In this document: in pieces, positions 1 through 49,359 of the stretch | Numbering within the stretch: the first letter of the stretch is position 1 | Layout of the letters: each line of letters begins with the position of its first letter | IMG/VR virus record: IMGVR_UViG_2875722834_000005 | Span: 1-49,359 of that record | DNA: 49,359 nt | Source of the DNA: a virus | Taxonomy: Duplodnaviria; Heunggongvirae; Uroviricota; Caudoviricetes | Reading direction: 5' to 3' (one strand) | Position numbers and translations under genes: made by a program | The notes under the pieces: generated by a model | Database searches by the model: none | What the model was told of the DNA's origin: nothing | What the model saw: only the letters and a program-made list of their open reading frames with translations

Positions 1-549
1 TCAGCTAGCTGGAAACTTTTTATACAGAGTTGAGAGCCCTACTCCATACGTTTTTGATACGCTTTGTCGTGATTCACCGGTTGCCATCCGCTCCCCCATT
101 TCCCGCCATTGCTCATCCGTGAACTTAGGCCTGCGACCACCAACTCGCCCTTTTGCCCTGGCTACGGCCAGCCCTGCTAAGGTACGTTCGCTATTAAGAT
201 CAGATTCATATTGTGCTGCGGAAAGGATGTTACGAAAGTTATAGCGGCCGCTGGCTGTTTTGAGATCCACGCCATCGGTAATACTGCGGAAGTTGATACC
301 CTTTTCCTGTAACTGCTGGAACATCAACAGCGCATGCAGAACGTTGCGGCCTATCCTGTCCAGCTTCCAGACCACCAGTTCATCCCCCGGCTGCATAGTG
401 GCGATCAGCCGTTTTAGAACCGGCCGATTCGATTTCCTCCCGCTGGCATGCTCTTCAAAAATTTTCTCACAACCCGCTGACTTGAGCGCCGTTAGTTGCA
501 ATTCAGTGTCCTGGTGGTTTGTTGATACTCGGGCATAACCGTAAATCAT
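1..549 (-). CDS. Serine-type DNA invertase (Hin/Gin/Pin family site-specific recombinase)
   Basis: 182-aa ORF; N-terminal resolvase motif GYARVSTNHQ with catalytic Ser, C-terminal HTH-like tail; size typical of Pin/Hin invertases. Confidence 0.8.
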   Translation of the reverse strand: MIYGYARVSTNHQDTELQLTALKSAGCEKIFEEHASGRKSNRPVLKRLIATMQPGDELVVWKLDRIGRNVLHALLMFQQLQEKGINFRSITDGVDLKTASGRYNFRNILSAAQYESDLNSERTLAGLAVARAKGRVGGRRPKFTDEQWREMGERMATGESRQSVSKTYGVGLSTLYKKFPAS

Positions 550-555
550 GAGTGC

Positions 556-583
556 TTCTCCTGTTGTAAAAACAGGAGAAGAG
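556..583 (-). promoter_or_regulatory. Inverted repeat (about 11-bp arms) overlapping the invertase ribosome-binding site
   Basis: TTCTCCTGTT..AACAGGAGAAG palindrome seen directly; 3' arm contains the AGGAGAA Shine-Dalgarno 7 nt upstream of the invertase ATG. Confidence 0.4.
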
Positions 584-740
584 GCGAAATATCACCTGAT
601 TCAGAAAAATATTTGAAAGGTTGGTTTGGGAGAAGCGGCAAAACGGGATGTGGGAACAGGGGAAAATCAGATACCGGATATGGCTTTTTTTGCCAGTGGT
701 GATGGATGGATGAAATTACCCAACGGTAAAATCCTGCAAT

Positions 741-977
741 ATGGTCGAGGTGCGGTTACGCCGCCGAGGTATCGATACAATTGTGTTATGTGGGATCTCG
801 ACCAATATCGGTGTTGAATCCACCGCCCGCAATGCCTGGGAACTTGGCTTTAATCTGGTGATTGCCGAAGACGCCTGTAGTGCCGCCAGCGCCGAGCAAC
901 ACAATAACAGCATTAATCATATCTACCCGCGCATCGCCCGTGTGCGTAGCGTGGAAGAGATCCTTCACGCGTTATGA
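741..977 (+). pseudogene. 3' fragment of isochorismatase-family hydrolase (YecD/YcaC-like), N-terminus missing
   Basis: Translation [18 protein letters not shown]...AEDAC matches the conserved C-terminal half of isochorismatase-family proteins; no in-frame N-terminal half upstream. Confidence 0.55.
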
Positions 978-1066
978 TTTACATCGGTCTGCCGCAATGG
1001 TCGCATCCTAAATGGGTGCGGTTGGGGATCACCAGCCTTGAAGAGTATGCCCGCCACTTTAACTGA
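974..1066 (+). pseudogene. 5' fragment (30 codons) of a DUF72/YecE-like gene truncated by a stop at the prophage junction
   Basis: ATG overlaps the upstream stop (ATGA); [19 protein letters not shown] resembles DUF72/YecE N-termini; reading frame ends abruptly at 1064-1066. Confidence 0.5.
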
Positions 1067-1185
1067 GTGACGCGGTAATTTTTAAAATCACTAAAGAACG
1101 CCCAAGAGCATGTGTTTTCTTTAGGTTAATCAGTGCATTATAAGACGCCTCCATATGAAATTCGGTTAAGTTCATATGAGTTAAA

Positions 1186-1267
1186 ATGTCCCAACCATGC
1201 CCCAAAACTGGCATTTATGCCCCATACATGCCCCAAAAACCTTCCTTAAAAAGCTACGTGCCCAACC
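1186..1267 (+). repeat. Cluster of short direct repeats (ATGCCCCA x3; GYCCCAACC x2) next to the prophage junction
   Basis: Repeats read directly at 1198-1209, 1218-1228, 1229-1241 and 1187-1196, 1258-1267. Confidence 0.35.
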
Positions 1268-1268
1268 G

Positions 1269-1297
1269 TTGACGCTATATAAATAAACAGTATAAAT
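1269..1297 (+). promoter_or_regulatory. Putative sigma70 promoter with degenerate LexA-like box upstream of dinI-like gene
   Basis: TTGACG (-35), TATAAAT (-10); spacer CTATATAAATAAACAG resembles the E. coli dinI SOS box but has CTAT instead of CTGT. Confidence 0.4.
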
Positions 1298-1330
1298 TGC
1301 GTGCAAAATCATTGTTGCTTTGGAGGCGGT

Positions 1331-1570
1331 ATGTTCGTTGAGTTGGTGTACGACAAACGGAATGTTGAAGGATTAACAGGTGCCAGAGAAATAATTCTGA
1401 ATGAGTTAACAAAGCGAGTGCACCGGATCTTTCCGGATGCAGAAGTGAAGGTTAAGCCGATGCAGGCGAACGGCTTAAACAGCGATGCCAGCAAGAGTGA
1501 TCAGGAAAAACTGAATCGCATGTTGGAAGATATGTTTGAAGAGGCCGATATGAGGCTGGCTGCGGGTTAA
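1331..1570 (+). CDS. dinI: DinI-like DNA damage-inducible protein
   Basis: 80-aa product resembles DinI in length and sequence pattern; GGAGG RBS 4 nt upstream of ATG. Confidence 0.8.
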   Translation: MFVELVYDKRNVEGLTGAREIILNELTKRVHRIFPDAEVKVKPMQANGLNSDASKSDQEKLNRMLEDMFEEADMRLAAG

Positions 1571-2034
1571 ATCCTGAAAGCCCCAGAGAGTTATGTTGAA
1601 TGCTAGAGACCGCATCCTACCGGAAGTGGTTGCTGTAATTGTTCTCTTCTGTATAGGTCATATTGCGTTATCATATCAAGTGTAACGACTACGGGATCGT
1701 ACCTTCCATTAAGTATAAGTCGTACAACTACACATGTCGGCATGAATAAAAATAGTGGGGCTTAAATATTGGTGTTAGGCAAGATGATGAAGGCAAGTAT
1801 GTTACCAGTGACAGGCCTTTTACACAGTATGATCATAAATGGCAGGCAGACAATGCAGAGAGCTGGCAAAGTGCATGTGATGCCAGCAAATCAGTTAGTC
1901 AGCCGAGCCAGTCTTACCAGACGCCACAGTTTACAGCAGTTGTCGGTCAATCTGGGTTAAGCACTCTTTTTGGCTATGCCACGATAATATTAATATTCTG
2001 GGCTATTCTTAATTTTTTTATTCTCATACCCGGC

Positions 2035-2370
2035 ATGAGGGCAAGCTTATTATTACAAAGCGCGGGGGGCTTTTTTGCAATACCTGGGGCATGTATAGGG
2101 GTTATACTTAGACTTGTCCATTTAATACTTTTCGCCCCTTATGTTTTTATATACCCTTGGAGTGATGGTGACATTGCCAGACAATTTTGTTATCAGATGG
2201 GTGTGATTGCCGTAACTTCAATTCCAGCCCTAATTCTTTGGAAAAAAATAAAGAAATCCATACTTTATTTTACAGGAGCACTTGCGATATTATCCTATAT
2301 CTCCGTAGGTTTGTTGGCACTTAACAATGATTTATGGGCTTCTTTTAAAGTTTATCCATTTTTAAACTAG
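2035..2370 (+). CDS. Hypothetical small membrane protein in AT-rich segment
   Basis: ORF with hydrophobic segments in a markedly AT-rich stretch; start codon uncertain. Confidence 0.3.
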   Translation: MRASLLLQSAGGFFAIPGACIGVILRLVHLILFAPYVFIYPWSDGDIARQFCYQMGVIAVTSIPALILWKKIKKSILYFTGALAILSYISVGLLALNNDLWASFKVYPFLN

Positions 2371-2389
2371 CCCGGCAATTTCATGCCGT

Positions 2390-2718
2390 TCAGCTTACCC
2401 GATTCCCGCCCGTTGTGCGGGAATCTTTGTAGAAACCAGACCCGCCCACGATGTTACTGACGACAATATCACCGTCTTCGGGATGGAGGCTGAAATCAAT
2501 GAGAAGGTATGAACCATCGAGGATGCCGGCATTGATCATTGAATCTCTGGCGACGCGAAGTGTATATGTCGATGAGGGGTGGAGAATAAGATGCGACACA
2601 GATCGATGCCGCTCTCGATATAGTCAGCGGCAGGACTGGGAAAGCCTGCCGAAATGAGATCCCCATAAACAGGGATATATACCGGAACGTCCGGAAAAAT
2701 AAGGCGTTGTAGTTGCAT
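2390..2718 (-). pseudogene. umuD: umuD-like (LexA/S24 peptidase family) gene remnant, frameshifted and truncated; no umuC follows
   Basis: N-terminal frame (2718-2536) matches UmuD N-terminus (GFPSPAADY..IDL); second frame (2599-2390) matches the S24 core (RVARDSMI..DGDIVV); the two parts are in different frames. Confidence 0.7.
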
Positions 2719-2737
2719 AATTACCTCCTTTGTAACT

Positions 2738-2757
2738 TACTGTATATATATACAGTA
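2738..2757. promoter_or_regulatory. LexA operator (SOS box), perfect consensus palindrome
   Basis: TACTGTATATATATACAGTA read directly, 20 nt upstream of the umuD-like start and its AAGGAGG RBS. Confidence 0.8.
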
Positions 2758-2825
2758 GTTTTAATTTGAAGGCAGATCAATACTGGTTAAAACTATCAAT
2801 CACCAGAACAGGGATTATTCGCGCA

Positions 2826-4094
2826 TCAGCTCGGGCTACTGTCAGCACCACCACCTTGTTGTGCGGCTTTCAGTTTCTGGTTGAACACCGAACTTTCTGG
2901 CATTTCGAGACGCAGGTCTATCCATCGCCCGGCGGGAATATCCATCGGCTCACCTGCGACGATCATAGCGGTTTCACTGTCAAAGCGACGTTTAAAAACC
3001 GACACGATAATGGTTCCGCCCTGAGTGGATTGCGTCTCCACAAAACACAGGCGGTTGCCATTTGAATCCTGTGGGATTTCAATAGTCCAGCCGTCAGCGT
3101 GTAGCCCGACAGCGCCACGTATTTCATATACGCCAGTAGCAATTTTTTCCGCTGTAACGCCTTCCGCCTCCATATTGGTCGCGGCACAGCCAGAAAGTGA
3201 AAAATCTTCGAGAAAACCAGCAGGCATGCCTCTGTGATCATTGGTAAGTCGCACAACAGGTGAGGCTTTTTTTATAAACCCGTTTGCATCAACAGTGGTT
3301 GTCAGATTGTCCAGCAACAGACGGGTTGTTGTAACCCCCGCAGTGCCGTATCCGGACATTACACGGATGCCCCTGGTAAAATAATGCACGCTCATGAGAA
3401 ACCACGTATCGTTTGCTCCCACCCATAATGTGGGCGCACTTTGTGGAATTTCATAGAATTCACCCGTCATTGGCAATATGTTCTGTAGGGTTGCAAGACT
3501 GAATCCCCTCATTTTTGCCACGACGTTATCAATCACAGATTCACTGGTCGAATTATATTCGGATACAGGAAATCCTTTTTTCAAACCAAGCCCTTCACGT
3601 GCGCTGGCCTGGGTAGTACCGCCAGTACCGCCCTGCTTTACAGACAATGCTGTGGTCAGCCCTTCCAGACTGGTGATGTCTTTATTTACCCCTTTTTTTG
3701 CCATGCTGCCAATGGAGGGGATGCTCATGCTTACACCGTTGATGGTGACCGTGATCATCTGGTTGGCTGTAGTGCTGGCGAACGCCTCCCACGCGCCAAT
3801 ATTCTCGTCGTACTCTTTGATGAGCTGTGACATGGCCTGCGCCAGGCCGTCGACTGAGATATTGTCCGACACAAGGATTCCATACTTCTGGCCGCTCAGC
3901 GCCGGGGAAACTGCTGGCGTAACCGTCATTGACGTGGCGCTGTTCACGGATGAAATCTGAAACAGCTGCACCGGGTTAGACATCACGATAATCGTCTGGC
4001 CAGCGCGGACCTGGCTGGCGGGAGCTGTCCAGTTTGTGCCCGTCCCGGTGGCGGTATTTCCATTAATGGCGATGGTGCCGGTGTTATAAAGCAT
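2826..4094 (-). CDS. Tail fibre / receptor-binding protein
   Basis: 422 aa; N-terminal region with the QGGTGGTTQASAREGLGL motif common to tail fibre and tailspike anchors; sits at the distal end of the tail module; start taken at the second ATG, which has a GGAG RBS. Confidence 0.7.
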   Translation of the reverse strand: MLYNTGTIAINGNTATGTGTNWTAPASQVRAGQTIIVMSNPVQLFQISSVNSATSMTVTPAVSPALSGQKYGILVSDNISVDGLAQAMSQLIKEYDENIGAWEAFASTTANQMITVTINGVSMSIPSIGSMAKKGVNKDITSLEGLTTALSVKQGGTGGTTQASAREGLGLKKGFPVSEYNSTSESVIDNVVAKMRGFSLATLQNILPMTGEFYEIPQSAPTLWVGANDTWFLMSVHYFTRGIRVMSGYGTAGVTTTRLLLDNLTTTVDANGFIKKASPVVRLTNDHRGMPAGFLEDFSLSGCAATNMEAEGVTAEKIATGVYEIRGAVGLHADGWTIEIPQDSNGNRLCFVETQSTQGGTIIVSVFKRRFDSETAMIVAGEPMDIPAGRWIDLRLEMPESSVFNQKLKAAQQGGGADSSPS

Positions 4095-4111
4095 ATTTTC
4101 TCCAGGCAATA

Positions 4112-4135
4112 AAAAAACCCCGCCGGAGCGAGGTT
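4112..4135 (-). terminator. Rho-independent terminator-like hairpin with U-run between lipoprotein gene and tail fibre gene
   Basis: Minus-strand CCTCGC-TCCG-GCGGGG stem-loop followed by TTTTTTTATT. Confidence 0.5.
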
Positions 4136-4154
4136 TATGTTTAAGCGTAGTGGG

Positions 4155-4388
4155 TTATTTGCAGGTTGTTTCGGTAAATGTATTCGCACTTACCCAGCGC
4201 CAGCTGAAAGGATATCCAGCCCGGTACTGCGTCTGGTTGTTTTGTTTACGCACACCGTAAATCTGAACCGTAGTTTCCTGACCGCCAACGATTGCAGTGC
4301 CGCTGCAAACTGGTTCCTGTTTCTCAATTACGCCAGCGCATCCTGTAAGCATGACAGCGCCTGCCATGCAGATAATCAGTTTTCTCAT
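4155..4388 (-). CDS. Small lipoprotein, possibly Cor-type superinfection-exclusion protein
   Basis: 77 aa with signal peptide and lipobox LTGC; located between the tip-fibre J gene and the tail fibre gene, as cor is in phi80/N15-type phages. Confidence 0.55.
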   Translation of the reverse strand: MRKLIICMAGAVMLTGCAGVIEKQEPVCSGTAIVGGQETTVQIYGVRKQNNQTQYRAGYPFSWRWVSANTFTETTCK

Positions 4389-4499
4389 TTTGATAGTATC
4401 CAGAGGAATTCAGTATCTTAGACGATACCAATACAATTCTGGTGGGTATAATTGATTGGATAGATCAATATTATGTTATTGATCGCTAAAAACGATCAA

Positions 4500-5174
4500 T
4501 CAATCATAGGCCGCTGTATTTATGGCGGTTAATGAAATGCCAGTATTCGTTCCCCCTCCAGGTGAACCTGCCCCAGTGGAGGTCCCCCCTGCGTTTATCC
4601 TCGTATTGGCCCCGTCAAACCTGCATGAAGAATAAGCATTTATCGTGTAGATAGTCGGAGGCTGGGTTGAATTATTCACAATGATGGTCTGACCCAACTG
4701 AGCAGGTGCAACGGCCCATGACCCGCTCAGCGTCTGGTCAATATTTATCCCGCCGTTTGCACCAGGCGTGCCAACCGTCTGCAGGTCTGATAGCACACGG
4801 GACTCATTAGTTAACACAAGCTTTCCGCTCGCATCCCATATTGCCAAACCCCATTTCGGTAATATCTGCGGGAATATGGCAAAAACGTACGCCGTTAAAG
4901 TGAAACTTTGGTTGTAGGGATTAACACCAGCAACATACACATTACCGCCGTTCCTGTAAGACATAACCGGAGTGGGCTGTGCTGTATTGGTGGTTTTGAT
5001 AAAAACCATCACTGGGTAATCAGCGTTTAAAGCGATATTTTGAGCAACCTGCTGAGAACTGCCATTCGCGGATGAATTGAAGGTATACTTCCCGTAAAGA
5101 CAGAAAGGCGTTGATTGTGGCGTTACAAAGGGATTCCCGTTATCCATTAATATCATCGCGCCAAATTCGGCCAT
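4500..5174 (-). CDS. Hypothetical tail-region protein (224 aa)
   Basis: ORF immediately downstream of J-like gene; Gly/Asn/Thr-rich; no recognised family. Confidence 0.5.
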   Translation of the reverse strand: MAEFGAMILMDNGNPFVTPQSTPFCLYGKYTFNSSANGSSQQVAQNIALNADYPVMVFIKTTNTAQPTPVMSYRNGGNVYVAGVNPYNQSFTLTAYVFAIFPQILPKWGLAIWDASGKLVLTNESRVLSDLQTVGTPGANGGINIDQTLSGSWAVAPAQLGQTIIVNNSTQPPTIYTINAYSSCRFDGANTRINAGGTSTGAGSPGGGTNTGISLTAINTAAYD

Positions 5175-5476
5175 TATGCTTTCTCCATGAAAACGACCAC
5201 CTCACATTTAGAGGCCGGGTAATTACCCAGGCCCACAGAAGAGGCTGCGGTTACGGTTATTGTGTTCCCTGACGCGACAATGCTCCTCCCTACGCTGTTA
5301 CCTCCTTCATCAAGTGAGAGCGCAAAACCGACCTTCATTCCTGAGGGTACAGTGAAAGACCAGCTGCCGGAGTTTTGTCCGGCGGCAAGTTGTATACGTC
5401 CAACAACGGAAACGGGCTTGATTCCGTAGTTGTTGGGGTTTCCCGAAGCATCCCAGGTCTGTATTCCATAAGCCAT
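5174..5476 (-). CDS. Hypothetical tail-region protein (100 aa)
   Basis: ORF directly after J; stop/start overlap with the next gene; N-terminus resembles that of the 224-aa neighbour. Confidence 0.5.
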   Translation of the reverse strand: MAYGIQTWDASGNPNNYGIKPVSVVGRIQLAAGQNSGSWSFTVPSGMKVGFALSLDEGGNSVGRSIVASGNTITVTAASSVGLGNYPASKCEVVVFMEKA

Positions 5477-5477
5477 A

Positions 5478-8400
5478 TCAGAACACCCCCGTTAATCGGC
5501 CAACCTGCACTCTCAGAACGTTGTTGCCATCCTTGACGCTGATTGTCTGGTTGGTCTGCTTCATGGCTCCCTCCCCAGCTGTCGAACCGTAGTTCTCAAA
5601 CGTCCCGGACTTATCCAGTTTCCAGCCAACAGAGCCGGCAACATAATTGTTCGACTGGATGTAATTGCCAATTTTTGCATTGCTTATGGTCCCGTCGCCA
5701 ATGACTGTATCCCTGATAATGGCCTGGCCATTCTGGATAACGAACGGCAGTGTTACAGTCCCGCCGACCATAGTAGTCACGGCGAAACGGTCTGCCAGGA
5801 AGATTACCTGTGACTGCATGCCGGAGGGTGTATTTTGAACCCCAATACCCATCCCGGCAGCGTAATACTGCCCGTTACTGGACACCCCCACCTTGATGTT
5901 ATACATCGCGCTGAGGTTACCGTTTACATCTGCTATAGCCTGTGCGTTGACGTTTATCGCTGCACTGTTTTCGCCTGATTTAACAGTCAGAGTGTTGATT
6001 TTTGTTGCCGAAGCCTGGGTGAAATCAGCAAGAGTTTCTGTCAGGTCCGTTGAGTTAGAGATATTGCCACCAGCTTCTGCATCCAGTGTGACCAGCGCGC
6101 GTGCGACCGCCTGGCTGGTATCGGCAATCGTAGTATCCACTCTGTCTATACTGGCACTGTTCCCGGCGTTCGTGGCGGTCTGCGAGCGACGGCTTACCAC
6201 CTGCGCCAGCCCATTCTGAATAATCGCGATTGCCGAGTTCTTCACTCCTCCCGTCATGCCGTCCATCGACACAGAAATCTCGTCGATCTTCACTTCGGCC
6301 TGAGCCAGCCCGTCAGCGTTCTCCAGGATGTCTTTCGCCTGCTGCTCGAGTTCGTCGGCATGGTTTTTAATTTCGTCAGCCATGCCAGCAATTTTTTCAT
6401 TGCTGTCCACCGCGTTCTCGATCAGGTCTTTGAACGTATCGGAGTCTTTAATTTCCTCCAGAATCACATCTGTGATATCGGAAACATCGATGCTGGCCTG
6501 TCCTCGCACCCATTCTGTGTACCCTGATTCGTTGCCGCTGCGGTCCACCAGCTGCGCGCGGTACCAGAAAATCTGCCCAGCCTTAAGGCCCATCTGCTGA
6601 TATTTGCGCTGCGGGTAAGGCACATCGGCCAGCAGCATGGCATCGTCTTCAGTACCGGTCAGGCTGTACTGAATTTCCGTCTTCAGCGTGTCGTCGGTAT
6701 TCGCCTGGAATCCCCAGTTCAGCTCGATACCGAACACCACGTTTTCAGAGGCGATAAAGCCAACCGGCTTCGGTGGATTGCCCACTTTACCCGTCAGCGT
6801 TTTCTCTTCTGAATAGCCCCATCCGGATGAAATTTCTGCGGCATTGATTGCGCGCACCCGCACCAGGTAGCGCCCGGCATAAATCCCCGGGACGTCGAAT
6901 GACGTGGTGGAGGTGCGCGGCACGTTAACCCAGTTCCCGTCATTGCGACGCCACTGTGCCTCATACGCGATAGCATTTTTCGCCTGGTCCCAGCTGACGC
7001 GCATGGTCTCAACGCTGATATTCTGCTGAACGACAGAAAACGAACTGATCGCGATATTAGCTGGCGGGGACTGATTACCGGGCGGAATTACACTTATTGG
7101 CCGCTGGTCGATAATGGCACCGGTATCGATACGCGCATATTTATCCGGATCGTGCAAAGCGCCAGCAATCGAATACGTTCCGTCATTATTATCCGTAACG
7201 CTGATAACGCGATATTGCTGCGCGTAAAGCTCTTCAGACTCGACAATCCACACCGATTCCACTGCAGGTGTTTCGCTGTATGCCGTTGTCACAGTGACGG
7301 CCCGCCCGTTTACGCTCTGTATCGTCCTGCTCTGCGATGCGCCGGACGGAAGGTTAACCATCAGACGGCTTCCGGGAGCGGCTGCCGAATCACGATCAAG
7401 CGTGATAACGCGACCGTTAACCGCGCTGATGCGCCCTCCCATCACTTTTCCGGAAAGCAGCTCATCGGCAACCGCGATGATATAACCAGGCTGTGGGATC
7501 TTACCGTCAAGACCAACATCGAACGACACGATGCGATCCTTGTTATTGGTCAGGATACCCCAACGTCCTTTGCGGTTTGCCTCTGACTGCCGGGTACAAC
7601 CAATGGCTGTCATTTCGAGCTGATTTGTGCCAAAGCGAGCAACGAGATCCTGCTCAAATACAGGCTCCATCGCATCCGCGTAGGCATTACCCGGATCGGA
7701 CCAGGAAACCAGTGCCGTGGTATAGCGGGTTTTGGTGGTGCTGCCCGAATAGGTAAAGCGCCCATTAACCACGTTTGCACGCGTGTAGCTGTAATCCACA
7801 TCGCGGGGCATATCCGCCAGCGCAACGATTTGATCGCCACCCCAGTACGTCATGCCCCGGAATATCGCCGCAAAATCACGTAACACGGTATAGGCGTCAT
7901 TCCTCTCCTGCACGTACACGTTACAGGTATAGCGAGGCTCAGTGCCGCTACCGCCTTTACCATCAGGAACCGGCTGATCGCAATATTGCGCGACCTGATA
8001 AAGCGTCCATTTATCAATATTGGCCGCCGTCAGGCGATTGCCCAGCCCAAAGCGGTCGCTCACCACCAGATCGTAAAAAATCCAGGCTGGATTATCCGTC
8101 CACGCCCACTTAAACGCCCCTGTCCATGTGCCGCTGTAGGTGCGGGTCTCCGGGTCATACGTATCCGGCACGCGGATAACGCGCCCGCGCGGTTCACAGG
8201 AAATTTGCGGGATGGAGCCGTTAAACTGGCTTGAGTCGAATTCGATGTACAGCAGCGCGGTATTTGGATAACGCAGTTTGGCGTCAATAACCTCTGTGTA
8301 GCTCTGCAGCGTCATCGTGTCGCCAATTTTCGCGCTGTTGGCATCCGCCGTAAGCTTACGCAGGCGCACCGTCCATGTACTGCCTGCCTGCGGTAAGTCG

Positions 8401-8933
8401 ATACGGTGGCTGCGTTCGTAGCCTGACGTGGTTTTCCCGGTGACGCTGGTATTAAGCACGGTCTGCCAGGTACCGCCATCTGTCTGCAGATCGATAGCGT
8501 AATTAATCGAATAGCCGACCAGATCGCCGTCGTCCTCCTGTTTAAACAGTGATGGCCATTTGAGGCGCAGACGAATGGCTGACAGCTGGGTGTTGGTAAA
8601 GGTATGCGTCCAGGCCGTAGCGCTTGACACTTCGGTGCCCACGCTGATTTCATTTTCTGTGCCGGGGATACCCTGAATATATTTTTGTGCCTGAGTCCCC
8701 GGACGAAATTCCCACGCCACGCCACTGAAGTTTTGCGATCCGTCTGCATTCTCCAGTGGCGTGCCATCGAGATAGATATCCTTCGCCGTCAACTGCCCTG
8801 CAAATTCGCCCTCTCCCAGTGCAACAAGAATTTTGGCTTTCGCTACGGACTGGAGATCGTCTGGTTGTTCAGTCGGGGTGCGTGAACTGGAGCTGCCGCC
8901 CTTGCGGCCTCTAATCGGAGTAGATGTAGCCAT
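5478..8933 (-). CDS. J: Tail tip attachment / host specificity protein J
   Basis: 1151 aa; N-terminal region matches lambda J; correct position after I. Confidence 0.9.
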   Translation of the reverse strand: MATSTPIRGRKGGSSSSRTPTEQPDDLQSVAKAKILVALGEGEFAGQLTAKDIYLDGTPLENADGSQNFSGVAWEFRPGTQAQKYIQGIPGTENEISVGTEVSSATAWTHTFTNTQLSAIRLRLKWPSLFKQEDDGDLVGYSINYAIDLQTDGGTWQTVLNTSVTGKTTSGYERSHRIDLPQAGSTWTVRLRKLTADANSAKIGDTMTLQSYTEVIDAKLRYPNTALLYIEFDSSQFNGSIPQISCEPRGRVIRVPDTYDPETRTYSGTWTGAFKWAWTDNPAWIFYDLVVSDRFGLGNRLTAANIDKWTLYQVAQYCDQPVPDGKGGSGTEPRYTCNVYVQERNDAYTVLRDFAAIFRGMTYWGGDQIVALADMPRDVDYSYTRANVVNGRFTYSGSTTKTRYTTALVSWSDPGNAYADAMEPVFEQDLVARFGTNQLEMTAIGCTRQSEANRKGRWGILTNNKDRIVSFDVGLDGKIPQPGYIIAVADELLSGKVMGGRISAVNGRVITLDRDSAAAPGSRLMVNLPSGASQSRTIQSVNGRAVTVTTAYSETPAVESVWIVESEELYAQQYRVISVTDNNDGTYSIAGALHDPDKYARIDTGAIIDQRPISVIPPGNQSPPANIAISSFSVVQQNISVETMRVSWDQAKNAIAYEAQWRRNDGNWVNVPRTSTTSFDVPGIYAGRYLVRVRAINAAEISSGWGYSEEKTLTGKVGNPPKPVGFIASENVVFGIELNWGFQANTDDTLKTEIQYSLTGTEDDAMLLADVPYPQRKYQQMGLKAGQIFWYRAQLVDRSGNESGYTEWVRGQASIDVSDITDVILEEIKDSDTFKDLIENAVDSNEKIAGMADEIKNHADELEQQAKDILENADGLAQAEVKIDEISVSMDGMTGGVKNSAIAIIQNGLAQVVSRRSQTATNAGNSASIDRVDTTIADTSQAVARALVTLDAEAGGNISNSTDLTETLADFTQASATKINTLTVKSGENSAAINVNAQAIADVNGNLSAMYNIKVGVSSNGQYYAAGMGIGVQNTPSGMQSQVIFLADRFAVTTMVGGTVTLPFVIQNGQAIIRDTVIGDGTISNAKIGNYIQSNNYVAGSVGWKLDKSGTFENYGSTAGEGAMKQTNQTISVKDGNNVLRVQVGRLTGVF

Positions 8934-8951
8934 ATTGCGCCCATAAAAAAG

Positions 8952-8967
8952 GCCACCCGAAGGTGGC
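8952..8967 (-). terminator. Hairpin GCCACC-TTCG-GGTGGC followed by U-run, located between I and J
   Basis: Seen directly; an identical element recurs at 28458-28475. Confidence 0.4.
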
Positions 8968-8986
8968 TTGTAAAAAGGTTTGTTAA

Positions 8987-9574
8987 CTACTGCTGATCTT
9001 CGACATAAATTCCGGCAGAAATAATTGCCCCGCCGATTCTCCGGCGGCCGTACAGGAGCGGAACCGGGTAACCCTGTGCGGCGGTATTTGTGACTCCGCC
9101 GAACGCGTATGAGGCGCGGTTATCTGAGCTCTGTTTGCTGGCCAGCCCTGTAGCCTGAGGGGATATCATCTGAACTACCCCCCCCAGCGTTATGGACGCA
9201 CCAGCAGCAAACATCATATTGCTGGCAGCTATACTCAGACCTGGCATCCAGATCGATGCAATCACTAATACTGCGCCCAGGATAGTTTGAATCAAACCGG
9301 CTTTTTTACTCCCGATGATTACCGGGACAATGCGGATAACATCGCCGGTAACCGGGAAACCGAGGTCATCCACACCGATGTTTTTTTTACCCTTAAATAC
9401 GGAGTATGTGAGCCCACGGCGCTGGCTGGAAATCATAAACTGCTCAAAGCCCGGAATAGTCTTTGCTAGCGCCACTCCCGCCTCGCTTACACGGGAAATC
9501 AGGCGGTGGTGAATTTTACCGAATGTTTTCCCGAGCACGCCGCCAAGCTCAATCCGGGTCATTACTTCCTGCAT
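8987..9574 (-). CDS. I: Tail assembly protein I
   Basis: 195 aa, position and hydrophobic C-terminal region as lambda gpI. Confidence 0.8.
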   Translation of the reverse strand: MQEVMTRIELGGVLGKTFGKIHHRLISRVSEAGVALAKTIPGFEQFMISSQRRGLTYSVFKGKKNIGVDDLGFPVTGDVIRIVPVIIGSKKAGLIQTILGAVLVIASIWMPGLSIAASNMMFAAGASITLGGVVQMISPQATGLASKQSSDNRASYAFGGVTNTAAQGYPVPLLYGRRRIGGAIISAGIYVEDQQ

Positions 9575-10293
9575 GTTTCACCTGCCATTACATCTTTATA
9601 ACGAACGATTTTCATCGTGCGCTCCTGCCAGTATCCGCCATAAGGAACACGTTGACTCAGATGCCCATAAAGATGGTGCAGCAGCATGTTACCCTCCAGT
9701 AAAATCCCGGCATGATTCCACTTATCGGCCTGCACCTGCATGATGACGAGGTCTCCTTCCTGAGGCGGGCCATCAAACTCCCTGAATCCGCACTCGTACC
9801 AGCACTCCTGATAGAAATTGTCCGGGTAGTCGTTTTCCCACCAGGGATAATCTACCCGGTAATCGTGGAGCTCGATACCGTGGGTCTGCCGGAAATAGCT
9901 CATTACCAGACCCCAGCAATCGAAGTGGCCAAGCACGAACGGGCGCTCCAGCAGCGGCAGTTCCCCGCGCGGCTGAATAGTGCGTAAATCCCCCTCCGGC
10001 CAGCTCACAATATGCCAGGGCAGCAGCGTTGCATCACACTGCGCCTTATCCAGCTCGCTGGCCTGCGTCGTCGCATCAGGATGGCTGTGAACAATGGCCA
10101 CCACCGTCCCCCAGTCTTCTGCCGCTGCGTAATCTTCGGGGGACAGGTGAAAATGTTCAGTCGGCTCTGCTGCGAGATTACGACAGGGAAAATAGCGCTC
10201 AACCCGGCTTTTCTGTGCCACCACGCCGCAGCACTCTCGCGGATATTCCGCTGCAGCGTGTGCCATGATGGCATCAATGGTTTTCTGACGCAT
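9562..10293 (-). CDS. K: Tail assembly protein K (JAB/MPN plus NlpC/P60-like)
   Basis: Strong match to lambda K (AIMAHA..ECCG..VAQKSRV..YFPCRN); HSHPD metal motif; start set at MRQKTIDAIM. Confidence 0.85.
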   Translation of the reverse strand: MRQKTIDAIMAHAAAEYPRECCGVVAQKSRVERYFPCRNLAAEPTEHFHLSPEDYAAAEDWGTVVAIVHSHPDATTQASELDKAQCDATLLPWHIVSWPEGDLRTIQPRGELPLLERPFVLGHFDCWGLVMSYFRQTHGIELHDYRVDYPWWENDYPDNFYQECWYECGFREFDGPPQEGDLVIMQVQADKWNHAGILLEGNMLLHHLYGHLSQRVPYGGYWQERTMKIVRYKDVMAGETCRK

Positions 10294-10294
10294 A

Positions 10295-11050
10295 TCAGCT
10301 CCTGATAAGAGATGTACCGGGGAAACCGCCAAACGGCAGCTCGTTGCTGTCTCCGTGCCGGAGCTTGCAGGCCGTCAGCGTGCCGTTGCAGACATCCAGC
10401 GATGGATCGTCAACCGGATTATTGTTTTTGTCGAAATAGCGCGTTCCGGCATAGTCGCAGCCGTCGCCGGTCCGGTACTTGTTCCGGATGCACCAGCTGC
10501 ATAACGAATGCAGCTGCCGCGTGGGTATCATCTGGCCCTGTAAATCCATCGGACTGGAAAGCGTAAATTCAACAGATTCATCCGTCTCGGTGCTTCTGGC
10601 ATCGATATAAAAGACCTTCAGCTTTTCCTGTGACGGGTCTGCAGTGGGATTGCCCTGCGGAAAATTTCTGGCGTCCAGATACTGTGCCAGCGTGTCGTGG
10701 ATACTCACTTTCGCCTGCAGCAGATCGTCATACGCCAGACAGAGCGCTGAGATCGAGCTGTCCAGGTTCGCCACACTCAGTTTTGGCTGTGGACTGGTAC
10801 CGTCCGTAGTCGCTTCAATACCCTCAACCTGACACGGCCAGGCTTTATACTCCTCCCCCTGCCACCAGATGGACTTCGCCGGAAGTTTATTCTCATCCCC
10901 GCCTGCAGCCTCAATCTCTTCCGGGGTATGCGCGATATTATGTGCGTGGAAGCGGAGTACATCTGACATACCGAACGCTGTGCCATCGACAGAAAAAAGC
11001 CGGACTTCATTGCCCGGCTCGAGTTTTTGATAATCAGCATTAAGACTCAT
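10295..11050 (-). CDS. L: Minor tail protein L
   Basis: Lambda L-like order and conserved C-terminal Cys-rich region. Confidence 0.85.
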   Translation of the reverse strand: MSLNADYQKLEPGNEVRLFSVDGTAFGMSDVLRFHAHNIAHTPEEIEAAGGDENKLPAKSIWWQGEEYKAWPCQVEGIEATTDGTSPQPKLSVANLDSSISALCLAYDDLLQAKVSIHDTLAQYLDARNFPQGNPTADPSQEKLKVFYIDARSTETDESVEFTLSSPMDLQGQMIPTRQLHSLCSWCIRNKYRTGDGCDYAGTRYFDKNNNPVDDPSLDVCNGTLTACKLRHGDSNELPFGGFPGTSLIRS

Positions 11051-11394
11051 GGTGCAAATGCCTGTTCAAACGTTGCGGTTACGGTTATCACTTTTACGTT
11101 TTTAACCACCTTTTTGAGCGTGTCAGCCTCGACACGCCACAGCGCGGTATCGCCGAAAGGCGGTGTGAAAATAAACGACTTCACTTTATGCCGCCGAAGG
11201 AAAGCGTGAATTTCATTCGCTGTAGTCGGATCCCCTGAAAAGGAATATTCATAGGTACGAATCTCATCATTCAGGCCGGAGCCGCTCACCTGTGCGTACC
11301 CGTCGCCGAACTGGACCTTCCTGACGGTGTCTTTGCTTCCCTCGGTGGGCTGGCTGGAAACCTTAATGCCCCAGGGGAATGTTTCTATCGTCAT
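11047..11394 (-). CDS. M: Minor tail protein M
   Basis: 115 aa; matches lambda M pattern (VRKVQFGDGY). Confidence 0.9.
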   Translation of the reverse strand: MTIETFPWGIKVSSQPTEGSKDTVRKVQFGDGYAQVSGSGLNDEIRTYEYSFSGDPTTANEIHAFLRRHKVKSFIFTPPFGDTALWRVEADTLKKVVKNVKVITVTATFEQAFAP

Positions 11395-11399
11395 AACTG

Positions 11400-13916
11400 T
11401 TACCTGCGATTGGTCGCATTCCAGATAAGCCCACCGGGCTGGATTGCCCTGGCGATACCATCGTTGACAGATTTGTTAATCACCTGCTGATACGCCTTAC
11501 CCAGCCTGTCTCCGTCGTTTTGCTGCTGTGCGTTACCGGAAGCATTCTCGACCGTCACCGGGGCATATACACTGACACCGAAAGGTGCTGCAGCCGGGCC
11601 TGTACCACCGCCCCCGACATACCCACCTGTGGCATACCCTTTCATCATCCGGTAAAGATTGCCGACGCCGATCCGGCTGGTAGCCTCTTTGGTGAAAACA
11701 AATTCACCACGGTGAACGACACCTGCAGGTTCATATTTCCCGCCTGAACCGGTATAACCGCCACCTGCAAATCCCAGCGCGGTTGTCGCTGAATCCACCA
11801 GGCCTACCATCGCCTGTTTCAGCAGGATCTGTGTCAGCATGGAGAGCGTGGAGCGGGTGAAGTCAGCCCAGTCAGCCTTTCCGCGCGTCAGCATGTCAGC
11901 CATATTTTGCCCGATGCCATCAAACGCACTGGTGGCAGCCGACTTCATCTGGCCATAAGCATCTGAAGCAGAATCAACATAATCTGCCCATGCGGATTTG
12001 GCTCCGGACTGCCAGTCGTCCCGCAGCTTATCCTGCTCGGCGTAATACGCCTGCAGCGCCTGCAGCTCATTCTGATAACCAGCATCGTTCTCCGAACCAC
12101 CACCATTTTTCCAGCCCTGAAGAAGCTGGGCCTCTTCATTGCGACGTTGTGCTGCACGACTGCTCATACCAGCACTTTCCGCAAGGGCTCGGGTTTTCTC
12201 GCCGATCTGCGTGACGTATTTTTGGGACGTATCCTGCAGGCGATTAAGCCGCTCCTGCGCCACTATCTGATCGCCGAGCTTCGCATTCAGCTCCGCACGG
12301 GAAAGCACCTCACTTTTACTGGCCAGCAGGGATTTTTCCTCAGCAGAAAGCGTTCGGGTCTTCGCGGCCTCTTCCAGAACCGTAAAGCGGGACTGCTGAC
12401 GCCACAGCTCCTGACGCTGCTGGCTGATGGTGTCATTGATGCTCTTATGCTCCTGCAGGGTGCGCAGCTGTGTCTGTAGCTCCAGCGTCTGGGCACTGGC
12501 CGTATCGGTGGCACGGGCACCTGCGGGGGTTCTGATTGCCGGGGTCTTCTTCGGCTTTTTAAGGGTGTCTTCGTACTCTTTTTTCGCGGCAGCCAGGTTG
12601 ATGTTGTAGTCAGCCTGGAGGATCCGCCCCTCTTTCAGCGCCTTGTTGAGCTCGCTCTGCCTGGCCGTGTATTTCTCAAGGGCAGTTTGGGTTTTGGCAT
12701 AGTTGGCCTGAGCCTGCGCGGCATATTTCTGACGATCGGACTCTGCGACCGCTTCACGGGAAGCATTCTCTTCGTTCGCTTTGGCAATACCAGCCTGCTG
12801 CTGCGCCATATCCAGTGCCAGTCTGGCCGTTTCACGATCATTCCAGAACCGGGCGCGGGCCTCATCATTCACATAATGATCGCCTTTACGCAGATTCCAG
12901 ATTTCATCAGCCTTTTTAAACGCGGCCTGGGCTTTTGCCACCATCTCCTGGGCGGTGTCAGGTCTGCCAATATCAAGTGCAGCATCCCACATCGACTTGA
13001 AGGCACGCTTCAGGGAATCCGCTGAAGACTCAATCGTCCCCATATTGTCGCGGATGGCCTTGGTCTGATCGTTGAATCCGGCAGTAGCAGCCTGATTAGC
13101 CGCCTGCAGTGCGCCAGCCTCATCACCGGCACGCTGCAGCTGTGCCACATGGACAATCTGTTCGGCCGTAACGTTGTGGAACTGCTGAGCCATCGCGATC
13201 AGGCCTGATGTAGGGTCAGTAGTGAGCTTGCCGTATGCGGCTGCGACTTTTTCCACCGGCACGCCGGAGGCATCAGTAAATCGCGCCACCGCCTGGCTCA
13301 TTTCATCAAAGCGCGAACTCGCGCCCACCCCCGCGTTGATAAGCTCGCTCAGGGCTTCGCTGGTCTGATTGAACGTCAGCCCCGCTGCCTGGCCGTTTCG
13401 TGCCAGCGCCAACATACGATCGGCAGTCAATCCGGCCGTGTTCCCCGACAGTACCAGCGTTTTGTTGAAGTCAGATAGTGTGGATGAGCCCTGGTACCAG
13501 GCATAGAACAGCGCACCCGTTGCGGCGGACAGCGCACCGATGCCGACCATCAACGGTGAGATCGTACCCAGTAAGGCCCGGAATGTTGGTATTATCCCGC
13601 CAAAGGAGTCCTTAACCTGACCGCCCTGCTGAAGCAGAATCAGCCATGGGTTCTGCCCGCCCGCTAGCTGCGTAGCTATATCGGTAAACTGCGCCGGAAG
13701 CATACGCATTGCTGCGTTATACTGGCCTATTGAAATACCCGCCTTGCGCGCGGCGTTCTCCTGGCGGCTAAAGGACTGCTGGATCCGTAGCGCTTCGTCG
13801 TTCGCCGCGCTGCCAGTCTGCTTTAATTCTTTTTTGACGTAGTTAAGCTGCTCGTTAAATTTCGTCGAGTTAACGTCAAGGTTAACGACCAGATCACCCA
13901 CTGCCGTCTGGGCCAT
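11400..13916 (-). CDS. H: Tail tape measure protein H
   Basis: 838 aa, Ala/Gln-rich coiled-coil, position between G-T and M. Confidence 0.9.
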   Translation of the reverse strand: MAQTAVGDLVVNLDVNSTKFNEQLNYVKKELKQTGSAANDEALRIQQSFSRQENAARKAGISIGQYNAAMRMLPAQFTDIATQLAGGQNPWLILLQQGGQVKDSFGGIIPTFRALLGTISPLMVGIGALSAATGALFYAWYQGSSTLSDFNKTLVLSGNTAGLTADRMLALARNGQAAGLTFNQTSEALSELINAGVGASSRFDEMSQAVARFTDASGVPVEKVAAAYGKLTTDPTSGLIAMAQQFHNVTAEQIVHVAQLQRAGDEAGALQAANQAATAGFNDQTKAIRDNMGTIESSADSLKRAFKSMWDAALDIGRPDTAQEMVAKAQAAFKKADEIWNLRKGDHYVNDEARARFWNDRETARLALDMAQQQAGIAKANEENASREAVAESDRQKYAAQAQANYAKTQTALEKYTARQSELNKALKEGRILQADYNINLAAAKKEYEDTLKKPKKTPAIRTPAGARATDTASAQTLELQTQLRTLQEHKSINDTISQQRQELWRQQSRFTVLEEAAKTRTLSAEEKSLLASKSEVLSRAELNAKLGDQIVAQERLNRLQDTSQKYVTQIGEKTRALAESAGMSSRAAQRRNEEAQLLQGWKNGGGSENDAGYQNELQALQAYYAEQDKLRDDWQSGAKSAWADYVDSASDAYGQMKSAATSAFDGIGQNMADMLTRGKADWADFTRSTLSMLTQILLKQAMVGLVDSATTALGFAGGGYTGSGGKYEPAGVVHRGEFVFTKEATSRIGVGNLYRMMKGYATGGYVGGGGTGPAAAPFGVSVYAPVTVENASGNAQQQNDGDRLGKAYQQVINKSVNDGIARAIQPGGLIWNATNRR

Positions 13917-14214
13917 AGCGCACGCCTCCTGAAATACCTGCAGCCTTCGCCATCAGCGTATCGTCATCCGGCTCATCAACGTCGATGCTTTCCGATACAG
14001 GGGAAAGGATGCTGAAACTGTCCGGTGTTAATTCCGGATCAGCAAAAAACAGGGTTGAGATGGTGTAGAGCAAACCGGAGAAATGAGCATCCAGCTGCGC
14101 ATCATGAAAGTAATTGTCCTGGTAGAAGATTTTCCAGTCGCCGTATTCCGTTGAGGACATGCCAGCAAGCATGGCACGCCAGTCCGGGCGACCGAACTCA
14201 CGCGCCAGTTTCAT
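13894..14214 (-). CDS. T: Tail assembly chaperone T segment (expressed as G-T fusion by -1 frameshift)
   Basis: Frame is -1 relative to G and open from 14259; lambda T-like position. Confidence 0.8.
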   Translation of the reverse strand: MKLAREFGRPDWRAMLAGMSSTEYGDWKIFYQDNYFHDAQLDAHFSGLLYTISTLFFADPELTPDSFSILSPVSESIDVDEPDDDTLMAKAAGISGGVRYGPDGSG

Positions 14215-14222
14215 GGCAAACT

Positions 14223-14645
14223 TCAGCTCACTGGCGAGGGCTTTTCCGCAGTAACAGGTTCAGCGGGTTCATTACGTTCTTCACCGGGCTCAGCCTGGTC
14301 ATCAGTGACCGGCGCAATCATCCCGGACAGGAGTTTCACCTTATATTCGGCTTCGGCAACAAGTTCGGTCGGCCATGTCTGCATGACCTCATCCTGAATC
14401 TGCTCCACTTCCGCCGCCGCGTTTTCTCCCTGCGATCCTTTAAGCGCGTGGCCATGCCAGAGTGACATTGCCACCAGATATGCTCCACTCTTCACGGTAA
14501 GGGTAATGGCAGCCTGAAAATCACCAGCTTCAACCGCCTCAAGTTGTTTCAGGTATTCGAGGTATTCAATACGCTGCAGCGCCGACAGCTGGAACAATGT
14601 GACGCTGCTGCCGTTACTTTCAAGCAGCTCGCTCTTTAGAAACAT
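14223..14645 (-). CDS. G: Tail assembly chaperone G
   Basis: Close match to lambda G (MFLK..VTL..LSALQRIE..AMSLWH). Confidence 0.9.
   Translation of the reverse strand: MFLKSELLESNGSSVTLFQLSALQRIEYLEYLKQLEAVEAGDFQAAITLTVKSGAYLVAMSLWHGHALKGSQGENAAAEVEQIQDEVMQTWPTELVAEAEYKVKLLSGMIAPVTDDQAEPGEERNEPAEPVTAEKPSPVS
14241..14249 (-). other. Candidate -1 programmed frameshift slippery site (G GAA AAG) for the G-T fusion
   Basis: mRNA reads GCG GAA AAG in G frame and CGG AAA AGC in T frame; T frame opens only about 12 codons upstream of the G stop. Confidence 0.6.
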
Positions 14646-14681
14646 AATTACTCCGGGGGAACGGGGCTTTCGCCCCGGTTA

Positions 14682-15419
14682 TCAGGAAACAGTGACTTTG
14701 CAGATCGCCACAAAGTTACCGTCATTGCTCATTACGATGATCTCGACGGTGCCTGCCGCCACGCCGGTAACAGTCAGGGTATTGCCGCTGACGGTGACCG
14801 TTGCTTTTGACGGATCAGAACTGGCTACGCGGAAAGACTTATCTGAAGCACTTGCTGGCAGGACAGAAACAACCAGTTGCGTCGTGGCCGCGACAGCCAC
14901 AGCCGCCGTGGATTTATCCAGGCTGATCCCCGTAACGGCAATCGGCGCGGTACCACTGTCTTCGGCCAGCGATGGTTTGCCATTGTTGGTGATTTTTGCC
15001 GTGCGGGTCATGACCTCTTTAGACGAGATGGTCTTGCCGAGACTGCTCACCCAGCCCTTAAAGACATCGACAACACCATTCGGATATTTGATTTTATACC
15101 CCTTCACGGTGCCTTCATCGAACCAGTTCACCAGGTCCTGCTGACCGGAATCCTCCGGCATCCATGCGAGCGTCAGGTTTGTTTCACCGGCTGATTTCTG
15201 CCCCTGCATCGTTGATGTCCAGTCGGCATTCTCATCATCGATGTAGGTGTCATCTTCCGATTCAGCTGTCAGTTCTCCGGGCTGCAGGTCTTTAATCTTT
15301 GCCAGGCGCAGCCAGTCAACGTCTGAAAGCGGATTGGCGTATGGATCACCAGTTCCGGTGTAAACCCAGAGGGTGGTACCAGCACCTTTTGTTGGTGCCA
15401 GCGGGTTTGGTGTGGCCAT
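14682..15419 (-). CDS. V: Major tail protein V with C-terminal Ig-like domain
   Basis: 245 aa, lambda V-like N-terminus and Ig-like C-terminal repeat region. Confidence 0.9.
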
Positions 15420-15426
15420 AGGGTCC

Positions 15427-15825
15427 TCACATGTCGTAAGTAATGGAATATTTCAGGTCGGCAGAACTCCACAGCGCCATATCGTCATCGCGCTGGTAGT
15501 CATAGCCCTGCTGAACCATTGTGGTGATAAGAGATTCAAGCCCCGGAACCTCTGCGAGAACCGGATACACTCTCGTCTCCATCCAGTCATCCAGATCAGA
15601 ATCAGGTACCTGAGCCTCAAGAAAGACTTCGATATGCAGAATGGCCTGCCAGCTATCGGCGTCCAGTTCTTCCCCTGTGTATTCCGCATCTGTCAGGTAG
15701 ACGGCAACAGCGGGAAAATCACCCTCTTCGAGCACTGCAGGTCTGCCGTCAAAATAAATGACATCAGTACCAATCGCGCTTTCCAGCGCGTCAATAATCA
15801 CCTTGCGAATATCGCTGTGTTTCAT
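15427..15825 (-). CDS. U: Tail terminator protein U
   Basis: Near-identical blocks to lambda U ([26 protein letters not shown]). Confidence 0.9.
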
Positions 15826-16376
15826 CGTGTCAGAATTAACCTGAGTTGGTTGGTAAGGGATGCCCGGAGCTCTTTGGGCATATCTGACTCCATGAGCTTC
15901 GGCAGTTCTTCTTTAAATGCCGTAGTTAATGGAGCTGCCAGCGGGATGCTGACCACTTCAATGGGGTAACGAGGTTTTGAAGTCCGCCTCATGACATGCC
16001 AGCGACCATTTTTAAGTTGCTGGATAAAGCCGCCCGGAAAACGAAATGGCCCTATGCGCAGAACGCTGTTGGCCCCTTTCTTGTCCCGTTTTCTGCGGGA
16101 AAGTCGCACGCTTGCGGTACCGAGTTTAATGGCCGGTAAATTTCCCCGGTTTACCCGGATAAGTGCACGAGGTCTATTGACCGTCGCACGCTTCACCCTG
16201 GCGCGTTGCTTTACCAGTTTTCGCGGTACGCGCGTATCTTTTGATACGACTGCCACGCTGCGGCTGACGGCCCGGTTTGCCACGCGGTTAACGGCCTGCG
16301 CCGATGCCCGCGGAACAGCCGTTTTGCTGATGCTGTTAAGGTTTTCTATGGCCTGTTCAAGGCCTTTTATGGACAT
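15822..16376 (-). CDS. Z: Tail completion protein Z
   Basis: 184 aa, basic, lambda Z position. Confidence 0.85.
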   Translation of the reverse strand: MSIKGLEQAIENLNSISKTAVPRASAQAVNRVANRAVSRSVAVVSKDTRVPRKLVKQRARVKRATVNRPRALIRVNRGNLPAIKLGTASVRLSRRKRDKKGANSVLRIGPFRFPGGFIQQLKNGRWHVMRRTSKPRYPIEVVSIPLAAPLTTAFKEELPKLMESDMPKELRASLTNQLRLILTR

Positions 16377-16385
16377 ATGCGCTCC

Positions 16386-16739
16386 TTAACGGCGACGCGA
16401 AGATGCAGGTGGAGAGCCGTTACCCAGACAGATATGACAGGAGCCACAGTCATCCGGACCAATACGTTCAACCCAGAATTGCCGACCGTTAATCGTCAGC
16501 GTGTCCATACGCTGCAGCTGCCTGACAGTGGCGGTTTCCACAAACAGGGTCGGGCTGGTTCCTTCAACACGAATCCCGGCACCGGCATATCCGATATTTT
16601 CTGGATCATCGAATACACCGACCAGGGTGGCACCTGACAAAGCGCCTGACATCACCTTTGCCTCTGTGCCCATCACACCACGGATAGCGCTATCAGCTCG
16701 CGACATGGCCTCGTCAAAGAGATTATCGAAATCAGCCAT
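16386..16739 (-). CDS. FII: Head-tail connector protein FII
   Basis: Near-identical to lambda FII (MADFDNLFD...VFDDPENI.YAG). Confidence 0.9.
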   Translation of the reverse strand: MADFDNLFDEAMSRADSAIRGVMGTEAKVMSGALSGATLVGVFDDPENIGYAGAGIRVEGTSPTLFVETATVRQLQRMDTLTINGRQFWVERIGPDDCGSCHICLGNGSPPASSRRR

Positions 16740-16749
16740 GTGGCCCCCT

Positions 16750-17175
16750 TCAGACTTCGAAAGCCAGCCCCTTTGCGATCAAGTCGTCGGCATCCTGTTC
16801 AGATACGCGGATAATCACACCAGGCTCTACGATAGATACCGGCTCGTTACGCGTGGCATGCAGAGCGTCAATATGCAGGGTGGCCAGCGTTTCTACTGAT
16901 ACCAGGTCACCCGTTGTGGCCGATTCCGTTTTTACTTTTGCCACGTTAGCAACATTGTTGTCGGTGCTGTCGGTGCTGTCGGTGCTGTCGGTGCTGTCGG
17001 AAGCATTCTGCACGCCGTTTTCACCGTCAACTGACCCGGCATTGCCATCCAGTTCCTCTTCAAGCTCAGCAATACGCATCGTCAGTTCCTGAATGGTGCC
17101 GCTGGTACTGACCTCGCGGTTAAGCTGGGTCCCAAGTTCATTCAGGCGGGCGACCAGCTTTTCTTTTTCTGTCAT
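16750..17175 (-). CDS. FI: DNA packaging protein FI
   Basis: Matches lambda FI at both ends (LGEQLNR..; ..LHTDALHATRDEP); start set at MTEKEK. Confidence 0.8.
   Translation of the reverse strand: MTEKEKLVARLNELGTQLNREVSTSGTIQELTMRIAELEEELDGNAGSVDGENGVQNASDSTDSTDSTDSTDNNVANVAKVKTESATTGDLVSVETLATLHIDALHATRNEPVSIVEPGVIIRVSEQDADDLIAKGLAFEV
16959..17000. repeat. 9-bp tandem repeat (TGTCGGTGC, about 4.5 copies) inside FI, encoding (Ser-Thr-Asp)n linker
   Basis: Seen directly; in-frame. Confidence 0.8.
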
Positions 17176-17189
17176 GGGAAATACTCCAG

Positions 17190-17207
17190 AAAGGTGGCCC
17201 GACAGGG
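17190..17207 (-). other. Perfect 7-bp stem hairpin (GTGGCCC-TGTC-GGGCCAC) in the E-FI intergenic region
   Basis: Seen directly between E stop and FI start. Confidence 0.4.
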
Positions 17208-17220
17208 CCACTGGGGGAAG

Positions 17221-18246
17221 TTATGCCAGTTTGACGGAGACGAATGCGTCAGGGTCTGGCAGCAGCATCAGCGGAGCTGACTGAATCATGGTGAATTCGC
17301 GCGCCGGATCCCCCGACTGCACCCAGTTTTTCGGGTAGCGTGTCGAGGCATTGATACCTTCGCGCTGGGCATCAGCATCAAGAATGCAGCCATAGGTACG
17401 CAGGCCACGAGCCTGGGTATTCCCCAGCACCATTGTCAGGTCCGGCAGATAATTCTTTTTGACGTCGTTTTCGACGTACTGGCCGGAGTACACCACGATG
17501 GCCACATCGCCAAACATCCCCTTGTATGAAACAGCCATACCCAGGTCTTTCACGGCAGTTTCCAGCTCAGAGTTAGAACCACGACGCGTATCCAGCTTCT
17601 TCTCAACAGCCTTGAAGGAACGGAACAGCGCCCAGCCTTTCGGATCGAACACAATGATGTTGACCACACCGCTGGCGTTGAGCGCGTAGGCTTCAATGTC
17701 ATCGGTCGGGTCATACGTTTCTTTGTCGCGGGTTGACCATGCAGCCGCACCGGCCTGGACAATGTTGTTACCAGCGCTGCGGCCCATATCGACTTCAACA
17801 GGCTCGAACGCTTCCCCGGTCATGGTGTATTTACCGCTGAGCACCGCCGAAACAGCCTGTTTCTCTTCGACCTGAGCAATCGCCAGCTCTTCATCCTTCA
17901 TGTTCTGAAGGATAATGCGGCGACGGCGATAGACCGGGTCAGCGAGATTCTGCGGATCCTCATCCGGCAGGCGGCGGAGAGTCATCAGTGGGTTAACTTC
18001 GTGTTTCGGCTTCACATAACCCGGCGTGAATTCAGACGTGCTGCCGCCACGGGAGCGGATCACTTTGCCGGAGACAATCGGCGAGACGTAAAGCGCCATA
18101 TTGACCAGGCCAGGAATTTGCGACAGGTAAACCTTCTCTGTACTGAAGGGATAGGTTTCGCGGAAAAAGATACGCAGGAAAAGCGGATCGAATTTGAATT
18201 TCTTCTCATTGACCGCCAGCAGTTGGGCAGTGGTGTAAACGGACAT
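17221..18246 (-). CDS. E: Major capsid protein E
   Basis: 341 aa, roughly 90 percent identical to lambda E by eye along the whole length. Confidence 0.95.
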   Translation of the reverse strand: MSVYTTAQLLAVNEKKFKFDPLFLRIFFRETYPFSTEKVYLSQIPGLVNMALYVSPIVSGKVIRSRGGSTSEFTPGYVKPKHEVNPLMTLRRLPDEDPQNLADPVYRRRRIILQNMKDEELAIAQVEEKQAVSAVLSGKYTMTGEAFEPVEVDMGRSAGNNIVQAGAAAWSTRDKETYDPTDDIEAYALNASGVVNIIVFDPKGWALFRSFKAVEKKLDTRRGSNSELETAVKDLGMAVSYKGMFGDVAIVVYSGQYVENDVKKNYLPDLTMVLGNTQARGLRTYGCILDADAQREGINASTRYPKNWVQSGDPAREFTMIQSAPLMLLPDPDAFVSVKLA

Positions 18247-18266
18247 AGATTTTTCCCGTAAAAAAA

Positions 18267-18281
18267 GCCGCGCAAGCGGCT
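18267..18281 (-). terminator. Hairpin GCCGC-TTGC-GCGGC flanked by A- and T-runs between D and E
   Basis: Seen directly; U-run follows on the minus strand, E start about 20 nt downstream. Confidence 0.4.
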
Positions 18282-18313
18282 TTTATGAATGATGATGGTT
18301 GTAGAAATGCGGA

Positions 18314-18646
18314 TTAAACGATGCTGATTGCAGTACCGGCGAACGCGTTACGTTTAATGTTGTCGTCGGTGACGGCAGATGGCCAGAGGACATCTTCAAT
18401 ACGGAAAGAGCCAGATTTGTAATATGCCAGTTCCGCGCTGTTCTGGTCTGCGGTTACAGCCAGGATGCCCATTGCCGCGCCAGCATGAGCACCATCCCAG
18501 ACGGTCAGCTTGCCAGAAGTGGCATCCAGCATGAGCGGCGTCATGGCTGGAGTGGAAGCCGTCAGTTCGCCAGGACCATACGCAGTGTGCGCCGGGTCGC
18601 TGTTACCGAGCGGCTGGTTATGTGTGAAAACTTCAGTAATTGCCAT
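18314..18646 (-). CDS. D: Head decoration protein D
   Basis: 110 aa, strong match to lambda D ([30 protein letters not shown]). Confidence 0.9.
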
Positions 18647-18655
18647 GATAGCCTC

Positions 18656-19999
18656 TTAAACGGGGGTGTTTAACAAATCGTCAGCGGCATCAGAAGATGC
18701 GCTACCTGCTGGGAGTGCACCGGGTGCTGTTTCCATCAAACGATCCAGCGCCGTATCGGTACGCGCCTGGGCACTTTGCGGTGCAGCAGCCAGAATGCGC
18801 TGTGCGCTCTCTACCGTCATACCCGGCGTTTCGGCCAGTGCTCGCGCCTGTGACTCACGCCCTTTAGCCTCATCGCAGTTCAGGATGCCCATGATGCGGC
18901 TATTCTCTGCAGCTACTGCTGCAGTAACCTGCGCACTGACATCTACAGGGGCCGCTACGGAAGCAATGGTCGTATCAACGGTAGTGACCTGTTCAGCTGA
19001 GGCAGTTGTCTGAGTTGCTGCCTGGTCAACTGGCTTAGTGGTCACAGCTGAAGCAGAAGGTGATGGCATAGTTCCTCCAAGGGTTGTTTTTTTGCGTCTG
19101 TCGAGTGCTTCGCGCATCACGCCGAGCGCATCGGTATTGTTAACAAGTTCATCCGCCAGTCCGTTATCCAAAGACTCCTGGCCGGAGAATACTGCCGCTT
19201 CGGTGTCCAGCACGTCCTGAACAGACATGCCGGTATAAGCGGAAACCTTTTCGGCAAACATCTGACGAGTGGCATCGATACGCGTCTGGAAATCAGCACG
19301 CACATCTTTCGGAAGCTTTTCGTAAGGGTTGCCGTCGACCTTGCGATCGCCGCTGTAAATCAGCGTGACCTCAACGCCGTTAGTTTTGAGCGCAGCGCCA
19401 TAGTTGCTGTGCGCCATCATGACCCCAATGGAGCCGGTTCTGGCCGTTTGTGTGACCAGCCGTCGCGATGCCGAACTGGCTATAAGCTGCCCTGCACTGC
19501 AGTTCATGTCATTGGCCAGCGCCCAGATGGGTTTGATATCGCGCATACGGGCTATAATGTCGGCGCAGTCAAACGCCCCGGACACCATTCCACCCGGCGT
19601 ATCCATATCCAGAAGAATGCCGTCAACGCCGGGGTCACTGATTGCCTGCTGCAGGCGAGCAATGATCCCGTTGTAACCCGTCATGCCGGAATAAGGCTGA
19701 AGCGCACGGGTTTTACTGACCAGCGTGCCGGAAACCGGCAAGACCGCGATACCATTTGCCACCTGATAGCTGCGTGATGGACGGGGATCCATGTCATCAT
19801 CCTCACCAAACAGCGCCAGCGGTTCGGCTATTTGTCCGGCATCAAGCGTGATGCCAGAGACGGTATCTGTCAGCCGGGTGATGCCCAACTGGCCAGCCAG
19901 CGCGCAAAAGAAAACCCGCGCATAGGCGGGTTCAAGCATCAGCGGCTCATTAAAGGCCATACTGGCAATATGCGGAAGATTACGCAGCTCGTGCGCCAT
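18656..19999 (-). CDS. C: Capsid assembly protease C (with nested scaffold Nu3)
   Basis: High identity to lambda C over the full length. Confidence 0.9.
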   Translation of the reverse strand: MAHELRNLPHIASMAFNEPLMLEPAYARVFFCALAGQLGITRLTDTVSGITLDAGQIAEPLALFGEDDDMDPRPSRSYQVANGIAVLPVSGTLVSKTRALQPYSGMTGYNGIIARLQQAISDPGVDGILLDMDTPGGMVSGAFDCADIIARMRDIKPIWALANDMNCSAGQLIASSASRRLVTQTARTGSIGVMMAHSNYGAALKTNGVEVTLIYSGDRKVDGNPYEKLPKDVRADFQTRIDATRQMFAEKVSAYTGMSVQDVLDTEAAVFSGQESLDNGLADELVNNTDALGVMREALDRRKKTTLGGTMPSPSASAVTTKPVDQAATQTTASAEQVTTVDTTIASVAAPVDVSAQVTAAVAAENSRIMGILNCDEAKGRESQARALAETPGMTVESAQRILAAAPQSAQARTDTALDRLMETAPGALPAGSASSDAADDLLNTPV

Positions 20000-21572
20000 C
20001 TTGCTCCTCCTCGTTTGATTTTTTCACTCCGGCCTCAAAAGCTGCAGCGGCCCATGCCGGTGGTTTCAGACCCGCAGCACGACGCTCCATGGTTTCCCGG
20101 ACCTGCTGGGCAAAAATCTCCTGATAATCATCACCGCGTTTGGCGCACTCTTTTTCATACGTGCTGAGACCTGCCTCAATGAGCATGACGGCCTCCTGTA
20201 CCTCTTTCAGCCCGTCAATTGCCATTCGACCAGAGCCAATCCAGTTGGCATTCCCCCAGGCTGTTCTCGCCTCCTGGAAACTGAACCGGGCTTTCGAAGG
20301 AAGCGTGACCACGCGGCGGACAATCGCCTCTTCAAGCCAGCAAAGAAACATCTGACAGGCCTGTCGGGATGCCACAAACTTGCGACGCCCCATAAAGTAC
20401 GCCCAGGACTCGTTAGCACTTGCGCGTGCGGTCGAGTAGCTCATCTGCGAATAGTTTCGCGAAAGCTGCTCATACGACACACCAAGCCCAGCGGCAATAT
20501 AACGCAGCAGGGACTGTTCAAAAGTCGAGTAGCCGTTATCGGTATCCTGCGCCGACTGAAGGTTGAGAGAATCACCCGGCAACAGGTGTGGAACCCTTGC
20601 CCCACCCAGGCGAACAGGCGCAGCTGAGTAATAGGACGCCATTTCACCGAGCCAGCCCGTAAGTTTGCTCTGCTGCTCTTTATTATCCGCGCCGAGAATA
20701 AAGTCCATCGCCGATTGGGTATCCAGTTCACTCTCGATGGTAGCGGCATACATAGCCTTCACTATCGCGCTCTGGAGCTGGGTATTTTGCAGGGTATCGA
20801 GCATTTTCATCTGCTCCATCACGCTGTAAAACGCATTGGCCCCACGGGTCTGTCCATCCTCCATCGGTTCGAATACATGGATAAATGAAGGTCGACCGCC
20901 GGGTAGTTCGCGAGGAATGTAGGTCCAGTTCTGCGCCATCCAGCCGGGATAACCATCGTCGCTGACGTAATATCCCAGCGCAGCACCGCTATCATTTATT
21001 TTCACACCGGCGCGACAGTTCCGGGTATCACCGATATTATTCGGATTGCTGACGCGCTTCGGACTGACCATTTTGAACTGAGTACGGAAAAGACGCGTTG
21101 AATCGCTGTCCCAGGTCGCCTGCGTGCATAATTCACCGTTAAACGCGTGCATGGCCACACCTTCTCGGATCATCATCGTAAACGTTCGCTTACGCTCGGC
21201 ATCAATCCCGCAAAAGTCGTCCTCGGCATACTCATTCCATGCAGCTTCCACATCCCGCGAGAATGCCCGTGAATCCTCCTCATTTATTCCCAGATAACGC
21301 CAGCTTGGTCGATAACTGAGTCTGAAAAATGACCCGACGATGTGGTCCTGGTGGAGCTGCACGGCGTTTGCCGCGTAGCCATTATTTCGCACCAGATCGT
21401 CAGCGCGGGCATTTCCGCGAGAATAGTTGGGTAGGAGTGCGGCATCTGCACTTTCACTCGGCGGATTCCAGCCTCGCAGCTGCCCACCAAACCCGCCTCC
21501 ACCGCCATGATATCCTGCGTATTCCCGAAGGGATGTTTTCCCGTCAGGTCCCACCAAAGATGGTATTTTCAT
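19980..21572 (-). CDS. B: Portal protein B
   Basis: 530 aa, lambda B-like, overlaps C start as in lambda. Confidence 0.9.
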
Positions 21573-21775
21573 ACGTAAAACCCTGCTGGCCCCCGGCGTC
21601 GTGATGTGGTGCCAACCTGAGATTCAAGGTCAGCAATATATTTTTTGAGATCGCTGACTGAAGTGGCTGTAAATTCCACTCTTCGACCGTCTTTCTGTAC
21701 CGTCGCCACGCGCTTTCCCATCATCAGGTCATGTAACGCAGCGCGCGCGGCATCCAGTTCAGTCTGTGTTGCCAT
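21569..21775 (-). CDS. W: Head-tail joining protein W
   Basis: 68 aa, near-identical to lambda W. Confidence 0.9.
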
Positions 21776-23697
21776 TATTCATCTCCAGATAATGCCCGCG
21801 CGTAATCCGCCAGGGTCTTGTTATTGTTACGGCTGCCTTCTTCCTCCAGCAGGCTGGCCAGAAGTGAATCAAGATTTAGCTGCCAGCGGGATATGCTTAT
21901 ACGCAGCGCCGCCAGTGCATAAACAAAGCAATCGAGCGCCTCATTTCGTCGTTTTTTGCTGTCCCATACGATCTTTTTCTTTCCGTCTACCCATTTTTCC
22001 ACCTGCTCTTCAGCTGTTAGTTGTTGGGCCTCTGTTAGATCGTAGATTTCTGGGTTATTCGGGAAATGAACCGCTCCCGCCAGCGGCTCGTCTCTTTGCG
22101 CCACCAGCGTGAAACGGTTATAAATCTGCTCTTTTGCGGTGTCTGTTCCTACCTCTGTGAGGTAAACACCATTCTTGTTACGCTTGCGTGGCATGTTCGC
22201 CACTGGCTTTCCATAAACCGACGCCCCCTTTATAGGGATCACACGAAACAGACCGTGTTTTTTTGAGCGGTTGTAGACGATGGTGGGATCAATGCCGCCA
22301 ATATCCCAGCAAGTGCGGGATATAACCATTTCGAGACCGTTCTGGCGCTTATACGTCCTGTTGATCGCTTCATCAACTCGAGCGAGAGTCGACTCATCAT
22401 CATGACGACCCATAATGATAATTTTGTCGATAAGCCAGCTTTCCTCTCCCGGCCCCCATCCCCAAACACGCATTTCGTAACGGTCAAGCTGGGAGTCAAT
22501 ACCCGCTGTCAGATATGCCACTCGCTCCGGCACAGACGCTTCAAAGTGCTCTTTTCGTTCCGCTAAAACTTCAGCATCGGGTCGTTCACCTATTTTCGGT
22601 TCCCACGTTTCGCCCAGGGTCGTGTTAACGAAAGTTTTTCGCTTACCCGTATCACCTTTTGTTTTTATCCAGTCCTTGACGATCTGCACCCAGGTTGTGA
22701 ACGGGCTATATGCGGTCCAGATGTGGAATGTAACGCTGTCAGGAGGTTCAATTTCGGTACCGGATGAAGAAAACCAGTTAAGGCCGTCTCGTGTCCAGAT
22801 ACCTGTTTCATCACAAATATACCTGGCCTCCAGAAATTCCAGCTCCTGTTGTTTAATCACACAGGCATTGTGTTCACAGAGGTAGTAAACGCTGGCAGGT
22901 TCTCCCGGAGACCATTTGAAGCCAAATGGTGTCTCTTTATCACCGAATTTCAGATACTGCTCTTCCCCACAGTGTGGGCATGGAACATGGAACCGAAGAA
23001 AATGTTCAGACTCCTTAGCAGCTCTTTCTATCTGGCACGTACCTTTGACTTTCGGTGTAGATCCGCGAATGGATTTCGGCCATACAGAACCCTCAATACG
23101 CTTATCACCCAGAAAGGTGGGAGAACCTTCTTTCTCGATGTCATCATCGAAAGCGGCGAGCTCGTCGTAGCCAGCCACATCAACTGATTTTTCACGGTAG
23201 TTTTTTGCAGCCTTACCGCCCAGGCACCAGAAACCACGACCATTCGAGAAACGCTTCATGCTCAGCGTATTGTCCCGGTGTTTTTTACCGTACCAGGGAG
23301 CAAGCGCCAGCAACGTCGGAATATCACGAATGGTCGGTTCTACATGAGACTTCATGAAGTTTTCAGCATCACCGTCGGTTGGTAACCATATTAGGGAGTT
23401 ACGCTGTTTATGTTGGATGAAATATGCGTAAACGCCGAGCAACATTTTTGAGTAGCCGACACGAGCCGATTTAACGACATTCACCTCGCGAATATAGTCA
23501 TTACCCATCGCATTCATAATTGCACGCTGAAATGGCAGTGTTTCCCAGCGCCCTTCCTGGTAGGCAGACTCTTTCGGGAGATAATAATTCTCATCTGCCC
23601 ATTCAACTGCTGTTTGCGGTTGCGGCCGGTACAGCGAACGTAACCCCGCCCGCGCAGAGTGCTGCAGCCCCTTAACCTGACTGTTCGATATATTCAC
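21775..23697 (-). CDS. A: Terminase large subunit A
   Basis: 640 aa, near-identical to lambda A N-terminal region. Confidence 0.95.
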
Positions 23698-24217
23698 TCA
23701 GCAACCCCGGTATCATTTCATCCAGCGCAGCTGCCTTGTTCATGGCCTTAATGATGTCCTTCTTGAGGAAATCAATATGTCGGTTCTCCAGCTCCGGGAA
23801 GCGCCGCTGAACCGACAGAGGTATTCCATCGAGAATGCTGGCGATTTCTCCGGCTACCCGCGACAGCACGAACGTGCAGAATGCGGTCTCCACCACTTCA
23901 GCGGACTCTTTTGCATTTTTTAATTCCTGAGCGTCAGCCTGAGCTCGCGTAAGTCGGTGTCGCTCATATTCAATCGTGCCAGGTTGAAGATCGGACTCAG
24001 AAGCGATACGGAGATCTTCAACTTCCTTCCGCAACTTTTCATTTTCTATAGCTGCATCGCGCGCACTGTACCATTCGATTGCAGCAGCAGATTCAAAGAG
24101 AACCTCATTACCTTTGCCACCACCGCGGACAACCGGCATACCTTGCTCCTGCCAGTTCTGAATCGTTCGGACGCTTACCCCGAAAATTTCGGATAAGCGT
24201 TTTTTATTAACCTCCAT
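23672..24217 (-). CDS. nu1: Terminase small subunit Nu1
   Basis: 181 aa, near-identical to lambda Nu1. Confidence 0.95.
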   Translation of the reverse strand: MEVNKKRLSEIFGVSVRTIQNWQEQGMPVVRGGGKGNEVLFESAAAIEWYSARDAAIENEKLRKEVEDLRIASESDLQPGTIEYERHRLTRAQADAQELKNAKESAEVVETAFCTFVLSRVAGEIASILDGIPLSVQRRFPELENRHIDFLKKDIIKAMNKAAALDEMIPGLLSEYIEQSG

Positions 24218-24392
24218 GGCTTACTCCTGGCAAAAAACAGAGAAAGGAAACAATCAACGGTAAACTTCCGTTTTCCTTGCTCAGCATTTCCTTTCTGGAG
24301 AGAGGACGTTTTTAACAAAAACAATGAGTAAACAAGAAGAAGAACGGAAATGGCATAAACCAGAAAATTTTCATAAATAGCGAGAATCTGCG

Positions 24393-24404
24393 CGGACGCC
24401 GCCC
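24393..24404 (-). other. cosN cohesive-end site (GGGCGGCGTCCG) with lambda-like cosB context
   Basis: Minus-strand GGGGCGGCGTCCGCGCAGATTCTCGCTATTTATGAAAATTTTCTGG parallels the lambda left end GGGCGGCGACCTCGCGGGTTTTCGCTATTTATGAAAATTTTCCGG. Confidence 0.65.
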
Positions 24405-24462
24405 CGTAACAAGGCGGATCGCCGGAAAGGACCCGCAAACGATAATAATTATCAATTGCACA

Positions 24463-25191
24463 CTATCGACGGCACTGCTGCCAGATAACACCACCGGGGA
24501 AACATTCCATCATGATGGCCGTGCGGACATAGGAAGCCAGTTCATCCATCGCTTTCTTGTCTGCTGCCATTTGCTTTGTGACATCCAGCGCCGCACATTC
24601 AGCAGCGTTTTTCAGCGCGTTTTCGATCAACGTTTCAATGTTGGTATCAACACCAGGTTTAACTTTGAACTTATCGGCACTGACGGTTACCTTGTTCTGC
24701 GCTGGCTCATCACGCTGGATACCAAGGCTGATGTTGTAGATATTGGTCACCGGCTGAGGTGTTTCGATTGCCGCTGCGTGGATAGCACCATTTGCGATAG
24801 CGGCGTCCTTGATGAATGACACTCCATTGCGAATAAGTTCGAAGGAGACGGTGTCACGAATGCGCTGGTCCAGCTCGTCGATTGCCTTTTGTGCAGCAGA
24901 GGTATCAATCTCAACGCCAAGCGTCATCGAAGCGCAATATTGCTGCTCACCAAAACGCGTATTGACCAGGTGTTCAACGGCAAATTTCTGCCCTTCTGAT
25001 GTCAGAAAGGTAAAGTGATTTTCTTTCTGGTATTCAGTTGCTGTGTGTCTGGTTTCAGCAAAACCAAGCTCGCGCAATTCGGCTGTGCCAGATTTAGAAG
25101 GCAGATCACCAGACAGCAACGCGCCACGGAAAAACAGCGCATAAAGCACTTCATTAGCAGCGCCAGATAGCGTAATGATTTTGTTACTCAT
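24463..25191 (-). CDS. Hypothetical protein (243 aa) immediately upstream of cos
   Basis: ORF with AAGGAAA RBS at the internal ATG; no recognised family. Confidence 0.5.
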   Translation of the reverse strand: MSNKIITLSGAANEVLYALFFRGALLSGDLPSKSGTAELRELGFAETRHTATEYQKENHFTFLTSEGQKFAVEHLVNTRFGEQQYCASMTLGVEIDTSAAQKAIDELDQRIRDTVSFELIRNGVSFIKDAAIANGAIHAAAIETPQPVTNIYNISLGIQRDEPAQNKVTVSADKFKVKPGVDTNIETLIENALKNAAECAALDVTKQMAADKKAMDELASYVRTAIMMECFPGGVIWQQCRR

Positions 25192-25365
25192 GGAATATTT
25201 CCTTTTAGGCGTGAGCCTGTCGCACGGCAATGCCGCCCGAGAGGTAAACGCAACCTAACGGCATCACCCAGGCTCACTACTGAAAGACTCTCTTTGATGT
25301 GCGCGTGCGATGCGCGTAGAAGACTGATTTATCAACCTGTCTTTATATCAGGATTCATTACCTGA

Positions 25366-25596
25366 CTATTTGTGGGTAAAGTTCGTAGTGCGCTGATCGT
25401 GCAAAATGATTTTAGTTGGGAACAGTTCGCAACTCTGTCCCATAAAAATCAGCATATTCCCATCTATCCCATATCCAGCGCATTGACCATCGGGATACTG
25501 AAGGGAGATTCCATCATCTCTTAGAAAGATCACCATCTCTTTTGTTTCAATTTGCATATAGCTACCTGGAGGATTTATGAATGCAAGGATTTTCAT
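25366..25596 (-). CDS. Hypothetical small protein (weak call)
   Basis: ORF only; its 5' end overlaps the start of the divergent plus-strand gene. Confidence 0.2.
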   Translation of the reverse strand: MKILAFINPPGSYMQIETKEMVIFLRDDGISLQYPDGQCAGYGIDGNMLIFMGQSCELFPTKIILHDQRTTNFTHK

Positions 25597-26191
25597 GGAC
25601 TATTACCATGAGATTGATTTTCCATCTTTATTCGCGAGAGCAGTGGAAAGCGATGACGATGTGGGTACTACATTGCGCATTCACCTACTTTGTGAGCGCA
25701 TGGTCGAAGCATGGATATGCGCATGCTGTGACTGCCAAGATCTCTTTGGAAGAGATAAAAACAAACTTTTAATCGAATGTAATACTAAAATATCCATGGC
25801 GGGAAACCTGGGAATCCCCCCGGAACTTATGAAATCACTTAAAACCATCAACTCAATGCGTAATGACCTTGCACACAATCCATCAATACAAAGCATTGCT
25901 GATTCAAGGATCCAGAGCCTGAAGGATACTCTGACTGAATACTTTAAACAGCATCCAACGGAACCCAGCATGGAAGAATCAAAACTGGGTATTTTTAACG
26001 CCGAGAATCAATTAACCGAAGAAGTTTCCTTAGATAGTGACAGTTCAAAAAACAGACTTAAGTTAATCTTGCTGTTCAGCAAGTTAATGCAGGCGTTAAT
26101 GCAATTAGTTGCAGCTAATCATAATGGGCGCTGGGATAACCAATTTAGCCAATTCGTTTACCATGTGACCATGAACGCAACAAAGAGATAA
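25577..26191 (+). CDS. Hypothetical protein with HEPN-like Rx4H motif; accessory gene in AT-rich segment
   Basis: 204-aa ORF with GGAGGA RBS; motif SMRNDLAHN fits the HEPN R-x4-6-H signature; opposite strand to the late operon. Confidence 0.5.
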   Translation: MNARIFMDYYHEIDFPSLFARAVESDDDVGTTLRIHLLCERMVEAWICACCDCQDLFGRDKNKLLIECNTKISMAGNLGIPPELMKSLKTINSMRNDLAHNPSIQSIADSRIQSLKDTLTEYFKQHPTEPSMEESKLGIFNAENQLTEEVSLDSDSSKNRLKLILLFSKLMQALMQLVAANHNGRWDNQFSQFVYHVTMNATKR

Positions 26192-26337
26192 ATCCAAGCC
26201 CGTTTTGTACGGGCTGTTGCATTATCACAGGCACTCAGTGAATGCTTTCTGTAATGCAGTTAGTCGAGTAGCAATACAGCATGCCTCTCAACCACGGGAT
26301 TGGATATAACCCAGTGAATGTATTATCGATGAAAAAA

Positions 26338-26353
26338 GGCCGCCTAAGCGACC
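26338..26353 (-). terminator. Terminator-like hairpin with U-run after the 83-aa gene
   Basis: Minus strand GGTCGC-TTAG-GCGGCC followed by TTTTTTC. Confidence 0.4.
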
Positions 26354-26361
26354 TTTTGCTT

Positions 26362-26613
26362 TTATCTTGACCTGATGATTTTTTCTATAGCTAAATGGAC
26401 ACGTTGATAATCATCAGTCCCAACGGGATATGAAGGGCTTCTTCTTCCGGCCACTTCGCCGTTGTAAACCATCTGAACTTTGATTACCTCAACATTTTCA
26501 CCATCCCAGATTTCAGTTCCACGAGAAACTTTGTAATGCGTGTTACTTGGGTGTGGTTTAGATGCTGTCACTAACTCTACAGAGTCTTCGATGGGGAAAT
26601 ATGTTTTTGCCAT
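26362..26613 (-). CDS. Hypothetical protein (83 aa) downstream of lysis cassette
   Basis: ORF followed by terminator-like hairpin; no recognised family. Confidence 0.45.
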   Translation of the reverse strand: MAKTYFPIEDSVELVTASKPHPSNTHYKVSRGTEIWDGENVEVIKVQMVYNGEVAGRRSPSYPVGTDDYQRVHLAIEKIIRSR

Positions 26614-26675
26614 AATGTTACCTTTGGTTTCCTATGGTATTCCTTTGGAATCCTATAGAAAGGATAACGGGTACT

Positions 26676-26927
26676 TCATGGCTTGTCCACAAATTTTAGA
26701 GTGCTCGTCTTTACCTTTTTGGGATTACAGTTCACCTTCCATGCTTTGTTATGCACTAGGATGTCGCGCTTCGTCTGCTTATCCATAACGGCAATATCGT
26801 GGTCAGTAAGATAGATGGGCTTTACCCAATCACAGGCGGTATCAACGACTACCGGGGCGGGTCCAGTTGTTGCGCAGCTCACGATCAACATCGTCGCCAA
26901 GCATATGGTTAACACTCTGCTGTACAT
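26676..26927 (-). CDS. Outer-membrane lipoprotein, candidate o-spanin
   Basis: Signal peptide plus lipobox IVSC; overlaps the 3' end of the preceding TM/coiled-coil gene in another frame. Confidence 0.55.
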   Translation of the reverse strand: MYSRVLTICLATMLIVSCATTGPAPVVVDTACDWVKPIYLTDHDIAVMDKQTKRDILVHNKAWKVNCNPKKVKTSTLKFVDKP

Positions 26928-27117
26928 TGCTGGCCTCTTTCGTTGTTTCTACCCGGCGTTCAGCAACAGCTTCAGTAGCTGTTGCACGTTCTTCAGTGCG
27001 TTGCTGGTCCGCTTTTGTCTCAGCGATGTTAGTACCGCGCGATTTACCCAGACCAAAAGCACCTGCAATTGCAGCCAGCACAGCAACAGCCAGGCCGATA
27101 ATCATTTCAAGTCCCAT
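26842..27117 (-). CDS. Candidate i-spanin (N-terminal TM helix plus charged periplasmic domain)
   Basis: Start set at MGLEMII, 8 nt after endolysin stop with GAGG RBS. Confidence 0.5.
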   Translation of the reverse strand: MGLEMIIGLAVAVLAAIAGAFGLGKSRGTNIAETKADQQRTEERATATEAVAERRVETTKEASNVQQSVNHMLGDDVDRELRNNWTRPGSR

Positions 27118-27124
27118 AGCGACC

Positions 27125-27742
27125 TCATACCAGTGCGGCTTTTGCTTTGGCGTAGCGTGCACGACGGTCGTTAATGCCGTTCTGTCCACCATTGATGATC
27201 TGGGTGATGCGAACCAGATCGCCGGAATAGCTCAGGCATCCGCTGGTGGCGTAGAACCATGCAGCTGAACGTGCCGCGTTGATATCCTTTTCCAGCAACT
27301 CAGGATTACTGACTAAATCCAGTTTTAATCCCGTTCCGCAGCGGCGGTAATTATCAAGACCGGTAATCTGAATCAGCCCACGGCCACGATATTTCCACCC
27401 ATCGCCTGATGCTTTGTTACCGAGGCGATTGCTGTACACCAGATTTGCAATGGCTGGCTGATTGGCTACGTGCCCTTTTTCTTTGTCACGCCCAAGCATA
27501 TATGCCTGATAGTTCGTAATGCGGCGTCCAAATGTGGTCAGCAGAGCGGCTGGGGTGTAGTTGAAGCTCTCCACCAGCGCAGAGAATCCCGCTGATTCAT
27601 GTCCTGACTGAGCAATAAACATTGCCTGGTCTTCAGGCTTAACAATGCCGAACTCTTTCATTGCCGCGTCAATGTGCGGAAACCAGCGCGTAGCTAACCC
27701 GGCGCTTACACCAGCCGCCTGTTGAAATTGTGATTGGTTCAT
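27125..27742 (-). CDS. Endolysin, glycoside hydrolase family 19 (chitinase-like lysozyme)
   Basis: Motifs AQSGHESAGF and YRGRGLIQITG resemble GH19 catalytic signatures. Confidence 0.75.
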   Translation of the reverse strand: MNQSQFQQAAGVSAGLATRWFPHIDAAMKEFGIVKPEDQAMFIAQSGHESAGFSALVESFNYTPAALLTTFGRRITNYQAYMLGRDKEKGHVANQPAIANLVYSNRLGNKASGDGWKYRGRGLIQITGLDNYRRCGTGLKLDLVSNPELLEKDINAARSAAWFYATSGCLSYSGDLVRITQIINGGQNGINDRRARYAKAKAALV

Positions 27743-28041
27743 TAATGCCTCAGCGTATCAACGAGACGCGCCACATTCCCACGAGCCCATAACACGGCAG
27801 CGCAAATAAGAAGGTTTACGATGACCACCATCCAGTGTGACTCCTGGTAGAGGCCGAACAGATATCGGAATGGAACGCTGGCATAAACCAGCACAACGAA
27901 GTACGCCAGCAATGATATAGCGGGGCGATGTCTTGCCCCTTCACGCTGGTAGAACATCAGGACAAGGACGATGACCGCACAAATACCTGCATTCACCATC
28001 GCTGACGGATCACTTGTTACCATTGCTGGCCCCTCCTCCAC
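27742..28041 (-). CDS. Holin-like small membrane protein
   Basis: About 99 aa with two to three predicted TM helices, directly upstream of endolysin. Confidence 0.55.
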   Translation of the reverse strand: MEEGPAMVTSDPSAMVNAGICAVIVLVLMFYQREGARHRPAISLLAYFVVLVYASVPFRYLFGLYQESHWMVVIVNLLICAAVLWARGNVARLVDTLRH

Positions 28042-28405
28042 GGAATCGCGAAAGAATACTGAACAGGCTTCCCAAATCCTGACTGTTGAAAAATGTGAGC
28101 ACTTTGATTGTCATCGCCGCCACTACAACAGCACCAAGTGCGTCTAATGGTCTGTCACTATACCCGGTAGCCTGTGACAGCTTTGAACCCACCAGTCCAG
28201 CGGCAAGAACGCCAACAATGAATGACGTCATGAAGTAAGCAATCAATCGTACTCGTGTGATATTTGCCGCTGTCGCTACATAAAATACTGCACCAGCGAA
28301 TGCGCCAAATACCACGCCATAATCAATACCGGTTGCAAGACCAAATACGCTGGCTCCCATCAGGCCACCAGCCGCGACCGTAGTGCCAGAAACAGGATCG
28401 GACAT
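28010..28405 (-). CDS. Holin-like membrane protein
   Basis: 131 aa, multiple TM helices, first gene of the lysis cassette. Confidence 0.55.
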   Translation of the reverse strand: MSDPVSGTTVAAGGLMGASVFGLATGIDYGVVFGAFAGAVFYVATAANITRVRLIAYFMTSFIVGVLAAGLVGSKLSQATGYSDRPLDALGAVVVAAMTIKVLTFFNSQDLGSLFSILSRFRGGGASNGNK

Positions 28406-28457
28406 TAAGCCCCCTCTTATTGCTGTGAGTCCTCTCAGGAATGAGGGGAATAAAAAA

Positions 28458-28475
28458 GGCCACCCGAAGGTGGCC
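28458..28475 (-). terminator. Rho-independent terminator GGCCACC-TTCG-GGTGGCC plus U-run after the protease gene
   Basis: Seen directly; same element as at 8952-8967. Confidence 0.6.
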
Positions 28476-28499
28476 TTATGTGATTCGAGGATATATCGT

Positions 28500-29399
28500 T
28501 TAGCGAATATTCCACATCATCGTGCTGCCATTATGATTTTCAATAATTTTCGCAGCAGGACTCGTACCAAATGAATGCATGTAGCAATGATGTATAGTCA
28601 GCACAAGATCCTGCAGAGTTTGGTCGCTCTCCAGCTCCATAATGTTCAAACCAATGCTTTGCGCTTTATCCAGATGAATATGTCTAGCATGCGCATAGGT
28701 TGTATGATGATTGTTTAGCTCATCACAAATTCGCTTAGCCTTATCTTGAGCGTTAGCATGACCTGCAAACATACCAGTACACAGCCATTTTTGTACTATT
28801 TCATTAGCCCAAACAATAGCCTTTTCACATTCACCAATGAGAGTCGGGTTTAGCTTTTGAAGAGTAAATTGCCACCATTGGATCGCTGCAGCATTTTCAG
28901 AAATCTCTTTCTTAGCTCGCTCATACTCTTCTATGATCGCATGAGATGATAAACCACCAAGCTGCGGATCAATTGGCCCCAAATTTGACTGTTTGCCCAA
29001 TACAATCTGTTCGGCACAGCAAGCCAACATGGTCCCACAACTCATTGAGATCATAGGAACAATTGCCCGGATATTGGTCCCAAATTTTGAACGAAGATAA
29101 TGACCAATAGATTCCAATGCTGCAATATCTCCCCCTGGGGTATGAAGCAAGATATCCAGCCCTAATGACGTGTCTAAGCCGTTAATGGCTGACATAAGAC
29201 CATTTTTATCGTCATCTGACATTTGTATTAAATGCTGCAACCCAGGCCCCCCCTTCTGGAGGAAGCCTGAGTAATATGAAATTACGTTTCGGCCTGTATG
29301 CTTCGACAACTCTCGTAAGTACTTGTGGCGAACCTCATCCGCTGGTGTACGTTGAGCAATAGTACCCATCTCGCCCAACACGTCTATCCAATTTGGCAT
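28500..29399 (-). CDS. ClpP/crotonase-fold serine peptidase (S49/SDH-like), moron between Q and lysis genes
   Basis: 299 aa; HTPGGDIAA and MISMSCGTMLA motifs resemble ClpP/SppA-type peptidases; AT-richer than flanking phage DNA. Confidence 0.7.
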   Translation of the reverse strand: MPNWIDVLGEMGTIAQRTPADEVRHKYLRELSKHTGRNVISYYSGFLQKGGPGLQHLIQMSDDDKNGLMSAINGLDTSLGLDILLHTPGGDIAALESIGHYLRSKFGTNIRAIVPMISMSCGTMLACCAEQIVLGKQSNLGPIDPQLGGLSSHAIIEEYERAKKEISENAAAIQWWQFTLQKLNPTLIGECEKAIVWANEIVQKWLCTGMFAGHANAQDKAKRICDELNNHHTTYAHARHIHLDKAQSIGLNIMELESDQTLQDLVLTIHHCYMHSFGTSPAAKIIENHNGSTMMWNIR

Positions 29400-29411
29400 G
29401 TTCTTCTTTTA

Positions 29412-29612
29412 TCAATATGAGTACAGTTGATGAGATTGTTGCTCTACAGCTTCAACTGAACTTACAGTGCTGTAGGAGTATAGAACACCACTACGTATAG
29501 CCTGGTCGTCTTGCTGAGCAAGAACGCGCATAGCATAGTGTTGTACAGATTCACCTTTATGGAGTTCCTCTGATTTAATACCTACTTTTTCGTAAAATTC
29601 TGCAGCGCCCAT
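29412..29612 (-). CDS. Hypothetical small protein (66 aa) upstream of the protease gene
   Basis: ORF with GAGGG RBS; stop 13 nt before protease start. Confidence 0.35.
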   Translation of the reverse strand: MGAAEFYEKVGIKSEELHKGESVQHYAMRVLAQQDDQAIRSGVLYSYSTVSSVEAVEQQSHQLYSY

Positions 29613-29886
29613 GATTTTGTCCCTCGTTATAGCTACATCTAGCTCAAAAACAAAACAACAAACACAAGATGTAGTGATTTACGGTCTTTAAATACACGAA
29701 AAGCCTCAAAACGAGGCTTTAAAAGAGTCTTTTTGATAAAGAACTAAACAGACTATAGCGAGTCAATTACAGATTTGACAAGTAAAAAAGGGATTAAAAG
29801 CTCATAAAAACGGCTTTTTTGGATTATTCATCATCTTTTTTGATGCACGTAACAATCCAAATATAAAAACAAAGTTTTGACAAAAA

Positions 29887-29904
29887 ACCCGCTCGATGGC
29901 GGGT
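29887..29904 (-). terminator. Hairpin ACCCGC-N6-GCGGGT with flanking A/T runs about 65 nt downstream of the Q-position gene (late-region regulatory element)
   Basis: Seen directly; on the minus strand followed by TTTTTTG. Confidence 0.45.
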
Positions 29905-29970
29905 TCTTAATTCTTTGTCGACCTACGAAGCTATGGCGACGATATCAGATTTACATGAAATATATGCGTT

Positions 29971-30660
29971 TCAATCCAGTTTTGCAAGACTTGAGTCTAA
30001 ATTTGTCGCCTTTTGTTGTGAACGTGATCGCGTAACCTGCAATAAAGCCCCGCTATCCAGTCGCAGGAAGATGCTGCGCATCTCAACCCAGCGGTCAGTA
30101 AAGGTCTCTGACCAGTTTTTTGGCGTTACGCCAACCAGCGACGCCAGCGCCTGATATTCGTACGTCTCACGCCCTGCCAGCTCTGCTTTCACGTCCTGAG
30201 CCGCGAGCCAGACAAGCTTCTTCAGGCGCTCCATCGTTTTGCCGGCCACCTTCTTCGCGCCGAGCTGCTCCCGGAACTCTGCCCACGCCCATTGAGTGAT
30301 TTCCACCTGATAGCACCAGCGCACGTTCTCGCTATAGTTCCATAGCAGCCACGCTTTCTGATGGTCTTCAAGCGACAGAACAGCGCGGCGCCACGATGCG
30401 GTCCCGTACTCTACCGGGCCCACCAGCGCGATAGACGAGCCCTTAGCGCGGGACTGGTTGCCGCTCATCGGCTGGCCGTCAGGATTGACCATGCGCTGCT
30501 TATCCTTGTCGAATACCTTTTTCCGGCCCCGACTCCGCGCCGTTGCGGTGAATTGCGCGTTCTCGGCGAAAGCTACCAGCTGCCCTTTCGTCGCCCCGCT
30601 GAGGTCTGCGGTCGCCACAATGAGCTGCTGACGTACGTATTCCAGTTGCTGACTGTTCAT
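29971..30660 (-). CDS. Putative late-gene antiterminator Q (assigned by position; family unconfirmed)
   Basis: 229-aa ORF between ninG and the late/lysis region; no similarity to lambda Q seen by eye. Confidence 0.45.
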   Translation of the reverse strand: MNSQQLEYVRQQLIVATADLSGATKGQLVAFAENAQFTATARSRGRKKVFDKDKQRMVNPDGQPMSGNQSRAKGSSIALVGPVEYGTASWRRAVLSLEDHQKAWLLWNYSENVRWCYQVEITQWAWAEFREQLGAKKVAGKTMERLKKLVWLAAQDVKAELAGRETYEYQALASLVGVTPKNWSETFTDRWVEMRSIFLRLDSGALLQVTRSRSQQKATNLDSSLAKLD

Positions 30661-30769
30661 GCGGCTTCCTTCTGTGGCTGGTTGGTTTTGGTCTGGCTGT
30701 GCTTTGCTACTGGTGGCATGCAGGCGCGCTTAACGCTTTCTGCCTGGTACCGCAGGAAGTCGGCGTGGT

Positions 30770-31420
30770 TCATGCTGCCTCCTGTCGGCGGGCGCGGCGT
30801 TTTTCCAGCGCGCGGGCTTTGCGTGTGAAAATGGATTTGATGCGCTGAAGGTATGGGATATCGAAGCGGCGCGGATCGTTATCAGATTCAAGGCGCTCGA
30901 CACGTTCCTGTCCGATACGCTCAATCAGACGGATCCGGTACTCGACAGCATTGCCGCTCAACTGCCGGTTGCAGCGGGTGCAAGCGGAGTGGACGTTAAA
31001 CACGTTGAATTTGAGATGCGATGCAGCGCCGCGCGAACGGTAATGGCTGGCGTCAATGGCGCTGCCTGTCAGGTAATTGCTCTTGCCGATGAGTGGATTG
31101 CCGCAGCTGACGCATTCTTTTCCCTCGTCCCGGATCCGTATGTAGCGGTTGAAGGCCGATTGGGCCTCCTTATCCCACTGGGATTTAGACTTTAGTGACT
31201 CGCGCTTTTCTTGTCGGCGTTTGCGCCCTTCCTTCTCTGCCTCTTTCTGCTCCTTGATCCGTTTAGCCACGGCTTTCACCTTCTCCTTTTCGCGCTCTTC
31301 CATCGCGAGGATTGCGCCGTGCTCCGGGCAGCACCAGCGGATCCGGATGTCGTAGAATTTCGGCACGAAGTATTCCCCGCATACTTTGCACTTACGGCGG
31401 GATGGTTTACGCATGTTCAC
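30770..31420 (-). CDS. ninG: NinG (Rap) recombination protein
   Basis: Matches lambda NinG Cys-rich motifs (CxxC..WCC/SPEC; CxSCG; HYR; CxxCN) and RIGQE block. Confidence 0.85.
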
Positions 31421-32075
31421 CGCCTTGCACCTTTACCAGCGTGAGGTTTCCGCAGAACACGGCGCCGGTGTCGATGTACATCTGGTTGGCATACTTCAGG
31501 GGCTGGCGAGCTGGAGTGTGCCCGAAGATAAACAGATCAGCACCGGCTATCGGCGATACAATGCCGTCCAGAGCGTCGCTAACCCGCTCGCGGTTCCAGA
31601 TCACCATTTCTTCTGGTACTGGCTTATCGAATGCGTATTCGTTGTGCGGATAGTCAGCGTGGCATATGACGATTTTACGCTCAGCGGTAACCAGCTCGAT
31701 GACGAGTGGCAGCTCAGCTGCTTTGTGAACCAGAGCCTTAGCCAGCACTTCTTTGTCATAGTCGAGATTGAAGAACCAGCCGCCACCATTTGCCAACCAG
31801 TGATTGACGTTCCCATACTCCGATAGCCCATCAATCATCATCTGCTCATGGTTTCCTCGCACAGCCCGGAACCAAGGCATAGTAATCAGCTCCAGGCACT
31901 CGACGTTTTCCGCGCCGCGGTCAACAAGGTCTCCAACCGAAATCAGCAAATCACACGCAGGGTCGAACGAAACTTTTCCGAGCTCATTCATCAGCAGCGT
32001 GTAGCACCCATGCAGATCGCCGACGACGAAAATATTGCGCCAGTCAGCGCCATTAATGCGTTGATACATGCTCAT
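31407..32075 (-). CDS. ninI: Ser/Thr protein phosphatase (lambda PPase, NinI)
   Basis: Near-identical blocks to lambda phosphatase (VVGDLHGCY; [17 protein letters not shown]; [13 protein letters not shown]). Confidence 0.9.
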
Positions 32076-32234
32076 GCAGATTTTCTCCTCGCCGCGAGTC
32101 GCAGCCATTTCTGATCCACCAGGCGGGCGGTGTAGCCCTTCAGGGTCGGGATGTCGGACGGCTTAACCGCTGGCTTACGCTGGCGGCGCGCCGGAACGCG
32201 GAAGATTTCATTGGTGATGACGCGTGCGAGAGGA

Positions 32235-32684
32235 CTACCCACGGGAAGCCCTCCACTCTTGCGCCCAGGCGATGCGCTTACTGGATGCTTCGGAGAACTT
32301 CACGCCGCGGTCGGTGCCGAACCAGTAAATCGCCTCGATGACGTCGACCATGTAGCGCTTGCTGGATTTGGATGTGCGGACGCCGAAATAAACGCGACCG
32401 CCGTTGATGCCCGGCGCGGATTTCTGCTCCTGGTCCTGAGTCTGATTCACCAGAACGGTGATGAGGTCCTTCCATTCTTCGCGGGTCAGCTTTTCGCCGT
32501 GCCAGACTACCTGGTCAGACAGGTCTTTCAGCAGCGGCCACATCAAACGATTTTGCTTGTCGGTGCGGGTCTCTTCCCGAGCCTCGACCACCATTGGCGC
32601 ACGAGGGTTTACCGGTAGGGTGCGAATGTACGCGATGAGGTTGTCTTTAACGGTGTCGTTAACGATGCAGTAGTGCTGCTTCAT
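32235..32684 (-). CDS. ninB: NinB (Orf) recombination mediator
   Basis: DQNRLMW..VVWHG..W block matches lambda NinB. Confidence 0.8.
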   Translation of the reverse strand: MKQHYCIVNDTVKDNLIAYIRTLPVNPRAPMVVEAREETRTDKQNRLMWPLLKDLSDQVVWHGEKLTREEWKDLITVLVNQTQDQEQKSAPGINGGRVYFGVRTSKSSKRYMVDVIEAIYWFGTDRGVKFSEASSKRIAWAQEWRASRG

Positions 32685-32930
32685 ACGCCACCTCCGAGAG
32701 GTAACGCAGAATGCAAAAAATCGCAGGTGCATTTCTGCATCTGTGACAAAGTGAGGAGTTCAGATTGTGGTCGCATTTAAGTCCCCTTAAATGCGCAGAA
32801 GTCACCGGAGTTGTTCAGGCTCCGATGACATGATTATGGACGGTTGATTCAACAAAATCAACGCGAGAAAAAGGCCTCCGGAGAGGCCCTGGCTGTCGAT
32901 ATGGGGATTCCCATATCGCTTGTATGGCAG

Positions 32931-33098
32931 TTACACCAAATCGGGCAAAATCACGAAACCCCACCCCATAAACAGGTTGGCACTACACCAGTCAGCCTTT
33001 AGGGGCACATCTGGCATCTTGCCTGGAAAGACTGGGTAATGCTCAGCCAGCCACTCCATTGCGTCGCAGCGATTGAGAGTATATTTGTCGTACATCAT
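32931..33098 (-). CDS. Hypothetical small protein
   Basis: ORF with start overlapping the upstream gene stop. Confidence 0.3.
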   Translation of the reverse strand: MMYDKYTLNRCDAMEWLAEHYPVFPGKMPDVPLKADWCSANLFMGWGFVILPDLV

Positions 33099-33694
33099 GC
33101 CTCCTGCTGTGGTGCTGCTGGCAGAGGCATCCAGTGGGTAGGCTCGCAATAACAGTCGAATCCGTGATAATACTCACGCCCTCCCTTGTAGGTTGCTGTT
33201 TTTACTGGCGGGTCATTTGACTCACTGGCACGAGGCCGGAAAACTATGACCTTGCTTCCTTCCTCAGGCATCCGCTCACTGCAAGCCACCCAACCATCCG
33301 GAATCACCGGAGAGTTGCCATCGACACCCTGAAGCATGGCGGCGCGGCAGGCGTTAAATCCATAGATATACGCCCCCTCTTTCGTCAGTGCTTTGACGTA
33401 CGCAGGTGCTTCTTTGCATTCCTCCGGCACCACCGGCGCTCTCGGTCTACCCTGCCTATCTGATGGCGCTAACGGAGCGTTTCTCAGTACAGTGGCCAGC
33501 ATTTCAATATCTACTGGTGCAGGCTCAGCACCAAATGCCGCAATAGCCCCATCAATCACCTTCACAGCATCAGCCATTGCGTAGCCGAGATTACCGCCGT
33601 CGCTTTGTTCCGCTGCTTTGCTGAGTATTTCGCGTATCTGGTGCAGGCGATCGGGTGATACAGGACCGTGCGCCGGGTGGTTGTTGGTTGTCAT
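33095..33694 (-). CDS. DUF551-like phage protein
   Basis: C-terminal YHGFDCYCEPTHWMPLP resembles the DUF551 signature. Confidence 0.55.
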   Translation of the reverse strand: MTTNNHPAHGPVSPDRLHQIREILSKAAEQSDGGNLGYAMADAVKVIDGAIAAFGAEPAPVDIEMLATVLRNAPLAPSDRQGRPRAPVVPEECKEAPAYVKALTKEGAYIYGFNACRAAMLQGVDGNSPVIPDGWVACSERMPEEGSKVIVFRPRASESNDPPVKTATYKGGREYYHGFDCYCEPTHWMPLPAAPQQEA

Positions 33695-34056
33695 GATGAT
33701 GCTCCTTCTTGATATTTTTCGAACCAGAACACCACTGGGTCAGATTTCATTTCAACCAATCCCATGCGAACCAGTGCTTTTCCTTTCCCGGACACAAGGA
33801 ATTCACGACGACCATCACCGATAATTCGCCGGTAATCTTCCAGGCTACTGCAATGCTTGTGCAGATTGCATGGGTGGCATGCTGGAACCATGTTTGATAT
33901 ATCGTCACGTTCCTGGTGAAGCATATTCCCATCAAAACGAATGACAGGCTTAACGTGGTCGGCATGCCACTTATCACCAAGCTCGCACCCGCAATAAGCA
34001 CAGCGACCGCCAAACTTCATGCGTAGCTCTGCGCGTTGTTTTTTCGTCAGCGCCAT
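33691..34056 (-). CDS. HNH endonuclease
   Basis: CAYCGC..HADH..N..CHPCN motif set. Confidence 0.75.
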   Translation of the reverse strand: MALTKKQRAELRMKFGGRCAYCGCELGDKWHADHVKPVIRFDGNMLHQERDDISNMVPACHPCNLHKHCSSLEDYRRIIGDGRREFLVSGKGKALVRMGLVEMKSDPVVFWFEKYQEGASS

Positions 34057-34057
34057 C

Positions 34058-34513
34058 TCACTCCCCCTTCACGCCAATGCCAGCGTCGCGGTCTAAACGC
34101 TCAATTTCCGCCAAAATAAGTGCCCCTGCTTTTACCAGGTTGCGACGACGGGTTTTAGGTTTCCACCAGGACGCATCCCACGGCCATCCCCACGGCTTGC
34201 CACCATTGCGGTTTACTGTTCCGGTTTCGTTGATGTAGCAAACCGCCGCCATTGCTAGTTCGCCGTTGCAGTGCTCGTCGTCATGCTCTGGCGTCCATCC
34301 CTCAATGGTTTTCTGCCGCTGGCGTTCGGCTACCACATCAAGAATTGCGGGATTGAATGCGCCCCCCTCAAGTTCTGCTATGCGCTTCTCTGCGGCTTCC
34401 AGCTCATCCAGCAGCGCCAGTAAATCGCGAGTTGGTACCATGAAGTTCGGCATGAAGTTATCTTTTGCCTTTTCTGCTGTTAGGCGCAGCGCCTGTTTGT
34501 CGATGTTGCTCAT
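34058..34513 (-). CDS. Hypothetical nin-region protein (151 aa)
   Basis: ORF in operon context; acidic EHDDEH cluster; family unassigned. Confidence 0.5.
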   Translation of the reverse strand: MSNIDKQALRLTAEKAKDNFMPNFMVPTRDLLALLDELEAAEKRIAELEGGAFNPAILDVVAERQRQKTIEGWTPEHDDEHCNGELAMAAVCYINETGTVNRNGGKPWGWPWDASWWKPKTRRRNLVKAGALILAEIERLDRDAGIGVKGE

Positions 34514-35016
34514 TGCGCGTCCCCCTTGCGAATCTGGGCGGCGATGTCTTCGAGTACACCATCAGCGAACGAGCGATCGAAATCGCCTTCCGGCGCATCA
34601 TCCATAAACTCTGTGGAGGTCAGTATCATTCGTGCGATGTCCGCAGCGTTCTTCGCTGTGTCTTCGATAAACCCAGCCTCCCATGCAGCCAGCATTCGGT
34701 TGGCAACAAAGTGAGCGCCTTCCTTGTGGGCTTGCGCCCGCACTTCAGCCAGGAAAGCCTGGTACGCAGGAATCTGCAGCACAGCCAGAGCTCCGATAAT
34801 CTTCTGTACTTCTGGATGGCATTGATCGTAATGAGCATCGGTGATGAACACCGCGTCATTGTGAATTGCTTCAATTGCACTCAACTCCGCAGCCAGCGCC
34901 GCGCACTTGGCTTCAACCACGTTAAGGAGAGTCGTAACTTCTGCCGGTGACATGTGCTCACCACAATCGGCATTCATCCTGGCGCTTTTAATCAGATCTT
35001 CGTATTTATTGCTCAT
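34510..35016 (-). CDS. Hypothetical nin-region protein (168 aa)
   Basis: Start set at MSNKYEDL with GGGAGGG RBS; upstream in-frame extension overlaps the neighbouring gene. Confidence 0.5.
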   Translation of the reverse strand: MSNKYEDLIKSARMNADCGEHMSPAEVTTLLNVVEAKCAALAAELSAIEAIHNDAVFITDAHYDQCHPEVQKIIGALAVLQIPAYQAFLAEVRAQAHKEGAHFVANRMLAAWEAGFIEDTAKNAADIARMILTSTEFMDDAPEGDFDRSFADGVLEDIAAQIRKGDAQ

Positions 35017-35312
35017 ACCCCTGCCCTCCCCCAAACCATCAATACCCTTCTCATCGCCGGACTGTTGCGGCACTCCTGAAATATTCCGTTGGTGCAGCTG
35101 CGCGCGGTACCAGCCTGCTCTTCCGGCGTAGCCAGGCGATAAGTCACCGTTCGCCAGACCTTGCTCACCCGGATAATTTTTCGAGACTTTTCCAGATCGA
35201 TAGCGTTCTTCGTGATGCAGTTGATGGTCATGCCGCACTCTGTGGCCACATCCTTCGCTGTGAAGGTCCGGTGCGTTTCGAGATAACGCAGAATTGCCTG
35301 TTTGCCTTTCAT
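35013..35312 (-). CDS. Small helix-turn-helix protein (ren position)
   Basis: Start overlaps P stop and stop overlaps next start; HTH-like AKDVATECGMTINCITKNA. Confidence 0.45.
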   Translation of the reverse strand: MKGKQAILRYLETHRTFTAKDVATECGMTINCITKNAIDLEKSRKIIRVSKVWRTVTYRLATPEEQAGTARSCTNGIFQECRNSPAMRRVLMVWGRAGV

Positions 35313-36085
35313 CGAATAAGACCCCGTTCAACGCCCCTGCGGTACTCTTCACATAACCATTGCGCCGGTGTTAGCGCGCCCAGTGATGCGGCATTTGGCA
35401 TGCAGCCAAAGCTTTTCCCTTCAGGGTGATAGCCAGTTCTGCGGCTCTCGTGAGTCGTGGGGATCACCTCTTCGTGATACTCAAGCGCGACTACCGGGGC
35501 AGGAATTTGCTCACCTGATGCCACCTTCAAAGCCCATTCTTCAAGCTTTTTGGCTGCGTACTTTTCGGTCTCGACTTCGCTGAGCTGGCGCTGGTACATT
35601 GCCCGGCGGGTGTCGGTCACCACCCAATACATGACCGGGTGCGTCCATGGGAAGTTTTCAGCGCCACCAACATGAACGCCCTTCTCGCGGCTGTAGCGGT
35701 GAAACTCGTTCATCACATCCACGATACCCACGCCCAGCACTGAGTTGCTGTCTTTGCACCACTTTATGAATTGCCCCGGCGACGGCCAGAACGGGGATGC
35801 GCTTGCCCTGGCATGGCGGACACCTGCCGATAACTGCTCTCTGGTTCGAATTCCGTTCTCAGAGAACGCCGCGATCCACTGGCGCTTTGCCGTCTTCTCG
35901 TCAGCGTCGGTTTTGAGGTTGGTCTGTGATGCCGCCGGGAATATCTGTTTCAGCTGGCGAAAGAGCGAGTCGACCAGGTTCTCGGCCTCGATGTTGATAA
36001 CGTTTTTCGGATCGTAGCTGCCGGACATCCGGGCCAGCGCATCACCGTCACGGTTCTGAATTGCTGCCATCAGTTGCATTGTCAC
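35309..36085 (-). CDS. P: Replication protein P (helicase loader)
   Basis: Matches lambda P blocks (RQW..AF.ENGI; PF.PSPGQF..WC). Confidence 0.8.
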   Translation of the reverse strand: MTMQLMAAIQNRDGDALARMSGSYDPKNVINIEAENLVDSLFRQLKQIFPAASQTNLKTDADEKTAKRQWIAAFSENGIRTREQLSAGVRHARASASPFWPSPGQFIKWCKDSNSVLGVGIVDVMNEFHRYSREKGVHVGGAENFPWTHPVMYWVVTDTRRAMYQRQLSEVETEKYAAKKLEEWALKVASGEQIPAPVVALEYHEEVIPTTHESRRTGYHPEGKSFGCMPNAASLGALTPAQWLCEEYRRGVERGLIR

Positions 36086-36834
36086 AGGAAGTCCTCCCAG
36101 CCTTCACGGCTATTCCAGTGCGGGGTTTCTGGCTCACTGCGGCTGCGCTTTGATGCCAGGGGGTTAACGCGGGCGTTTCGGATCCAGACGCGGAATGCTG
36201 AATTCCAGTCAATCAGGGTTGTGCCTCGCGCTGTGTGGTAGTCACGGAAGTTGAGCAGCTCGGTTTCTATGCTGACCCCTTTCTCGGCAGCCATGGCGAT
36301 ATGCTCTGCAGAGGGTTTGAATTGAGCGGGAAAAGGAATTCCACTGCCAGTCGGCAGGCCCATTCTTGTCTTCGCTGCTTCGCTCATAAATCCTTCGCGC
36401 CCAGAGAGAGAGTTAGGTTCATTGACTGGTTCAAAAGAGTGACTGATTCTGGGTGCAGCTCCTGCACTACCCCCTAGTGAATCTCCTGCACTAGGTAGTG
36501 AATCTCCTGCACTAGGTAGTGAATCTCCTGCACTAGGTAGTGAATCTCCTGCACTAGGTAGTGAATCTCCTGCACTAGGCAAGGTGAGGATGTAGATGTT
36601 TGTAGAATTGCCTTTCGGCCCCTTCCTGAAGACTTTTTTCAGCAATCCTGACTGGCAAAGATCATCAATGTGGCTCATGACTGAACGCTTGCTGATTTCG
36701 CACTGGTCAGCGATGTATTGATAGCTAGGCCAGCACTCACCCTGATCGCTGGCATTGTCAGCAAGCTTCAGGAGAACGAGCTTACGTAATGGGTTGCCGA
36801 CCTTAATTTGCATGGCTTTCACCATTAACATCAT
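36082..36834 (-). CDS. O: Replication initiator O-like protein (HTH N-domain, iteron-encoded linker)
   Basis: Position between cII and P; HTH N-terminus; contains 21-bp iterons; start approximate. Confidence 0.7.
36459..36580. repeat. Origin-type iterons: 21-bp direct repeat CTCCTGCACTAGGTAGTGAAT, 4 perfect plus 2 imperfect copies, inside the O-like gene
   Basis: Seen directly; encodes (LPSAGDS)5; analogous to ori-lambda iterons within O. Confidence 0.7.
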
Positions 36835-37012
36835 GCTCACTATGAGTTCTCCTGTTCTGCTTGAAGATGATTTCCACACACACATACACGCACTCATCAC
36901 AGATACATGCGCCATCTCCTGTGATGATCGTTGCAACGTCGTTATTGGTTTTCCCGCAAAACGAGCATTTGTGAGTGGGATGTGGGTTTGCTTTTCCTGA
37001 CTGGTTTGGCAT
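36803..37012 (-). CDS. Small protein with ClpX-type C4 zinc-binding domain
   Basis: [29 protein letters not shown] aligns with the ClpX N-terminal zinc-binding domain (CSFCGK..ICDECV); lies between cII and O. Confidence 0.55.
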
Positions 37013-37033
37013 AATTAACCCCGCAAATAGTTG

Positions 37034-37333
37034 TTAAAAATCCATCGTTATTTGGTCTGATCGCTCGGTTGCCGCCGGGCGATTTTTCTTTGTGAGCACC
37101 GCAGCTACTTCTCTTGCCAGCCGCGCCATATCGTCATCAACGACACCCCATTCCAGAACTGCCAGTAGCATCGACAGTTTAGGCAGCATGCTTTCCTTCC
37201 AGCGGGTAATACCCGACTTATCCATCCCCAATGCCTTTGCAACGTTAGAGGCACCGCGAATAGCAATCTGATTCAGGATCCAGGACTCAATTTTTCGAGC
37301 CTGGGCTTTGTTTCGGGTAGTTGTGTTTTCCAT
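37034..37333 (-). CDS. cII: Transcriptional activator CII
   Basis: Near-identical core to lambda CII (SMLLAVLEWGVVDDDMARLAR). Confidence 0.9.
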   Translation of the reverse strand: MENTTTRNKAQARKIESWILNQIAIRGASNVAKALGMDKSGITRWKESMLPKLSMLLAVLEWGVVDDDMARLAREVAAVLTKKNRPAATERSDQITMDF

Positions 37334-37362
37334 TAGTTAAAATCCTTAATAAGTTGTTGAGT

Positions 37363-37412
37363 CGGCTGACGAATCAGCCGAGTAAATTTGGGTTCCATGT
37401 TGTTAAAGAGCG
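37363..37412 (-). promoter_or_regulatory. nutR-like element: boxA CGCTCTTTAACAA plus downstream 7-bp stem hairpin
   Basis: boxA consensus read on the minus strand at 37400-37412, 8 nt after cro stop; hairpin CGGCTGA-TTCG-TCAGCCG at 37363-37380. Confidence 0.45.
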
Positions 37413-37419
37413 GTAGTAC

Positions 37420-37608
37420 TTACGGGGTTTTGCTGTGCGGGAAAGGCTTGATTTCTTCAGCCTTGATTTTCCCGTCGGGCAGTCGGTTGATAAAAATCTG
37501 ACGCCCAACCCTAATTGCCTTGCTGATTGCCGTCTGGTGTACACCGATAGCGTCAGCTGCTTTGGCCTGACCTACCTCGCCAACAAACTCAGCTAAAGAA
37601 ATCTTCAT
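37420..37608 (-). CDS. cro: Cro repressor
   Basis: 62 aa; GQAKAADAIGVHQTAISKAI matches the lambda Cro HTH; KPFP tail. Confidence 0.85.
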   Translation of the reverse strand: MKISLAEFVGEVGQAKAADAIGVHQTAISKAIRVGRQIFINRLPDGKIKAEEIKPFPHSKTP

Positions 37609-37638
37609 GTGGTTGCTCCTTTGAGTGCATAACCAAAC

Positions 37639-37677
37639 AATACCAGAAGTATTACATAAAGCAATACCTGCGGTATT
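37639..37677. promoter_or_regulatory. OR operators (two clear AATAC-N5-GTATT sites) within the PR/PRM region
   Basis: AATACCAGAAGTATT (37639-37653) and AATACCTGCGGTATT (37663-37677) between cro and cI starts. Confidence 0.6.
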
Positions 37678-37711
37678 TTTAAAATATGAGCTTTGGTATT
37701 AATATCTGATA

Positions 37712-38422
37712 ATGGAAAAGAAAAAGATTCTCACCCCCGCTCAAGTGGCTGATTCACAGCGTTTAAAAGCCCTTTACGAAGCGAAGAAAAAAGAACTGGG
37801 TATTACTCAGCAATCCATTGCGGACGCGCTGGACATTTCTCAGGGTGCCGTCGGCCATTACCTCAATGGAAGGAATGCCTTAAATACAGCGGTAGCATCG
37901 GTCTTTGCCAGGCTTCTTGGGGTTAGTGTCTCTGATTTCAGCCCGTCACTTGCGAAGGATATCTCTGATATGAGCTCGGTGGCGTCGGAAAATACTTCTT
38001 TCGCAGGGCATTATTCACCTGGCTCAAAATATCCGGTGATTAGCAAAGTTCAGGCGGGCGCCTGGTGTGAAGCTGTTGAGCCGTACACCCTTAAAGATAT
38101 CGACCTTTGGCTTGAATCAGATGCTCACATTCAGGGGGAGGCGTTCTGGCTGCAGGTTGATGGTGACTCAATGACGGCGCCAGCTGGCTTGAGCATTCCT
38201 GAAGGAACCTTTGTCCTCTTCGATACTGGTCGGGAGGCGATCAACGGAAGCTTGGTAATAGCAAAGCTATCCGATTCTAACGAGGCGACTTTTAAGAAGC
38301 TGGTGATCGATGGTGGGCAGAAGTACCTGAAGGGCCTTAACCCGCAATGGCCACTCGTGCCGATTAATGGTAACTGCCGTATCATTGGTGTAGCTGTAGA
38401 GACGAAGCTGCGGCTGGTCTGA
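37712..38422 (+). CDS. cI: CI repressor (HTH N-domain, S24 self-cleaving C-domain)
   Basis: Lambda CI-like blocks (KKELGITQQSIAD; FSPS; VQAG; GDSM; TFKKL); no leader before ATG, as for PRM transcripts. Confidence 0.9.
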   Translation: MEKKKILTPAQVADSQRLKALYEAKKKELGITQQSIADALDISQGAVGHYLNGRNALNTAVASVFARLLGVSVSDFSPSLAKDISDMSSVASENTSFAGHYSPGSKYPVISKVQAGAWCEAVEPYTLKDIDLWLESDAHIQGEAFWLQVDGDSMTAPAGLSIPEGTFVLFDTGREAINGSLVIAKLSDSNEATFKKLVIDGGQKYLKGLNPQWPLVPINGNCRIIGVAVETKLRLV

Positions 38423-38571
38423 TCGGCAAGGTGCTCTGGTCGGCGCATAGCTGGTGAAAAAATTATTTAATGCAGTGTATTAGCTGATTGTAACCCCATG
38501 TAACATCTTGCCGTCACCATTTCGGTGGTTAGATTTTTAATAAAAAAAACAAATGTATAGCAAGGTTTTTT

Positions 38572-39051
38572 ATGGATAAAATTAATTACCCACCCCTGTT
38601 TGAGCCACGGTTCCATGACATGGATGAAGCTGGATTAAAATCGTATTGTGTCGATTGCTTTCCTTCATCATCCAGGCGAGGCATGCTATACTGTAATTTT
38701 ATACAGCTACTCGAATCTATTCGAGAATTATCTGCTCAATATGGCTGTTTTACAGAAATATGGGTTGATGGTTCATACACCACGTCTAAACCAGAGCCTG
38801 ATGATATTGATATTTTGTTGGTATGTGACTATAGCAAGATAAACTCAATACCTGTCATGCTTCGGGGCCGCGTCGATAATTTGCTTGACCGAAACTACAT
38901 CAAACAAAACTACAAAATTGATGTCCTACTACTCATGAAGAATTTAGATGACCCTAACTATGATTATGAGTACTGGCGTAGCTACTGGCGCGGTTGGTTT
39001 GGTTTTGATCGCAGTGAAAACCCGAAAGGGTTAGTGAGGATTTTTTTATGA
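38572..39051 (+). CDS. Minimal nucleotidyltransferase-fold protein (159 aa), first gene of operon in rexAB-equivalent position
   Basis: GS-x8-DDIDILLV with downstream KIDV fits the Pol-beta NTase hG[GS]..DxD..D signature; AT-rich; downstream of cI. Confidence 0.55.
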   Translation: MDKINYPPLFEPRFHDMDEAGLKSYCVDCFPSSSRRGMLYCNFIQLLESIRELSAQYGCFTEIWVDGSYTTSKPEPDDIDILLVCDYSKINSIPVMLRGRVDNLLDRNYIKQNYKIDVLLLMKNLDDPNYDYEYWRSYWRGWFGFDRSENPKGLVRIFL

Positions 39052-39980
39052 ATGATAAATCAATGTTTAAAAATTGCGATAAACGCATTGATTTCATTCA
39101 AAAAGAAGTCGATGCAATGAAGCAAAACAAAACCAGGTCCTTTGCTGACATGCTTCTTTATCGCTCCATGGATTCTCATCTGAGCGATTTGAAGGCCGAA
39201 AAATTAAAGCAAGATAGTCGGCACCCACTTATCGATTTTTTTGAGCTGCGGCTGAAAGGCTCTGAGGTTGACTTTGGCTCTATTCCTTTAGAGCTGCTTG
39301 GGGCTATTTCAACAAATCTTGCAGCGCTAATACAAAGAGCAACACACAAAATTGCCTCAGGCAAGGACTCAAAAAAAGTTCCCTACGACGTGAAAAGCTC
39401 CTTAAACCTCAGGCTGGCTGATTTATCCCCTGGGTCTACAAAATTGGGCGTCACCTTCTCTACAGGAATAGCAGAATTAGTAGAAACAGTACCCAGCAAG
39501 GCTGTAAAAGGCATATTCGATTTGTTGTTAAGCGATGACGACAACAACTTCATGAATCACGTCGCTGAAATTGGATACAATTCCACTGTAAGCCTTAAGA
39601 GAATCGTAGAGGAATGTGATAAACACAACTTAACATTTGATGCAAGTTGGACCGGTCCATTTAGTAATGGCACCAAGGTGGCAACTATTGACTCCAATAA
39701 AATTAAGTACTTGGTGAGTAGACTTACATCAACCATTTCATCCCCTCCCATTACTGAAACGGTTACAGGCGAACTGGTCGTTCTATCCAAATATGGGAAG
39801 CTGGAGCTTGATGTTGGTGGTGAACATTTAAAGGCTTCCTATCCGATTGAAATGCTAGATTTAATACAAAAAAAACACAAGGTCGGACAGATTGTTTCTC
39901 TTTTAGTGGAGACTACTGAGATTCACAATGATCGCATAGGTCTGTACCGTAAAAACCATCTTGTTAAATCGGTTCTTTAA
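39048..39980 (+). CDS. Hypothetical 310-aa partner protein, translationally coupled to the NTase-fold gene
   Basis: Start ATG overlaps upstream TGA (ATGA); no recognisable motifs; followed by a strong terminator. Confidence 0.55.
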   Translation: MNDKSMFKNCDKRIDFIQKEVDAMKQNKTRSFADMLLYRSMDSHLSDLKAEKLKQDSRHPLIDFFELRLKGSEVDFGSIPLELLGAISTNLAALIQRATHKIASGKDSKKVPYDVKSSLNLRLADLSPGSTKLGVTFSTGIAELVETVPSKAVKGIFDLLLSDDDNNFMNHVAEIGYNSTVSLKRIVEECDKHNLTFDASWTGPFSNGTKVATIDSNKIKYLVSRLTSTISSPPITETVTGELVVLSKYGKLELDVGGEHLKASYPIEMLDLIQKKHKVGQIVSLLVETTEIHNDRIGLYRKNHLVKSVL

Positions 39981-39987
39981 TATCTCA

Positions 39988-40014
39988 CCCGGCCACCGCG
40001 CCGGGTTTTTATTT
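39988..40014 (+). terminator. Rho-independent terminator after the two-gene operon
   Basis: CCCGGC-CACCGC-GCCGGG followed by TTTTTATTT. Confidence 0.65.
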
Positions 40015-40212
40015 ACCCTTCCGCACCATCTCAGCCGCATGCCTGTTAGCTCCCTTCCCTATCACGTTTCCTGTTTCCTTCCGGTACTGCTCCAGCTTGT
40101 CGATGATGTTTTGCTGGGTCATAGGTAAATCTGCCAGTGACAACTCCATGACCGCCCGCCCCATCGCCTGAATTTTCATGCTTATACGCTCTTCATCCAG
40201 AACCATGCACAT
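40009..40212 (-). CDS. Hypothetical small protein (67 aa) antisense to the PL direction (weak call)
   Basis: ORF only; between the operon terminator and OL. Confidence 0.25.
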   Translation of the reverse strand: MCMVLDEERISMKIQAMGRAVMELSLADLPMTQQNIIDKLEQYRKETGNVIGKGANRHAAEMVRKGK

Positions 40213-40274
40213 CCCTCCTGCTGTTTTTTTAAGCGTAGCACTGGTATTTACAAAAATAAAATCACATCAAATTC

Positions 40275-40343
40275 ATACTCTTAGTATTAATCAAAGATTT
40301 ATTAATACTGGCGGTATTGCTATATATTAATACCGCTAGTATT
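40275..40343. promoter_or_regulatory. OL operators (three ATAC-N5-GTAT type sites) / PL region
   Basis: ATACTCTTAGTAT (40275-40287), AATACTGGCGGTATT (40304-40318), AATACCGCTAGTATT (40329-40343); same consensus as the OR sites. Confidence 0.55.
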
Positions 40344-40475
40344 GTTACCCCATCGAAACGAAACATCGACAGCTGAGCGAAGTTAGCCAGCGGAGAAGTT
40401 GAGATTCGGTCAGTCGAACGGCGCGACAGTAAACCATGCGTCGGACCATAGGCGGGCTCAGGAAGAGCGGCAATT

Positions 40476-40760
40476 ATGGCTAAACGATTTACCAGCAGCT
40501 CTTTGCGAGGGGCTGACGGTAAACAAACAGAGGGGTGGAAATCATGCTTGGGTGTGAAAAGTGCGACCACGGATTCGTGTTCACCAGATGCTGTTCTGGT
40601 CTTGCTGAAATGTGTGGATGCGGCGGAATGCCGGTTCAGGCCACTAATTGCAAGAACTGCAATCCAGAGAATAAAGAGCCGGATGACGCGGAGACAGAAT
40701 CGCTTCTCCAGTATGTCGAATGGGTCGATTGATCAGCATTTCTCCCGCATCAGCGGGTAA
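40476..40760 (+). CDS. Hypothetical first gene of the PL operon (N-antiterminator position; identity unconfirmed)
   Basis: ORF only; an overlapping alternative Cys-rich frame (40535-40732) cannot be excluded. Confidence 0.25.
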   Translation: MAKRFTSSSLRGADGKQTEGWKSCLGVKSATTDSCSPDAVLVLLKCVDAAECRFRPLIARTAIQRIKSRMTRRQNRFSSMSNGSIDQHFSRISG

Positions 40761-40777
40761 CTACAGAGGGTAAGGGT

Positions 40778-41107
40778 ATGAAAATTGGGGTGCATGATGG
40801 CATTCACTTCGATCCTGATGACGAGTTCAAAACAGAGATAAACCCCAAGGCTTTAGCGGCTCTGATAAAGCAATACAAGCACTGCTGTCGAATGACTAAG
40901 CATTGCAGCTCAGTGGCAGCATACCGCCTCTGCCCTCACGAATTGGCAAGAGCAAAGCAATACCAGACTCGTCGCGATCACCTTGAAATATTCCTTCGGC
41001 TACTCCACACCGAAAGCAAGGAATATGACATTGAGGAAATTGACGATCACTTCGGTGGTGAAGTTGACGACTGGTCGCTAATCCTAAAAGACAAGGTCCC
41101 AGACTAA
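40778..41107 (+). CDS. Hypothetical protein (109 aa)
   Basis: ORF with RBS, followed by a terminator. Confidence 0.5.
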   Translation: MKIGVHDGIHFDPDDEFKTEINPKALAALIKQYKHCCRMTKHCSSVAAYRLCPHELARAKQYQTRRDHLEIFLRLLHTESKEYDIEEIDDHFGGEVDDWSLILKDKVPD

Positions 41108-41129
41108 CCCGCTCCGGCGGGTTTTTTTA
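41106..41129 (+). terminator. Rho-independent terminator (tL1-like position)
   Basis: CCCGC-TCCG-GCGGG followed by TTTTTTT. Confidence 0.6.
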
Positions 41130-41272
41130 TCGGCCATACCTCAGCTCATTCCAACGAGTGAGCGTGAGTTATGTCAACCGGCGGACATCCATCGCCCATT
41201 GAAACACTGAATAAATGCGTTGAAGTCTTGTATTAACCGTTCCGTTCGCCGCGATAAGGCCAAGAGGAAATC

Positions 41273-41401
41273 ATGGTAAACCAGCAGCAGATCAGAGAGG
41301 CGCAGCGGCTCGCGTCGTTCGCGGTACTCCATCGCAATGCTCCGGCGTGGGAAGAAGCAAAGCGACTTTACGCCGGAGCCATCGGGAGGACTCTTCACTG
41401 A
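41273..41401 (+). CDS. Hypothetical small protein (42 aa)
   Basis: AGAGGAAA RBS; stop overlaps next start. Confidence 0.3.
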   Translation: MVNQQQIREAQRLASFAVLHRNAPAWEEAKRLYAGAIGRTLH

Positions 41402-41598
41402 TGGAAACTTTATTCGCACTCGTCCTGACCGTGGCAATGACCAACGGTGATTATCAGGACGTCATTCTCGGCGCATACGACAGCCAACAGGAATGCAGCC
41501 AGGCAGCTACGGAGCAGAAAGTGTCAGCTGAGTGCTGGCCGGTAGAAAGCATCCTCCGCAACGGCGAGTTCCCGGCGAAATCCATCGCGCAGCAGTAA
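41401..41598 (+). CDS. Hypothetical small protein with N-terminal hydrophobic segment (65 aa)
   Basis: ORF starting METLFALVLTVAM; coupled to the upstream small ORF. Confidence 0.4.
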   Translation: METLFALVLTVAMTNGDYQDVILGAYDSQQECSQAATEQKVSAECWPVESILRNGEFPAKSIAQQ

Positions 41599-41667
41599 CC
41601 ACCCTATTCAAACGATCGGCCTGGCTTCTGCGGGCGGGATCTGCACATCCAAATTTCAGGAGAAACC

Positions 41668-42639
41668 ATGAGCGAAGTAACGGACTTAACTGTTATCGAA
41701 ATCAAGCCGGAGCAGGCGCCAGTGCTTTACGTAGCTGGCGGCCTTGACGCTTATCTCGAGCAAATTCGTCAGGCAGTAAACGAAGTGCCGGACCTGTCCA
41801 CGAAGAAAGGCCGTGACCGTGTCGCCTCTCTGGCGGCGCAGGTGTCCCGCAGTAAGACGGCAATCGAAAAGCCTGGCCGTGAGTACCTGAAGCGACTGAA
41901 AGAGGCTGTGCGTCCGGCTGAGGCTGAAATTAAGCGATTCGTTGATGCCTGCGACGAGTTGCGCGATGCGACCCGCCGCCCATTAACCGAATGGGAAGCC
42001 GAGCAGGAACGCATTAAGGCTGAAGAAGCCATGAACGCGCTGCACGCCGAAGCGCTGGAAATGAACATCAAGTTCGATCAGGAGCTGGCGGCCAAGTTCG
42101 AAGCGGACCACGAAATGGCTCTGTTGATGAACAAGGATTACGACCGCGACCGCGAAGAGCAGCGCCTTCTGGCGGAACAGGCTCAACGGGAACGTGACGA
42201 GCGGCTGAAGCGGGAAGCGGCAGAACAAGCCCGCCGCGATGCCGAAGCGAAACACAAAGCTGAGATTGAGGCCGCAGCGCGCCGTGAAGCTGAAGAGAAA
42301 GCGCGTGCAGAAGCTGCGGAACGCCAACGCATTGAAACGGAGCAGCGTGCGGCGCGTGAGAAGCAGGAAGCGGAAGCCCGGGCGGAACGCGAAAAAGCCG
42401 CGGCGGTTGAAGCCGAGCGCCTGAAGGCAAAACAGGCCGAAGATGCTCGCCTGGCCGAAGAGAAGCGCCTCGCCGATGAACAGGCAAAGCGCGAAGCTGA
42501 CGTGAAGCACCGCAAGACGGTCGGCACCAACATCGTTAACGCGCTCACCAGCCACACCAGCTTAACCCGCGAGCAGGCTATCGAAGTGCTCACCGCCCTG
42601 AAAGATGATCTGATCCCCTGCGCGAAAATTCATTACTGA
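41668..42639 (+). CDS. Hypothetical coiled-coil protein with Ala/Glu/Lys/Arg-rich repeats (323 aa)
   Basis: Long ORF just upstream of gam; strongly charged low-complexity central region. Confidence 0.55.
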   Translation: MSEVTDLTVIEIKPEQAPVLYVAGGLDAYLEQIRQAVNEVPDLSTKKGRDRVASLAAQVSRSKTAIEKPGREYLKRLKEAVRPAEAEIKRFVDACDELRDATRRPLTEWEAEQERIKAEEAMNALHAEALEMNIKFDQELAAKFEADHEMALLMNKDYDRDREEQRLLAEQAQRERDERLKREAAEQARRDAEAKHKAEIEAAARREAEEKARAEAAERQRIETEQRAAREKQEAEARAEREKAAAVEAERLKAKQAEDARLAEEKRLADEQAKREADVKHRKTVGTNIVNALTSHTSLTREQAIEVLTALKDDLIPCAKIHY

Positions 42640-42646
42640 GGCAACC

Positions 42647-42931
42647 ATGAACGCATTCCTCACTTACGACCGTATCGAAGACCGGCGCTGGGTCGAGCAG
42701 CAGCTCGACGACGAGAAAGAGAAGTGGATCGACGACCGGGCGCAGCAAATCATCGACATGATGCCAAAAGAGCCGTCCGGCCTCTTCCACTTCACGATCC
42801 CGATTGACTCCAGCCCATACGAAGGACTTCGCAGCGATAAAGCTGGCGAGGCCTACAACGATTTCATTTCGGCAGTTGCTTACGCCCAGGCGGAATACGA
42901 CTGGGATCACCGAACCGGCTGCCCGTTTTAA
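42647..42931 (+). CDS. gam: Gam-like host nuclease (RecBCD) inhibitor
   Basis: N-terminus MNAFLTYDRIEDRRW parallels lambda GamS MNAYYIQDRLEAQSW; directly upstream of bet. Confidence 0.6.
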   Translation: MNAFLTYDRIEDRRWVEQQLDDEKEKWIDDRAQQIIDMMPKEPSGLFHFTIPIDSSPYEGLRSDKAGEAYNDFISAVAYAQAEYDWDHRTGCPF

Positions 42932-42949
42932 TTTTTGAGGGGATTAACG

Positions 42950-43795
42950 ATGGCAAACGAATTAACAATCACAGCGACGTCGCTTCAGGAGATAGGCGTC
43001 GACGTCTCTACCTGGAGCGCACTGAAGAACAGCATCTACCCTGGCGCCAAAGACGAATCGGTAATGATGGCGCTTGACTACTGCCGAGCCCGCCAGCTGG
43101 ATCCGTTGCTCAAACCTGTCCACCTCGTTCCGATGTACGTCAAAGACTCGAAAACAGGTAAAGGCGACTGGCGCGACGTGGTCATGCCGGGAATCGGGCT
43201 TTACCGCATTCAGGCAGACCGCTCCGGCGATTATGCCGGGGCTCGGGAGCCGGAGTTCGGTCCAGACGTAACTCAGACGCTTACTGGCGTCGAGGTGACC
43301 TTCCCTCAGTGGTGCAAATACACCGTCTACAAGCGCATGCCCAGCGGGGAGATCGTCGAGTTCAGCGCCAAAGAATATTGGATTGAAAACTACGCCACCG
43401 GCGGCCGCGAAACAACGGCGCCGAATGCGATGTGGAAAAAGCGCCCATACGGACAGCTGGCGAAATGCGCGGAAGCTCAGGCGTTGCGTAAGGCATGGCC
43501 TGAGATTGGACAGCAGCCTACCGCCGAAGAAATGGAAGGCAAATCACTGGACGTTGATATCCGTGACGTCACGCCGCGCAGCACCACAGAAGCACTTCCA
43601 CCAGCAGCAAGCGAAGAAACGCTTCAGGCGATCACCGATCTCTTAACATCGCTGAATAAAGACTGGGAGGAAGACTTCCTCCCAGTGTGCAGCGACATCT
43701 TCAAACGGCCAATTCTTGAGGCGTCCGACCTCACTGAAGAAGAGGCACAGAAAGGGTTCAACTTCCTTCAGAAAAAAGCTAAGGCGGCAGCATGA
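42950..43795 (+). CDS. bet: Single-strand annealing recombinase (Red-beta / Bet family)
   Basis: C-terminal DFLPVCSDIFKRPI..LTEEEAQKGFNFLQKKA matches lambda Bet DLLPLCSQIFRRDI..LTQAEAVKALGFLKQKA; start set at MANELT. Confidence 0.8.
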   Translation: MANELTITATSLQEIGVDVSTWSALKNSIYPGAKDESVMMALDYCRARQLDPLLKPVHLVPMYVKDSKTGKGDWRDVVMPGIGLYRIQADRSGDYAGAREPEFGPDVTQTLTGVEVTFPQWCKYTVYKRMPSGEIVEFSAKEYWIENYATGGRETTAPNAMWKKRPYGQLAKCAEAQALRKAWPEIGQQPTAEEMEGKSLDVDIRDVTPRSTTEALPPAASEETLQAITDLLTSLNKDWEEDFLPVCSDIFKRPILEASDLTEEEAQKGFNFLQKKAKAAA

Positions 43796-43845
43796 CACCC
43801 TCCCTGCTTTCACTGTTGTGAAGCGGGAAGCACAGCATTCGCGAC

Positions 43846-43998
43846 ATGGCAAAGATTTTAGGCATTTCAAGGTCTCGCGTTTCATGGTTCATCGCCGAGC
43901 TTGAGCGGCGTAAATGGATAGAAGTCACCAGGTGCGCAATATGGTTTCACGATGGCACCCGTTCAAATAAGCAGAACGTATACAGGGTAAAACTATGA
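43846..43998 (+). CDS. Hypothetical small HTH-like protein (50 aa) between bet and exo
   Basis: ORF whose stop overlaps the exo start; [15 protein letters not shown] is HTH-like. Confidence 0.3.
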
Positions 43999-44675
43999 CA
44001 CCGAAAATTATCCTAGCTCGGACCGGCATTGACGTAACCACTATCCAACAGGGCGATGAGGCGTGGCACCGGCTGCGCCTCGGTGTCATTACTGCCTCAG
44101 AAGTACACAACGTCATATCCAAGCCAAGATCGGGGAAGAAGTGGACAGATATGAAAATGTCCTACTTCCACACGCTGCTCGCCGAGGTATGCACAGGCGT
44201 AGCGCCAGAGGTTAACGCTAAGGCGCTGGCCTGGGGTAAGCAGTACGAGGAAGACGCTCGTACCCTCTTCGAGTTCACCACCGACGTGAAAGTCACGGAG
44301 TCGCCGATCCTGTTCCGTGACGAGAGCATGCGCACCGCGTGCTCCCCTGACGGCCTGTGCAGTAACGGGTTCGGCCTTGAGCTTAAATGCCCTTTCACCT
44401 CTCGCGACTTCATGAAGTTCCGCCTTGGCGGTTTCGAAGCCATCAAGTCTGCGTACATGGCCCAGGTGCAGTACAGCATGTGGGTTACCGGAAAAGACGC
44501 CTGGTTCTTTGCCAACTACGACCCGCGCATGAAGCGCGAAGGTATTCACCACGTCGTCGTTGAGCGGGATCCACAGTACATGACCGATTTCAACGAAATG
44601 GTGCCGGAGTTCATCGAGAAGATGGACGAGGCGCTGGCGGAGATCGGCTTCACGTTCGGGGAGCAGTGGAAATGA
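43995..44675 (+). CDS. exo: Lambda-type exonuclease (Red-alpha, Exo)
   Basis: Roughly 85-90 percent identical by eye to lambda Exo along the full length. Confidence 0.95.
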
Positions 44676-45100
44676 AACGCACACCCTTCTACCGCAGGCC
44701 CGGGCGCACCGGGCAATTCTCCGGTCTCCGTGAACGCGTTATCTGGATGATTCAGACGCGCGGACGCCCTGTAACCGGTTCTGAGATAGCCGCCTCTTTT
44801 GGCGTAACGCTCATCGAGTTTAACCGCTCCGCAAAGAACCTTACACGTGGAACCGGCAAAGTTGCCCGTCTTGAGGCTTCTCCTACCTGGGTTACTGAAC
44901 CAGGAATTGTCGATCGGCAATTCAACTTAGTAACCCCGGCCAAAGTAGTTGTCCCACAAGGAAAGACACGTCTTTGCACTCGCGGCGCCGTTCTCCATGC
45001 ATCTAAAAAGGTTCATCAGGAATGCCTGGATAAAGCTGCACGCCACAGCAGGTTGATAAAGGCCAATCTATACATTGACGAATTCGAGGCGGTGCTATGA
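44672..45100 (+). CDS. Hypothetical protein (142 aa)
   Basis: ORF, start overlaps exo stop. Confidence 0.45.
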
Positions 45101-45264
45101 CCAACTTGAAAACAGAAGAGCTCGCCCTGCTCTGGCGCCACACCAACGAGCAGGTATCAGAGCTAACCGGGCGCAGCGTCGAGGAAGTTGGCGATATGCG
45201 TTTGAAAGCGAATATCGAGCGCAATGGCTGGGACGTTAACGACCCTGAGCGGGAGGAAGCTTGA
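45097..45264 (+). CDS. Hypothetical small protein (55 aa)
   Basis: ORF, overlapping stop/start with neighbours. Confidence 0.3.
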   Translation: MTNLKTEELALLWRHTNEQVSELTGRSVEEVGDMRLKANIERNGWDVNDPEREEA

Positions 45265-46013
45265 TACATTTCCATGGTGGACCCATCACACCGGACACTT
45301 GCGCCCTGAAAGCATGGAAAGGCAGGCACGCCTTTATCTCCTTCGCTAATCCAGGCCAATTAGCCCTTGCCAGCGAAGTCACCCAGTCTTTCGCGCTGGA
45401 TAACGGTGCATTCAGCTTCTGGACGAAAAAGCGCGTTGTTAACTGGAATGACTACTACGCGTTTGTAGGTCGCTGGATGAATCACCCACGATTTGCTTTT
45501 GCTGTCATTCCCGACGTGATTGGCGGGACCAGTGAAGAGAACGACGCGTTAATCGCCGAGTGGCCGCACGGCAAAGTAGTCGGCGCGCCGGTGTGGCACA
45601 TGAACGAGCCCGATGAACGTTTCTTCCGCCTGTGTCGAGAATTTCCGCGTGTATGTATCGGCAGCATGGGTGAATACGACGCGAAGCGCCCGCGCTCATG
45701 TCGGGCAAAGTTACGCGATCTCATCCGTCATGTTGTCGACATAAACGGTTATCCGATAACAAAGCTTCACGGCCTGCGCATGCTGAACGCCGATATCTTC
45801 CGCCACATCCCGCTGTCGTCAGCCGACAGTACAAATGTGGCCCGCAACATCGGAATCGACAAGGCGTGGGATAAATCAGCCTACGCGCCGGCAAGCAAAG
45901 AAACACGCGCTGCGGTGCTGGTCGAACGCATTGAATCCTTCAACTCTGCAAGTTCGCTGAATTACGACGCAGAACGTGATCGGTTCACACCACAACTGGC
46001 ATTCGAGGTTTGA
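45261..46013 (+). CDS. Hypothetical protein (250 aa), apparent TTG start
   Basis: Long ORF with GGGAGG RBS 5 nt before TTG; immediately upstream of the Dam-like gene. Confidence 0.45.
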   Translation: MIHFHGGPITPDTCALKAWKGRHAFISFANPGQLALASEVTQSFALDNGAFSFWTKKRVVNWNDYYAFVGRWMNHPRFAFAVIPDVIGGTSEENDALIAEWPHGKVVGAPVWHMNEPDERFFRLCREFPRVCIGSMGEYDAKRPRSCRAKLRDLIRHVVDINGYPITKLHGLRMLNADIFRHIPLSSADSTNVARNIGIDKAWDKSAYAPASKETRAAVLVERIESFNSASSLNYDAERDRFTPQLAFEV

Positions 46014-46014
46014 T

Positions 46015-46566
46015 ATGACCGATTACACCGGCAGCAACACGCCAGCGGATCAGCGCGACCTCTGGCGCACTCCGCCATCCCTCTTCGCTTCACTTGATGC
46101 TGAGTTCTTCTTCCAACTGGATGCCGCCGCAGCGCCGCATAATGCACTTTGCAGGAAGTTCATCACCGCCGAGCAGAACACGCTGGAAACGCCGTTGGTT
46201 GATTACCTGAGTGTGCCGGGTTACGTCTGGCTGAATCCACCCTATAGCGACATCACTCCATTCGTTAAAAAGTCCGCAACCGAAAGCGCCAATCAGATCG
46301 GCACAGTAATGCTGGTACCGGCAGACACATCGGTAGGCTGGTTCAAGGAGGCAATCCAGACCGCCAGCGAGGTTCGCTTCATCACCGCCGGGCGGCTGGC
46401 ATTTATCAACCCGGTCACCGGTAAGCCAGTCAGCGGGAACAACAAAGGGTCGATGCTCATCATCTGGAGGCCGTACCTGCGTACACACTGCCTGTTCACA
46501 ACGGTTGAGCGTGACCACTTAATGGCCTTCGGCAACAAACTACTGGCTCGACGGGAGGCCGCATGA
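46015..46566 (+). CDS. Phage-type DNA N6-adenine methyltransferase (Dam family)
   Basis: NPPY catalytic motif (VWLNPPYSD); size and layout typical of the phage Dam family. Confidence 0.75.
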   Translation: MTDYTGSNTPADQRDLWRTPPSLFASLDAEFFFQLDAAAAPHNALCRKFITAEQNTLETPLVDYLSVPGYVWLNPPYSDITPFVKKSATESANQIGTVMLVPADTSVGWFKEAIQTASEVRFITAGRLAFINPVTGKPVSGNNKGSMLIIWRPYLRTHCLFTTVERDHLMAFGNKLLARREAA

Positions 46567-46787
46567 TGCCAAAAACTCAGGAACAGCGTAACGCCCTTAT
46601 CTCTACCGCCCGGCGCTGTAACGAAGAACTCAAAGCCGCAATGAACCAGAAGCCAAAGCCGAAATTCGACGCGGTAAGTCGCCCACTGCTCAAGAAGCAT
46701 TTCGAGAAGCTCAAAGCTCTTGGCATTCCATTCACTCTCTTCACATGGACTATCGGTGTGATGAACAAGCAATTCAGGGAGTACTGA
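46563..46787 (+). CDS. Hypothetical protein (74 aa)
   Basis: ORF in operon context. Confidence 0.4.
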   Translation: MMPKTQEQRNALISTARRCNEELKAAMNQKPKPKFDAVSRPLLKKHFEKLKALGIPFTLFTWTIGVMNKQFREY

Positions 46788-46788
46788 T

Positions 46789-47007
46789 ATGGCGGACATT
46801 ATTGATTCAGCAGCAGAAATTGAAGAGTTACAACGTAACTTCGCACTCAGTAAGCATCGCCGTACCGGTAATCTCGTGTCTGCTGGGTTCTGCGAAGCGT
46901 GCGGAGAAGACATCCCTGAGCTGCGTCGCGCTGCCGTTCCTGGCTGCCAGACATGCGCCAGTTGCCAGGAAGAAATCGAACTGAGGAATAAGCAGAGGGG
47001 GTGGTGA
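46789..47007 (+). CDS. TraR/DksA-family C4 zinc-finger protein
   Basis: CEACGEDIPELRRAAVPGCQTCASCQ fits the TraR/DksA C4 zinc-finger pattern. Confidence 0.7.
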   Translation: MADIIDSAAEIEELQRNFALSKHRRTGNLVSAGFCEACGEDIPELRRAAVPGCQTCASCQEEIELRNKQRGW

Positions 47008-47384
47008 TGTGTGATATGCCAGTAGTCTTTGGACAGGAACAGCGAAAGGCCCGCAAAGAGCATAAGTGCTGCGAGTGTGGAGTCATAGTTAAGCCAGGCG
47101 AATTTTACGCATATTCTCACGGTGTCTGGGATGGAAGCGGGCAAAGCTTCAAGCAATGTCTCGACTGTGCAGAGGTATCGAGCGCCACAGCCGCATCTGT
47201 CGATGATCCGGAAGATGGCCCTGCATTTACCGGTTTGCGTGAGTGGTTCATGGGCTATTCATGTCGCGAATTTAACGGTGATGAACTGGTTCAAAGTTTC
47301 GCCACCGACCTGAATGTAGACGAAAACAAAATCCGCAAAGTTTTGCGAATGGGGCCAGCCAATGTTCAGGATAATCCAGCCTAA
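47007..47384 (+). CDS. Hypothetical Cys-rich protein (125 aa)
   Basis: ORF; start overlaps upstream stop. Confidence 0.4.
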   Translation: MCDMPVVFGQEQRKARKEHKCCECGVIVKPGEFYAYSHGVWDGSGQSFKQCLDCAEVSSATAASVDDPEDGPAFTGLREWFMGYSCREFNGDELVQSFATDLNVDENKIRKVLRMGPANVQDNPA

Positions 47385-47649
47385 TACCTGGTACGCCGAT
47401 CCCCACGGTGCGCCCTGCAAAATCCTCCGAGCTACCCACGAAGTCATCCACTACATCCGCAACGGCCGCACCTGCATCGCCAGTATGTGCCACTTTCAGC
47501 ATGAATTCGAGCCGCTGACAAAAGCACAGGCCGAACGGATCGCTGAAGCCGAGCGCATGCTTGCATCTTCAAAGCGTCACTTAGGCGATGAACTGCACGA
47601 TCAATTCAGCATCACCCTGGCGGATATGAAACCGGAATACGTGGCCTGA
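47362..47649 (+). CDS. Hypothetical protein (95 aa)
   Basis: ORF in operon context. Confidence 0.4.
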   Translation: MFRIIQPNTWYADPHGAPCKILRATHEVIHYIRNGRTCIASMCHFQHEFEPLTKAQAERIAEAERMLASSKRHLGDELHDQFSITLADMKPEYVA

Positions 47650-47687
47650 CGAGACCGGGAGGGGTAACCCTCCCTCAAGGAGATTAT

Positions 47688-47930
47688 ATGCGACTGATCA
47701 ATCGAGGAAGTAAGCAATCACCTTTAGCTCGCCAAGCATGCGACATCGCGCTGGCAGCTCACTTGCAAACATATGGCGACTATGGGCGAAGCAAGATGAA
47801 AGAGACTTATACGGTGAAGGTTGAAGGCGTGAAAGTCTGGGTGGAGGTGGTGAACCGAAAGGCGAGCTACGTGGCCACAGCGATGACCGGCATGCGCCGT
47901 CTCCGCTCCCTGCCCGGGCAGGTTGGTTGA
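47688..47930 (+). CDS. Hypothetical protein (80 aa)
   Basis: ORF in operon context. Confidence 0.4.
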   Translation: MRLINRGSKQSPLARQACDIALAAHLQTYGDYGRSKMKETYTVKVEGVKVWVEVVNRKASYVATAMTGMRRLRSLPGQVG

Positions 47931-48169
47931 AAAAGATTTTGAATGGCCCGAACGGGCAACTGGAGAGAGCTATGGATGATATTTTGGTAACGTCAGACCT
48001 GACCAGTCGCTACAAAATTTCACGCAAAACCCTTTGGTCATGGCAAAGTGCAGACACAATGCCTCGGGGCTTCGTATGCCCGTTCCCACCCCCTGACTGG
48101 CCCGGCAACCCTAACCGCTGGCGCTCTGAGTCAATCAAAGAGTGGGAGGATAAAAAGAAGATAAATTAA
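47927..48169 (+). CDS. xis: AlpA-family excisionase / DNA-binding regulator
   Basis: [24 protein letters not shown]...G..RW motif pattern of AlpA/Xis proteins; converges on the integrase gene. Confidence 0.7.
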
Positions 48170-49359
48170 CTGAAGGGCTCTCCGATGATCTCTTCAAGAT
48201 GGCTCTGCCAAACGCGGAGCCAGTGTTTCTGATCATCGATATAGTCATGAAGGTTGTAATGCGCCATAACCCCCACCATCTGATGCCCGAGCAGCTTTTC
48301 AATTACGTGCGGCGGGCAACCTAACTCAGAGAGATTTGTGGCTATCGTCCGCCTCATATCATGAAGCGACCACTCTGCCATACCTGTTCCATTCCAAATA
48401 GAACGGGCGTAATTGGATGCCACAGGTGAATGAACGGGCGAATCTTTGATCCCGCCATCAATTTTACGTTGTGAAGTCACCAGGTGATTGGTGTTTATTT
48501 TCTTGAGGTGATTTCTGACCAAGTTAACGGCGGCGTCTGAGAGCCCCCTTCTAATATGTACCCGAGTTTTATAACTGCCCGCAGGCACGACCCACTCATT
48601 ATCATCCAATCGAAACCATGATCTCTCACTAAGTCGAATCTCAGCCGTACGGCATCCGGTAAGCATAATAAATTTCACCAGGAAAACGGACTCTATCGAC
48701 ATATGGCTTTTCAACCACTGATAGATTTTGCGCAGATCGTCATCGTCCATCCTGCGAGTTCTCTTTTTAGGCTTTTGCCCGACATCAGATGGCAGTAATC
48801 CCTCGAGTGGGTTTGAGGCGATCACACTTCTGTTAACGCAGAACCTAAACGCCCGTTTGCACAGCGAAAGCATGTAATGAGCCATCACCCTGCTTTCTAT
48901 AGAATCGAAGACGTTGATCCAGTGCATTTTCGCTGTGTTATCGACTTTGACATTCTTCATCGGTTCGGCGATATGTTTCTCAAACACCTGGCGATAGTAA
49001 TCGACTTTAACTAGCCCGTTAGCGATACAGTGCCTTTCAATCCAGTAATTGAACGCTTCGGCAACGGACATCGCTTCCTGTCGGGTCTGCTTATCCAGCT
49101 TCACCTGCTCTCGCGGATCCAGTCCCTCAGTTAACCAGTTTCTGAATTGTTGGCGACGCTCTCTTGCCTGGGTGATACTCATTGCAGGATAATCACCAAC
49201 ATTGAGTTTTACCGCTTTACCGGCCCAGCGATACCGATAGAAAAATGATATTTTTCCGGCCTGGCTGATTCTGGCGTTGAGCCCGTGCGAATCAGAAATA
49301 ATCTCGATATCATCTCTTTTCTTGCCGAGCGCCTTCCTGAGCTTTGTGTCGGTGATCAT
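48166..49359 (-). CDS. int: Tyrosine integrase (phage integrase family); ATG coincides with the window edge
   Basis: 397 aa; C-terminal catalytic region with R..HDMRRT..LGH..Y pattern. Confidence 0.9.

Follow-up and report, generated by a model that had tools for sequence, protein, structure and literature searches.

Early antitermination in lambdoid phages is classically ascribed either to the N protein and its nut sites or, in HK022, to the put/put arrangement. Complexes of the rrn type are weak against intrinsic terminators, and the boxA of the lambda nut sites lacks the extra U of the rrn boxA. The put RNA of HK022 binds the beta-prime zinc-binding domain of its own transcribing polymerase and counteracts pausing as well as termination, no protein factor being needed (PMC9378689). 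Host boxA elements differ in strength from those of lambda: the NusB:NusE complex binds rrnG boxA with a Kd of 5-8 nM compared to 80-90 nM for the lambda nut boxA, about a tenfold difference (PMC2800207). The rrn boxA, with its extra U, also binds NusA without a spacer, unlike the lambda boxA, a property given by the authors as a possible explanation for the requirement of lambda for N (PMC2724277). In CRISPR arrays, boxA alone drives Nus-dependent antitermination against Rho (PMC7665894); at suhB and hisG, boxA bound by NusB/E promotes Rho termination and represses translation (PMC12360218).

The DNA analyzed here is a stretch of 49,359 nucleotides of a tailed phage, referred to as the window. 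An earlier note based on its letters alone had pointed to a boxA followed by a hairpin immediately after cro, and had described the site as nutR-like and consistent with N-type antitermination. The results below place a put RNA in the left operon and characterize the boxA and hairpin of the right operon as a nutR by ancestry in which the conserved parts differ from those of N-dependent sites.

Results

Layout of the immunity region

The window carries a lambdoid immunity region in which PR reads the minus strand and PL the plus strand, PL being placed beyond two accessory genes downstream of cI (Table 1). In its early regulation the phage belongs with the lambdoids HK639 and phi80, and it encodes no N protein. 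Its Cro is of the lambda type (PF09048). The hexamers of the probable PR promoter and its operator-like TATTAATA/GGTATT motifs equal those of the PL promoter; PR transcription probably starts around 37630, which would place boxA at about +220. The PR transcript then reads, in order, the cro stop codon UAA (37422-37420), the 7 nt GUACUAC, boxA, spacer, hairpin, 29 nt and the AUG of cII (37333), so that boxA and hairpin both fall within the cro-cII gap and the cII AUG is 66 nt away from boxA. The replication genes come after cII in the same operon.

Table 1. Features of the two early operons in the window (positions of the whole stretch; promoters are inferred from sequence).
Feature	Position	Strand	Description
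Q late antiterminator gene	29971-30660	-	Pfam PF06323, 291.6 bits
Promoter-like site	32861-32833	-	just past the PR-operon terminator
Strong intrinsic terminator of the PR operon	32868-32889	-	GGGCCUCUCCGGAGGCC + UUUUU; upstream of Q
cII, 99 aa	37034-37333	-	Pfam PF05269, 119 bits; next gene 3' of boxA-hairpin
C-rich, G-poor (rut-like) stretch	37347-37454	-	cro 3' end, boxA, hairpin, start of cII leader
Hairpin at boxB position	37363-37380	-	CGGCUGA-UUCG-UCAGCCG
Spacer, 19 nt	37381-37399	-	CAUGGAACCCAAAUUUACU; unstructured, fixed length
boxA, 13 nt	37400-37412	-	CGCUCUUUAACAA; rrn-type consensus with extra U; exact sequence match
cro, 62 aa	37420-37608	-	PR operon gene 1; ORF; Pfam PF09048 Cro, 79.8 bits
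Probable PR promoter	37637-37664	-	-35 TTGCTT (37664-37659), -10 TATTGT (37642-37637)
cI	37712-38422	+	
Probable PL promoter	40317-40345	+	-35 TTGCTA, 17 nt, -10 TATTGT; start ~40352; aligns with annotated pL of HK639 and phi80
Conserved 5' domain of PL leader	40350-40395	+	CAUCGAAACGAAACAUCGACAGCUGAGCGAAGUUAGCCAGCGG; common to phi80, HK639 and many prophages
put antiterminator RNA	40413-40485	+	two stem-loops; homologous to HK022 putL/putR and HK639 putL-like RNA
Third leader stem-loop	40488-40519	+	UUUACC...GCUCUUUG...GGUAAA; inside the 126-nt HK639 'putL-like' annotation
Cys-rich 62-aa protein, probable first PL gene	40544-40732	+	RBS GAGGGGUGGAAAUC ahead of ATG; not N-like
109-aa ORF	40778-41107	+	not N-like; no family match
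Intrinsic terminator-like site	41106-41129	+	tL1 analogue

A put RNA in the PL leader

The PL region (~40019-40537) is 88.6% identical at the DNA level to HK639 across a feature annotated there as 'putL-like antiterminator RNA'. Statements on the HK639 putL rest on this GenBank annotation; the element was reportedly defined by King et al. in 2011. Alignment to the HK022 immunity region indicated that the PL leader of the window is homologous to both putL and putR. An alignment of eight sequences (window/HK639, five prophage variants, HK022 putL and HK022 putR) gave a consensus of two stem-loops with compensatory changes in 7 of 17 predicted pairs, all of them in stem II. A covariance model built from these eight sequences (R1) found a single match in the window, at 40413-40485 on the plus strand (88.6 bits, E 2e-22), about 60-135 nt past the inferred PL start as estimated from the promoter hexamers; the runner-up, at 11.8 bits, fell within the Q gene. 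With filters off and the whole window searched, no minus-strand match exceeded 11.8 bits, and no putR was found at the cro-cII junction or elsewhere in the PR operon. Among 94 related loci, put was present in the PL orientation only, HK022 alone having putR as well. Rfam scans at gathering and E-value thresholds gave no match at the PR site or in the PL leader, and neither scan returned any put or nut family.

As judged from homology and covariation, the left operon carries a predicted put RNA that extends the known put family by one member. Its first target is likely the terminator-like site of the left operon, which had been listed in the earlier note and was found again. The third leader stem-loop holds a degenerate boxA-like GCUCUUUG within its stem, and is also present in the non-put leader of one related locus, L096.

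Search for N and nutL

No N was detected among the PL ORFs with Pfam and PHROGs. When all six-frame ORFs of the window were searched with an HMM of 47 N proteins and with phmmer (queries: HK022 Nun, which agrees with the HK022 locus at 100% identity, the lambda-like N of locus L026, and lambda N in a version that may contain errors), the best E value was 0.36, in a tail gene. Searches of the window by tblastn and phmmer with the N proteins of lambda and P22, both in versions that may contain errors, and with those of relatives were likewise negative. A scan for arginine-rich motifs found no ORF suitably placed for N, as R-rich stretches lay far into frames or had no preceding start codon. No plus-strand YGCTCTTTA occurred in the PL leader. 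The earlier statements that the first PL ORFs do not resemble N proteins and that the PL leader lacks a plus-strand boxA were therefore borne out, and the homology search that had been advised for the candidate ORFs brought up no N homologue in Pfam, PHROGs or the N families.

The individual ORFs were also considered as a divergent antiterminator, as the earlier note had suggested for a 94-aa frame and for the Cys-rich frame. The start of the 94-aa ORF (40476-40760) lies inside the structured leader RNA, and the apparent conservation of its N-terminus in HK639 and in locus L006 reflects conservation of the RNA, because the frames diverge where the RNA ends. The Cys-rich protein has a match in PHROGs, phrog_28167 (unknown function), and none in Pfam; neither it nor the 109-aa ORF matches an N family, and neither was found in any other locus examined, including carriers of an identical PR module. 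The suggestion was thus not supported for either frame. The 'N' of phi80 was rejected as a model as well, because it resembles none of the window ORFs, does not match N in Pfam and lacks an arginine-rich N-terminus. Finally, in 22 distinct loci with the module, most having a PL coverage of only 1-2 kb, the PL-proximal regions contained no ORF family common to all, the best being present in 10 of the 22. The missing N and nutL are explained by the presence of the put antiterminator RNA in the PL leader, and the remark that the system may work differently proved apt, given a put RNA of the HK022/HK639 type at PL and a PR site that looks independent of N.

The boxA-hairpin module after cro

The boxA and UUCG hairpin described just after cro were confirmed as an exact sequence, in single copy and with a predicted fold better than that of all shuffles. 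The window boxA has the rrn-type consensus GCUCUUUA(ACAA) with the extra U and is single-stranded in the predicted fold. An exact copy of the 12-mer GCTCTTTAACAA is present at a single place in the 49-kb window, every other copy having at least 2 mismatches; by our own arithmetic, about 0.0015 exact copies of the 13-mer would be expected by chance on both strands. The stem of the hairpin has 7 bp, or 8 bp when the U37381-A37362 pair is counted. No other GGCUGA hairpin is present, and the palindrome GGCTGA-N4-TCAGCC is single in the window, further matches having 2 mismatches and lying in unrelated regions. The fold comprising the hairpin and a single-stranded boxA scored better than 200 of 200 shuffled sequences (z = -3.1). 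The surrounding transcript is rut-like: 78-nt windows reach C 0.33 and G 0.13, which ranks them among the highest 1-2% in the PR operon as a whole, and Rho may load at this stretch.

Variation and distribution of the module in relatives

The region following cro was compared in 80 loci with Cro homologues, obtained from an IMG/VR scan and picked without reference to boxA. The module of boxA, spacer and hairpin was present in 22 of them (class A). A long hairpin without boxA followed cro in 29 others (class B, including L026, which encodes a lambda-like N), and the remaining class C (29/80) had no gap or element after cro, as in HK639 and phi80. As close relatives do without any element after cro, the module is dispensable in that lineage. 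A pattern scan anchored on boxA and spacer also found it behind several different upstream genes, and the gene downstream is either a lambda-type cII or a different one (MQSLTYQH...). The earlier note had counted absence of the boxA-like sequence from related phages against its reading; the module instead recurs in related prophages, in at least 14 distinct sequence variants. It was absent from complete E. coli genomes and, among species-representative genomes, was found only in Escherichia sp. E1V33 and Siccibacter colletis.

Across the 14 variants the core of boxA is invariant and unpaired in the predicted folds, and the hairpin always begins at nucleotide 32 counted from the first base of boxA. 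Of the 7 stem pairs, six hardly vary and the basal one covaries (U-A/C-G). The stem sequence is near-invariant in 13 of the 14, covariation being limited to the basal pair and to one replaced hairpin (L094/L131), in which an unrelated hairpin-forming sequence occupies the same position. The 7-nt linker and the flanks vary, and so does the loop, for which 10 variants were counted in 14 sequences (UUCG, UUAG, UUUA, GUAA, GCAA, GGAA, GAAA, GUGU, GUUA and AUUCUC). Since these loops span UNCG, GNRA and other types, the loop is probably not read and the hairpin is not an N-type boxB; as far as comparison of variants can tell, such free variation is incompatible with loop-specific recognition by the arginine-rich motif of N. 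Both boxA and the presence of a hairpin, whatever its loop, thus seem to be under selection.

The 5' hairpin of the PL leader, AGCUGA-GCGAAG-U(U/C)AGCC, has a stem that resembles that of the PR hairpin. This likeness is not universal, as loci L096 and L112 have the module without a similar PL hairpin, and a relationship between the two hairpins is suggestive but unproven.

Outside the lambdoid phages, an identical 22-nt UACCGCUCUUUAACAACAUGGA lies in the early leader of the SP6-like Lelliottia phage phD2B, between a host-type promoter and the first gene, and Pectobacterium phage PP1 has its 19-nt core (30-nt match, 93% identical). To our knowledge, phD2B and PP1 encode no N, and their leaders are a possible precedent for an N-independent boxA.

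Comparison with N-type nutR sites

The module of the window resembles nutR of the 933W/H-19B type, and that of lambda, in its location directly after the cro stop codon, in the order boxA, spacer, hairpin and in a hairpin that starts at nucleotide 32. With the 933W/H-19B type it also shares the sequence blocks UAAGUA..ACCGCUCUUU..ACAA..UGGA..(C/G)GCUGA. Because the two align block by block with the hairpin in the same register, the module is a nutR by descent; judged from this alignment, it would be a remodelled nutR. It differs from N-type sites in that the window has neither an N gene nor a nutL, in that its boxA is a perfect rrn consensus and in that the spacer hairpin GGACAUUCGUCC of N-type nutR has been lost, whilst the N-type boxB loop is replaced by two extra bp and a freely varying tetraloop. 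One of the four features of an N/nut system was thus found, the boxA after cro, and a constant boxB loop, N and nutL were not. The designation as a nutR-like site holds for position, layout and partial sequence homology to real nutR. Its N-type function does not, given the missing N and nutL and the variable hairpin loop.

Locus L006 carries an identical module together with an N gene (Pfam N_peptide, 69.6 bits; arginine-rich motif GRRRERRAALQ) and a put element, but not the nutL of its N family. From 203 matches to this N family, 80 loci were retrieved. Their nutL and nutR have the boxB GGCUGAAAAGCC/CGCUGAAAAGCG, or GCGCUGACAAAGCGC when N has a 933W-type motif, so that the type of boxB follows that of the arginine-rich motif, and nutR reads UAAGUAACACCGCU(C/A)UUUUCACAAUGGACAUUCGUCCUACGU-boxB. 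These true N-type sites keep the boxB loop GA(C)AAA, and their boxA is eroded in nutR (CGCUAUUUUCACAA, ACCUCUUUUCACAA, CACCACUCACAA). The comparison indicates that the conserved parts are inverted, N-type sites keeping the boxB loop and the module keeping boxA. The N of L006 was rejected as a partner of the module, which is carried by only one of the 80 loci; the other 79 have boxB sites of their own, and L006 lacks the family nutL.

Discussion

We propose that this phage, which lacks N, uses a put RNA on the left and an N-independent boxA module served by host factors only on the right, and we give this combined reading an even chance. In the left operon, the nascent PL leader would fold into the put RNA (40413-40485) and, by homology to HK022 putL, bind its own RNA polymerase, which would then read through the terminator at 41106-41129 and beyond. 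In the right operon, the single-stranded boxA of the emerging PR transcript would be bound by host NusB:NusE (S10), after which NusA, NusG and probably SuhB would join to give an rrn-like, Rho-resistant elongation complex without any phage protein. Such a complex would form where the untranslated C-rich, G-poor stretch would admit Rho, as at lambda tR1. The hairpin, placed where boxB used to be, would have an accessory structural role rather than be a loop-specific protein site, and it may keep boxA unpaired or serve as a NusA-contact or pause element. Loading by host factors alone is proposed because of the affinity of rrn boxA, its spacer-free binding of NusA, the precedent of the CRISPR boxA and the rut-like composition of the region. 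By analogy with these systems the PR module most likely recruits host Nus factors only, and we infer from the same analogy that Nus factor binding, an anti-Rho effect and independence from phage proteins would apply there. Against a host-only mechanism, L006 encodes N alongside an identical module and boxA can act negatively elsewhere.

BoxA alone may not explain the expression of Q, because a strong intrinsic terminator (32889-32868) lies upstream of this gene; HK639 has an analogous terminator and no PR site. Q expression may not depend on the module, since a promoter-like site follows the terminator and HK639 manages without a PR site.

The near-invariant stem is also a point against host factors acting alone, as it could mean a sequence-specific unknown factor, and the module may then be a working nut site for an unrecognised phage RNA-binding antiterminator that reads the GGCUGA/UCAGCC stem together with Nus factors. 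The nutR position and ancestry and the fixed spacing speak for such a factor, and so do the similar stem in the 5' hairpin of the PL leader and the presence of two immediate-early PL ORFs without known function. However, we consider it unlikely: the PL-proximal regions of module-bearing phages, covered mostly over 1-2 kb, have no ORF family in common, the two PL ORFs of the window occur in no other locus examined, even among carriers of an identical module, the PL transcript has no second copy of boxA and hairpin, the loops are unconstrained, and L096 and L112 carry the module without a similar PL hairpin. The effect may also be the opposite: NusB/NusE on boxA would lower cII translation and favour Rho termination between cro and cII, and in a phage without an overriding N this would fix the cro:cII ratio. 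Such an effect has its precedent in suhB and hisG (PMC12360218), and it suits a strongly rut-like region and the position of the module within the 5' leader of cII, the lysogeny regulator, whose AUG is 66 nt away. The module, however, is not tied to the downstream gene, lambda-type cII being replaced in some loci by the MQSLTYQH... gene, the replication genes and Q downstream need PR transcription, and a stable hairpin intervenes between boxA and the ribosome-binding site; moreover, the same boxA stands at the head of early operons in lytic SP6-like phages, for which attenuation is hard to rationalise. Such a negative role is, in our judgement, distinctly unlikely.

A third possibility is that the module is a relic, a non-functional N-dependent nutR left behind when recombination swapped a left arm with N and nutL for one of the put type. 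The mosaic nature of lambdoid genomes, the clear homology to N-type nutR, the combination of put, N and identical module in L006 and the existence of relatives without any PR site all fit with this. Yet a relic should decay, and boxA is perfect and invariant over at least 14 variants and behind several upstream genes while adjacent positions vary; it is in genuine N-type nutR that boxA decays, and extra base pairs with stable tetraloops, not a randomised sequence, stand in place of the boxB loop. These observations make a relic highly unlikely. The hairpin sequence might also act as DNA, GGCTGA-N4-TCAGCC being a site for a dimeric DNA-binding protein, as palindromes bound by proteins typically have conserved arms and a central spacer that is free to vary. 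This reading is scarcely credible and was rejected, on account of the fixed distance to an RNA signal, boxA, on the transcribed strand of an untranslated gap, the unrelated hairpin that takes its place in L094/L131, the covariation of the basal pair and the absence of a second copy in the window.

If the host-only reading of the PR module is combined with its ancestry, a lambdoid lineage would have turned an N-dependent nutR into an N-independent, rrn-like site for Nus loading, boxA having been perfected and boxB neutralised. The two early operons would then rely on two different devices that require no phage protein, put on the left and hijacked host rRNA antitermination on the right. We put this forward tentatively, as somewhat less than an even chance. 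Should host factors suffice for the PR module, the phage would offer a natural case of rRNA antitermination borrowed to resist Rho; the module would then also be an intermediate in evolution that reveals the nut features able to stand in for N, and structural work has suggested the affinity of boxA as one of these features (PMC2724277). For annotation, the rule that follows is that a boxA after cro without N does not imply a hidden N, and that the PL leader should be checked for put.

The closest parallels of the PR module are the boxA elements of rrn operons and CRISPR leaders, with which it shares the 12-nt boxA GCUCUUUAACAA, a promoter-proximal position on the sense strand and, probably, independence from a dedicated phage protein; the expected target would be Rho-dependent termination (PMC2800207, PMC2724277, PMC7665894). 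Unlike in rrn operons, it belongs to a phage operon of protein-coding genes, where it follows a translated gene ~220 nt from the start, its hairpin is downstream of boxA whereas the rrn boxB is upstream, and no boxC was recognised. As at suhB, a consensus boxA lies in untranslated leader RNA 5' of a gene (PMC12360218); the module differs from the suhB leader by a stable hairpin and 66 nt between boxA and the start codon and by the essential early genes downstream. The PL leader, by sequence, its two stems and their covariation, belongs with the put RNAs of HK022 and HK639, and the restriction of put to the left operon is as in HK639. HK022 has putR where the window has the boxA-hairpin module, and the PR site itself is not a put RNA. 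We know of no earlier description of this combination, which constitutes a third arrangement beside N/nut and put/put, in which the left operon has put and the right operon an orphan boxA of consensus sequence with a hairpin.

Leader variation in the PL operon and boxA-matching sequences in other phages

The PL transcript opens with ~45 nt (CAUCGAAACGAAACAUCGACAGCUGAGCGAAGUUAGCCAGCGG) that are near-identical in dozens of prophages as well as in phi80 and HK639. Beyond this stretch at least five types of leader occur, carrying either put or various versions of a boxA-like UGCU(U/C)(U/A)UUAA(C/G)AA; in phi80, the boxA-like part is annotated as a putative nutL. The main put is followed ~500 nt downstream, in two PL operons, by a second, partial element resembling put stem II.

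The motif CCGCUCUUUAACAACAUGGA, which matches the boxA of the window together with its 3' flank, is carried by two SP6-like Autographiviridae, Lelliottia phage phD2B and Pectobacterium phage PP1, where it is located directly after a sigma70-type promoter and ahead of the first early gene. By blastn, the same boxA and 3'-flank stretch was also matched in Klebsiella, Serratia and Erwinia phages. These occurrences suggest an extended boxA motif that phages lacking N use.

Features of the window and of other loci (L handles)
Feature	Position	Strand	Remark
Two genes between cI and PL	38572-39980	+	match PADLOC PDC-M63
Conserved PL transcript start	40350-40395	+	also in L001, L002 and many loci
CCGCUCUUUAACAACAUGGA copies	L132 701-722; L133 701-730		L132, Lelliottia phage phD2B; L133, Pectobacterium phage PP1
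isrJ	29883-29955	-	Rfam, 58.7 bits
Long covarying hairpin GCUGAAUUGAGCAGUCAGCGGGUUCUGACUGAGUAAUUCAGC	~10-55 nt after cro		L023-L053 (Class B loci)
Second, partial put stem-II-like element	L019 956-986; L060 146-176	-	31.6 bits
N-gene variants	L006 565-924 (-); L101 898-1248
Perfect palindrome hairpin	32918-32897	-	inside PR operon
Strong intrinsic terminator	32889-32868	-	inside PR operon
Promoter-like TTGATT-17-CATAAT	32861-32833	-	inside PR operon
Terminator-like hairpin and T-run	37059-37084	+	antisense to cII 3' end
69-aa ORF, cII-replication gene interval	36803-37012	-	Pfam PF06689, 51.4 bits
Five tandem 21-bp repeats CTCCTGCACTAGGTAGTGAAT	36470-36580		inside O-like replication gene

Class B hairpins and N-gene variants

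The Class B phages share the Cro and CII families of the window but do not carry the HK639/phi80-type PL leader. After their cro genes, the hairpin takes the place of boxA and is probably a boxA-less nutR; one of these loci (L026) encodes a lambda-like N (MAKRRAEAAQNEARKAE...). Two other loci illustrate how an N gene can decay or be repurposed. L006 brings together a put RNA, the orphan boxA module and an N gene (Pfam N_peptide) that is not accompanied by the nutL of its family. L101 encodes an N/Nun hybrid, with an N-like centre and a C-terminus resembling HK022 Nun, and the remnant AAGHRKSKQLTAR is present in another of its frames.

Other elements of the prophage

The sole Rfam match at gathering level in the window, isrJ, lies directly downstream of the Q gene (29971-30660), and hairpins resembling terminators are present at 29886-29905 and 29720-29700. 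The isrJ match resembles the Q-modified late leader of a prophage (a 6S-like RNA) rather than a chromosomal sRNA.

Within the PR operon, the palindrome CGAUAUGGGAAUCCCCAUAUCG has a near-identical counterpart, CGATATGGGAATTCCCATATCG, that comes after the boxA module in two related loci (L094 and L131). The ClpX-type C4 zinc finger makes up essentially the whole of the 69-aa ORF, whose product could be a ClpX adaptor or inhibitor. The tandem repeats, which encode LPSAGDS repeats, are probably origin iterons.

The two genes between cI and PL match A (E 7e-40) and B (E 7.5e-45) of a candidate defence system; Pfam DUF6932 is the family of the first gene, and phage mEpX1 is 99.4% identical to the window over the pair. 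Their position is that of rexAB. The arrangement of the terminator-like hairpin antisense to cII is that of lambda OOP and the phi80 M3 antisense RNA.

Follow-up and report, generated by a model that had tools for sequence, protein, structure and literature searches.

Predicted operators with an AATACY-N3-RGTATT consensus in the lambda-type immunity region of a phi80/mEp237-like phage

Background

Operators of the kind described here are already annotated in phage HK620, whose GenBank record AF335538 (Clark et al. 2001) lists OR1-3 and OL1-3 with an AATAC-N5-GTATT-type consensus. The HK620 annotations are sequence-based, and the operators (GAATACTACAGGTATTC, AATACTCAGGGTATT, AAATACCTTGGGTATTT and AAATACCTACAGTATTC) follow the same consensus as those of the phage DNA analysed here. 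The HK620-type cI is also found in mEpX2, HK140, HK630 and several Stx2 phages, and mEpX2 belongs to an immunity group experimentally different from that of lambda (PMC3442831). A full-text literature search for operators with AATACC/GGTATT half-sites returned unrelated papers only. Comparison with known operator sets recovers a precedent that an earlier note on this DNA had missed. The operator consensus is not new, because the 2001 record of HK620 already annotates it. Here, we describe the immunity region of a tailed phage in a 49,359-nucleotide stretch (IMG/VR record IMGVR_UViG_2875722834_000005), which was analysed as a whole and is hereafter called the window.

Results

Scanning the whole 49-kb window for AATACNNNNNGTATT (AATAC-N5-GTATT) identified four exact matches, which we designate OR1 (37,639-37,653; AATACCAGAAGTATT), OR2 (37,663-37,677; AATACCTGCGGTATT), OL2 (40,304-40,318; AATACTGGCGGTATT) and OL1 (40,329-40,343; AATACCGCTAGTATT). 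The sole copy with one mismatch in 49 kb is the third OL site, OL3 (40,274-40,288; CATACTCTTAGTATT), where close relatives carry CATACC-N3-AGTATT. All copies with at most one mismatch fall into two clusters, one in the interval between cro and cI and one 5' of the plus-strand early operon. The earlier note had described at least two sites in OR and three in OL at spacings of about 24-30 bp, and the measured centre-to-centre distances of 24 bp (OR1-OR2), 25 bp (OL1-OL2) and 30 bp (OL2-OL3) agree with this description. The motif does not occur at similar frequency throughout the genome, since its copies are confined to the OR and OL clusters. Matches with two mismatches number 17 outside the clusters, which is chance level, and the window total is 22 against 14.3 expected. 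A two-mismatch match inside cII (37,208) and a GGTATT at 40,243-40,248, considered as an operator and as a fourth half-site, respectively, were both dismissed as chance-level occurrences. Intergenic regions are AT-rich, and the palindromes might be a chance or compositional artefact of such DNA. The likelihood of this explanation is negligible, as dinucleotide-preserving shuffles of the window contain 0.02 exact matches on average, none of 100 shuffles reaches four, and the sites keep constant offsets in 57 distinct OR regions whose neighbouring bases vary.

A set of 156 sites from 44 non-redundant repressors refines the operator consensus to AATACY-N3-RGTATT. Both half-sites have a high information content, whereas that of the central 3 bp is close to zero. 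The centre had been described as variable over 5 bp; it is indeed variable, but only over 3 bp, as position 6 is Y and position 10 is R.

The OR control region spans 103 bp and is flanked by divergent cI and cro, as in a lambda-type switch. The repressor gene cI (37,712-38,422, plus strand) encodes 236 aa with Pfam HTH_3 and Peptidase_S24 domains, shares 42% identity with lambda cI and has lambda CI as its closest solved structure. The recognition helix QGAVGHYLNGRN lies in a lambda-type N-terminal HTH domain, and the S24 self-cleavage motifs are present (QAG at 114, GDSM at 151 and FKKL at 194). On the minus strand, cro (37,420-37,608) encodes a 62-aa protein of the lambda Cro family (Pfam Cro PF09048, E 1.5e-22), with lambda Cro as the closest solved structure. 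The identities and orientations of both genes are as the earlier note had assumed. The Cro shares 48% identity with its HK620 counterpart and thus diverges more than CI does, which would be consistent with CI alone binding the palindromes while Cro uses a different or shifted set of sites. The motif would then reflect lysogenic immunity and not the lytic arm. We consider this very unlikely, given that the protein is a lambda-family Cro with a recognition helix (QTAISKAIRVGR) resembling that of lambda (QSAINKAIHAGR) and that the 103 bp between cro and cI contain no other evident repeated palindrome. In lambda, 434 and P22, moreover, one set of operators serves both CI and Cro.

The centres of OR1 and OR2 are located at -66 and -42 from the cI ATG, the latter also being its distance from the predicted PRM +1, and the corresponding offsets of -73 and -49 are conserved in relatives. 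The OR count of the earlier note can be extended by a degenerate third site, OR3 (37,687-37,701; ATGAGCTTTGGTATT), which lies 24 bp from OR2 with its centre at -18, an intact right half and two of five matching positions in the left half. Relatives carry AATAGC or AATAAC-N3-GGTATT at the same position (offset -26), and OR3 has 1.7 mismatches on average across the 44 non-redundant loci. Whether OR3 of the window may serve as a functional third site is uncertain because only one good half-site is retained. The three OR sites, two exact and one degenerate, are phased by 24 bp and overlap predicted PR and PRM. The candidate PR, read from the sequence on the minus strand (37,637-37,664), has a -35 TTGCTT (37,659-37,664), a 16-bp spacer and a -10 TATTGT (37,637-37,642). 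The -10 lies within OR1 and the -35 at the edge of OR2, which it partly overlaps. The pattern TTGnnn-16/17-TATTnT is found at the PR position in 38 of the 44 non-redundant relatives. The candidate PRM (37,677-37,712, plus strand) combines a weak -35 TTTTAA (37,677-37,682) with a -10 TAATAT (37,700-37,705) and would initiate transcription at the first base of the cI ATG or close to it, giving a leaderless cI mRNA. Among the same relatives, 39 of 44 have a TAnn[AT]T hexamer 5-7 nt 5' of the cI ATG and just two have an SD-like motif before cI.

The second cluster lies over a predicted PL of the opposite early operon, which is likewise a feature of lambda-type switches. An OL1-OL2 pair, defined as two sites 24-25 bp apart, was found in 34 of the 44 non-redundant loci. 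The candidate PL (40,317-40,345, plus strand) consists of a -35 TTGCTA (40,317-40,322) overlapping the end of OL2, a 17-bp spacer and a -10 TATTGT (40,340-40,345) inside OL1. The register of this -10 relative to the conserved leader tacYccatcgaaacg equals that of the annotated phi80 pL -10. A generic sigma-70 scan of the window called no promoter at OR or OL, as PR, PL and PRM each match 8 of 12 positions or fewer, one match below threshold. The PL operon has a putL-like leader (40,420-40,545, plus strand), which provides context rather than an operator and is nearly identical to the putL-like antiterminator RNA annotated in HK639; a put-like RNA is common to HK639 and the window. An Rfam scan of the whole window at gathering thresholds matched isrJ alone, away from the PL leader, and detected neither put nor any other RNA family at the leader itself.

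The OL backbone is homologous in phi80, HK639 and the window, including the PL -10 position and flanks made up of a minus-strand small ORF (67 aa) and the leader ccatcgaaacgaaacatcga. Within these flanks, the operator block differs, and each version fits the phage's own OR and unrelated cI. The operators of phi80 are 19-mers of the AAATCAACA/AATCCACA type, and the HTH regions of the phi80 and HK639 repressors have no significant similarity to CI of the window. The cI proteins of phi80 and the window are both 236 aa and likewise show no significant similarity. Megablast alignments running through the OL block had first suggested that HK639 and Enterobacter phage ENT1 might have the operators of the window. 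Both candidates were rejected, as the sequences read ATAACC-N3-GGTTAT in HK639 and TATAC-N5-GTATA in ENT1.

In both predicted promoters, PR and PL, the -10 TATTGT is formed by the GTATT half-site of O1 and the -35 TTGCTx adjoins O2. Part of the GTATT conservation could therefore come from promoter function instead of repressor contact, since the half-site overlaps the -10 hexamers. Bases beyond the palindromes are also kept, namely GTT after OL1 and A after OR3. Taken further, the repeats might be mainly promoter architecture, i.e., duplicated -10/-35 modules of PR and PL, with the true repressor sites being different or only partly overlapping. Such an origin is highly improbable considering the two-fold symmetry and the equal conservation of the halves, including parts outside the hexamers such as the left half of OR2 and the whole of OL3. 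Furthermore, the motif follows the recognition helix and not the promoter context, since phi80 and HK639 have retained the positions of the promoters but carry other palindromes.

The association between motif and helix holds for prophages from 15 or more genera of enterobacteria. Among 44 non-redundant cI with the helix Q[GS][AG][VI]GHY[LI]NG (QGAVGHYLNG type), 43 are preceded by the motif, which falls in the 130 bp before the gene at approximate offsets of -73, -49 and -26. The motif is absent from 41 of 45 relatives that share the C-terminal domain but differ in their helix-turn-helix, and its background rate is three matches in 190 kb. Altered helices in relatives pair with altered palindromes, KGAVSHWLNAR with TATAC-N5-GTATA and QSSVSHYLNG with AATGCC-N3-GGCATT. 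Repressors using the common consensus are 55-100% identical.

A two-gene cargo (38,572-39,980, plus strand) is located between OR and OL, in keeping with the earlier note, which had placed the operon of interest between the operator clusters like rexAB in lambda. The cargo encodes a 159-aa protein (Pfam DUF6932; PDC-M63A, E 7e-40) and a 310-aa protein (PDC-M63B, E 7.5e-45), which together match the PADLOC candidate defence system PDC-M63. A G-S...D-x-D motif, read by eye, suggests that the DUF6932 protein may be nucleotidyltransferase-like. The cassette has a GC content of 37-42% compared to 45-53% in the flanks and is 99.4% identical in phage mEpX1. An intrinsic terminator of the cI/cargo transcription unit (39,987-40,006, plus strand), with a GC-rich stem of seven base pairs and a T run behind it, has homologous hairpins in phi80 and M37H.

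Discussion

The AATACY-N3-RGTATT palindromes very probably serve as operators in a bistable switch of the lambda type, with the same sites bound by CI and Cro dimers. Site statistics, the placement on promoter-like hexamers and the protein families of CI and Cro all point in this direction. The operator reading proposed earlier gains further support from the replacement of the operator block in phi80 and HK639 and from the co-occurrence of the motif with one helix across genera. From this arrangement we infer binding, an order of occupancy, activation, looping and a leaderless start. In the prophage, CI at OR1 and OR2 would cover the -10 and -35 of PR and thereby repress cro, cII and the replication genes. 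Binding of CI to OL1 and OL2 would similarly cover the -10 and -35 of PL and silence the early operon, including its put-like leader. From OR2, whose centre at -42 places it against the weak PRM -35, CI probably activates leaderless cI transcription. The degenerate OR3 and OL3 would be filled only at high CI levels, perhaps by looping of about 2.65 kb of DNA between OL and OR, and their occupancy would shut PRM. SOS-activated RecA would trigger self-cleavage of CI, for which the Ala-Gly, Ser and Lys motifs are present, and Cro would then take the same sites.

The earlier note had further proposed that the motif defines the immunity specificity of the repressor. An operator role is well supported by the sequence comparisons, but the consensus alone does not specify a unique immunity because many diverged repressors use it. 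Repressors from the different host genera retain one consensus and one helix despite DNA-binding domains that are about 55-66% identical. This could indicate a very broad cross-immune supergroup or, alternatively, immunity discriminated by something beyond the half-site consensus, a reading we put forward only tentatively and regard as rather doubtful. Candidate discriminators other than the half-site are arm-spacer contacts, cooperativity interfaces and Cro differences. Two prophages of this kind lie on a single contig of Yersinia massiliensis CCUG 53443 (loci L018 and L053), and their differing OR2 sites hint at discrimination. The comparative set of 156 sites, 44 repressors and neighbours with co-changed helix and operator provides natural data on specificity shifts of lambda-family repressors at operator positions 3-4. 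For annotation, the coordinates of OR, OL, PR, PRM and PL are fixed without changing any concept. The location of the candidate defence cassette PDC-M63 in the immunity region is also of value, as expression in lysogens would be expected.

Compared to HK620, the operator offsets from the cI ATG agree, OR3 is weaker in both phages and both encode a lambda-type Cro. The recognition helix QGAVGHYLNGRNALN is identical, with the preceding residue being S vs T. The cI proteins are 76% identical overall, with 90.5% in the C-terminal domain and 65.6% (61/93) in the DNA-binding domain. Homoimmune phages usually have near-identical DNA-binding domains, which is not the case here. Because of the N-terminal domain identity of only 65.6%, we do not file the window in the HK620/mEpX2 immunity group and consider it to share just the operator consensus. 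HK620 is a P22-like podovirus using N/nut, whereas the window represents a phi80/mEp237-like siphovirus with a put-like leader, and the cargo after cI is hkaS in HK620 but PDC-M63 in the window.

Like the window, the lambda switch has CI and Cro of these protein families (closest PDB entries 3BDN, 1LMB and 5CRO), a tripartite OR with 24-bp spacing and OR2 at -42 of PRM, which is a predicted promoter in the window. Lambda also has a leaderless cI, as probably does the window. In both, a tripartite OL follows at a distance of about 2.6 kb, and the segment from cI to OL holds cargo genes. The base-contact map of the lambda repressor reportedly comes from co-crystal work of Jordan and Pabo and of Beamer and Pabo. 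In the 17-bp register, A2, A5, C6 and C7 are common to the half-sites of lambda and the window, and the lambda residues that contact them in the co-crystal (Gln44, Asn55, the Lys3/Lys4 arm and Gln33) are conserved in CI of the window. The consensus is nevertheless distinct from that of lambda, as the earlier note had stated, with an AATACC half-site (nAATACY in register) in place of TATCACC. Relative to lambda, AT replaces TC at positions 3-4 and position 8 is free of constraint, while helix 3 differs from that of lambda by S45G, G46A, A49H, L50Y, F51L and I54R.

Repeated, probable operator sites and their gene context

Within the window (49,359 bp), the motif AATACNNNNNGTATT matches exactly at four positions, 37639, 37663, 40304 and 40329. 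Dinucleotide-preserving shuffles of the window contain a mean of 0.02 such matches, and none of 100 shuffles reaches four. Allowing mismatches adds a single one-mismatch site (40274-40288, CATACTCTTAGTATT) adjoining the second pair, and 17 two-mismatch matches spread across the window, the overall 22 against 14.3 expected being at chance level. Because exact matches exceed the shuffles and mismatched hits elsewhere stay at chance level, the AATAC-N5-GTATT motif is real and restricted in the window to two clusters. Chance as the origin of the sites thus has little support. The earlier note had read repeated sites of this kind, spaced about 24-30 bp apart, from the sequence. Both claims hold, with centre-to-centre spacings of 24, 25 and 30 bp, and the genome-wide search it named as a check returned only the chance-level two-mismatch matches beyond the clusters.

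The first cluster is assigned as OR because it lies in the 103-bp interval between cro and cI, and the second as OL because it is immediately upstream of the plus-strand early operon. The product of the minus-strand cro (37420-37608) is a lambda-type Cro by Pfam (Cro, E 1.5e-22), with lambda Cro as its closest solved structure; a cII homologue follows the gene. The plus-strand cI (37712-38422) encodes a lambda-type CI with HTH_3 and Peptidase_S24 domains, 42% identity to lambda cI, 3BDN as closest solved structure, and the self-cleavage motifs QAG (residue 114), GDSM (151) and FKKL (194). A third, degenerate OR site (37687-37701, ATGAGCTTTGGTATT) follows exactly 24 bp from OR2. Relative to the PRM/cI start, OR1, OR2 and the degenerate site are centred at -66, -42 and -18, and such centring is lambda's geometry.

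Candidate promoters can be read around the sites. On the minus strand, PR would comprise a -35 TTGCTT (37659-37664) and a -10 TATTGT (37637-37642) with a 16-bp spacer, and on the plus strand PL a -35 TTGCTA (40317-40322) and a -10 TATTGT (40340-40345) with a 17-bp spacer. The GTATT half of O1 (OR1 or OL1) forms both candidate -10 elements, and their -35 elements abut O2. The plus-strand PRM candidate has a -10 TAATAT (37700-37705) 6 nt before the cI ATG and a poor -35 TTTTAA touching OR2; no Shine-Dalgarno sequence precedes this ATG. A generic promoter scan called none of the three, each matching at most 8 of 12 positions.

A lambda-type switch is very likely the right reading of the sites, and the most likely one. 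CI dimers on O1 and O2 would occlude PR and PL, and CI at OR2 would activate a leaderless PRM transcript. Weak OR3 and OL3 would serve negative autoregulation, perhaps by way of an OL-OR loop of 2.65 kb. RecA-stimulated CI self-cleavage would induce the prophage, and Cro would thereafter act on the same sites; that the sites serve CI alone has little support. The data show the statistics of the sites, their architecture and the association of helix with operator; binding, occupancy order, activation and looping at the predicted operators are what we infer.

Recognition helix and operator across relatives

Relatives of the window's CI were collected from 160 loci, half of them (80) on one-genome-per-species contigs and the other 80 in IMG/VR. 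The helix pattern Q[GS][AG][VI]GHY[LI]NG defined a matched set of 44 non-redundant repressors, whose prophages span at least 15 enterobacterial genera (among them Escherichia, Enterobacter, Siccibacter, Lelliottia, Lonsdalea, Tatumella, Providencia, Pantoea, Serratia, Yersinia, Proteus, Morganella, Pectobacterium, Phytobacter and Kluyvera); one additional locus is labelled Chryseobacterium. With at most one mismatch and within 130 bp upstream of cI, the motif occurs at least once in 43/44 and at least twice in 39/44, but is absent from 41 of 45 non-redundant relatives with the same C-terminal domain and a different helix-turn-helix. Its background in upstream flanks is 3 matches per 190 kb. 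A reading of the repeats, O1's share in the candidate -10 elements included, as promoter elements only has little support. Changed helices go with changed palindromes: KGAVSHWLNAR with TATAC-N5-GTATA in Enterobacter phage ENT1 as well as in prophages of Kosakonia and Buttiauxella, and QSSVSHYLNG with AATGCC-N3-GGCATT in a Pseudomonas prophage.

Sites fall at fixed offsets of about -73, -49 and -26 from the cI ATG in 57 distinct, otherwise variable OR sequences. The 156 strong sites, compiled into a matrix, yield the consensus AATACY-N3-RGTATT, with close to zero information at the central three positions. OR3 is consistently weaker (mean 1.7 mismatches), and its conserved cI-proximal half extends into the PRM -10. 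In 39/44 loci the cI ATG is preceded at 5-7 nt by a TAnn[AT]T hexamer, and only 2/44 have an SD-like motif, which supports a leaderless cI throughout the matched family. Yersinia massiliensis CCUG 53443 carries two prophages on contig NZ_HE997643.1 (loci L018 and L053), both with a CI of helix QGAVGHYLNG. The L018-type OR2 deviates from the consensus (gctactacaagtagg), which hints at sub-specificities inside the operator family.

At base level, the half-site nAATACY, set in a 17-bp register, would have A2, A5, C6 and C7 in common with lambda's TATCACC and differs at positions 3-4. In the lambda repressor-operator co-crystal, Gln33, Gln44, Asn52, Asn55 and the Lys3-Lys5 arm contact the shared bases, and all are kept in the aligned window CI. 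Helix-3 residues over operator positions 3-5 are changed from lambda (S45G, G46A, A49H, L50Y). The pattern would fit a locally re-specified lambda-like domain.

Exchange of the operator block

From the terminator after the two-gene cassette downstream of cI (39987-40006) through the PL leader, the window is homologous to phi80 (79%) and HK639 (88%). When the OL region of the window is aligned with those of HK639, phi80 and a prophage of E. coli M37H, both flanks are conserved: on the upstream side a minus-strand small ORF, on the downstream side the leader 'ccatcgaaacgaaacatcgacagctgagcgaagttagccagcgg'. The block of about 90 bp between them is replaced. The phi80 block, with its annotated CI operators of AAATCAACA/AATCCACA type, and the HK639 block (ATAACC-N3-GGTTAT) differ from the window's, whereas M37H has AATAC-N5-GTATT. 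Each OL palindrome agrees with the phage's own OR, and neither the phi80 nor the HK639 cI protein has significant similarity to the window's. The annotated phi80 pL -10 is in exactly the same register as the window's TATTGT. As aligned, the region reads as a natural swap experiment.

The small ORF (40009-40212, minus strand; 67 aa) lies between the cassette terminator and OL3, with a likely ATG start at 40206 behind AGGAGG. Conserved counterparts occur in phi80 (69 aa, unannotated), HK639 (HK639_46), M37H and Enterobacter phages; the ORF has no Pfam or PADLOC match. It may be repressor-controlled, because its promoter would sit in or beside OL3. The PL leader (about 40420-40545, plus strand) is nearly identical to the annotated HK639 'putL-like antiterminator RNA', so the phage probably uses RNA-mediated (HK022-type) antitermination, not N/nut; no Rfam family matches the leader. 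M37H has the window's operators, yet a phi80-like nutL leader directly after 'gccagcgg'.

Elsewhere in the window, a perfect 21-bp x 5 tandem repeat (36475-36579, TAGTGAATCTCCTGCACTAGG), encoding LPSAGDS x 5 within the O-like replication gene (36082-36936, minus strand), probably represents origin iterons, as in lambda O. An Rfam match to the Hfq-binding sRNA isrJ lies inside the prophage (29883-29955, minus strand; 58.7 bits against a gathering score of 37).

A cargo slot between cI and OL

For the cassette (38572-39980, plus strand), PADLOC returns matches to its candidate defence system PDC-M63 (A, E 7e-40; B, E 7.5e-45). PDC-M63A (159 aa, Pfam DUF6932) carries a G-S...D-x-D motif that we read as nucleotidyltransferase-like, and PDC-M63B (310 aa) has no Pfam match. 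The cassette is AT-rich, with a GC content of 37-42% against 45-53% in the flanks. Phage mEpX1 has a 99.4% identical cassette, which appears to adjoin a different cI because, of the window's cI, just the final few bases fall within the match. These features are those of a mobile moron. The cassette may be transcribed together with cI, as rexAB is in lambda. Within the 150-bp gap 3' of cI, a weak hairpin precedes a T-rich run (38510-38529), and an AT-rich stretch there could hold the cassette's own promoter.

Relatives have two or three clustered sites at 31 to 3,519 bp past the cI stop codon. With an OL1-OL2 pair defined as two sites 24-25 bp apart, 34/44 loci qualify; the distance comparison set relatives L014, L015, L025-L028, L031 and L035 against L023 and the window. 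Since the distance from cI stop to OL varies between 31 bp and 3.5 kb, the interval is a variable cargo slot, an insertion hotspot with varied contents. In M37H it holds an MqsA-family antitoxin gene.

Relation to known operators

By cI, the nearest named phages, all with 76% identity, are HK620, mEpX2, HK140, HK630 and several Stx2 phages. The AATAC-N5-GTATT consensus is not new, because the HK620 GenBank record AF335538 (Clark et al. 2001) already annotates OR1-3 and OL1-3, which read GAATACTACAGGTATTC, (C)AATACTCAGGGTATT, TAAGTACCTTAGCTATT, AAATACCTTGGGTATTT and AAATACCTACAGTATTC and have the same consensus. In the literature that could be read, a search found no published binding data for the HK620-type operator. 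mEpX2, whose cI is HK620-type, forms its own experimental immunity group apart from lambda, phi80, HK022 and mEpX1 (PMC3442831). The HK620 CI helix QGAVGHYLNGRNALN is identical to the window's, but the DNA-binding domains share only 65.6% identity, against 90.5% for the C-terminal domains, and the Cro proteins 48%. By these identities, the window's repressor is an allele distinct from that of HK620. The note's observation is correct but ordinary, a further case of the HK620-type operator and repressor, here carried on a phi80/mEp237/HK225-like siphovirus backbone.

Follow-up and report, generated by a model that had tools for sequence, protein, structure and literature searches.

A mobile gene pair of the candidate defence family PDC-M63 in the repressor-proximal slot of a lambdoid prophage: a predicted nucleotidyltransferase and its partner

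What is done for the lysogen by two genes that lie directly downstream of the cI-type repressor of a lambdoid prophage, and is it phage defence? The question is raised by a cassette in the window, i.e. the whole stretch of 49,359 nucleotides of viral DNA that was analysed. The cI-to-N slot is a documented cargo hotspot, which lambda fills with rexAB and BTP1 with bstA (PMC8585504), and the cargo of phi80 in this slot is protein 40A. The initial annotation described two AT-rich, ATGA-coupled ORFs after cI, ending in a terminator before OL, in a position equivalent to that of rexAB; all of these sequence-level statements were confirmed, as was the cI-to-OL/PL position.

The cassette and its place in the prophage

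The elements of the slot are listed below, with the strand where one applies.

37639-37677, no strand: OR operator pair in the cro-cI interval (context), AATAC-N5-GTATT motif
37712-38422, plus strand: cI-type repressor (context, outside the cassette), HTH_3 and Peptidase_S24
38423-38571, plus strand: cassette leader of 149 nt, which moves with the cassette and carries the AAGG ribosome-binding site of A
38572-39051, plus strand: gene A, 159 aa, DUF6932 / PDC-M63A, pol-beta-superfamily nucleotidyltransferase
39048-39980, plus strand: gene B, 310 aa, PDC-M63B partner, without a Pfam family
39987-40016, plus strand: intrinsic terminator ending the cassette, where the mobile unit also has its right-hand junction (~40013)
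40274-40343, no strand: three OL operators (context), AATAC-N5-GTATT motif, phi80 homology

The AATAC-N5-GTATT motif occurs at 37639 and 37663 in OR and at 40274, 40304 and 40329 in OL, giving five matches against 0.9 expected, a number reached in 0 of 100 shuffles. The OL stretch shares homology with the region of phi80 in which CI operators and pL are annotated. The two genes overlap by ATGA at 39048-39051, where the TGA stop of A lies over the ATG of B, and the terminator that follows them (39987-40006) has a 7-bp stem with six G-C pairs and then a T-run, just before the OL operators. The left junction is the cI stop codon, homology in an alignment of seven loci beginning at ~38416-38423, and on the right homology to phage mEpX1 stops at 40013. 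The leader is near-invariant in the alignment of seven loci with differing cI genes, and the G+C content of the cassette is 0.37-0.44 compared with 0.47-0.55 for the flanks. A near-identical cassette was found behind 11 different repressor types, a repressor lay directly upstream in 55 of 77 relatives on sampled viral contigs, and the cassette was present in 18 of 5426 complete E. coli genomes. There was no recurrent third gene: the genes immediately flanking the pair at 72 genomic loci fell into 136 different Pfam families. The variety of repressors, the sharp junctions, the low G+C content, the rarity in E. coli and the lack of a constant third gene mark the cassette as a module of two genes that is self-contained and moves horizontally.

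The leader, between cI and A, includes a weak hairpin (38510-38529) with an A/T-rich run after it. A promoter within the cassette was considered and dropped, as no sigma-70-like promoter in the leader reached the scan threshold. The idea of a regulatory RNA in the 149-nt leader was likewise dropped, since the fold was no better than that of shuffled sequences (z -0.68) and Rfam gave no match. The position of the cassette, in the cargo slot beside the repressor gene of a lambdoid prophage, suggests co-transcription with cI from PRM and makes expression in the lysogen most probable.

The module had been put forward as undescribed, a view that has to be abandoned, as the locus is a plain member, with no differences, of the already catalogued candidate PDC-M63. 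The PADLOC model PDC-M63A matched A (E 7e-40, residues 1-158 of 159) and PDC-M63B matched B (E 7.5e-45, residues 23-304 of 310), the two models falling on adjacent same-strand genes with a 4-nt overlap. A is also Pfam DUF6932, the A/B pair corresponds to PHROGs 9194/6603 with B as PHROG 6603, and the same cassette is present in the sequenced phage mEpX1; NCBIfam gave no match for A or B. The many full-length homologues of constant length, with 562 DUF6932 relatives and 268 clusters of B at 50% identity, argue that both ORFs are real genes. PDC-M63 is a predicted PADLOC phage defence candidate, proposed by "guilt-by-embedding" (Payne et al., bioRxiv 10.1101/2024.01.29.577857), and relatives embedded in type I restriction-modification (RM) operons, the same embedding by which PDCs were defined, were also encountered here. 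The DefensePredictor paper left the PDCs out of its set. Full-text literature searches found nothing on DUF6932 and no functional study of mEpX1. A Tn-seq paper on Pectobacteriaceae was rejected as a source on the pair, being about AbiE instead, and of the systems met in the literature on nucleotidyltransferases, OB folds and phage defence (Clover, Panoptes and CBASS) none matches the A/B pair.

The two proteins

The features of A and B to which the argument refers are as follows.

38770-38811, plus strand: catalytic motif of A, G67-S68...D78-I-D80, with the codon of D117 at 38920-38922
38977-39006, plus strand: family-specific motif R136-S-Y-W-R-G-W-F-G-F145 of A, from sequence conservation
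39048-39221, plus strand: residues 1-58 of B, helical hairpin with helices 10-25 and 32-56 in the model
39231-39731, plus strand: residues 62-228 of B, alpha/beta domain, containing two strand motifs [DE]LRLxG and, within a loop of low confidence, G129 and the invariant S130
39732-39977, plus strand: residues 229-310 of B, OB fold by structural likeness

A nucleotidyltransferase (NTase) signature had been read in the first product, and it stood up to closer analysis. A fits the superfamily pattern hG[GS]-x9-13-Dh[DE]h, completed by a further carboxylate from a later strand: its motif is G67-S68-x9-D78-I-D80-I, and the third carboxylate is D117. None of G67, S68, D78 and D80 varies among 80 homologues and D117 is kept in at least 90% of 42 sequences, 28 of these 42 relatives also matching Pfam NTP_transf_2 and Polbeta. 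The structure model (pLDDT 96.8) has the alpha/beta fold of NTases, and its nearest structures are minimal NTase (MNT) antitoxins (8xeh, 5yep, 1no5) and aminoglycoside adenylyltransferases. Sequence searches of the PDB, whether from single sequences or from the A profile, yielded noise or weak pol-beta matches only. A second motif, R136-F145, is invariant in the 42 sequences, largely kept in the 80 and specific enough to act as a search pattern for relatives; it may serve in binding of substrate or partner. According to the model, A is a divergent pol-beta-type NTase with an intact active site that is predicted to be active, and it is the only evident enzyme of the pair.

The partner had been said to contain no recognisable motif, which proved incorrect for its C-terminus. 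Profile searches and structure prediction, both of which had been proposed for each protein, gave the DUF6932 and PDC-M63 matches and the NTase fold of A, and resolved B into a hairpin, an alpha/beta domain and an OB fold. The model of B (pLDDT 83) is that of a soluble multi-domain protein, and its relatives are ~300-320 aa long with no fusions among the 268 clusters. The C-terminal domain is a beta-barrel of five strands, the third and fourth of which are linked by a helix. This is the arrangement of an OB fold, and the domain resembles SSB, RPA and RuvA; together with the alpha/beta domain it is predicted from the model to bind ssDNA or RNA. No significant structural neighbour was found for the alpha/beta domain, and Foldseek of whole B against the PDB returned nothing significant (best E 0.018). 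A weak PADLOC match of the alpha/beta domain to PDC-M32A was seen, as was a weak adenylyl-cyclase or palm-like theme in the Foldseek output for B, which was not trusted.

No Pfam family recurred among 103 relatives of B and there was no consistent HEPN match across them. No membrane segment was detected in A or B, the maximum 19-residue hydropathy of B being 1.38, and neither protein contains a classical killing domain (nuclease, pore, TIR or dNTPase). Ser130, in or adjoining the low-pLDDT loop, is the sole residue invariant in all 103 B sequences; E63, R68, D120 and R122 are also conserved. The conservation of these five residues hints at an activity or ligand site that falls outside the explanation favoured below.

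Conservation of the pair and a shared hairpin

The expectation that the two genes would be conserved as a unit was borne out. The pair occupies the cI-to-OL/PL slot in prophages of Escherichia, Providencia and other enterobacteria, and elsewhere is found in a defence island alongside type I RM, PLD and NmeDI; A is embedded in hsdM/S-A-hsdR operons in some Bacteroidota. The family is spread over many bacterial phyla, including locations far from prophages. Full-length B lay directly after A in 76 of 78 viral loci, mostly with the 4-nt overlap, both genes were intact in 120 of 143 informative loci, and all four look-ups that started from B found A upstream. A sometimes occurs without B, whereas B was never seen without A. 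A and B form a strict unit across many phyla. Among the broken genes there were five clear splits of B with A intact, compared with two cases of damaged A with B intact.

New to the present analysis is the observation that the N-terminal hairpin of B also heads every other gene found right after A. These genes encode HsdR (loci L056, L058, L063, L068, L076 and L071), a TPR protein (L045) and an OB-only mini-B (L042 and L046). A search of 12,767 segments with a model of the hairpin gave 150 hits, all of them in the ORF after A but for one that was spurious. Since the hairpin is always in the gene right after A, A is the constant element while the partner varies, most partners being proteins that handle nucleic acid. 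Gene neighbourhood and domain shuffling therefore suggest that the hairpin may dock A onto nucleic-acid-handling partners.

Candidate functions

The claim of phage defence received no support from the only test on record. PDC-M63AB was deleted from a prophage of E. coli NILS69, its native host, and plaquing efficiency and growth in liquid culture were unchanged with 10 virulent phages. By the account of its own authors, this test of ten virulent phages in one host was narrow.

Comparison with known systems shows similarities of arrangement. The pair is like RexAB of lambda and BstA of BTP1 in following the repressor gene in the same orientation, with a terminator before OL/PL and likely expression in the lysogen, but has no sequence or domain relationship to either. 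Homology to RexAB was rejected, as PADLOC gave no Rex match and there is no membrane segment as in RexB, so that position alone is shared. BstA is a single protein of ~300 aa whose N-terminus forms a DNA-binding KilA-N domain; homology to it was rejected too, as B has no KilA-N match in Pfam. AbiEii and MenT are pol-beta-type NTase toxins and offer the idea of A as a growth-arresting effector. However, the gene order is opposite to that of abiEi-abiEii, the partner lacks a wHTH antitoxin domain, and AbiE was rejected since neither protein matches AbiE/DUF1814 in PADLOC or Pfam. CBASS, defined by a CD-NTase of ~300 aa and a signal-activated effector, does not describe the pair. The PrrC anticodon nuclease, an ABC-ATPase/nuclease, is encoded within the type I RM operon of EcoprrI, which holds it latent. 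A resembles it in lying between hsdM/S and hsdR in some Bacteroidota, where it seems to be coupled to the R subunit via the hairpin, but as an NTase belongs to a different enzyme class, and its partner in the window is B rather than a restriction enzyme.

The pair probably serves the lysogen, in which it would be expressed, as an exclusion, abortive-infection or toxin-antitoxin-like module. The best explanation as a whole, which has about an even chance of being right, is that of a mobile module in the repressor-proximal slot that acts by exclusion or abortive infection, in which A is an active NTase and B its obligate partner, docking A via the hairpin and binding single-stranded nucleic acid. 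B would tether A through a predicted contact with the N-terminal hairpin, and would keep it latent or direct it. The trigger would be an encounter of B with nucleic acid of the incoming phage, or an attack on B by a phage protein. A would then nucleotidylate a presumed substrate, either the 3' end of a nucleic acid or a protein, and phage replication would be blocked or the cell arrested. Set against this explanation are the NILS69 deletion without a phenotype, the lack of a classical killing domain, the weak hairpin between cI and A, and the conserved residues of B that are unaccounted for.

A wider proposal is that the DUF6932 enzyme and the ~58-residue hairpin form an unrecognised "enzyme plus adaptor" pair with interchangeable partners (alpha/beta plus OB, OB-only, type I restriction R subunits and TPR). 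The prophage version would be a new lysogen-expressed immune module, in which an OB-fold sensor controls the NTase effector or holds an oligonucleotide made by it, by a mechanism unlike those of HEPN-MNT, AbiE, CBASS and Hailong. This proposal is tentative and more likely wrong than right.

A role other than against phages is unlikely; in its favour, the sole experimental test of defence was negative. The pair might be an addiction or stabilisation module of the prophage, or a regulator of DNA transactions involving restriction subunits or recombination and replication intermediates of phage or host, with the slot being merely permissive. The slot also houses cargo for which no part in defence is known, e.g. 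protein 40A of phi80, coupling of A to HsdR through the hairpin could mean regulation of restriction, and the OB fold is like those of replication and recombination proteins. However, the pair also occurs far from prophages, in defence islands and RM operons of many phyla, and is rare, patchy and horizontally mobile in the manner of defence genes, and ten virulent phages in one host make a narrow test.

A further alternative follows the logic of the type VII toxin-antitoxin system MntA/HepT. A would be an antitoxin that nucleotidylates B at Ser130, and unmodified B a toxin that binds single-stranded nucleic acid and so blocks replication or translation, and that is freed by phage-induced shut-off or NTP depletion. 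In MNT-HEPN pairs the NTase gene is usually first, and the present pair is similar in having a small pol-beta-type NTase gene in front of a partner gene that overlaps it by 4 nt. Structurally the nearest neighbours of A are the MNT antitoxins and the O-adenylyltransferases, which modify hydroxyls, and Ser130, invariant in 103 of 103 sequences and by a flexible, Gly-flanked loop, is a candidate acceptor as judged by conservation. MntA oligoAMPylates its partner HepT (PMC13000451). That B is more often the broken gene and was never seen without A would also fit. In contrast to B, HepT is a HEPN RNase with the Rx4-6H motif, while B has a different fold and no HEPN motif or known toxin domain. Moreover, A is highly conserved beside partners that have no Ser130 domain (mini-B, HsdR and TPR), so Ser130 is unlikely to be its conserved substrate. 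As B is twice the length of A, chance would account for part of the surplus of broken B genes. Several of the broken cases come from MAGs. The NILS69 deletion took both genes and thus says nothing on toxicity. Taken as a whole this alternative is quite improbable.

It is most unlikely that the pair is a guard of the Hailong type, in which A would constitutively make a short oligonucleotide held by the OB fold of B and phage nucleases or SSB-type proteins would switch the complex on by removing it: Hailong likewise pairs a small stand-alone NTase, HalB, which makes short DNA, with an ssDNA-binding, DNA-gated effector, HalA (review PMC13276650), and a location in prophages and defence islands fits, but HalA is a transmembrane ion channel whereas B is soluble, with no channel, membrane segment or other effector domain and so no obvious activity to be switched on, and partners such as HsdR and TPR are left unexplained. 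HalB was not among the structural neighbours listed for A.

The repressor-to-N slot houses RexAB and BstA, and the inventory of its further cargo is still incomplete; in sampled enterobacterial prophage contigs the present cassette is among the commoner unexplained cargoes, and its family figures on a public list of candidate defence systems. Should the pair have no activity against phages, as suggested by the one published test, it would counsel caution on predictions made by guilt-by-position and guilt-by-embedding. An active pair would add an NTase mechanism with an OB-fold partner that is not known from any characterised system. The finding of the shared hairpin, if true, would explain how the same enzyme comes to be attached to restriction enzymes.

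The cassette between repressor and left operator

The window holds a lambdoid immunity region with a two-gene cassette, made up of genes A and B with their leader and terminator, 3' of the repressor gene.

37034-37333, minus strand: cII, leftward
37420-37608, minus strand: cro, leftward
37712-38422, plus strand: repressor gene, 236 aa, rightward, HTH_3/Peptidase_S24
Between 38422 and 38572, plus strand: spacer (leader) of 149 nt from the repressor gene to A
38572-39051, plus strand: gene A, ORF of 159 aa
39048-39980, plus strand: gene B, ORF of 310 aa
39987-40006, plus strand: terminator 3' of B, a G+C-rich hairpin followed by a T-run

The two genes overlap by ATGA and the cassette is AT-rich, with a G+C content of 0.37-0.44 against 0.47-0.55 in its flanks. 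The operator motif AATAC-N5-GTATT was found five times against 0.9 expected: two copies lie between cro and cI, the other three at 40274-40343. Just upstream of these three, 40014-40275 shows 82% identity to a phi80 stretch extending as far as the first CI operator annotated upstream of pL. This OL/pL homology, together with the operators, places the pair exactly in the repressor-to-OL slot, the rexAB equivalent named by the initial annotation, whose reading of the ORFs, overlap, AT-richness, terminator, operators and nucleotidyltransferase (NTase) motif was also borne out. The cI-to-N slot is a recognised cargo hotspot, occupied by rexAB in lambda and bstA in BTP1 (PMC8585504). The cI-to-OL slot of phi80 (JX871397.1, 587-1453) holds a different cargo, protein 40A, with an acetate-kinase-superfamily domain. 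A scan of the leader found no promoter-like site; there is a weak hairpin at 38510-38529 and the leader folds no better than shuffled sequence. The simplest assumption is that A and B would be expressed by read-through from PRM.

Several other features of the window were recorded. Between the cassette terminator and OL, convergent with B, lies a 67-aa ORF (40009-40212, minus strand; PHROG 3975, unknown function), the DNA of which is kept in HK639, phi80 and Enterobacter phages; the phi80 record does not annotate the ORF. Downstream of PL a 323-aa ORF (41668-42639, plus strand) has a long, highly charged central region rich in Glu, Arg, Ala and Lys, and related prophages encode hypothetical proteins of like size at the same position (loci L082, 6688-7656, and L083, 7252-8223). 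A replication-initiator-like ORF (36082-36936, minus strand) contains five tandem PSAGDSL heptads, encoded by 21-nt direct repeats, that look like intragenic origin iterons, as in lambda O. The region 29883-29955 (minus strand) matches the Rfam isrJ family of Hfq-binding sRNAs (58.7 bits; gathering score 37).

Mobility, distribution and earlier listings

The window allele was present in only 18 of 5426 complete E. coli genomes, and a near-identical cassette was found at 20 loci behind 11 different repressor types, defined as clusters at below 80% identity. Its left junction is the cI stop codon. A lambda-type cI 3'-end remnant (GTGGCCTGAAGAGACGTTTGG, encoding WPEETFG*) lies 5' of A in several loci with unrelated cI genes (L083, L084 and L088; alignment columns 150-175), travels with the cassette and marks the recombination junction; the right junction is at ~40013, just beyond the terminator. 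Homologues at only 46% identity hold the same cI-to-N position in Providencia, and a Rac-like E. coli prophage carries the pair between repressor and kilR. Conservation as a unit at this hotspot was confirmed on IMG/VR contigs, where full-length B directly followed A in 76 of 78 relatives, mostly with a 4-nt overlap, and 55 of 77 had a cI-like repressor immediately upstream in the same orientation.

A search limited to one genome per species gave 72 loci, distributed over Proteobacteria, Bacteroidota, Firmicutes, Nitrospirae, Planctomycetota, Chloroflexi and Parcubacteria. Both genes were intact in 120 of 143 informative loci, and lookups begun from B found A upstream in 4/4. Immediate neighbours were varied: 131 proteins carried matches to 136 Pfam families, the commonest being HTH repressors and type I RM genes, and no third component recurred among them. 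A distantly related pair was found within a defence island, alongside type I RM, a PLD nuclease and NmeDI.

The pair had been thought undescribed, yet A belongs to Pfam DUF6932 (E 8.6e-24), PADLOC assigns A to PDC-M63A (E 7e-40) and B to PDC-M63B (E 7.5e-45), and the two correspond to PHROGs 9194 and 6603, families of unknown function; a Pfam search found no family for B. Phage mEpX1 has a 99.4% identical cassette between cI and N, both genes annotated as hypothetical. The PDC systems are 145 predicted "phage defence candidates", derived through guilt-by-embedding within BREX, DISARM and type I RM operons, and PDC-M63 appears in the tables of that study as cassette FAM_00167>>FAM_00523 (Payne et al., bioRxiv 10.1101/2024.01.29.577857). 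The window pair is a plain member of this listed, unvalidated candidate family.

The two proteins and the hairpin module

A contains an exact pol-beta NTase motif, G67-S68-x9-D78-I-D80, with D117 as third carboxylate; G67, S68, D78 and D80 are invariant in 80 homologues, D117 is kept in at least 90% of 42 sequences and 28 of 42 relatives also match Pfam NTP_transf_2, Polbeta and pol-beta palm. By these motif and family matches A is a divergent, active-looking NTase. It is always stand-alone (~145-160 aa) and has a family-specific C-terminal motif, RSYWRGWFGF; none of the solved structures was a sequence relative of A. A fragment on a 569-nt metagenome contig (P0163) matches both CYTH (PF01928) and DUF6932, and may represent a triphosphate-handling domain fused to the NTase. 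No membrane segment was found in A or B.

B, said initially to lack a recognisable motif, has besides its PDC-M63B match a three-part predicted structure (pLDDT 83, pTM 0.74).

Residues ~10-56: helical hairpin
Residues 62-228: alpha/beta domain
Residues 229-310: C-terminal beta-barrel (OB fold)

The family forms 268 clusters at 50% identity, all of 300-320 aa and none fused to another protein. Among 103 diverse members Ser130, adjoining G129 in a low-confidence loop, is the sole invariant residue; E/D63, R68, D/N120 and R122, within two [DE]LRLxG strand motifs, are also well conserved. Residue 212 is Trp in 96/103 members and Ala in the window protein.

Not every A gene is followed by a canonical B. 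In six loci, from Bacteroidota or Ignavibacteria (L056, 3759-10044; L058, L063, L068, L071 and L076), A lies within a type I RM operon ordered hsdM/S - A - hsdR, in which the HsdR-like gene starts at the A stop codon and its N-terminal ~55 residues match the B hairpin from residue 1-5; Pfam found no known nuclease domain in residues 60-225 of this HsdR. Two Chitinispirillia loci (L042, 7444-7845; L046, 7444-7851) encode a mini-B of 133-135 aa, hairpin and OB fold only, lacking the whole alpha/beta domain and its Ser130. In a Blastocatellia locus TPR repeats come after the hairpin, and three loci have candidate hairpin-only ORFs of 72-74 aa (weak matches, E 0.04-0.09). A hairpin-only model was run against 165 loci, divided into 12,767 stop-to-stop segments; its 150 matches all lay, but for a single spurious one, in the ORF next after A. 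On these matches the hairpin is a separable module always behind A. Across these loci A is constant while its partner changes, most of the partners being nucleic-acid-handling proteins. Gene order and domain shuffling lead us to infer that A binds its partner through the hairpin.

Possible function

The mechanism favoured here is one in which B, docking A by means of the hairpin, would deliver it to single-stranded nucleic acid, or hold it back until such nucleic acid appears, with the transferase activity of A then leading to exclusion or abortive infection. The defence role first proposed is a reasonable idea. A role outside defence is quite possible, because the one published experiment, deletion of PDC-M63AB from an E. 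coli NILS69 prophage, left plaquing efficiency and liquid growth unchanged with 10 virulent phages, a panel that its authors themselves call narrow. The OB fold of B makes an oligonucleotide guard resembling Hailong attractive, although A/B lacks an effector. A type VII toxin-antitoxin pair, in which A would AMPylate Ser130 on a toxic B, would fit the gene order, the structural neighbours of A and the pattern of gene loss (5 split B, 2 damaged A), but this reading loses weight since A is just as conserved next to partners without the Ser130 domain.

New in this analysis are the OB fold of B, the exact boundaries and mobility of the cassette, and a hairpin that would serve as an adaptor joining DUF6932 enzymes to varied partners, restriction subunits included.
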